Part shown: positions 1 through 26,836 of the stretch, piece by piece
How positions within the stretch are numbered: the first letter of the stretch is position 1
Layout: every line of letters begins with the position of its first letter
Virus record (IMG/VR): IMGVR_UViG_3300005254_000140
Coordinates: 1 to 26,836 of that record
Source of the DNA: a virus
Lineage: Duplodnaviria > Caudoviricetes
DNA: 26,836 nt
Strand: one strand, 5' to 3'
Position numbers and translations under genes: made by a program
Notes under the pieces: generated by a model
Database searches by the model: none
The model's input: only the letters and a program-made list of their open reading frames with translations
Told to the model about the DNA's origin: nothing

Positions 1-756
1 AGCCAGGGTGCGCAGGGTGGCCTCGAACGCGGTAGCGGCCATCTCGCTGCTGCCGGTGCCCATGCGGATGACCTGCAGCGCCGCGCCCATTTCCTTCATC
101 GCCTGCGTTCCTTGCCTGCCTGCGGCGTTATAGGCGGAGACCACACGCGGCCCGAGACTGGCCAGATCCTTGAGGGTGAAGGCGCCTTCCTTGCCCTGCT
201 CGTTCAGCGCATCAATGGTTTTGAGCACCTCACCCGGGGCGGTGATGCCCTGCTTCTGGAACTCCGCCAGCATCGCGCCGACTGCCTGCCCGCTGGCGCC
301 GGTCGCCTGGATGGCGAGGCCAATGTTGCGGATGTTGTTTTGCGCGAACTCGAGATCGCCGGTCTTCTCGACGATGTCCTCGATGGCGCTGATCATCTCG
401 CCCGGGTCGACGCGGATGTCCGGCGCCTGCGCGACATCGAACACCTGTTGCTTGAGTTTATCCACCTTGTCGGCGCTGAGGCCGGCGTTGATGCCGAGGC
501 GAGTGTAGCGCTCGGAGAGGTCGCCAACCTGCTTGACCGCCAGCGCCACAGTGGCGCCGGAGATCAGGCCGATGTAGCGGTTGCCAATCTTGTCGAGCCC
601 GCGCCCGGCGATATGCGACATGCGCGCCATGCCGCTGAGGTGCTGCTCGCCGCGCTTACCCATGCGCTCAAGAGCTTTTTCAAACGCCTTGGAGCGCTGA
701 ATGAGGTTGCCATCAAGATCAATCCCTACAGATTGCTTTAGATCGCCTTTCGCCAT
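1..756 (-). CDS. Tail tape measure protein, N-terminal part (runs off the window start)
   Basis: Translated by hand (absent from the ORF track): MAKGDLKQSVGIDLDGNLIQRSKAFEKALERMG...ERYTRLGINAG...GKEGAFTLKDLASLGPRV..., open from ATG 756 to base 1. Ala/Gly-rich helical sequence directly after the tube and chaperone genes. Confidence 0.9.
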   Translation of the reverse strand, partial: MAKGDLKQSVGIDLDGNLIQRSKAFEKALERMGKRGEQHLSGMARMSHIAGRGLDKIGNRYIGLISGATVALAVKQVGDLSERYTRLGINAGLSADKVDKLKQQVFDVAQAPDIRVDPGEMISAIEDIVEKTGDLEFAQNNIRNIGLAIQATGASGQAVGAMLAEFQKQGITAPGEVLKTIDALNEQGKEGAFTLKDLASLGPRVVSAYNAAGRQGTQAMKEMGAALQVIRMGTGSSEMAATAFEATLRTLA

Positions 757-903
757 TACGGTGTCATCTCTCTGATGTACCTCATCTGCCGCAGCAGTTG
801 GCACATGGTCTTACTGCGCACATCGCGCTCGCTGTAACCGAAGCGCACCACGAACACGACGACGGTGCGTTCAAGCTCCCTGGCCGTCGTCTTCAGCTCG
901 CCC
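756..903 (-). CDS. Frameshift extension of the tail assembly chaperone (gpGT-like C-terminus)
   Basis: The -2 frame after CGG-GGG-CGA (898-906) reads GELKTTARELERTVVVFVVRFGYSERDVRSKTMCQLLRQMRYIREMTP*. Its TAA overlaps the tape measure ATG (TAATG). Confidence 0.75.
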
Positions 904-1245
904 CCGCGAGATGAGCGCCTCCAGTGCGCTCTGGGCGGCTTTGTCCAGCTCTGCGGCCTTTACCTGCAGCAGCAGCATGTCATCGGGGTGGAGTTTCTTG
1001 AGCAGCTCCAGGGTGAACGGCACCTCGGCGCCGCCGATGCTTTTGATCTGCCGACACAACAGCAGCGCGCCCATGAGCGTGGGGCTGGAGACCAGCGCCG
1101 GGCCTTGCGCTGTGAACACGGCCCGCTCGCTCTGCTCGCCGCACTCCAGCAGGTCGGCCACGGTGGGCTCGGCGAGCACCACGCGCGTTTGCGTGGTGTC
1201 GCCGATTTTCAAACCATGCTTGAGATCGAACTCAACCTGTGCCAT
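871..1245 (-). CDS. Tail assembly chaperone (Mu gp41-like)
   Basis: 124 aa between tube and tape measure; LKHGL...EPTVADLL...LKKLHPDDM pattern; ends in the SRGR slippery motif. Confidence 0.85.
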   Translation of the reverse strand: MAQVEFDLKHGLKIGDTTQTRVVLAEPTVADLLECGEQSERAVFTAQGPALVSSPTLMGALLLCRQIKSIGGAEVPFTLELLKKLHPDDMLLLQVKAAELDKAAQSALEALISRGRAEDDGQGA

Positions 1246-1248
1246 CGG

Positions 1249-1608
1249 TTACACCTCGTCGCAGGCGATGGCTTCCATCTTCAGCGAGACGGTTCCGTCC
1301 TTGCTGTTGAGGGCGGCCGGTTCGGTGACCCAGGCATCGCGCAGGATGAATTGCGCGCCGGTGTCGGTCTCGAACAACACGGTGGCGCCGGTGATGTCGG
1401 AGAGCTCGCGCAGGGAGGTCTCCTTGTTGTGGAACACGGTGCACTCCATGGAAGGCGCAACGTCCTCCTCCTGGTAGCCGTGCACCTCGCCTCCGCCCAT
1501 CACGGCGGAACGGTTGGAGCCGCCCGGGTTCAGGGTGGCGCCGCTGTCGGTTTTGACGCGCTTGCCGTCGACGGTGATGATGGCGCGGCCGGTGATTTTT
1601 TTGCTCAT
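1249..1608 (-). CDS. Contractile tail tube protein (Mu gpM-like)
   Basis: 119 aa, ITGRAIITVDG...GATLNPGG...ATVLFETDTG; downstream of the sheath gene. Confidence 0.85.
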   Translation of the reverse strand: MSKKITGRAIITVDGKRVKTDSGATLNPGGSNRSAVMGGGEVHGYQEEDVAPSMECTVFHNKETSLRELSDITGATVLFETDTGAQFILRDAWVTEPAALNSKDGTVSLKMEAIACDEV

Positions 1609-1659
1609 CGTGGTATCTCCTGTTATCCGCCACCAGCCTGAGCCAGCGGCGGCAGTTGG

Positions 1660-1848
1660 TTACGCTACCTCTTTAACCACCAGGTACTGCTCGGCCCACA
1701 CCATGCCGTCGCAGATGGCGGTCGGGTAGTTCAGCTCCTGCTCCCCGATAAGCACGTCCGGCTCATCTCCTTCCGTCTTCTGCCAGGTCTGCACCACCAG
1801 CTTGTGGTCGGAGGTGTCGGCGTTTTCGATGCGTACTTTTTTAGTCAT
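1660..1848 (-). CDS. Small hypothetical protein between sheath and tube
   Basis: 62-aa ORF with a GAGGA ribosome-binding site and GC3-rich codons, co-oriented with the operon. Confidence 0.7.
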   Translation of the reverse strand: MTKKVRIENADTSDHKLVVQTWQKTEGDEPDVLIGEQELNYPTAICDGMVWAEQYLVVKEVA

Positions 1849-1875
1849 TGCTTGCTTCCTCTTGTTGCGTTAGAT

Positions 1876-1912
1876 CCTCACCCTACCCTCTCCCCGGATG
1901 GGAGAGGGTGAG
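1876..1912. repeat. BoxC/REP-like palindromic element
   Basis: cctcaccct-accctctccc-cggat-gggagagggt-gag: a 10-bp perfect stem with a pyrimidine-rich leader, immediately after the sheath stop codon. Confidence 0.55.
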
Positions 1913-1918
1913 CAATCG

Positions 1919-3388
1919 TTACTTGCGGAACTGCACCTGCTGGGCATGCACGCGGTACTGGCCGACCAGCTTGGGGCTGTCCTGAATGTTCAGGCGGTTA
2001 CGGTCGCCGCCGCCGATGCCGTCGCCGATCTCGCAGACAATGCTCTGCTTGTAGCCGTCATAGTCCTGCACCCAGCCCTTGTTTTCCTGGCTGCGGTACA
2101 GCGCGAGCAGCTCGGCCTTGCCGAGCTTGGGCTGCATGACGGACTGGCCGGCGCCGATGCGGGCGTCGTCTTCGGCGAGCTTGTGGCGCGGGTACTTGGA
2201 GCTGAACAGCTGGCGCTGCTCGAAGCGGATCTGCTCCAGCGTCTCGGGTACGGTGATGTCGAGGTAGGAGTCGTCGGCGATGTCGGCGGCGTTCACCTGG
2301 TACATGGTGATCTGCCGCTCGATCATCACACTGCCGTCGCTGCCGACCTTGTAGCTGGCGATGCCGTCGAACAGCAGCAGATTGCGCTCGGCATCGGTCC
2401 AGCGGGTTTCGATGGCCGGCGCCATGATGTAGGGCAGCTTGAGCGTCTGCAGCGGGCGGGCCGGGTCGATGCTGAGCGAAGCGGCGGCGATCACCGCGTT
2501 CACCGCGGCCCAGATGTAGGGCGGCTGGGGCGCGATGTTGGTGCCCATGCAGGTGACGTGCGGATTGTTGCGCGCATCGCCGTGGGTAACGGTGTCGGCA
2601 TGGTTGCCACGGAAGGCGGTGAAGGCGCGCGCGCCGATCTGCCGGGTCGGTCCCCAGCGGCTGTCGAGCTCGGTCTCCAGCTTAACCAGGTTGGCGGTGT
2701 CAGTGAACGGGCAGACGATCCAGTTGTACCACTCGTCGCCCATCACCGCGATGGCGGTGTCGAGATCCGGGTTGGTGGTGCCGCTGGCCATGTCGACGAT
2801 GGTGCAGGTGATGCCCTTCGGCAGCTGCTCGCCGTAGTAACCGGTGCGCACATCGATGTCGTTGCCGGTCTCGCCCTTCCAGCGGGCGGTGAGCGTGACC
2901 ACGCCCAGCGCGGCGGCTGCGGTGACCGGCAGAGTGGTGTCGGCCGTGATGGCGGCGGCGATGGCCGCGGCGATGGCGGTGGCATCGTCGGTGGCGGTGA
3001 CGGCCACGTTCACCTGCTTGCCGGCGACGTACAGCGCGAGGGTGCCGGTACTGGTGGCGGTGCCGGCGATGGTGATCGTGCCGGTGGCGACGACGCCTGC
3101 GGCGGCTTCATCCAGGGCGATGGCAGTGATGTTCATCCACTGGTTGGCGGCGAACAGTGCGATCAGCTGCTCGGCCAGCATGGAGCCGCGACCGAAATAC
3201 TCCTCGGCCTGCGCCGGGGAGGTGACGCGGGTCGGCACGCCCTCGGCCACAGTGCCGGCGGCGAGGCGCTGGCCGACCACCAGGATCTTGAAATTGGGCG
3301 CGGCGTTGTTGGCCAGCGAGTTGTCGAACTCGACATACACGCCGGGGACACGCAGCGCGGCCGGGATGGCATTGAATGAAATCGGCAT
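1919..3388 (-). CDS. Tail sheath protein (Mu gpL-like)
   Basis: 489 aa; MPISFNAIPAALRVPGVYVEFDNS start, FGRGSML, DPARPLQTL, YPRHKLA motifs typical of Mu-type sheaths. Confidence 0.95.
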   Translation of the reverse strand: MPISFNAIPAALRVPGVYVEFDNSLANNAAPNFKILVVGQRLAAGTVAEGVPTRVTSPAQAEEYFGRGSMLAEQLIALFAANQWMNITAIALDEAAAGVVATGTITIAGTATSTGTLALYVAGKQVNVAVTATDDATAIAAAIAAAITADTTLPVTAAAALGVVTLTARWKGETGNDIDVRTGYYGEQLPKGITCTIVDMASGTTNPDLDTAIAVMGDEWYNWIVCPFTDTANLVKLETELDSRWGPTRQIGARAFTAFRGNHADTVTHGDARNNPHVTCMGTNIAPQPPYIWAAVNAVIAAASLSIDPARPLQTLKLPYIMAPAIETRWTDAERNLLLFDGIASYKVGSDGSVMIERQITMYQVNAADIADDSYLDITVPETLEQIRFEQRQLFSSKYPRHKLAEDDARIGAGQSVMQPKLGKAELLALYRSQENKGWVQDYDGYKQSIVCEIGDGIGGGDRNRLNIQDSPKLVGQYRVHAQQVQFRK

Positions 3389-3395
3389 GACTCAG

Positions 3396-3581
3396 TTACT
3401 CCTTGTTGTTGCCGGGCTTGGCCGGGCGCTTGACCTCGACCACGCTGCCGTCACGGAGACGACGCACCCAGTAGGTGGTGCGCTCCACTTCCGCACCCGC
3501 TTCGGGCAGGAACTCGCGCTTGCCCTCCAGGTGCACCTTGTTGCCGGGCCTGGCCGGCTTGATGGTGATTTTGTTGCTCAT
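3396..3581 (-). CDS. DUF2635-like small protein (Mu gp38-like)
   Basis: 61 aa with the LPEAGAEV...YWVRRLRDGSV motif, immediately upstream of the sheath gene. Confidence 0.8.
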   Translation of the reverse strand: MSNKITIKPARPGNKVHLEGKREFLPEAGAEVERTTYWVRRLRDGSVVEVKRPAKPGNNKE

Positions 3582-3584
3582 GGA

Positions 3585-4151
3585 TTACCCCTTGGGTGTG
3601 TCAGGTAGGTTGGTGTTATCGAGAGCGGCCGGCTCGTCTGCGCCTGCCGTCATGCTGTGATCGGCATCGACGTTATCCAGGTCACCGACGCTGATGGTGA
3701 CCACGCTCACGCCGTCTGCCGGGTTGGCGCTCCAGATGTTTTCGCCGATGCTGAGGCCGAGGCGAAACTCCACGGCCCAGACCAGGTAGGCCTGCAGCTC
3801 CGGCTTGAAGTTGTCTTCGCTGACACGCAATACCTCGGCGTTCTGCGCAACATCATCACTGCCGAAATCTTCTTCTTGAGAAACACGCACTGCGACGGTG
3901 GCGGCAAGGTTGCGCACTTCATGCTGTGCATTCGCGGCGTTCGGGTCATAGATGCAGTACGCCGTGAAGCGCGCCCAGCAATCGAAAGCGGCGTCTTCAC
4001 CGAAGTCGTCAGGCTCCAGCTCTTCCAGTTCCACCAGCACGGCGGGGATTGAGACCCTGCGCTCGATCTTCGGGTAGTCATCGCAGGTGGCAAGGCCGGG
4101 GATATCGGCATTCAGGCGAGCGACGATGGTGGAGTGCAAGGCGTCAAGCAC
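3585..4151 (-). CDS. Putative tail terminator/completion protein
   Basis: 188 aa acidic protein (PAVLVEL...YLVWAVEF); assigned mainly from its position between neck genes and sheath. Confidence 0.55.
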   Translation of the reverse strand: MLDALHSTIVARLNADIPGLATCDDYPKIERRVSIPAVLVELEELEPDDFGEDAAFDCWARFTAYCIYDPNAANAQHEVRNLAATVAVRVSQEEDFGSDDVAQNAEVLRVSEDNFKPELQAYLVWAVEFRLGLSIGENIWSANPADGVSVVTISVGDLDNVDADHSMTAGADEPAALDNTNLPDTPKG

Positions 4152-4719
4152 GTTTCTTTCCTTTTACAAATACCTGGTATTTGAGTTCCTGTTTCAGCAC
4201 GGTGAAAAAGCGCTGCTGCGCCTGGCCGAACAATTCATCCAGCGCATCGGTGACGGCCTGCTGGTCGAGGTCCAGCTCCACGCGCTCGATGGGCTCGCGC
4301 ATCTTGCCGGCGTAACGCCCCTTGCTCATCCTGCGCTTCGGCTCGCCGGTGCGCTGGAAGACGGTGAGCTTGCCATTTTCGGTCGTACGAACGAAGGCGC
4401 CATCGAATGAGTGACGTCCGGCGCGCACCCCTTTACGGGTCTGCTTGGCGGCGCCCAGGCGGTGCGCCGCGATCGGCTGCAGGCCGGCCCACACCTTCCC
4501 GTAGCGTTTGCGCCGGGTGGCCTTGAAGGCCGCGATGCGCTGGCGCACCAGCTTGGCCGCGACCTTCATCTCCTTGCTCACGGACTGCACCGCCTTCGAG
4601 CGCAGCCAGTTGACCGTCTTGTTCAGCGCACGAACCTCGGCCGCCTCCATCTGCTTCATGCTGGCGCCAAAGGCGTCGGCCAGGATGACAACACCATGGG
4701 TGTCGATAGTGAGTTGCAT
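4144..4719 (-). CDS. Minor tail protein Z-like (neck/tail completion)
   Basis: 191 aa, very basic, RALNKTV and HSFDGAF motifs. Confidence 0.7.
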   Translation of the reverse strand: MQLTIDTHGVVILADAFGASMKQMEAAEVRALNKTVNWLRSKAVQSVSKEMKVAAKLVRQRIAAFKATRRKRYGKVWAGLQPIAAHRLGAAKQTRKGVRAGRHSFDGAFVRTTENGKLTVFQRTGEPKRRMSKGRYAGKMREPIERVELDLDQQAVTDALDELFGQAQQRFFTVLKQELKYQVFVKGKKRA

Positions 4720-4991
4720 CAGCCCTTAAACCCCAGGCCGATTGCCGCCAGCGCCAGTGACCCGATGATTGCCAGGCCGAGAAACGCGCGCCAGAACAGG
4801 GTGCGTGCGTTGCGGTAGGCGTTAATCAGATCGCGCAGGGTGTGGATATCGTCGTCCTCCAGTTTGCGGATACGGCGGTGGTCCTGATAGTGCGATTCCG
4901 GGTCCACCCAGAACTCATGTTTCTGCGCGTGTATCCGCTCGATGAGCTGGTCGGCAACGCGGTCGATGTCGGCGGAATCCAGCGGCATCAC
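4719..4991 (-). CDS. Small membrane protein with one C-terminal TM helix (possible holin/antiholin)
   Basis: C-terminal LFWRAFLGLAIIGSLALAAIGLGF; overlaps both neighbours (translational coupling). Confidence 0.6.
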   Translation of the reverse strand: MMPLDSADIDRVADQLIERIHAQKHEFWVDPESHYQDHRRIRKLEDDDIHTLRDLINAYRNARTLFWRAFLGLAIIGSLALAAIGLGFKG

Positions 4992-5530
4992 GTCCGCCCC
5001 TTTTTACCGAAGCCGTCGAAGGTGCGCATGGTCATGTAGGTACCGCAGGGGGAGAACAGCACGGCGGCAACCGCAACATCTGCACCAGGCACGGAACCGC
5101 TCCAGGCAACACTGATCAGGTGCGCCGCTTCTGCCACCAGGCAATAGCCGATAGTGGCGTAACCGGATAGGCGCGCAATCTTCGGCCGCGTCTCCTTGAC
5201 GTAGTCAGTGCCGTGCTCCGCCTCGGTCTGGATGGTCTTTTGACTGGCCGCATGGCGCGCGGTTTCCGCTTCCAGGTCCGCCTTGTGGCGTTCCAGTGCG
5301 AGTTCCTCCAGGCGCTCCTTGTGGCGGGTTTCGATTTCGCGCAACTTCAATGCGGCTTGCGGGTCGTTCTCGATGGCCCGCTTGATGGCTGCCGGGTCAT
5401 CGGCGTCCACGCCGAACGCCGAGGCCACCAGCTTGCCGATAGCGGCACCGCCAGGGCCGGCGATAGCGCCGCCCAACAAAGGCGCCGCCTTGGCGACGGT
5501 ATTGCCGAGATCACTCCAAAAGTCGCTCAC
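4988..5530 (-). CDS. Putative holin (3TM/GTA-release-like)
   Basis: N-terminal APLLGGAIAGPGG, a coiled coil, then RP followed by two hydrophobic helices. Confidence 0.55.
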   Translation of the reverse strand: MSDFWSDLGNTVAKAAPLLGGAIAGPGGAAIGKLVASAFGVDADDPAAIKRAIENDPQAALKLREIETRHKERLEELALERHKADLEAETARHAASQKTIQTEAEHGTDYVKETRPKIARLSGYATIGYCLVAEAAHLISVAWSGSVPGADVAVAAVLFSPCGTYMTMRTFDGFGKKGRT

Positions 5531-5540
5531 ACGCTCCCCC

Positions 5541-5864
5541 TTAACTCAGCGGCTTCAGCACCAGCACAGTCAGGCCGGTGCCGTCCGGTTGCATATCCAC
5601 GATTTCGTATTCAGAACTTTTCACCGTGAGCGTGCTGGTGCCTTCCACCACCGCGCTCAGGTCAACGCTCTGGTCAACGGTGAACTGCGGCTCGACGATC
5701 TCCGTCCGCAGTGTGCCGATGCGTGGCTGCAGCCATGGTGCGACAAACTCCCCTTTGACCGGCACGAGCGTGACGCCGGTTCCTGCAACGTCCAGCAGGG
5801 CGCTGTCGCCCACGACGTTGAGCAGCGTCTTGTCGATACCGGCAAAGGTTTGTCCGAAGTCCAT
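5541..5864 (-). CDS. Head-tail joining/closure protein (gpFII-like)
   Basis: 107 aa beta-rich protein ending PDGTGLTVLVL; position after the capsid genes. Confidence 0.7.
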   Translation of the reverse strand: MDFGQTFAGIDKTLLNVVGDSALLDVAGTGVTLVPVKGEFVAPWLQPRIGTLRTEIVEPQFTVDQSVDLSAVVEGTSTLTVKSSEYEIVDMQPDGTGLTVLVLKPLS

Positions 5865-5879
5865 GGCTGCGTTATCGCC

Positions 5880-6248
5880 TTAGCTGTACTTCTTTTCGCC
5901 GACCATGCTCAGCGAGCGGCTGAAGGTGTGAGTGGTGCCTGCCACGGTGTCCACTCCACGCACGTACTTCTTGAGGCTGTCTGCGCTGAGGATGATGGAC
6001 TCGAAGGCGGCCGCAGCATTGGTGACCTGCGTGAACGCGCCGCCGGTTACGGCGGTGTAGGTCACGTCGTCGTCGCTGTGCTCCAGGGTGACGTCCAGGG
6101 TGTCGTCGGCGCCGCCGCCGTTGTCGCTGTCCAGGGTGAATTTGACGTCGCCCTCGAAGGCGCTGATGTCGACGCCGGTGCCGTTGGCGGTTGCGGTGAT
6201 CGCGGCGGCGGCGAGGATGGAAGTGGTGATTACATTTTTTGCACGCAT
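5880..6248 (-). CDS. Putative capsid decoration/cement protein
   Basis: 122 aa, Thr/Ala/Asp-rich beta-sandwich-like (TLDVTLEHSDD...KKYVR); AGGAG RBS. Confidence 0.55.
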   Translation of the reverse strand: MRAKNVITTSILAAAAITATANGTGVDISAFEGDVKFTLDSDNGGGADDTLDVTLEHSDDDVTYTAVTGGAFTQVTNAAAAFESIILSADSLKKYVRGVDTVAGTTHTFSRSLSMVGEKKYS

Positions 6249-6275
6249 TGTCTTGCTCCTGTTCGGTTAGGGTGC

Positions 6276-6297
6276 GCCCGCTCTGGATGGAGCGGGC
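6276..6297. promoter_or_regulatory. Intergenic stem-loop
   Basis: gcccgctc-tggatg-gagcgggc, 8-bp perfect stem; no U-tract on the transcribed (minus) strand. Confidence 0.4.
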
Positions 6298-6306
6298 CTT
6301 CCCGGG

Positions 6307-6750
6307 TTACTTGTTGCCTTTGGCCTTATCCTCGGCAGCCTTGATAATGTCAGCGGCCTTAGCGTTGGCGTCGTCGACGATCTTCCTGGCCTTTTCCTCC
6401 GCGGCCTTGAGGATATCGGCGGCTTTCCCTTCGGCCTCGGAAACGATCTCCTGCTGCAGTTTGGCCAGCTCATCGAGCTCCGCCTGCGCTGCCGCTGCGT
6501 CCGCTTCGCGCTTGGCTTTTTCCCTGGCCTTGCGCTCTTCCTGCGCCTTGCTGTACTCGGCAAGGCGTTTCTTGGCTTGCGCCTCGTCGGCCTCTTTTGC
6601 CCGGGGGCGCGTCATGCGCATCAATGACCGCGCGGTGTCGTCGGTGACATCCTCCGGCACCAGGAGCACGTCACCCTTTTTCACAGCCCTGCCGGCGATA
6701 GCGGTGCCGATGATGATGACGATGGCGCGAATGGTTTTTGGTGTTGCCAT
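6307..6750 (-). CDS. Hypothetical capsid-associated protein with Ala/Lys/Glu coiled coil
   Basis: 147 aa with AAGGAG RBS; repeated KAADI(L/I)KAAE units. Confidence 0.7.
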   Translation of the reverse strand: MATPKTIRAIVIIIGTAIAGRAVKKGDVLLVPEDVTDDTARSLMRMTRPRAKEADEAQAKKRLAEYSKAQEERKAREKAKREADAAAAQAELDELAKLQQEIVSEAEGKAADILKAAEEKARKIVDDANAKAADIIKAAEDKAKGNK

Positions 6751-6822
6751 GATTCTCTCCTTTAACCTGCAGCGCTTCCCTGCGCCTTGTGTTCTGCCGT
6801 GAACGCGGTCAGTGGTTGCGGG

Positions 6823-8676
6823 TTATGAGTTGATGCAGAAGCTTTCTGCATGGCCAATCGCGACATCGGCATCCTGGAACACGCGCAGGATGAGTCCGCC
6901 GGAACCGGCCTTGGTGGCGAGGTCCGGGTTGACATCGATGACGCCCCAGAAGCCGACCATGACATCCTCCCAGTTACCGAACATGAGGGAGTTGGCGGCG
7001 AGCTGGTTGGAGACGGCAACCGGATGGCCGTTGGCGTTGTCGCCATCCATCAGGAACAGGCCGCTGCCGGCGTCCTTGGCGGTGGTCTTGAGGTTGCCGC
7101 GCACGCCGGAGGTGGTGACGTATGCGAGCTTGCCTTCCAGCGCGTTGTCGGCGGCAACGGCAGTTTCGAAGCCGACCAGCTCCGACCAGGTCGGCTCGCC
7201 GGCAGAGGCAATGCTCTGGGTGTTGATACCGGGCATTTTGGAAATGCCGAGCGGCTGGTTGTTGGTGCCGGCGCCGGCCAGGATGCCGTAGTCAACGCCG
7301 AGCGCAGCGCCCTTGAGCAGGGCGTTGTGCACCACGCGCTCCACGCTCGGGCTGCTCTGCTTGAGCAGGCGCCGGGACATCGGCACGCCACCGGCCAGGG
7401 TCTTCGGCGCCATCTTGATCAGGCCGGTATCCATGTCGGTGAGGTTGGCGTCGTCATCGTCGCCAATCCAGCCGAAGATCGGGTTGGTGAGCGCGCGCGG
7501 CAGTTCCAGGTTGCCGTCGAGTCCGTCCATCACGGTGGCACCGAGCTGCATCACCACCGAGCGCGGACGCAGGGTGTCGATGAACATGTCGCTCATGTGC
7601 TGGGTGGCGGTCAGGTCGGCGTTGGTGGTGGCGTTCATCACGCGGGTGACCACATCCAGCGGGACGAAGAAACCGCGTGCCTCGCGGCCCAGGCGGTCGG
7701 TCAGTTCGCGGGAGCACTCCATCTCGAAGGCCGCGGCCTTCATCGCCTTGTGGTCGCCGTTGCGGGCAGCCACCACGGCGTTGATGGCGCGCATCAGGCT
7801 GTAGTTGCGCAGGTCGCCGGCGGAGAGATCCAGGCGGGTATCGGCAGGAGCATCGCCGCGGGTGCCTGCGTTATCCTCGGAGGGCAGGCGTTCCAGGATG
7901 GCGCGCTGCAGGTCCTCTGGGCTTTTGCCCTTGGCGATGTACTCCTCGGCCAGCTCGCGGGCGCCGTACTTGGCATAGCGGGTGCCCATGGCCATCAGGT
8001 CGGCCACGCGCTTCTGCTCGATGGCGCGCACCTCGTTTTCGATGGCGGTACGGTCGACCTGCGCGGGTGCTGCAGGGCTGTTGTTGTCGGCGGTACGGGT
8101 GTTCTGTGCGCCGCCCGGGTTGGTGTTTTCGTCAGGCATGATGTTGTCCTCAACTTCGATTTCAAAAGAATCGCCGGCGGCACGGCCGACACCTACGGAG
8201 ATATCAGCCGGCACGGTGACCAGGCTGATTTCGAGCGGCTCCCAGTCGGTAGCGCGATAGACGTTCGGGCCGTCTTCACGCTCCTCCTCGAGAACCAACT
8301 TGTGAACGCGATAAGCGAAGGAGACAGCGGTAAGGATGCCGTCCAACACATCGCGGAATTTTTCTTCAGCGACAGGGGAATTGCCGAAACGCACCACGGC
8401 CTTGCCGCGGCGGTTTTCGATCTTGATGTCACGCACCGCGCCGATGTGCGTGTTCCAGTTATGATTGAACAACAACGGACCGTTGGCGCGCATGCGATCC
8501 AGCCGCACCGCCTTTGGCGAGTGGTCGAGCACCTCCACGCCGAACCAGCGCTCCACGTCGCGTGTCTCGCTGGAAAAGCTGAGCTCGACCGTGCGCTCCT
8601 CCTCGTTCACCGCCTCGCGGCTGAGCATGAACGACCGCTGCAGCGGTGCGTCGCATTTAATCTTGCGTGTTGCCAT
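6823..8676 (-). CDS. Prohead protease-major capsid protein fusion (HK97 fold)
   Basis: Likely start MATRKIK at 8676 (GAGGA RBS), 617 aa. N-terminal protease motifs LLFNHN, VSFAY and WEPLEISLVTVPAD; low-complexity linker; then capsid domain (PKTLAG, ILAGAGTNNQPLGI, FGNW). Confidence 0.92.
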   Translation of the reverse strand: MATRKIKCDAPLQRSFMLSREAVNEEERTVELSFSSETRDVERWFGVEVLDHSPKAVRLDRMRANGPLLFNHNWNTHIGAVRDIKIENRRGKAVVRFGNSPVAEEKFRDVLDGILTAVSFAYRVHKLVLEEEREDGPNVYRATDWEPLEISLVTVPADISVGVGRAAGDSFEIEVEDNIMPDENTNPGGAQNTRTADNNSPAAPAQVDRTAIENEVRAIEQKRVADLMAMGTRYAKYGARELAEEYIAKGKSPEDLQRAILERLPSEDNAGTRGDAPADTRLDLSAGDLRNYSLMRAINAVVAARNGDHKAMKAAAFEMECSRELTDRLGREARGFFVPLDVVTRVMNATTNADLTATQHMSDMFIDTLRPRSVVMQLGATVMDGLDGNLELPRALTNPIFGWIGDDDDANLTDMDTGLIKMAPKTLAGGVPMSRRLLKQSSPSVERVVHNALLKGAALGVDYGILAGAGTNNQPLGISKMPGINTQSIASAGEPTWSELVGFETAVAADNALEGKLAYVTTSGVRGNLKTTAKDAGSGLFLMDGDNANGHPVAVSNQLAANSLMFGNWEDVMVGFWGVIDVNPDLATKAGSGGLILRVFQDADVAIGHAESFCINS

Positions 8677-10207
8677 TGTCTTCATCCTCTTGCTTTGCCG
8701 GCGCTGTCTTTTCCGACGCGAGCACCGGGAACGAAACCTTTTTCTGCTCGACCATCGCCTGGAACTCGGCGATCTGCTCGAGCACCTCTTCCACATCGAG
8801 ACCCATCTCGGAAGCGACGCGCTGCGGGCTGGTGAGCCCGGCATTGATGGCGGCGATAACCGCCTGGATATCCTTGAGCGGGTCCACCCAGCTCCAGCGC
8901 CGGCCCTGGTGGCGGTGCTCACTGAAGCGGTCGATGAGTTCTTCTTGAGAAACAACGCCGCCGAGGCGGCCATGGAATACCGCGTTTTCCAGCCAGCGCA
9001 GGTAAATGCGCTCCTTGACGGCGGAGATGTAGGAGTCCTGCTTGACCTTCCAGCGCTCACGCTCTTCCAGCGTGCCGCTGCGGATGCTGGAAAAATTCAC
9101 GTCGGTGAGGTCGCCGGTCAGCCCGTGATAGGAGACGCCGGTGCCCATCGCCATGTCGCGCTTCAGGGTTTTGGTGAAGGGCTCGAAATTCTCGTGCGGG
9201 TATTTCGGGTCGAAGCCGACGAAAGTTTTGTCTCCGCTGAGGTGGCCGATGGTGCCGGCCTCGATCTCCTCGATGAGGTCGCCGTTGCTGTCGACCTCGT
9301 CGGCCTCGTCCATCGCGTGGCCGTTGCCTTCTTTGTCGACCACCCAGCCCATTTTGCTGGCGCCGTAGCGGGCGGCGACGATGGCGGTCTCGATGTACTG
9401 GGAGAGCTGGTGGATATCCAGCATGGCGCTGGCCAGCCAGCTCACGCCGCGCAGCTGCTCTGGCCGGTCGGCCTCGAACCAGTGGATGATGTCCTCTGCC
9501 GGCACGCGCTCGTGCTCGTCGCGGATGTGCACCCAGCCGACCCGCTCGCCCTTCTTCAGCCAGTACGCCACCGGGCGGCCTGCCGCGTTGAGCTCGACGC
9601 CCAGGCGGATGCGGTTGCCGTTTTTCAGGTCGACGTTGAGCATATGGTCCAGCCGCGCCGGGTCCAGCAGCTCGATGACGAACCCCCACGGATTGCGGCG
9701 CGTCGGCTGCACATCGTGCAGGCGGATGAGGCTCTCGCCGTCACGGGCGGTAGTGCGCACCGAGACGCGGTCGCAGCCCTGCAGGGAGAGCTTGCCGGTG
9801 ATTTCGCACACACCTCGGCGCGCCCATTGGCGATACTCGCGCTCGGCCAGCGCATTACCGACGCTGTCGAGCTTGCCGTCACGCTTCTTGCCCATCACCT
9901 GGGTGACAAAGCCGTTGGGGCCGACGATATGGGTTTCGTTGAGGGAGAAGAAAGAGCGCGCCAGGTTGCTGTTCTGCTCCAGCTCGCGGGCGCGCAGGCG
10001 AATGATGGGGAGCTGGCTCTTGAGTTCCTGGTTGATATCGCCGCCACCGCTGAGCCAGTCGGCGGTAAGGCGATCCGTCTTCGCCGCCTTCCAGGCTCGC
10101 GCGACAGCAAACGGACGCCAGCGCGAACGGCGGCGACGAGCAACCTCCTCAGCCGCTGCCGCCTGAGTGTCTTCCCTGCGCGTTAATTTTGAGAGCCAGC
10201 TCGCCAT
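8657..10207 (-). CDS. Portal protein, lambda family
   Basis: RARELEQN, IRLGVELNAAGRPVAYW, RPEQLRGVSW, VNFSSIRSG and WVDPLKD motifs. Start at ATG 10207 (or GTG 10213). Confidence 0.95.
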   Translation of the reverse strand: MASWLSKLTRREDTQAAAAEEVARRRRSRWRPFAVARAWKAAKTDRLTADWLSGGGDINQELKSQLPIIRLRARELEQNSNLARSFFSLNETHIVGPNGFVTQVMGKKRDGKLDSVGNALAEREYRQWARRGVCEITGKLSLQGCDRVSVRTTARDGESLIRLHDVQPTRRNPWGFVIELLDPARLDHMLNVDLKNGNRIRLGVELNAAGRPVAYWLKKGERVGWVHIRDEHERVPAEDIIHWFEADRPEQLRGVSWLASAMLDIHQLSQYIETAIVAARYGASKMGWVVDKEGNGHAMDEADEVDSNGDLIEEIEAGTIGHLSGDKTFVGFDPKYPHENFEPFTKTLKRDMAMGTGVSYHGLTGDLTDVNFSSIRSGTLEERERWKVKQDSYISAVKERIYLRWLENAVFHGRLGGVVSQEELIDRFSEHRHQGRRWSWVDPLKDIQAVIAAINAGLTSPQRVASEMGLDVEEVLEQIAEFQAMVEQKKVSFPVLASEKTAPAKQEDEDNGNTQD

Positions 10208-10260
10208 GAGCACCGATTGTCCGGTGCTCTGATGTGACGGTTATATATACAGCGTCAGAG

Positions 10261-10371
10261 ATTGAGCGGACTCAGCTAAAGCTGCGCGGGTTTCGGTGTC
10301 CGTGGTTTCGTTTGCCATGTTCGCTTCTCGTGGTTTCGTTTCCGGCGGGCCGCTAAAGCAGGGCGTTAGCC
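10261..10371 (+). mobile_element. attC-like site 1 (left end degenerate)
   Basis: L''-like ttgagcggac pairs imperfectly with gccgctaaa. G/T-rich centre. Ends GGGC-GTTAGCC (R', 10365-10371). No intact RYYYAAC at the left end. Confidence 0.6.
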
Positions 10372-10605
10372 GTTGAAGTTCACCGGCTCACCGTTCAGCC
10401 GCGTGATACTGGTGGCGGCGTACTCCCCTTCACCGGAGGCCGAGATGATCTCGTTGCCTTCCCAGTGATCGAAGATGATCCAGCGCTTCGTTCCGGGGCA
10501 TTTGGTAACCGTGATCCGATCGCCCTTCTTCAGCACCTTCTTTGCCGCCTCTGTTGCTTTGGCCAGCCGCTCTCTCCTGGCCTGCCGTTCCTCTTCCGTA
10601 TACAT
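10366..10605 (-). CDS. Cassette A hypothetical protein (79 aa)
   Basis: MYTEEERQARR... with GGAG RBS; the TAA lies within the R' box of attC1. Confidence 0.8.
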   Translation of the reverse strand: MYTEEERQARRERLAKATEAAKKVLKKGDRITVTKCPGTKRWIIFDHWEGNEIISASGEGEYAATSITRLNGEPVNFNG

Positions 10606-10628
10606 CGCCGTTTCTCCAAGCCTTACTC

Positions 10629-10733
10629 GGCTAACAAGGCCGCTCCAGCCGACAGGCAAAAGCGGCGCGGTTTCAGTTTTCTATCTGGCCTCGGTTGGCC
10701 GCTTTTGCCGTCGGCTGAGCGGCGGCGTTATGT
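10629..10733 (+). mobile_element. attC site 2 (canonical, 105 bp)
   Basis: GGCTAAC-aaggc-CGCTCCAGCCGAC-A-GGCAAAAGCGGC ... GCCGCTTTTGCC-GTCGGCTGAGCG-gcggc-GTTATGT. It has R''/R' boxes, 5-nt spacers, long paired arms and two unpaired bases (C and A on top, i.e. extrahelical G and T on the bottom strand). Confidence 0.9.
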
Positions 10734-10871
10734 GCCTTTGCGCATCCGCTTAATATAGGCATCAACTTTTACCTTCTCGGCATCGGTTAGGTAATACTCA
10801 CGCCGCTTCTGCCCGACATCGGCCCTGCGTTTCCGCAGGGCCTCCTGTTTCTGCTTGTTAGTGAGGGCCAT
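10728..10871 (-). CDS. Cassette B small basic protein, likely DNA-binding (47 aa)
   Basis: Hand-translated MALTNKQKQEALRKRRADVGQKRREYYLTDAEKVKVDAYIKRMRKGT*. TGATG coupling to the upstream gene; the TAA lies in the R' box of attC2. Confidence 0.75.
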   Translation of the reverse strand: MALTNKQKQEALRKRRADVGQKRREYYLTDAEKVKVDAYIKRMRKGT

Positions 10872-11110
10872 CAAACATAATCGCCTTCGGCATCTCGCAT
10901 GGTGATAACGGCTATGGTTTCTCCGTTCCAGGCCAGGTTGTCTGCCTGCGTTTCACCGCGCTCATAGGCGGCAGCAACGACGAGAGCGGCTTCTTCGCTG
11001 GTAGCGGCTACCAGGATGCTGTTTTCTCCATCCCACTCGGCATTTTCGTCTGCGGCGGTAACGTCGCCCTGGTCAACAAGGTAAAGACTCAGTTCGTTGT
11101 AGTTGCTCAT
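10871..11110 (-). CDS. Cassette B acidic hypothetical protein (79 aa)
   Basis: Strong AAGGAG RBS; lies directly downstream of its own sigma70-like promoter. Confidence 0.8.
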   Translation of the reverse strand: MSNYNELSLYLVDQGDVTAADENAEWDGENSILVAATSEEAALVVAAAYERGETQADNLAWNGETIAVITMRDAEGDYV

Positions 11111-11162
11111 GGTCGCTTCTCCTTTCTAGGCTTCGGGCTAATTCCCTCCGTCCTTGGTAATA

Positions 11163-11191
11163 ATACTAGCGTGGTTACCGGTAACCGTCAA
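11163..11191 (-). promoter_or_regulatory. Sigma70 promoter with palindromic operator in cassette B
   Basis: TTGACG-17 nt-TAGTAT on the minus strand. The perfect 14-bp palindrome GGTTACCGGTAACC (11173-11186) lies in the spacer. A/T tract upstream (11204-11220). Confidence 0.8.
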
Positions 11192-11229
11192 GAGGGAGGA
11201 TGCACTTTTTTAAAAAAAGTTACCCCGGC

Positions 11230-11377
11230 ACATAACCCGGCGCTTCAGCCGATTCGTCGCCGCGATGCGGCTCTCCGCACCTCGCGTCAGTGCGCCTCGG
11301 TCTTGGTTTCGGTGCTGGCCTTGGTTTTGGTGATCCTCTCATCGTCTGCTCCGCGCCGGTAAGCTGTCTCGTTATGA
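11230..11377 (+). mobile_element. attC-like site 3 (148 bp)
   Basis: ACATAAC-ccggc-GCTTCAGCCG ... CGGTAAGC-tgtctc-GTTATGA, with a G/T-rich centre; arms are less perfect than in attC2. Confidence 0.75.
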
Positions 11378-11578
11378 ATACTTCGCGCACCCGAGGCACA
11401 CGTGCATCCAATCATCAATCCTGAAATATTGCTCCCCAACTGCAATCTCATCCCCGCACACGCGGCACTTCGTTGGCTTCGCTCTCTTTCCCTTGTTCAT
11501 ACCGCGCACGGTGAACGGCACCCTCACATCCGCCGGCTTTCCGCCGATCTCGGTCACATGAACCATATTCATAACCAT
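11372..11578 (-). CDS. Cassette C small zinc-finger protein
   Basis: CRVC...CLGC; start at ATG 11578 or 11572 (GAGGTG RBS); the TAA lies in the R' box of attC3. Confidence 0.7.
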   Translation of the reverse strand: MVMNMVHVTEIGGKPADVRVPFTVRGMNKGKRAKPTKCRVCGDEIAVGEQYFRIDDWMHVCLGCAKYS

Positions 11579-11880
11579 CACCTCAGCCAGTACCAGGTCT
11601 CACGCCTGGCGATCTGCCCAATCGTCATGATATGCACGCCCTTCATCACCGCGACCTCCTGCTGCGTGTGTTTCTCGAGAAGCAGACGGATGTCCCGCAC
11701 GTCGCAGGCGCTGAGCTTGGTGGTGGCCTTCGGCGCCTTGACGCGGTAACTGCGCAGCAGGCGGAAGAAGTGACCGCGTGAGACGCCGGCCAATTGTGCC
11801 GCCCTGGCACGGTTCAGGCCTGCCATGGCCAGGCACATCATGACCTCTGCTTTGCTGGGTGTGCTGTGAATGGCGTGCAT
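11578..11880 (-). CDS. Tandem HTH protein (Fis-like HTH plus second HTH)
   Basis: GLNRARAAQLAGVSRGHFFRLL, then KLSACDVRDIR...TQQEVA...TIGQIARRETW; AAGGAG RBS. Confidence 0.75.
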   Translation of the reverse strand: MHAIHSTPSKAEVMMCLAMAGLNRARAAQLAGVSRGHFFRLLRSYRVKAPKATTKLSACDVRDIRLLLEKHTQQEVAVMKGVHIMTIGQIARRETWYWLR

Positions 11881-11892
11881 ACTGTTCTCCTC

Positions 11893-12441
11893 TTAGCGAG
11901 TGAAACGGATCTTGATCTTGTTCTGCGGGCGTTCGCCACGCTCCAGGGCGGCGGCGGTCTCTTCGCTTTTCACCTCGCGCCGGTATCGGTCACGGGCGAC
12001 GATGAGCTCTGCGCTCTTGCGCTCGATGGCGCGCTCCCCGAACTGCCCTTTAATGAGATCCATTTCGTCAGCTGTGGCACGCCCCTCGAGCGCTGCCTCG
12101 ATGGCGTCGAGCATCTTGCGGGCGTGGCTGCGCCCATCGTATGGCCCGGCGGTGAGATCCGGTGTGATGATGATGGTGCCGGCGAACAGCGATCGCTTGC
12201 GCCCGTCGGTGTGGGTGACATAGGCGGTCCAGTCATAGCGCCCGGATGCCCAGGTTGCCGTGGTGGCGCTGTCGACGCTGACCGCGTGATTGTCGCCATC
12301 AGCAGCACTGGTGATGCTGTAGACGGCTGTGGCGTTGAATAGCGCGTAGTGCAGCGTCCACCCATCGCTTGCCGGGTAGTCCGGTAGACTGCGGTTCCAG
12401 TCGAGTGAATCGCCGGCGGCGATTTTTCCGGGTTCGTTCAT
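11893..12441 (-). CDS. Head-tail adaptor (gpW-like C-terminus)
   Basis: 182 aa directly after the terminase; LDAIEAALEGRA...ELIVARDRYRREV; GGAGG RBS. Confidence 0.6.
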   Translation of the reverse strand: MNEPGKIAAGDSLDWNRSLPDYPASDGWTLHYALFNATAVYSITSAADGDNHAVSVDSATTATWASGRYDWTAYVTHTDGRKRSLFAGTIIITPDLTAGPYDGRSHARKMLDAIEAALEGRATADEMDLIKGQFGERAIERKSAELIVARDRYRREVKSEETAAALERGERPQNKIKIRFTR

Positions 12442-12449
12442 ATTGCCTC

Positions 12450-14432
12450 CTAGAAGTTCTGCCAGACGTTGCGCTTGCGCTTGCGCCTGGGCTTTGCGGG
12501 TGGTGGGGTTTCTTTCTTGCTGGCGACGCTTTCTGCAACGGCGGCGTGCTCTTTTTCCAGAGCCGCAGCAGGTGCTGGTGCTGGCGCATCCTGGTTGGAA
12601 AACAGGTCCTTGATGACCGGCTGTACCTTGGCTTCGATCTTCTCCCAGTCCTTATCGCGCAGCTTGTCGATGCGGATCTCCGGATGGCAGGCTGCGGCCA
12701 CGGCATAGACGGTGGTGTCCAGAAATTCGTTGCGCTTGTGGCGCGGCTTGACCCAACGCTGGCGTGTGGTGTCGTAACGCTCGGCGGTGAGTTGCTGGAA
12801 GAACTCGTCTGGCATGTCGCTGGGGAAGCGGAAGCGCTGGTCTTCATATTCCGCGCCATGGTCGGCGGTGAGCTTGGCAAAGATGGCGCCCTTCGCGGTG
12901 TCGGTGCCGACATGCCACAGGTCGACGCCGGCGCGAATGATGCGGCCGCGCACATTCACGTCTTGCGGCGAAGGCCTGCTCGGGAGTATCGGGCGGCCGT
13001 AGAACTTGGACCCCTTCATCGCCATCACGCGGCGATGCTTCCGGGTGCGGCAATACTGGTAGGCCATGTGGGTGTGGTGTCCGCCGGTGTCGACGCCCAT
13101 GCCCAGGACCTTCATCTCCACGCCGTAGCGGTTGGCGAAGCGCGCATCGAGGACGGTATCGAGTTTTTCCCACTCCTCCTCGACGCCTGGCTGGCCTGGA
13201 ACTTCCCAGGCATCGATGGTGAACCATCGGCCACGACCAAAGCCCATGATCTCGATGGCCCAGCGATCGTCCTGGGTATCCACCCCGGCGGTGAGCAGCA
13301 GGCAGCCATCCGGGATGGTGCGCGAGCTGTAGCCGCCGGCGCGATCGGCCACATCCTTCCATTCCACCTTGCCGGATTCGTCCTCGTAGGTCTCGGCCAT
13401 GATGGTGTTGGTGTAGGTTTTCGACTCCTCAGGATCTTCTTTGGCTTTTGCTCGCAGCTCAGTGATTTCCAGCCAGGTGTAACCCAGGCCGAGCGGCGCG
13501 TAGTAGCTCGGCAGTTTGAATCCCGGGATCGGGCTTTCCGGGTTATGAGCAACCCACACGCCGTTAGCCAACATCTCGGTTTTGTGGTGCTCGTCAATCA
13601 CGCAGCCATTAGCCGGGCAGCCGAAGGTGCCGTCATCCTGCAGATGTTCGTCATCCAGCACGATGAGCTGACTGCAGTGAGGGCACGGCAGGTGATAGTG
13701 GCGCTGGTCTGACTGCAGGAATTCCGCTTCGATGGCCGACTCGTCTTTGGTGGTCGGCGTCGAAGTAATGAGAATTTTGCGGCGCGGGAAGGTGGAGGTG
13801 CGGCGCTCTGCCAGGGATATCGGATCGCCCTCGCCATCAACATCGGCAGGATAGGCGTCGACCTCATCCAGGAACAGGAAGCGCACCGGCGTTGAACGCA
13901 GTGCCGCGGCAGAGTTTGCGCCGGCGATCACCAGCACGCCACCGGGGAACTCCTTCATGCTCGAGGTGTTGCCGCTATCGCGGGAACGCGCCGGTTTGAT
14001 CAGGCCTTGCAGCACCTTGGTGTGCTCAACCATCGGGTTAAATCGCTGGCGAGCCCAACGCTTGGTGGCGATCTCCACGGTCGGCTGCACTACCATCACC
14101 GGCGCAGGAGACTGGTGGATGATGCTGCCGAGCCAGTTGTTGCCGACCTCGGTTTTCCCCACCTGCGTGCCGGCGATAAATACCACCTTCTTGCACGGAT
14201 GGTCAGGGCTCAGGCACTGCATGATCTCCCGCAGGTATGGCGTGCGGTCGGTGCGCCACGGTCCGGGCTCTGAGGAACTCTCACGCGGTAGGACGCGGTG
14301 GGCATCAGCCCACTCGTCGACCGGCACCGGTTCGGGAATGGCCCAGCCGTTGGCCCACGCCTGCGCAAACTCCTCACCACCGTTGTCCAGGTGGTAGAGC
14401 TCATCAGCGGCAGGCTTCAGCACGGCGTTCAC
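12450..14432 (-). CDS. Terminase large subunit (lambda gpA family)
   Basis: Walker A-like GTQVGKTE, Walker B FLFLDEVD, STPT, LPCPHC, LTAGVDTQ, RNEFLD. Likely GTG start at 14432 overlapping the terS stop. Confidence 0.96.
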   Translation of the reverse strand: MNAVLKPAADELYHLDNGGEEFAQAWANGWAIPEPVPVDEWADAHRVLPRESSSEPGPWRTDRTPYLREIMQCLSPDHPCKKVVFIAGTQVGKTEVGNNWLGSIIHQSPAPVMVVQPTVEIATKRWARQRFNPMVEHTKVLQGLIKPARSRDSGNTSSMKEFPGGVLVIAGANSAAALRSTPVRFLFLDEVDAYPADVDGEGDPISLAERRTSTFPRRKILITSTPTTKDESAIEAEFLQSDQRHYHLPCPHCSQLIVLDDEHLQDDGTFGCPANGCVIDEHHKTEMLANGVWVAHNPESPIPGFKLPSYYAPLGLGYTWLEITELRAKAKEDPEESKTYTNTIMAETYEDESGKVEWKDVADRAGGYSSRTIPDGCLLLTAGVDTQDDRWAIEIMGFGRGRWFTIDAWEVPGQPGVEEEWEKLDTVLDARFANRYGVEMKVLGMGVDTGGHHTHMAYQYCRTRKHRRVMAMKGSKFYGRPILPSRPSPQDVNVRGRIIRAGVDLWHVGTDTAKGAIFAKLTADHGAEYEDQRFRFPSDMPDEFFQQLTAERYDTTRQRWVKPRHKRNEFLDTTVYAVAAACHPEIRIDKLRDKDWEKIEAKVQPVIKDLFSNQDAPAPAPAAALEKEHAAVAESVASKKETPPPAKPRRKRKRNVWQNF

Positions 14433-14959
14433 TCGAACAGCTCCTCCGCGCCCTTGGAAAGCTCGTTGCACACCCGGCGGATCTCCTCGCTCAGCAACTT
14501 GTGCACCTGCCCGGCGTCAGCCTCAGCCGCCAGCACCGAGGCCAGTCGGTCAGGGATTGCCACCAGCGCCTCCTGAGCTGCCCGCGCCAGCGTGAACGCG
14601 GCATGCTGCACCAACTCCTTCTCCACCAGCCGGCCAGCCTCTTTCTCCAGCAGCATGCGCTGGCGCGCCGCCTTTGCCTCTAGCTCCTCGGTACGCGCAG
14701 CCATGAAGCGCCCGTCGGCTCCTTTTTGTGGCGCCGAAGGCTTTTTCTTGACGCCGGTACGGTCACCACCTCGAGACGGGTCCAGGGAGGCGCTGAGGCG
14801 CTCCTCAGACGCCGAGGCATCAACCCTTCCGTCATCCGTCATCACCAGGAGACCTTTCTGCTTGTACTCAGTCACCGTCGCCCGTGAGACGCCGCGACGC
14901 CTGGCGAACTCCGCCTGGGTCATCACATTGGTGTTGTCTGTCTCGCTCATCATCATCAT
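14429..14959 (-). CDS. Terminase small subunit (Nu1-like)
   Basis: N-terminal wHTH MTQAEFARRRGVSRATVT and a coiled coil ending GRLVEK; overlaps terL. Exact start ambiguous (four tandem ATGs). Confidence 0.85.
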   Translation of the reverse strand: MMMMSETDNTNVMTQAEFARRRGVSRATVTEYKQKGLLVMTDDGRVDASASEERLSASLDPSRGGDRTGVKKKPSAPQKGADGRFMAARTEELEAKAARQRMLLEKEAGRLVEKELVQHAAFTLARAAQEALVAIPDRLASVLAAEADAGQVHKLLSEEIRRVCNELSKGAEELFE

Positions 14960-14965
14960 CCGGTC

Positions 14966-15071
14966 GTGTTAGGTGCTTATGGTGTTAGGGTGTCAGGCAA
15001 AGTTCAGGCCCTATCACTAGCCAAATCCCGCGGTGTTTGGCGCCCGCAGTGGAGGTTCTTGGGAAGGACCC
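14966..15071 (-). other. Putative lambda-like cos site (cosQ-cosN-cosB)
   Basis: GGGTCCT (15065-15071, identical to lambda cosQ), then CTGCG-GGCGCCAAACAC-CGCGGGATTTGGCTA resembling lambda cosN and its flank, then three CCT(A/G)ACAC repeats just before terS. Confidence 0.65.
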
Positions 15072-15427
15072 GAGGCGCTGGCGGCGGTGGTGCGCGCTGC
15101 TTTGAGCTGCTGCACCAGCTGGTGGTGCTGGTTGCATGCGGCGATGGCTGCATCCCGGGCATCTTCCGGCTTGGCGAACTGGTCGGCGCGCCAGGTGCCG
15201 AGGTCTTCGCGCGGGAACGGCATCTCATCGCCGATGGCGTAGGTCACCTTGGCATCGATGCGGCCCTTGATTGGGTCGATCACCGCAATCACCACACGAC
15301 CATCACGCACCTGCTTCCTCTTCGGTCCGTTGGCGTGATACACCCACACGCCAGCAACCTTCACCACATTCACGCGATAACCCTCACTGGATTCGAGTTG
15401 TTGCAGGCCGGTGCGCTCGAAATACAT
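15017..15427 (-). CDS. Hypothetical protein (its 3' end overlaps the putative cos)
   Basis: Open frame MYFERTGLQQ...; the start is uncertain because the upstream extension runs through the iteron repeats. Confidence 0.55.
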   Translation of the reverse strand: MYFERTGLQQLESSEGYRVNVVKVAGVWVYHANGPKRKQVRDGRVVIAVIDPIKGRIDAKVTYAIGDEMPFPREDLGTWRADQFAKPEDARDAAIAACNQHHQLVQQLKAARTTAASASGPSQEPPLRAPNTAGFG

Positions 15428-15428
15428 G

Positions 15429-15678
15429 GGTGTGACGCCTGTGACGCCCTGTGACGCCCTGTTATTTTCGGGTGTCACAACTCTAACCCTTTGTTATTTA
15501 TTATTTCTTTTACCTGTGACAGGTGTGACATCCGTGTAGGCGTGCGCGTGCGTGTGTGTGTGTGCCCGCGCCTGTGTGTATATGTAGGCGTCACAGGCGT
15601 CACGGCGTCACAGGCCGCGCCGTTATTGGGCTGCAGCTGTGACACCCTAAAAAGCGAGGGCGTCACAGGCGTCACAGC
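15429..15678. repeat. Iteron-like repeat cluster, putative replication origin
   Basis: About 12 copies of GTGAC/GTCAC (mostly TGTGACGCC or GGCGTCACA) in direct and inverted clusters, around an AT-rich tract (about 15490-15512) and a (GT)n tract, right after the VirE-like gene. Confidence 0.75.
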
Positions 15679-17198
15679 GGCACCTCTTCGAGGCGTTTTT
15701 TGTGCTCGTCGCTCTCCCATACACGCATCTGGGCCTTCTTTCCCCTGCCGTTATCAACACGCTTGCGCGTCGAGCGCCAACCGAGCGACTTCATGATCGG
15801 GGCCAATCGGTTCATGTGGGCCTGCTGCATGTGCGCGCCATCGATACCCAGGCACTCCTGCAGGATGTCCGCTGAGGTGACGAACGCCTTGGTGGTCGCC
15901 TCCAGCCACGGCCTGAGTAGATCCTCCCAGGGGTCACGCTGCAGCCTGGCGTCCTGTGCCTCGGAGACGAGGCTGAACTCCTCCTCCTGCTCGGGTGTTT
16001 CTTGGGAAATCCACCACTGGAATCCGGTCTCCTTTCGCGTTCGATACAGGTGCAGCGCCTCCGCCCACAGCTGCTCGCGGTGTTTGCGCACCCAGTCCTT
16101 GTTGACCGCGATGCAGTGCACCGGCCAAAACCTGCGGTTACCCGTATAGTCGCGGAGATAGGTGTCCTGGTTGGTGGTGCCCCAGAACTGCGTCTGTCGC
16201 GGGTGATCCTGCGCATAGCGGCCGTATGACGGACGGAATCGGTCGACCTGCTGCGAGAAGAACTGCTTGAGCTGCGTTACCTCGGCCTTGTTGAATGAGT
16301 CCAGCTCGCCGAGCTCGTAGCCCCACTTGCCGTGGATGAGCTGGTAGGCCTCCTTGTCGCCGATCGGAATAGGTGAGTCGCTGAACCACTCCCCGAACAA
16401 GATCGCGATGGCGGTCGACTTTCCGCGCCCCTGCTCGCCCTCGAGGATCATCACGTTGTCCATCTTGCAGCCAGGGTCCATCACGCGGGCCACGGCGGCC
16501 ACCAGCACCTTCGGGCCGACCAGCTGCAGATAGCGGTCATCGTCGGTGCTCTCGAATGTTTTCTGCAGCCAGGTGGGCAGACGGCTCACACCATCCCACA
16601 CCAGCGACTGCAGGAACTCGCGCACCGGATGAAACTTGCGCGAACGGCTCACCACAATGAGCGCGTCGTTGATGTCGGCATGCGACGGCGTGAACTCGTA
16701 CTGGTGTGACATCCACACCCTGAGCGCCGCCGCGTCCTCCTCCGCCCACTCGCCCAGCTCAGAATCCGGCATCGGCGGCAGGTGGCGCTTGATGATGCGA
16801 TAGCTCAGTTGACAGAATCCAAGCACCTCCAGCCAGCCCTCATCGAAGCGCAGTATCAGCTCCACGTTGCGCACCGAGGCCTTGAGGTTTCCCTCCTTGT
16901 TCCGCTCCAGCAGGAGCCGCCACTCTTCGTTGTGACGCGCAGCGTTTCGAGGGGGAGAATCCGCCACAGGAGGTTCTGCAGGAGCATACCGACGCTCGGC
17001 AGCGTCAACCGACACGGGCTCAGTGCTGCCGGTGGCGTGTACAAACTGGGTTTCCCCCTCTAAAGGCTGCGCCGGCTTATTACCTTCCTTTTGCCTCTCG
17101 GCATCGAGCGCGGCCAGGTCCTGCATCAGCTGCTCGGCGACGGTGTCTGTGCCTTGCTCCTTGGCCGCATCGTTGAAATCGGTCGGCCTACTGCTCAC
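15672..17198 (-). CDS. VirE/VapE-family P-loop ATPase (replicative helicase)
   Basis: FHPVREFL, ARVMDPGCKMD, Walker A GEQGRGKST, ELGELD, GTTN and TGNRRFWPV motifs. Confidence 0.92.
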   Translation of the reverse strand: MSSRPTDFNDAAKEQGTDTVAEQLMQDLAALDAERQKEGNKPAQPLEGETQFVHATGSTEPVSVDAAERRYAPAEPPVADSPPRNAARHNEEWRLLLERNKEGNLKASVRNVELILRFDEGWLEVLGFCQLSYRIIKRHLPPMPDSELGEWAEEDAAALRVWMSHQYEFTPSHADINDALIVVSRSRKFHPVREFLQSLVWDGVSRLPTWLQKTFESTDDDRYLQLVGPKVLVAAVARVMDPGCKMDNVMILEGEQGRGKSTAIAILFGEWFSDSPIPIGDKEAYQLIHGKWGYELGELDSFNKAEVTQLKQFFSQQVDRFRPSYGRYAQDHPRQTQFWGTTNQDTYLRDYTGNRRFWPVHCIAVNKDWVRKHREQLWAEALHLYRTRKETGFQWWISQETPEQEEEFSLVSEAQDARLQRDPWEDLLRPWLEATTKAFVTSADILQECLGIDGAHMQQAHMNRLAPIMKSLGWRSTRKRVDNGRGKKAQMRVWESDEHKKRLEEVPL

Positions 17199-18201
17199 GC
17201 CGTTCCTCCTGGTTATTATCGAAATGCGGGATCACCACATCACCGTCGACCGCCGCAGCAGCCAGAATGGCCTTGGCGACGCCGGTGTTGGGGTGTTTGT
17301 TCTTGTCGTTTAGGCGCGGGTCATCGTCGGCGACGACCTCGACCAGCACGTCGGGCCGCACGCTGGCCAGCCTAGCGATCTGCTTTCGTACCGCCGGTGT
17401 TAGTTCGCTCTGCTTGATAAAGGCCTGCGGATAGCCTTTGTGGATGTCGTGGTCGGCGAAAAAGATGTGGCGCCGATCTGGGTATACCCCTTTCAAAGCT
17501 TGCGCGACCGGCAGAATATTGCCGGCATCGAACGTCACGACCGTATCGATATTCAAGGCCTCAGCTATCGTGGCCGCTGTCGCGTAACCCTCGGCATAGC
17601 CAATGACAGAAGGAGTCCCTTCGGGACGTGTGATTAGATGAAAGCGGCCTCGTTTGGCGCCGCCGGTCAGGAAGCGCTTATTGCCCTCGGCGTCGATGAA
17701 CTGCAGCGTCCAGATCTGGCCGTCCACCTCGCGCGCCGGAACCACAATCGAGCCACGGGAAAACCGCACGCCCCACGCCCTCACCCGCTTCGTATCCAGG
17801 TACGGCGAGCGCCCCGAGTCAGGCAACTTGGCCCATATTGATTGGGCGCGCTTGGCGGTCTCTTGCTGGCGCTCTGCCTTGGCCCGCTTGTTCGCCTCAG
17901 CCGCCTCGCGCATCCTGCGCCGTACCTCTGCCGCCTCCTCTGCGGTAGCGCCTTTCACCTCCTCCAGGGTGAGCTTCTCCTCCTGGCCGGAGACGAAATT
18001 ATTCAGCATCCCAACGATGACCACACGGTCATCTTTCAGCTTCATTTCGGAGAGGCAATAGGTTCCTGACTCGCGCCCCTTCTTATCGCCGGCGACACGG
18101 CAGCGGTGCCATTCGCCATCGAGCTCGAAGGACTCCACCTCCAGACCGATGAGGTCCGCCAGGCGAAACACCTCGTCCAGCGCGGCAAAGCGATCCGTCA
18201 C
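17188..18201 (-). CDS. Toprim-domain DNA primase
   Basis: LQFIDAEGNKRFLTGG, AEGYATAATI, FDAGNI and FADHD motifs. Likely GTG start at 18201 overlapping the upstream stop. Confidence 0.9.
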   Translation of the reverse strand: MTDRFAALDEVFRLADLIGLEVESFELDGEWHRCRVAGDKKGRESGTYCLSEMKLKDDRVVIVGMLNNFVSGQEEKLTLEEVKGATAEEAAEVRRRMREAAEANKRAKAERQQETAKRAQSIWAKLPDSGRSPYLDTKRVRAWGVRFSRGSIVVPAREVDGQIWTLQFIDAEGNKRFLTGGAKRGRFHLITRPEGTPSVIGYAEGYATAATIAEALNIDTVVTFDAGNILPVAQALKGVYPDRRHIFFADHDIHKGYPQAFIKQSELTPAVRKQIARLASVRPDVLVEVVADDDPRLNDKNKHPNTGVAKAILAAAAVDGDVVIPHFDNNQEERREQ

Positions 18202-18380
18202 CGTGCCGCCTCGATGCAGTCGGTGCACACCGCAAAACCCTGCTTGCGCCGGTCATTCGGCCCACCGCAGCGAGTACAGGTGTTCGGGCCATCCAGGTCT
18301 ACAGCGGCACGGCGCGCCTTCTCGATGGCGTGATCGCGCTGCATCTGCTCAACGAACTGAGCATCCTCAGTCATTCCCAT
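18198..18380 (-). CDS. TraR/DksA-like C4 zinc-finger protein
   Basis: 60 aa; N-terminal EDAQ helix, CTRC...CTDC. Confidence 0.65.
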   Translation of the reverse strand: MGMTEDAQFVEQMQRDHAIEKARRAAVDLDGPNTCTRCGGPNDRRKQGFAVCTDCIEAAR

Positions 18381-18424
18381 GATTCCACTCCCTCTTACAG
18401 CTTGTTGTTGTTAAACCGGCCCGT

Positions 18425-18985
18425 TTATTCGGCCGTATTCTTGTCCAGTTCGCGCAGCACCTGCAGGCTCGACTCGATCACATCCAGAACCTCCTTGCGC
18501 GTCCTGGCCGAATCGAGCACACCATTGCAGCTCATGTCCTCGACCAGTGCCGCGTTCGCCTCGCTGAACTCCTTCAGCCAGTTCGCATACACCACCGGTG
18601 CCCTGTCGCTCGCATCGATGGGCAAATGCAGCAGGCCCGCGTTGTGCAGCAGCCGCTTCTGCAGCTCCACGCCCATGCCCGGCGCGATGCGCTCCAGCGC
18701 CGGCACCAGCGGCGCGCCGAACACCAGTGGGAAAATCGTCTTGCCCTCGATAGCGCGCCACAGCTTCTTGGTGTTGGCGTCCTCCTTGCGGCGGATGGTC
18801 TCCATCGAGTCATGGCGGTGCACCGGTTCGAAATCCGGCGCCCCAGGGCCTTCCGGGATCATCTCCAGGTACACCGGAACGAACGCATCGGTCAGGGTCT
18901 CGCGGGTAATGCGCCGGGCCGCCTGCAGCTCGTGGATGTACTCGCGGATAATGAGGTGGTCCGGGCGCTGTCCTGCAATTGACAT
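18425..18985 (-). CDS. Putative CII/YdaT-like regulator
   Basis: 186 aa with AAGGAG RBS, downstream of cro; family assigned mainly from position. Confidence 0.5.
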   Translation of the reverse strand: MSIAGQRPDHLIIREYIHELQAARRITRETLTDAFVPVYLEMIPEGPGAPDFEPVHRHDSMETIRRKEDANTKKLWRAIEGKTIFPLVFGAPLVPALERIAPGMGVELQKRLLHNAGLLHLPIDASDRAPVVYANWLKEFSEANAALVEDMSCNGVLDSARTRKEVLDVIESSLQVLRELDKNTAE

Positions 18986-19017
18986 GGCTAGCTCCTTGTC
19001 ACGTCAGTAGGCTGAAT

Positions 19018-19062
19018 AAAAAAAGCGCCTGCCGGCCAAAAGGAATAAAACCGGCAAACGCT
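19018..19062 (-). terminator. Putative intrinsic terminator downstream of cro
   Basis: Minus strand GCGTTTGCCGG-15 nt loop-CCGGCAGGCGC followed by T7 (stem includes G-U pairs). Confidence 0.5.
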
Positions 19063-19162
19063 GAAGATGGGCCTGCAGCCCACCAGGAGGAGGAAAAGAT
19101 GGAGCCCTCGCTTGTGATAAGCTCGAATCGCCAAAAACAAACTACTCATCAAGGAGCGCCCC

Positions 19163-19462
19163 ATGACCCAGTTGACCCCGCGCGCCATCGGCGTCGTTTG
19201 GTTCAGGCGAGAGGACTACGCGAAGGCCAGGAAACTGTTCAAAGACGGCCACAAGCTCTCCCCCACTTTCGACCAGTGGCTCAAGCGAGCGAAGAAGGTC
19301 ATGAATTTCTACGAAGCTCAGGGCTACACCGTCGAGAAGGCGTACATCGACCTGAACGCTTTCCCGGAGTGGTGCCGCTCCCGCGGCCTGGATATCGACG
19401 CCGAAGCACGCAAACGGTTCGCCAACGAGTTCGTTGCCGGGAAATACGGACAGACACACTGA
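19163..19462 (+). CDS. Hypothetical protein antisense to the cro operon
   Basis: 99 aa, AAGGAG RBS, GC3-rich codons; converges on cro. Confidence 0.75.
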   Translation: MTQLTPRAIGVVWFRREDYAKARKLFKDGHKLSPTFDQWLKRAKKVMNFYEAQGYTVEKAYIDLNAFPEWCRSRGLDIDAEARKRFANEFVAGKYGQTH

Positions 19463-19467
19463 GGCGC

Positions 19468-19698
19468 TCATGCCGCGGACGCCTCACGCGGCTGGTGGTC
19501 GGTTTTCTGCTCCCCAGACTTAGCCGACAGGTAATCATGCAGGCGCTGGATGCGACGGACGCCCGGGTCCCGGATCTGTCCATCCATCAACATGTAGTAC
19601 CAGCGAGTAGTAACCCCTGCTGCGCTGCAAATATGAGCAACTGGCTCTTGTGTGCTACGAGCCAGCTCTAGGGTTCTATCAAGGAGGTTTGTTTTCAT
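19468..19698 (-). CDS. Cro-like HTH regulator
   Basis: 76 aa, ICSAAGVTTRW...DPGVRRIQRLHDYL; divergent from the repressor gene. Confidence 0.8.
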   Translation of the reverse strand: MKTNLLDRTLELARSTQEPVAHICSAAGVTTRWYYMLMDGQIRDPGVRRIQRLHDYLSAKSGEQKTDHQPREASAA

Positions 19699-19705
19699 GA
19701 TTGCC

Positions 19706-19785
19706 AGTATGAAGGATGCTTCGCGCCCAAGTCAAGAAGGATGCTTCGCAGCTCGAAGCATTATTTTTGCGCGGGTATGTAGAAT
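19706..19785. promoter_or_regulatory. Divergent PR/PRM-like promoters with operators
   Basis: GAAGGATGCTTC at 19711-19722 and 19736-19747, plus a weaker copy near 19755. Minus-strand TTGACT-18-CATACT. Plus-strand -10 TAGAAT at 19780-19785. Confidence 0.75.
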
Positions 19786-19792
19786 CAGCGGT

Positions 19793-20182
19793 ATGTCATC
19801 GTCTATAGATAATTTTCTGACCAGCCTTGAGGTCATACTTGCTGCCAATAAATGGAGCAACAGAAAGCTGGCGCAGAAATCCGACGTTTCCGACAGACTG
19901 ATTGGGATGTACAGAAATAGAGAGGCGGTCCCGTCCATGGATAAAGCTGAACGTATTGCTAATGCGCTTGGCTTCGAGTTATGGCAGCTACAAATGCCGG
20001 GCTTCCGTCCGGATATAATTAAAGGCGAGAACTTCGATAGGCTTTACCATGCCTACCTCGACACTGACGAAGCCGGCAGGCGGGTCATGGAAACCACCGC
20101 CGATTATGTCACCACCCACAAACAGCCGGGCAATGACGGTGGAGCAAACGGTGGAAAGGGAAAGGCCTCGTCGGGTTCCTGA
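19793..20182 (+). CDS. CI-like XRE-family repressor (no peptidase S24 domain evident)
   Basis: WSNRKLAQKSDVSDRLIGMYRNREAVPSMDKAERIANALG HTH; likely start at ATG 19793 (129 aa). Confidence 0.85.
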   Translation: MSSSIDNFLTSLEVILAANKWSNRKLAQKSDVSDRLIGMYRNREAVPSMDKAERIANALGFELWQLQMPGFRPDIIKGENFDRLYHAYLDTDEAGRRVMETTADYVTTHKQPGNDGGANGGKGKASSGS

Positions 20183-20307
20183 CGGACGCCCTCGGCACAC
20201 GAGCTGAGCCTCGTCTGCCAGGAGGACGCCAGGGCGGGCGAGGCATCGAACAGGGAACGGTTCATTGATTCGGTTATTCTCGACTTCCCAACACACAGGA
20301 GGTGAAT

Positions 20308-20826
20308 ATGAAAACAACAACCATTGCGCTTGCGGCCATTCTTTTTTCTTACGGCGCCGCAGCAGACCAAATAACTGACAGCGCGATCAAAGAGTCTAGC
20401 CAATTCATCCAGGCAAAACCCGTGATGGAATCACACCTCAGCACAGCAAAAGGTGTTGTAGACGCATGGGAGCGCGCCGTGGGTCTTAGCAAGATGCTAT
20501 GGCTTCGCCATGACAGCAACCTCCCGCTGTCATGGATACAGCAGGTGAATAAACGTGTCATGACGTTGCGGCAGGTCAGCTACGACGACAACGCGAGCCT
20601 GGAAGAGCAGCAGCTGGCAGCCATGGTCAAGCTGTACGCAACCCATGCCGACCTGTTCATGATGGGTGAAATGAAATACAGCAACTTCATGTACACCAAG
20701 GACTATCTGGTTTCATACGGTCAACCGCTCGCTGAGAAATTGCGCGGTAAACCCTACAAGAAAAACACATGCAAATGGTCTGACGACAACTGCTCGCCAC
20801 CGCCGCCGGTGTGGGCGCAAAAATAA
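20308..20826 (+). CDS. Exported hypothetical protein (moron)
   Basis: GGAGG RBS; signal-peptide-like MKTTTIALAAILFSYGAAA; visibly more AT-rich than the structural genes. Confidence 0.75.
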   Translation: MKTTTIALAAILFSYGAAADQITDSAIKESSQFIQAKPVMESHLSTAKGVVDAWERAVGLSKMLWLRHDSNLPLSWIQQVNKRVMTLRQVSYDDNASLEEQQLAAMVKLYATHADLFMMGEMKYSNFMYTKDYLVSYGQPLAEKLRGKPYKKNTCKWSDDNCSPPPPVWAQK

Positions 20827-20839
20827 GGGCAACGTCATC

Positions 20840-21103
20840 ATGCGAAACAAAGAACAATACCAAGTAAGCAAACGGCTATATGCAGCCAGCTCTGATCTGG
20901 ATTACCTGTTGGATGTATTTGGTGACACCCTTGCGAAGCGGCAAGGATACAAAGGCCTCTCAGGACTAGAGGCCGTGCATTATTACCTCATACAAAAGCA
21001 CAACTGGCTCCCCTCTCAGGTGCTCACTATGTCTTTATCCGATCTTCGGCTCGCGCTGCATCAAGAGATGCAAGGCTGGACTGCGCCAACAGAAGCTCTC
21101 TGA
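20840..21103 (+). CDS. Hypothetical protein (87 aa)
   Basis: Open frame co-oriented with cI, starting 13 nt after the previous gene. Confidence 0.7.
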   Translation: MRNKEQYQVSKRLYAASSDLDYLLDVFGDTLAKRQGYKGLSGLEAVHYYLIQKHNWLPSQVLTMSLSDLRLALHQEMQGWTAPTEAL

Positions 21104-21416
21104 CATAGCGGCACTGCGTTGTCTCTGCCTTAACCGCCAACTGCTGCGCCTTTGCGCGCAACTGATTGGTTAGCGCTTCACTGTATGCGTCTTGCAGCAG
21201 CTCCTTCCCGTTCGCGCGCCAACCATCGACAAACGACTGCAGCATCGAGCCGGACGGCGCAAACACCCGCTCCAGCACCCTCCCATGCTGTAACATGCCC
21301 TCGAGTCCTTCAGGCGCCAGCACGGTGACCTGATACCCCTCCCGCTTCACATCAACAATCAGCTGACACCCTTCCCGCGGATAATCATCCGTGTAGAAAT
21401 CATCAATCTTCGGCAT
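21027..21416 (-). CDS. Hypothetical protein (129 aa)
   Basis: AGGAG RBS before MPKIDDFY...; the 3' end overlaps the convergent gene by 77 nt. Confidence 0.55.
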   Translation of the reverse strand: MPKIDDFYTDDYPREGCQLIVDVKREGYQVTVLAPEGLEGMLQHGRVLERVFAPSGSMLQSFVDGWRANGKELLQDAYSEALTNQLRAKAQQLAVKAETTQCRYVRELLLAQSSLASLDAARAEDRIKT

Positions 21417-21443
21417 TGCTCTCTCCTGTTTTGAATTAAGTGC

Positions 21444-21484
21444 GAAGGATACTTCTTGACACGTTGCGAAGGATGCTTCACTAT
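21444..21484 (+). promoter_or_regulatory. PL-like early promoter with two repressor operators
   Basis: GAAGGATACTTC (21444-21455), TTGACA (21456-21461), 17-nt spacer overlapped by GAAGGATGCTTC (21468-21479), then CACTAT. Confidence 0.8.
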
Positions 21485-21524
21485 CGCCGCAGTTGTCAAC
21501 ACAAAATGACAGGGGAGAGCACTC

Positions 21525-21902
21525 ATGACCGCATCCGCGCAACACGATGTTTCCCGGGAAACGCCCGACATGTTCGATAACGGCAGCTACTTCCTGCAGG
21601 CCTGGAAGGAAGGCGTCGAGCTGGTCGGGCCGCACCTGTTCAGCTGCCGGGCCCGCACGCCGCAGGACGCCGTCCACTGGCGCGAGCTGGTGCCCGACCT
21701 CGACAAGATGCGCAAGGCCCTGCCCAACAAATCCAAGGGCGAGGCCTGCCTGATGGCCTGCATGGCCAGCTTGTTCAACGACGAGGAGGGCCAGAAGCTG
21801 CTGAACAAGGCCGGCGCCACCTTCGGCAGCCTGCCGATGGCGATGGGCGAGCGCTCCCGCCACATCGTCGCCAAGCTGCTGCTGACTTATCGGGGGTGGT
21901 GA
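21525..21902 (+). CDS. Early hypothetical protein
   Basis: GGAG RBS; first gene after the PL-like promoter; strong GC3 bias. Confidence 0.75.
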   Translation: MTASAQHDVSRETPDMFDNGSYFLQAWKEGVELVGPHLFSCRARTPQDAVHWRELVPDLDKMRKALPNKSKGEACLMACMASLFNDEEGQKLLNKAGATFGSLPMAMGERSRHIVAKLLLTYRGW

Positions 21903-21904
21903 GT

Positions 21905-22246
21905 ATGCCCGCCACCCTCAACCCCGACGGCACCTTCGCCAAACGCCCGGCCATCGGCGAGCACTTCCTGCAGCTCGGTGGCGAGGTGTTCACCGTCGCC
22001 GCCAGCTGGCCGGGCGGCGTGGTGTTCGAGGGAGGCAAGCCCTGCAGCGCCGCCGACCTGGTCGATCGGTACGACCCGCAATGTCCGGAGTGCCGCGCCT
22101 TCCACGAACCGGACTACCCGCACGAACTCACGCCCGCCTTTCGCCTGCATATCCAGTGGCAACACGGCCGCCCGGCCACCCGTGAGGACACCTTCGCCCA
22201 CTGCGGCGGCGTGATACGCGCCGCCGTTGAAACCGCCTGCGCATAA
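21905..22246 (+). CDS. Early hypothetical protein with CPEC...H metal-binding motif
   Basis: CPECRAFHEPDYPH motif; tight operon spacing. Confidence 0.65.
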   Translation: MPATLNPDGTFAKRPAIGEHFLQLGGEVFTVAASWPGGVVFEGGKPCSAADLVDRYDPQCPECRAFHEPDYPHELTPAFRLHIQWQHGRPATREDTFAHCGGVIRAAVETACA

Positions 22247-22256
22247 GGAGAACGCC

Positions 22257-22535
22257 ATGCACGACAATATCCACCGTATTTCACCCGAAGCCGACCGCCG
22301 CGCCTACCAGGCGGTGCAAAACATCAGCCGCCTGCACAACTACCACCAGCAGCAGGAACGCCTGGAGCGGATGAAGGTGCGCCTGGCTCGCGAGTTTCTG
22401 GAGAAACACGAGCAGCACCGCATCGACTACCTGATCCTCGCCATCAACGCCGGCTGCTTCGCCCTCAACGCCGGCAACAGCTACGCGCAGGCCCGCTCCT
22501 TCGCCGAGGCGCGCCTGCAGGAGCTGGCGCAATGA
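22257..22535 (+). CDS. Early hypothetical protein
   Basis: TAAGGAG RBS before MHDNIHRI. Confidence 0.7.
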   Translation: MHDNIHRISPEADRRAYQAVQNISRLHNYHQQQERLERMKVRLAREFLEKHEQHRIDYLILAINAGCFALNAGNSYAQARSFAEARLQELAQ

Positions 22536-22786
22536 GCGGCCTGCTCGTCGGCCTGCTCGCCTTCCTCTTCGCCTGCGTGTTCATCGTCGCCTTTCTGCGC
22601 GGTGCGCACAGCGACGACGACAACGCCATCGGCGCAGAGGCGGCGTACCCAAGGGATGAGTGGCGCTTTGAATGTGACGAAGTGACTGGCCTGAGCAAGG
22701 AAGAGGCGGCTCAAGTCAAATCTTTTCTATCCAGGAGAGGCGACGGTTTCAAGTCTTCTGTTAAGGAGCTCAGCCGTGCTGATTGA
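22532..22786 (+). CDS. Small protein with N-terminal TM helix
   Basis: ATGA overlap with the previous gene; LLVGLLAFLFACVFIVAFL. Confidence 0.6.
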   Translation: MSGLLVGLLAFLFACVFIVAFLRGAHSDDDNAIGAEAAYPRDEWRFECDEVTGLSKEEAAQVKSFLSRRGDGFKSSVKELSRAD

Positions 22787-22994
22787 GAGCAAGAACATCG
22801 GCGACCTGCGCCAGATAGACCTGCGCATCGGCCACCGCCTGTTCGTCGTCGCCATCGATGTCGAGCGGCGGAAACCGCTCACGGTGCGCGTGGCCACCAC
22901 CAGCAACGGCGCCACGCTCTACGCCCTGCCACGCGGCATGGGGCGCGCCACCGAACGCGAGATCCGCGACCTGATAAAACAAGGAGCACTCTGA
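22776..22994 (+). CDS. Early hypothetical protein
   Basis: TAAGGAG RBS, GTG start, 72 aa. Confidence 0.65.
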   Translation: MLIESKNIGDLRQIDLRIGHRLFVVAIDVERRKPLTVRVATTSNGATLYALPRGMGRATEREIRDLIKQGAL

Positions 22995-23218
22995 TGCCGG
23001 AATACATCAACACCGCGAAGTTTCGCCAGCAACACCCGGCCAGCTGGAACGAGGTGTGGCGCATCATCAAGGCCGACAAGCCCGACTTTGCCGACTTCCT
23101 CAACAACCCGTTTTTCAAGGAATGCATCGAGACCTTCGACGCCTCCATCGACCTGCGTCTCGATGAACTGCCCGCCAGGGCGCTCCCGCTCATCCCGCGC
23201 GAACTCATCACCCAGTAA
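22994..23218 (+). CDS. Early hypothetical protein
   Basis: AAGGAG RBS, TGATG coupling, 74 aa. Confidence 0.7.
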   Translation: MPEYINTAKFRQQHPASWNEVWRIIKADKPDFADFLNNPFFKECIETFDASIDLRLDELPARALPLIPRELITQ

Positions 23219-23233
23219 CAGGAACCCGCAACC

Positions 23234-24902
23234 ATGGACAAAGCCTTCGAACTCAAAGCCGGCCAGCTGGCCGACGTACCGCTCAGCCTCATCGACCCCG
23301 ACCCGGAACAACCGCGCAAGAACTTCGACGACGACTACATCGAGCAGCTTGCCGCCAGCATCAAGCAGGACGGACTCATCCAGCCCATCGTCCTGCGCAC
23401 CAACCCGGAACAGCCCGGCCGCTTCTTCATCGTCGCCGGCGAAAACCGCTGGCGCGCCAGCAAGCAGGCCAAGACCCGGACCATCCCGTCTGTACTGCGC
23501 GAGGTGGAGGGCCTCACAAAGCTCATCATCCAGCTCAAGGAAAACCACCAGCGCAAAGACCTCAACGCCATGGAATGGGCGCTCGCCCTGCAGACCATGC
23601 ACAAGGTCCACGGCCTCAAGCAGGCCGACATCGAAAAGACCCTCAAGGAGACCGGCGTCGGCCAGTTTGGCCGCGCCTACATCAGCAACATGATCCGCCT
23701 GCTCGAGTTACCCGAGTGGGCGCAGAGCCTCATCCGCAACAACGCCATCACCGCCAGCCACGGCAAGTTCCTGCTGCAGGCCATGGCAAGTGAGAAGGTG
23801 ATGGAAATCATGCGCCAGCAATTCATGGATGGCGATGACCCATGGTTACCGACCACCAGTCAACTGCAGCAGCAAATATTCTGGAAGTTCGGCCAGAACC
23901 ACAGACCTGACCGCCAGTTACAAAACCGACTTTGACTACCGCGAAAAGTGCGTCAAGACCGGCTGCCAGAAGATGCGCAAAGTCTCCTCCGCGCACACTG
24001 GCGACTCCACCTTCTGCCTCGACCAGGAATGCCACGCCATCCTGCAGGCCGAGGCCAGACGCGAACAGTCCACGCAGCGCCAGGAGCAGCAGGAGCGCAA
24101 CCACGGCGGCGAGAGCACAACCCGAGAGGTTACCCTCGACGACGACAACCGCGTCGACATCAACCAGCAGCAGCTGCAGTTCCACCGCGACTACCTCGAG
24201 ATCGAAGGAGCCGACTTCGACACCCGCGTGTGTGACGGCTGCAAACACCGGCATATCGCCCTCCTCGGCTCCGACACCGACCAGCAGCGCGAGGTCGACG
24301 CGTGCTTCCTGCTCAGCTGCTACCACGAAAAAGATGCCGGCGCGACTCGCGCTAAGAAACTGGTCAAGGACCACATCCAGGAGGCTGTCGCCAAGCGCGT
24401 CCGCTTCGATGGCGAGCTCGCCGCCAGGGTGCTCGCCTGGTCCGCGGCATTGACCCCTGAAGTCTCGACCGGCGAAGACGGCGAGAGCATCGCCTACGGC
24501 TACAGTGTCCTCGATGAAACCGAGGAGACTGACGAGGCGCTTTTCGAATGCGGACTCACCCATGTTGGCCGCTTCCTCTCCGCCAGCAACGACCAGCTCG
24601 GCGAACTCGGCGCCTACGTCGTCACCGTTATGCACTGGAACGATGTCAAACAGCTCGCCGCCGCGATGAAGGTCACCATCGACGACTACCTCATCGACGA
24701 GCACTACCTCGCCGAACACACCGAAGACGAACTCAAGGTCATGGCCAACGCCATCAAGTGGAAACCCGTCGACTTCGCCGAACTCGCCAACGCCGAGAAC
24801 AGCGGCACCATCGACCGGTTCATCCTGCAGCGCGCCGGCGTCTTCGGCGTACCGAAAGAGATCCGCTTCGCCTACGAACAACTCACCCGGGAGGACGACT
24901 GA
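23234..24902 (+). pseudogene. ParB/Spo0J-domain protein, apparently split by a +1 frameshift near 23903
   Basis: ParB motifs QPRKNF, GLIQPIV, IVAGENRWRA and ENHQRKDL in 23234..23935. GC3-biased coding switches to the +1 frame at about 23904 (DLTASYKTDF..., Cys-rich) and continues to 24902. Confidence 0.7.
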
Positions 24903-25075
24903 TGCCACTCGAATCCATCGCCAGCATCCTGATGCGCCGCGACGGCATGAGCCGCACCGACGCCGAAGAGCGCGTCGCCGAAGCACGCGACAGAGTCGCC
25001 GAGGGAGAAAACCCCGAAGAGATCCTCCTCGACGACTTCGGCCTTGAGCCTGACTACATCTTTGAACTGCTTTAA
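24902..25075 (+). CDS. Small hypothetical protein (57 aa)
   Basis: GGAGG RBS, TGATG coupling; MPLESIASILMRRDGMS...FGLEPDYIFELL. Confidence 0.75.
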   Translation: MPLESIASILMRRDGMSRTDAEERVAEARDRVAEGENPEEILLDDFGLEPDYIFELL

Positions 25076-25103
25076 CCAACCACCAACAGCAAGGAGAAAG
25101 ACA

Positions 25104-25292
25104 GTGCCTGATTTCGCATTCATCAATGGTCAACCGGTCACCATCATAGTCAGCGGTGAGACTGGCAGGATTACCGCTCGTGCAGAGTATGCAAACACCG
25201 ATGACCACCGGTATCTCGTTCATTACAAGGCAGCAGATGGTCGCGCTGTTGAAGACTGGTGGTACGAAAGCCAACTGAAAGAAGCCAGATAA
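25104..25292 (+). CDS. Small SH3-like hypothetical protein (62 aa)
   Basis: AAGGAG RBS, GTG start; SGETGRITARAEY...DGRAVEDWW. Confidence 0.7.
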   Translation: MPDFAFINGQPVTIIVSGETGRITARAEYANTDDHRYLVHYKAADGRAVEDWWYESQLKEAR

Positions 25293-25331
25293 CTCAAGCC
25301 GCCAGGGACGGCGATTATAAGGAGATTAACC

Positions 25332-25817
25332 ATGCCCCACTTCGGCAACAGCTCACGCCGCAAGCTCGCCACTGCGCACCCCATGCTGCAGGAGCTCTGC
25401 AATCGCGTCGTTGAGCACCACGACATCACCATCCTCATCGGCCACCGCACCGAGGAAGAACAGAACGCCGCCCATGCCAGCGGCGCCAGCACCAAGCCGT
25501 TCCCGCAGAGCAAGCACAACGTGTTCCCCTCCATGGCCGTCGACGTCGCGCCGTGGCCCATCCCGGAAGGCTGGGGAGACCTCAACGGCCAGGCACCCAA
25601 GGCAAGGGACTTGGAATGGAAAGAGCGCGTGAAGTTCTACGAAATGATCGCCTGCTTCCGCTTTGCCTGGAACCAGATGATGAGCGACTTTCCCGAGCTG
25701 CGCTGGAAATACCGCCTGCGCTTCGGCGCCGACTGGGATGGCGACAACGACTATCGCGACCAGACCTTTGACGACCTGCCGCATATTGAGCTCATCGAGC
25801 TCAAGGCTGGTGTGTGA
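25332..25817 (+). CDS. M15-family zinc peptidase (L-Ala-D-Glu endopeptidase/endolysin-like)
   Basis: GHRTEEEQ, SKHN-x5-AVD, GADW and DLPHIEL motifs; TAAGGAG RBS. Confidence 0.88.
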   Translation: MPHFGNSSRRKLATAHPMLQELCNRVVEHHDITILIGHRTEEEQNAAHASGASTKPFPQSKHNVFPSMAVDVAPWPIPEGWGDLNGQAPKARDLEWKERVKFYEMIACFRFAWNQMMSDFPELRWKYRLRFGADWDGDNDYRDQTFDDLPHIELIELKAGV

Positions 25818-26113
25818 TGAAGGTTGAAATTCGTGCAGAGCGCGCTCCGTTTGAAGCGCGCATCGAACTGCTTGTTCGTGCAGGTAATGACGTCGGAACC
25901 AATATCACCATGCAAGAACATGACGGTGCTTCGAAGACTCTTCCTACCGTATCAATCCGCTTCGCAGAGGCACAACTTCTCATGGACGATCTTTGGCGCG
26001 CAGGCATACGACCGAGTGAAGGTGAGGGAAGCGCAGGTCAACTGAGGGCGACGCAGGAGCATCTTAAAGACCTGCGCAGCGTTGCCTTTCATGCACTAAA
26101 AATGGAGAAGTAA
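25817..26113 (+). CDS. Phage hypothetical protein
   Basis: [18 protein letters not shown]...HLKDLR; coupled to both neighbours. Confidence 0.7.
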
Positions 26114-26114
26114 C

Positions 26115-26564
26115 ATGGCCCGCAGCTTCCAACAGATGATCATCCTCGGCAACCTCGGCAAAGACCCCGAGGTCCGCTACACCGCCAGCGGAACCGCCGT
26201 GGCCACCATCACCGTCGCCACCACCGACAGCCGCAAGGACAAGAACAGCGGCGAGTGGACAGAGGAAACCGAATGGCACCGCGTCGTACTCTGGGGACGC
26301 CTCGCCGAGATCGCCGGCGAATACCTGCGCAAAGGACGCCAGGTGTTCATCACCGGCAAAAAGAAAACCCGCAAGTGGCAAGGGCAGGACGGCAAAGACC
26401 AGTACACCACCGAGATCGTCGCCGACACCATGGAGATCATCGGCGCCCGCGAGAACGACCGCGAAGGTCCTCCAGGGAATGGACCCGTCCACCACTCCCA
26501 GGAAAGCAACCAGCCAACCGGCGCCGGCAGCAACTGGAGCGAAGACGACGACATCCCGATGTAA
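26115..26564 (+). CDS. ssb: Single-stranded DNA-binding protein
   Basis: [25 protein letters not shown] and YTTEIV motifs; acidic tail DDDIPM. Confidence 0.95.
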
Positions 26565-26566
26565 TC

Positions 26567-26836
26567 ATGAGCAAGCAGATCCCACTACAAGACTGGGCCG
26601 CCAGGCACTACGACCCGCCACCCGCCATCCGCACCCTACGTGCGTGGGCGCGTGACGGGCGTATCTACCCTGAGCCCGTGCTTGTCGGCCGTGAATACCG
26701 CGTCAGGGAAGACGCGGTCTACCAGCCGCCGCGGCGACCGCTTCGCATCCAACCCATAACCGTGCTAGATTCACAGGACTCTGTAGTCAATGACATCATC
26801 GCCAGTGGGAAGACCTCGCAGCGCCGGCAGGCGTGA
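26567..26836 (+). CDS. xis: Excisionase (lambda Xis-like)
   Basis: IPLQDWA...PPPAIRTLRAWARDGRIYPEPVLVGREYRVREDAVY, matching the lambda Xis winged-helix pattern. Confidence 0.85.
   Translation: MSKQIPLQDWAARHYDPPPAIRTLRAWARDGRIYPEPVLVGREYRVREDAVYQPPRRPLRIQPITVLDSQDSVVNDIIASGKTSQRRQA
26805..26836 (+). CDS. Probable start of the phage integrase (truncated by the window end)
   Basis: GTG-GGA-AGA-CCT-CGC reads MGRPRSAGRR, resembling the lambda Int N-terminus and overlapping the xis 3' end. Only 10 codons are visible. Confidence 0.45.
   Translation, partial: MGRPRSAGRR

Follow-up and report, generated by a model that had tools for sequence, protein, structure and literature searches.

Integrons are treated as bacterial platforms, and clusters of attC sites in phages as rare captures. 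How, then, did small genes separated by attC-like sites come to lie just upstream of the portal gene of a phage, and can they still move? The window, i.e., the whole stretch of DNA analyzed here (26.8 kb, the extent covered by the searches), is an identical stretch of a 44.2-kb contig (L004). Its minus strand carries late genes for terminase, head-tail joining protein, portal, protease-capsid, sheath, and tube, and repressor-like and CII-like genes suggest a temperate phage. A DNA similarity search against 50,697 GenBank phages returned nothing similar. The cassette array lies between a double-HTH gene and the portal gene, in an interval of 1.37 kb (Table 1). Our reading, to which we assign a probability of roughly 0.64, is that this interval holds integron cassettes with genes antisense to attC, that these were likely inserted by an IntI from outside (of the host or of another phage), and that excision is predicted for the middle cassette alone.

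Table 1. Features of the cassette array and of its conserved flanks (window coordinates)
Feature	Position	Strand	Remarks
Portal gene	8657..10207	-	PHROG 21, E 1e-92; conserved left flank
Backbone element upstream of portal	10208..10260	-	TGAC..ATATAAC motif, common to L001 and L008
attC1, damaged	10247..10371	+	R' (G/TT at 10365), L', and body present
Cassette B (gene B + attC2)	10366..10727	+	Ends complementary over 8 bp
Gene B, 79 aa	10366..10605	-	Ends on the R' box, with its TAA as stop codon
attC2, canonical	10629..10733	+	Crossover G/TT at 10727; covariance-model match and fold
Cassette C (promoter, C1, C2, attC3)	10728..11371	+	Ends complementary over 10 bp
Gene C2, 47 aa, basic, pI 10.4	10728..10871	-	Stop codon in R' box; 22 homologues
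Gene C1, 79 aa, acidic, pI 4.05	10871..11110	-	Variable slot of cassette C
Sigma70-like promoter TTGACG-17-TAGTAT	11163..11191	-	14-bp palindrome (11173-11186) in spacer
attC3, 148 nt	11230..11377	+	Boxes present; crossover G/TT at 11371
Gene D, 66 aa, two CxxC motifs	11372..11572	-	Spans the whole segment between R'' and R' and stops in the R' box
Putative left half of a fourth attC	11569..11592	+	R'', spacer, and part of L''; overlaps 3' end and stop codon of HTH gene
Double-HTH phage gene	11578..11880	-	Pfam HTH_23; conserved right flank, kept in relatives
Head-tail joining gene	11893..12441	-	PHROG 5774, E 2e-40

The preliminary description had listed three attC-like sites, the second of them canonical. 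A covariance model (CM) built from 25 bacterial intI-linked attC sites matched attC2 and nothing else in the window (plus strand, 39.6 bits, E ~3.5e-7), and a second model built from 17 longer sites agreed (37.3 bits, E 4.5e-7). The site has the R''/L''/L'/R' boxes, the spacers, an extra-helical base, and a bottom-strand hairpin, and its minimum-energy fold is canonical (-34.3 kcal/mol), in agreement with the earlier assignment. Since the extra C of its left arm is on the plus strand, the bottom strand, i.e., the one that recombines, is the minus strand. The 6-nt spacer of attC2 made a fixed-width profile overlook the site, which a flexible profile recovered. The third site, attC3, went unmatched by both models, and its canonical fold lies 5.5 kcal/mol above the minimum; it was recognized by the arm profile, with scores of 32.8 and 32.3 against shuffle maxima of 25.9 (20 shuffles) and 28.6 (10 shuffles). 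The same-strand attC pair within 4 kb thus consists of one site found by CM and one found by profile only.

The two outer sites are incomplete. At the R'' position of attC1 (10247-10253), the sequence reads ATACAGC, so that the AAC, and with it the full set of attC features, is missing. The site has neither a CM match nor a canonical fold, its right arm scores 19.1 bits with the arm profile (rank 2 on the plus strand), and its body (10276-10368) was matched in soil contigs, where it follows a different left arm. Inside attC1, on the minus strand, there are a purine-rich SD-like site, an ATG, and a 26-codon frame, which resemble the leaders within attC sites of relatives. On the other side, no complete attC was found in the window beyond 11575, the fourth site having no right arm. 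An attC arm of the relative L008 agrees with the 24 nt at 11569-11592 in 15 positions, 12 of them consecutive, and the 24-nt stretch is likely half of an attC, which would have been fused to the HTH gene by microhomology. In a plasmid search, attC2 gave only short chance matches and gene B none. Most of attC2 (10639-10730) is found again, with a single difference, in a short soil contig of high depth and varied flanks, and therefore represents an attC type shared in that community.

Each segment that follows an attC had been described as having perfectly complementary ends, and these were found over 8 bp (10365/10635), 10 bp (10727/11236), and 10 bp (11371/11575). Among the 2,208 GTT..AAC pairs lying 150 to 700 bp apart in the window, 9 reach at least 8 bp and 3 reach 10 bp, two of the latter belonging to the array. 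The R'' and R' boxes of a single site pair much less well, as also claimed (4 bp in attC2, 6 bp in attC3). For comparison, 20 intI-adjacent regions were taken from sampled bacterial genomes, where a structural scan yielded 47 attC sites, with intI predicting the strand of every one. The ends of bacterial segments lying between such sites pair over at least 8 bp in 50 of 81 cases, against 5 of 81 for the boxes of one and the same site. The contrast being the same in bacteria, the end-pairing signature of the window is a normal mark of integron cassettes.

The orientation of the genes is a different matter. All four cassette ORFs (B, C2, C1, and D) are on the minus strand, the top strand of the attC sites being the plus strand, and the stop codon of B, C2, and D is in each case the TAA of an R' box. 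In the usual cassette, a form that is not defining for recombination, a top-strand gene lies upstream of its attC; in this array it is the 5' end of the gene that adjoins the attC, and the genes run in the direction of the phage late genes. The preliminary description was right about small ORFs of no known family and missed the inversion of all four: none of B, C1, C2, and D belongs to a significant family in Pfam, PHROG, or NCBIfam, and their Atlas matches are <0.9. We scored a segment as inverted when a bottom-strand frame ending at R' takes up at least 80% of it. By this definition, 15 of 30 viral segments are inverted, against 2 of 81 bacterial segments (Fisher test; P = 1e-8, a value that overstates independence because the viral set was gathered by relatedness or motif and L006 was left out). 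The mirror, top-strand layout was found in 2/30 viral and 23/81 bacterial segments. These viral segments come from 14 contigs, the window included, which were gathered via portal relatives, B relatives, and one motif and are not independent; counting the two forward segments of L006, which had been dropped, the fraction is 15/32. The latter contig carries a forward, host-like cassette array (L006:989-2290) at a distance of ~1 kb from a fragment of a portal gene, and one of its cassette genes resembles a pseudopilin. CM matches were obtained for 12 of the 29 viral loci that have one attC motif. An SD-like site and an ATG inside the attC, in frame with the next gene, occur in 5 of 27 phage sites and in none of 41 bacterial sites, most of which are shorter. 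We also considered whether attC2 or attC3 of the window supplies the start codon of the next gene, and rejected this.

The order adaptor, HTH, portal is kept in six distinct relatives, in which the interval varies from 52-55 bp (L013 and L015) through 0.36 kb (L001), ~0.9 kb (L009), and 1.6 kb (L011) to 3.2 kb (L008). It contains six attC sites in L008 and two in L011, all found by CM, and one, found by profile only, in L001. Models and profile gave no attC at the interval of L009, which has an insert, nor in L013 and L015, which are empty there. The arrays of the relatives are all inverted alike and have no cassette gene in common with the window, and the ends of six L008 segments are complementary over 8 to 12 bp (by eye). 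The alignment of relatives proposed earlier therefore shows that cassette presence and absence varies, without placing an insertion site at G/TT: the outer ends of the window's array are not clean G/TT insertion junctions, and the empty relatives are too divergent for the site to be mapped. A fixed locus that is empty, lightly loaded, or heavily loaded, with genes oriented for phage transcription, points to a pool of cassettes on the phage side.

Several other features of these and other phages are worth recording. The early region of the L001 phage carries another inverted array. An early-region second inverted attC array (L079:11-1650 and L080:19449-19534, both of G002) comprises at least six sites, two of them nearly identical, and is located between an excisionase-like gene and an integrase. 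The terminase of L001 (L001:2771-4762) is 37% identical to that of the window, versus 77-80% for adaptor and portal, a difference that sequence comparison indicates is a module swap adjoining the array. In two unrelated phages (L008:4620-4930 and L152:9960-10270), the last gene of the array is a look-alike, and the same attC-arm remnant precedes it. In the relative L002, an ORF that we take to be insertion-sequence-like (L002:1-110) begins ~150 bp upstream of the portal gene.

The window was said to lack IntI, and a tblastn search confirmed this over its 26.8 kb, with more than 10 kb clear on each side of the array; neither intI nor attI stands beside the cassettes, as they would in a complete integron. 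No IntI exceeded the cutoff in a MAG (G001) that holds an empty-interval relative, the single one seen in a bacterial genome. Among the 301 sampled genomes of the host class of one relative, a tally that includes three unpublished genomes, 111 have an IntI over the cutoff. One of the 13 virus records searched (G406, the record of L124) encodes a full IntI (395 bits, cutoff of 265) together with portal, head, and terminase genes, in a phage unrelated to that of the window. There, a complete integron lies in the packaging region (L124:1-1813, i.e., G406:C1:20603-22415): its reversed cassettes extend to a G/TT site ~55 nt before intI, which is oriented like the cassette genes and is directly followed by the terminase. 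The record G405, a close relative, has terminase DNA (terL) 95% identical to that of G406, shares a cassette with it at another position, and has no IntI; its inverted attC array is long and lies between the small and large terminase genes (L152:9936-14660). Because G406 encodes its own IntI, the host is not the only possible source of integrase. The earlier proposal of a host integrase acting in trans is thus compatible with the window and is joined by a phage-encoded alternative; judging from these sequences, the integrase could have come from the host, from another phage, or from an ancestor with its own.

That last possibility, in its full form, makes the array the remnant of an integron of this lineage, with intI either lost between the array and the portal gene or in the contig's remaining 17 kb. 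G406 offers the model, being built in the same way (reversed cassettes, G/TT site, intI, and terminase), and the identity between G406 and G405, which has an array without IntI, begins at the last bases of intI. The portal-side end of the window's array is precisely where intI would stand. The site found at that end, however, is attC-like and not attI-like, the window contains no intI remnant, and the three relatives with arrays at the interval (estimated to be 88-100% complete) have no IntI over the cutoff. We therefore consider descent from an integron of its own unlikely, and retain insertion by an outside IntI.

The mobile unit can be read from cassettes found in more than one place. An attC and a B homologue form a 364-bp block common to L123 and L124 (99.7% identity, one mismatch), which begins with TAAC, ends with TAACG, lies between unrelated flanks, and occupies different positions in the two arrays. 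A 3,230-nt soil contig matches the window from 10364 through gene B into attC2 (10364-10644), with a different attC arm before, and pieces of C2 in soil contigs start at 10726; these contigs are from one study and could be of phage or of cellular origin. Since the block and the soil contigs are bounded at R', the mobile unit extends from one R' to the next, just like a bacterial cassette except that its gene is reversed. G/TT bounds, complementary ends, and different neighborhoods thus come together in the L123/L124 block and in the soil contig with B. No cassette circles were seen among the contigs of one sequencing run, in which the stretch was present in one contig and rare forms are missed by the assembly.

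A block ending exactly at R' on both sides argues against a route in which IntI played no part in the phage, the cassettes having come once as a block or having been swapped by homologous or illegitimate recombination between hairpin repeats, in the manner of the PeSL modules of T4. Bacterial arrays, rarely inverted (2/81), would be a poor donor; attC1, attC2, and attC3 are, moreover, too dissimilar for easy homologous exchange. On the other hand, both outer sites of the window are broken in mid-attC, one of them apparently through microhomology to the HTH gene; L024 and a soil contig have attC sites in which the sequence between short direct repeats was deleted; and capture of this kind was suggested in Qi 2023 (PMC9892861). 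All considered, we find this route rather improbable as the origin of the array.

The unit could also be defined differently, as a gene with the attC downstream of it in the reading direction, inserted by the top strand at R''. Read along the minus strand, the window then gives backbone G/TT, D, attC3, C, attC2, B, attC1, and G/CT backbone, with no orphan parts, and L011 likewise starts with a gene and ends with an attC. This definition is largely refuted by gene B, which travels with the preceding attC in the L123/L124 block and in the soil contig. Nor does it suit the 5 of 27 phage sites that contain the start codon of the gene downstream of them, and top strands recombine less well according to PMC5027507 and PMC9892861, all of which makes it very improbable. 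That the hairpins are chance structures or terminators is hardly credible: attC1 and attC3 do lack CM matches, but the complementarity goes beyond chance, relatives carry same-strand arrays at the same interval, and for attC2 the match to two models (E ~4e-7), the arrays of relatives, and the R'-bounded L123/L124 block refute it.

Under the preferred reading, i.e., antisense cassettes inserted by an IntI from outside, the integrase would recombine folded bottom strands, as in bacteria, and new cassettes would enter at resident attC sites. Their genes would be transcribed by the phage operon, or by the promoter that cassette C may carry for itself, as the bacterial Pc promoter would read in the wrong direction. 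The outer sites would have eroded later, attC1 losing its R'' and attC4 its right half, and by consequence B and D would be fixed in place. In this scheme attC2 would stay the entry point, and recombination between attC2 and attC3 would be the sole remaining excision. The proposal of a shufflable accessory locus is thus supported by the variable interval and by shared blocks that end at R', and has to be restricted: with both outer sites broken, the array is only partly shufflable.

Some of these features have precedents. According to Qi 2023 (PMC9892861), 17 CALINs occur in 10,705 phage genomes, and five of six tested sites were active with IntI1; Cury et al. 2016 (PMC4889954) discuss where CALINs come from and note that their cassettes may move by an integrase in trans. 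The window resembles the phage CALINs of PMC9892861 in its same-strand attC sites (attC3 by profile only), its small unknown ORFs, and an integrase that is not nearby. Its array is inverted, unlike the main phage examples, which are called typical of bacterial arrays, and the consulted sections of that paper describe no antisense genes, R' stops, hotspot fixed in a phage group, or empty and filled alleles, as seen here. Bacterial cassettes and CALINs share with it the attC anatomy, the extra-helical base, the complementary ends, and the G/TT bounds, as far as covered in the excerpts of PMC4889954 and PMC5027507. In contrast to bacterial cassettes, the genes of the window are all reversed, B belongs to a phage family, and some attC sites of relatives hold start codons. 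IntI can also seed a cassette at a GWT site outside integrons (attG; bioRxiv 10.1101/2022.09.11.507474, partial text); unlike such insertions, the locus has both ends eroded, and no clean attG junction is mappable. The PeSLs of T4-type phages are promoter and terminator repeats boxing accessory genes, with shuffling and circles, as presented in the accessible part of PMC2839356. Repeated stem-loops flanking accessory phage genes are common to both systems, whereas the sites of the window have attC boxes and an integron-model match and are not promoter-plus-terminator repeats.

Phage CALINs with active attC are thus already known, and what the window adds is the inverted layout, in a partly decayed example. 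We found no literature on systematically inverted phage cassettes in a search that left subscription journals mostly outside, and the available parts of PMC9668308, PMC13323075, and PMC8876359 contain nothing on inverted cassette genes. It is likely that phages share a pool of swappable genes of their own, probably moved by the integrase of a host or of another phage. We advance only tentatively the broader view of a mirror-image integron system of phages, in which phage genes would repeatedly have been made into cassettes (attC at the 5' end, stop at R') and placed in packaging and early hotspots by a phage-encoded or borrowed IntI. A phage-side cassette pool would bring in site-specific shuffling beside the known routes of phage mosaicism.

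Gene B, for which we identified 58 homologues, belongs to a phage family found both with and without attC. An attC precedes the gene at 6 of its 23 viral loci (3 recognized by model or profile and 3 by eye), only follows it at 2, and was not seen in the vicinity at 15. The B homologue of L024 has no attC before it, and the attC after it was shortened between direct repeats. The same contig has an inverted array just before an excisionase-like gene and an integrase (L024:1720-2660), in which two genes take their start codons from within the preceding attC. In L138, L139, and L140, the B homologues lie behind long AT-rich attC-like hairpins of another type, unmatched by the models. Taken together, the sequences suggest that the B family may have become a cassette more than once. 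Lacking attC at 15 of 23 loci and standing behind unlike attC types at 6, it could show the birth of a cassette in paired alleles; families in which attC is present at some loci and missing at others offer a way into the question of how cassettes are made. Gene B was absent from 400 sampled genomes, a sample that does not prove absence.

The start region of the portal gene is covered by a hairpin, GAGCACCG-GACAAT-CGGTGCTC (window 10208-10260), which adjoins the TGAC..ATATAAC element and, with it, is likely regulatory. A LexA box upstream of the portal gene was rejected for its poor fit to the consensus, and an Rfam scan gave a single match, at chance level. Gene D has five other homologues; two viral loci proposed for it were rejected as spurious zinc-finger matches.

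Cassette C combines a promoter-like site with two genes. One such site was found in 10150-11950, against 0.5 expected in shuffles, which is weak by itself, and none lies in the attC sites. The product of C2 matches the plasmid repression protein UrfF weakly (E 0.0014, far under the cutoff), and C2 is likely the repressor of its own cassette. Autoregulated anti-defense operons have a comparable build, and from this architecture C1 is a possible anti-defense protein. Its Atlas neighbors are unnamed clusters (best, 0.88), and no viral loci were found for it. The DNA of cassette C gave three short, weak matches in the 400 sampled genomes, again a sample that does not prove absence. Soil contigs break at 10872 and at 11117-11129, with the promoter and C2 kept and C1 replaced. 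The C1 slot (10872-11129) holds other sequences in these contigs, in the manner of a self-regulated cassette family with variable cargo.

What the first reader, a model, noticed from the sequence alone, without database searches (positions are those of the whole stretch)
10365..11377. Mirror-image cassettes: genes antisense to attC with stop codons in the R' box
Seen in sequence: the unpaired C and A in the left arm of attC2 and the G/T-rich centres make the plus strand the conventional attC top strand. Yet all four cassette ORFs are on the minus strand, and the last ORF of each cassette ends with TAA inside GTTA of R' (10366, 10728, 11372). Established: ordinary cassettes are mostly co-oriented with attC and often stop in or near R''. 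Inference: three of three inverted cassettes with identical stop placement suggests a distinct, phage-adapted cassette class expressed from the phage late transcript instead of Pc, possibly built by a different route.
Basis: partly seen in the sequence, partly recalled or inferred. Interest (0 to 1): 0.75.

Follow-up and report, generated by a model that had tools for sequence, protein, structure and literature searches.

The report
Backward integron cassettes in phage operons
This prophage carries small integron-type gene cassettes whose genes lie on the opposite strand to those of ordinary integron cassettes, a layout shared by most phage-borne cassettes surveyed here, and one that likely lets a host integrase add new genes directly behind the stop codons of phage genes.

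Summary
Confirmed and general. The window is a provirus without IntI. Between an HTH gene and the portal gene lies an eroded attC array: one intact site, one degenerate, two half sites. Models trained on IntI-anchored attC sites call the plus strand top. The four cargo genes are on minus; three stop on the TAA inside R'.

In IMG/VR loci found by attC motifs, 102 of 149 cassettes are antisense (63 stopping in R'), against 4 of 107 beside IntI. Sequence blocks shared between phage arrays end at the R' G|TT crossover, so these cassettes likely move by the normal IntI rule, with attC 5' of the gene.

Best model: host IntI inserts them at GTTA, the reverse of a TAAC stop, appending genes in sense to phage operons. 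'Late transcript' is too narrow: one cassette has its own promoter-like site, and a relative carries such an array in its early region. A different route of cassette building is not shown. Phage attC clusters are published; I found this class undescribed in ten literature searches. This scan noted it before on other DNA.

The parts
8657..10213 (-). portal gene, downstream flank of the array
   Evidence: PHROG 21, E 1e-92
10241..10318 (-). 25-codon ORF starting inside the attC1 loop; probably the stump of a deleted inverted cassette gene; it stops in native phage sequence
   Evidence: the block around 10240 aligns with relatives; stump reading is inference from similar in-attC starts
10260..10371 (+). 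attC1, truncated: right arm and R' (10365-10371) present, R'' missing; left edge of the insert near 10260
   Evidence: right-arm score best of 691; alignment to relatives breaks near 10260; no significant fold
10366..10605 (-). cassette A gene, 79 aa, function unknown, predicted helix plus SH3-like barrel; stop in R' of attC1
   Evidence: 58 homologs; model pLDDT 85; no PDB match at E<=0.001
10629..10733 (+). attC2, intact, top strand = plus; own site of cassette A; R'' complements 8 nt of the R' at 10365
10728..10871 (-). cassette B second gene, 47 aa, basic, overlapping the stop of the first gene; stop in R' of attC2
   Evidence: no Pfam or PHROG family; no relative among fetched loci except the source contig; not searched in the large protein database
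10871..11110 (-). cassette B first gene, 79 aa, function unknown
   Evidence: 18 hits including itself; weak PHROG 5444; no PDB match
11163..11191 (-). sigma70-like promoter inside cassette B, with a 14-bp palindrome (11173-11186) in its spacer
   Evidence: only promoter hit in 10150-12500, 9 of 12 matches, shuffle mean 0.8; palindrome read
11230..11377 (+). attC3, degenerate or hybrid, top strand = plus; R'' complements 10 nt of the R' at 10727
11372..11572 (-). cassette C gene, 66 aa, two CxxC motifs; start codon inside the orphan R'', stop in R' of attC3
   Evidence: one other homolog at 80%; weak PHROG hits
11566..11575 (+). orphan R'' box, perfect 10-nt inverted match to 11371-11380; the rest of its attC is missing
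   Evidence: left-arm strand score only 1.8
11578..11880 (-). HTH gene, conserved upstream flank of the variable locus
   Evidence: Pfam HTH_23; present in 10 of 36 head-tail-joining loci

Best explanation
The stretch is an eroded array of integron-type cassettes without an integrase gene, in which each gene lies on the attC bottom strand with its own attC on its 5' side, and which was likely assembled by a host IntI acting in trans. Shown: polarity of the sites, antisense real genes, stops in R', the same layout in most phage-borne cassettes sampled, and shuffling breakpoints at G|TT in other phage arrays. Inferred: the crossover G|TTA is the reverse complement of a TAAC stop. A circle of this class inserted at such a stop would leave the resident gene intact, place the new gene directly behind it in the sense of the operon (often with ribosome site and start in or just after the attC loop), and end in a fresh TAAC target. 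Selection would thus favour inverted cassettes as operon-appending modules for phage accessory genes, read from the local phage transcript or, for cassette B, from an internal promoter. In this prophage loss of half sites would have fixed most of the array.
For: Strand; bottom-strand G and T bulge rule from PMC5027507 passages. Real genes. In inverted arrays PHROG hits fall on 11 of 39 antisense ORFs and 0 of 36 top-strand ORFs (95 ORFs picked by hand). Class: 102 of 149 against 4 of 107; 84 of 102 antisense ORFs have an SD motif and 99% have a pyrimidine-rich top strand. Variable locus: different arrays between HTH and portal in L003, L004/L005 and L008, none seen in L007, L009, L014, L015. 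Mobile unit: of 33 block ends, 8 at R' (6 distinct junctions), 1 at R'', 4 inside attC, 20 elsewhere; L381/L427 share the attC on the gene's 5' side at 98% and the other at 40%. TAAC is the commonest stop tetramer in the window, 8 of 38 genes. No IntI over cut-off in the window or in 10 phage records, two of them 96% and 100% complete. IntI inserts cassettes at GWT genome sites (bioRxiv 2022.09.11.507474 passages), and IntI1 recombines phage attC sites (PMC9892861 section 3.4).
Against: No recombination was observed for these sites. Neither edge of the window's insert is a clean G|TT junction: attC1 is cut in its left arm, and the HTH gene ends in TGA. Only one site is intact. Stops in R' (63 of 102) mirror stops in R'' of ordinary cassettes (33 of 82), so stop placement may reflect how all cassettes are made rather than targeting. 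Sense cassettes also occur in phage contigs (29 of 149; L006 at the same locus; TJE1). Cassette B may not need a phage transcript. The host and its IntI are unknown. The survey motifs favour proteobacterial-type attC, and IMG/VR contigs may include host flanks.
Confidence: 0.62

Rival explanations
1. Ordinary cassettes: minus is the top strand and the genes stop in R'' as usual.
For: R boxes are symmetric, and on minus each gene ends in TAAC just before a hairpin. attC2 has an unusual 6-nt left spacer and the lowest classifier margin (+8.1).
Against: Bulges, covariance model and classifier all give plus. Genome sites found with attC2's right-arm motif give 16 sense and 0 antisense of 23 cassettes. 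Breakpoints fall at the plus-type R'.
Confidence: 0.03
2. A piece of a host chromosomal integron that happened to hold inverted, self-expressed cassettes was captured by illegitimate recombination; no special class or targeting.
For: Both edges lie inside attC sites. Cassette B has a promoter-like site. An inverted cassette A relative sits in a chromosomal-looking array (L262). Qi et al. propose illegitimate capture.
Against: Only 4 of 107 IntI-adjacent cassettes are antisense, against 102 of 149 in viral loci. Cargo families are otherwise plain phage operon genes. Unrelated arrays recur at the same phage locus.
Confidence: 0.1
3. The hairpins persist mainly as RNA or DNA linkers (translation starts, transcript processing, short homology for phage recombinases), and genes are swapped by homologous recombination between them, not by IntI.
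For: 30 of 102 antisense ORFs start inside the attC. No IntI in these phages. 4 block ends fall inside attC. attC3 looks hybrid.
Against: Block ends cluster at the G|TT point with unlike sequence on the other side. R'/R'' complementarity of 8-12 nt is kept as in IntI arrays.
Confidence: 0.13
4. A phage-encoded or other non-IntI tyrosine recombinase handles this class.
For: The phages carry tyrosine recombinases. One relative's second array lies next to its integrase. The window is cut off after an excisionase.
Against: Those enzymes are 354-458 aa and far below the IntI cut-off. The HTH-portal arrays lie far from them. The sites keep IntI-type bulges.
Confidence: 0.1

Closest known systems
Phage CALINs (Qi et al. 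2023, PMC9892861; methods, section 3.4 and supplement passages read, figures not seen)
   Same: Clusters of attC without IntI in phage genomes, small cargo genes and methyltransferases; their sites recombine with IntI1.
   Different: The text read does not describe genes antisense to attC as a class. On my test their TJE1 array is sense, but their MW202573 array is inverted: four sites on minus at E<0.001, annotated genes on plus.
Canonical integron cassettes of sedentary and mobile integrons (PMC4889954, PMC5027507, PMC8876359; passages)
   Same: R''-L''-L'-R' hairpin, bottom-strand G and T bulges, crossover at G|TT, extended R'/R'' complementarity, stop codon often in an R box.
   Different: Gene on the bottom strand, attC 5' of the gene, stop in R' instead of R''; no intI, attI or Pc; co-directional with a phage operon.
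attG insertion, SALINs and small CALINs (bioRxiv 10.1101/2022.09.11.507474; passages)
   Same: IntI in trans inserts cassettes at GWT sites outside integrons; they can be expressed from resident promoters.
   Different: Shown for sense cassettes in bacterial chromosomes. Insertion at stop codons of phage operons is my inference.
Individually inverted cassettes with their own promoters (symE cassette in Xanthomonas, bioRxiv 10.1101/2025.06.18.660453 passage; inverted toxin-antitoxin cassettes of Vibrio, recalled)
   Same: Gene opposite to Pc direction; cassette B has its own promoter-like site.
   Different: Those are exceptions within sense arrays. Here whole arrays are inverted and most cassettes seem promoterless.
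Phage morons (recalled term)
   Same: Accessory genes slotted between conserved phage genes, some with their own promoter.
   Different: Bounded by attC sites with a defined crossover point.

Membership tests
attC site | R'' and R' core boxes with conserved AAC/GTT, L''/L' boxes, hairpin | tested here: met
   attC2: CM 40.1 bits, fold z -5.9/-6.9. attC3 weak, attC1 lacks R''.
attC site | extrahelical G and T on the bottom strand, opposite the AAC arm | tested here: met
   attC2 minus-strand fold; rule from PMC5027507 passages
attC site | IntI-mediated bottom-strand recombination at G|TT | not testable with these tools
   Indirect only: breakpoints in other phage arrays at R'
CALIN | two or more attC on one strand within 4 kb | tested here: inconclusive
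   One significant CM hit, one weak (E 6.3), one half site; IntegronFinder itself not available
CALIN | no neighbouring intI | tested here: met
   TIGR02249 no match in the record; record 69% complete
complete integron | intI, attI and Pc at the head of the array | tested here: not met
   No IntI; the left flank is native phage sequence
canonical gene cassette | ORF on the top strand, ending at or near R'' | tested here: not met
   All four genes on the bottom strand
canonical gene cassette | R' at one end complementary to R'' at the other (circular form) | tested here: met
   Runs of 8, 10, 10 nt; IntI control mean 8.6

The most novel reading that the evidence does not exclude
Phages are cassette factories. 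Successive attC insertions at TAAC stops turn ordinary phage operon genes into a separate, mirror-image cassette pool that phages shuffle with borrowed host IntI and occasionally hand to bacterial integrons. This would give a concrete route to the open question of how cassettes arise. Consistent: both cargo families also occur as plain phage genes without attC, cassette B1 relatives end in TAAC without attC (L324, L326), and the same gene A carries unrelated attC sites in the window, L262, L269 and L041. Against: simple insertion does not explain the 8-12 nt R'/R'' match.
Probability: 0.25. Interest if true: 0.9.

Novelty: new variant of a known kind. Interest (0 to 1): 0.7.

Why it matters
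Integron cassettes are treated as promoterless genes co-oriented with attC and read from Pc. In this sample most phage-borne cassettes follow the mirror layout and carry phage accessory genes, so the IntI-attC system may serve phages as an operon-extension tool, not only bacteria as a defence and resistance bank. It predicts a testable targeting rule (TAAC stops), explains a recurring variable slot in these phage genomes, and offers genes in both cassette and non-cassette form for studying cassette origin.

Tried and rejected
BLAST of the array against annotated phages gave no match; attC2 against plasmids gave only chance hits. Viral-contig scans with the HTH and cassette B1 proteins found no relatives. 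One public run holds the stretch and may be its source; no RNA holder listed. Its single contig shows no joints, and contigs drop rare variants, so this says nothing on excision. The 25-codon ORF's stop at GTTATAT 10240 was considered as a fourth cassette junction or attI and rejected: the block is native in relatives. Unusually long R'/R'' complementarity as a mark of a special building route is weak: 9.6 against 8.6 nt, p 0.02, on 18 hand-picked phage cassettes with runs of 3 dropped and 4 of 56 control runs under 5 dropped. Cargo function: Pfam, PHROGs, Atlas and Foldseek gave nothing significant. My first simple attC scanners missed attC3 or attC2. Two doubtful control sites of 94 and duplicates were dropped before training (83 kept). 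Host flanks of the 44-kb source contig could not be read, so the host and its IntI remain unknown. Literature searches listed no paper whose title or abstract start describes an antisense phage cassette class; the library lacks most subscription journals, and figures of PMC9892861 were not seen.

Full report
Context. The window is a whole IMG/VR provirus record (26.8 kb, 69% complete) with no IntI match. PHROGs place terminase, head-tail joining protein, portal, capsid and contractile tail genes on the minus strand. The finding lies between an HTH gene (11578-11880) and the portal gene (8657-10213).

Anatomy. On the plus strand there are R' boxes at 10365, 10727 and 11371 and R'' boxes at 10629, 11230 and 11566-11575. 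Each R' is complemented by the next R'' over 8, 10 and 10 nt. attC2 (10629-10733) is a clean hairpin, z -5.9/-6.9. attC3 (11230-11377) folds no better than shuffles, and the attC1 region does not fold. Alignment with relatives shows native phage sequence up to about 10260, so attC1 has lost its R''. At the other end only the R'' of a fourth site remains, abutting the HTH stop. The array is real but eroded.

Which strand is top. I fetched 20 regions beside intI genes, oriented them by intI, and detected 94 sites; 83 were kept after dropping two doubtful sites and duplicates. A strand classifier was right for 83 of 83 in leave-one-locus-out tests. It calls plus top for attC2 (+8.1), attC3 (+24.5) and the right arm of attC1 (+14.0). 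A covariance model from 55 of the sites hits attC2 on plus at 40.1 bits and attC3 on plus at 8 bits, neither on minus. The minus strand carries the G and T bulges that PMC5027507 (passages) assigns to the bottom strand.

The minus-strand genes are real. Gene A has 58 homologs, B1 has 18 hits including itself, and C has one other at 80%. B2 (47 aa) has none among fetched loci and was not searched more widely. A, B1 and the 25-codon ORF have SD-like motifs. The cassette bodies are purine-poor on plus (0.37-0.43). Functions stay unknown. In most of 48 loci with a gene A relative no attC is evident by eye. The model, run on 16 of them, found an attC directly 5' of the gene with the same inverted polarity in L041, L262, L269 and L303. 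L262 looks like a chromosomal array (inference from a 1.7-kb contig). B1 relatives occur without attC and ending in TAAC (L324, L326), and in a sense cassette in L325.

A variable slot. Of 36 loci with a head-tail joining relative, 10 have the HTH gene. The HTH-portal gap holds unrelated inverted arrays in L003 (six sites), L004/L005 and L008 (by eye), one weak site in L002, a sense array with a reverse transcriptase and a metalloprotease-like gene in L006, and no detected site in L007, L009, L014 and L015. In every case seen the genes follow the direction of the operon; attC polarity is what varies. The closest complete relative (G266) has a second inverted array of six sites in its early region.

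Survey. Three attC motifs, chosen without regard to ORFs, gave 225 viral loci; 132 had full sites and 64 had complete cassettes. Of 149 unique cassettes 102 are antisense, 29 sense and 18 unclear. Beside IntI the counts are 4, 82 and 21 of 107, and in genome motif hits 0, 16 and 7 of 23 (Fisher p 2e-29, cassettes not independent). After clustering, 37 of 54 groups are antisense, 8 sense, 9 tied. 84 of the 102 antisense ORFs have an SD motif against 3 of the 29 'sense' ones, so some of the latter may be misclassed. 63 of 102 stop on the TAA in R', 30 start inside their attC, and those reading past R' end at offsets that are multiples of three. Ordinary cassettes stop on the TAA of R'' in 33 of 82. 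PHROG hits fall on 11 of 39 antisense and 0 of 36 top-strand ORFs in inverted arrays (95 ORFs picked by hand).

Mobile unit. Among 33 distinct ends of blocks shared between phage loci, 8 lie at R' (six distinct junctions, several exactly at G|TT), 1 at R'', 4 inside attC and 20 elsewhere. One cassette in two contexts keeps the attC on the gene's 5' side (98%) and not the other (40%). This is the normal IntI crossover. No IntI over cut-off was found in 10 phage records, two near complete, and IntI-like hits occur in only 2 of the viral loci screened.

Mechanism. Inferred: host IntI works in trans. It can insert cassettes at GWT sites outside integrons (bioRxiv 2022.09.11.507474, passages) and recombines phage attC sites (PMC9892861 section 3.4). 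GTTA is the reverse complement of TAAC, the commonest stop tetramer in this phage (8 of 38 genes). An inverted cassette entering there would keep the resident stop, follow it in sense, and end in a new target. The idea of stop-codon targeting was also in titles of earlier scan notes; I tested it only indirectly. Against: the window's own edges are not G|TT junctions, cassette B has a promoter-like site (not significant alone), sense cassettes occur in phages, and stop placement mirrors that of ordinary cassettes.

Known work. Phage attC clusters are published (PMC9892861). Their TJE1 array is sense and their MW202573 array is inverted on my test; the text I read does not remark on this, and I could not see the figures. 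Single inverted cassettes are known. Ten searches listed no description of the class. PMC8618304 (passages) lists cassette formation as an open question. PMC4889954, PMC8876359, PMC13108822 and PMC13323075 were seen as passages only.

Verdict. Observation confirmed with corrections; class supported; late-only expression and a distinct building route not shown. New variant of a known kind, interest 0.7.

Noticed in passing
L006:5227-8099: Sense-polarity cassettes at the same HTH-portal locus carry a 528-aa reverse transcriptase-like gene and a 248-aa metalloprotease-like gene, possibly defence cargo captured from a host integron.
   Followed up: partly
window 25044-25292 and L008:2388-2636: The L008 cassette gene looks by eye like a relative of an ordinary early-region gene of this prophage that has no attC.
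   Followed up: no
G266:C1:1-1650 and 38449-38534 (L465, L466): Second inverted array of six attC sites between the endolysin and the integrase of the closest complete relative; the matching region of the window has no model hit.
   Followed up: partly
L464 (MW202573) 1860-3738: A published phage CALIN is itself an inverted array.
   Followed up: yes
L268, L274, L283, L284: Gene A relatives flanked by a different hairpin repeat with TAAC/GTTA ends (Bacteroidota-like label recalled), missed by my model where tested; apparently also antisense.
   Followed up: no
viral loci, e.g. L003, L095, L361: ORFs starting in the attC loop share an N-terminal peptide encoded by the attC left arm, which could serve as a protein-level tag for finding this class.
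   Followed up: no
window 10215-10260: Block just upstream of the portal gene is conserved in L002, L003 and L008 and may be a late promoter or HTH binding site.
   Followed up: partly
window 25332-25817: Endolysin gene sits on the plus strand in the early region, apart from the holin-like gene at 4988-5530.
   Followed up: no
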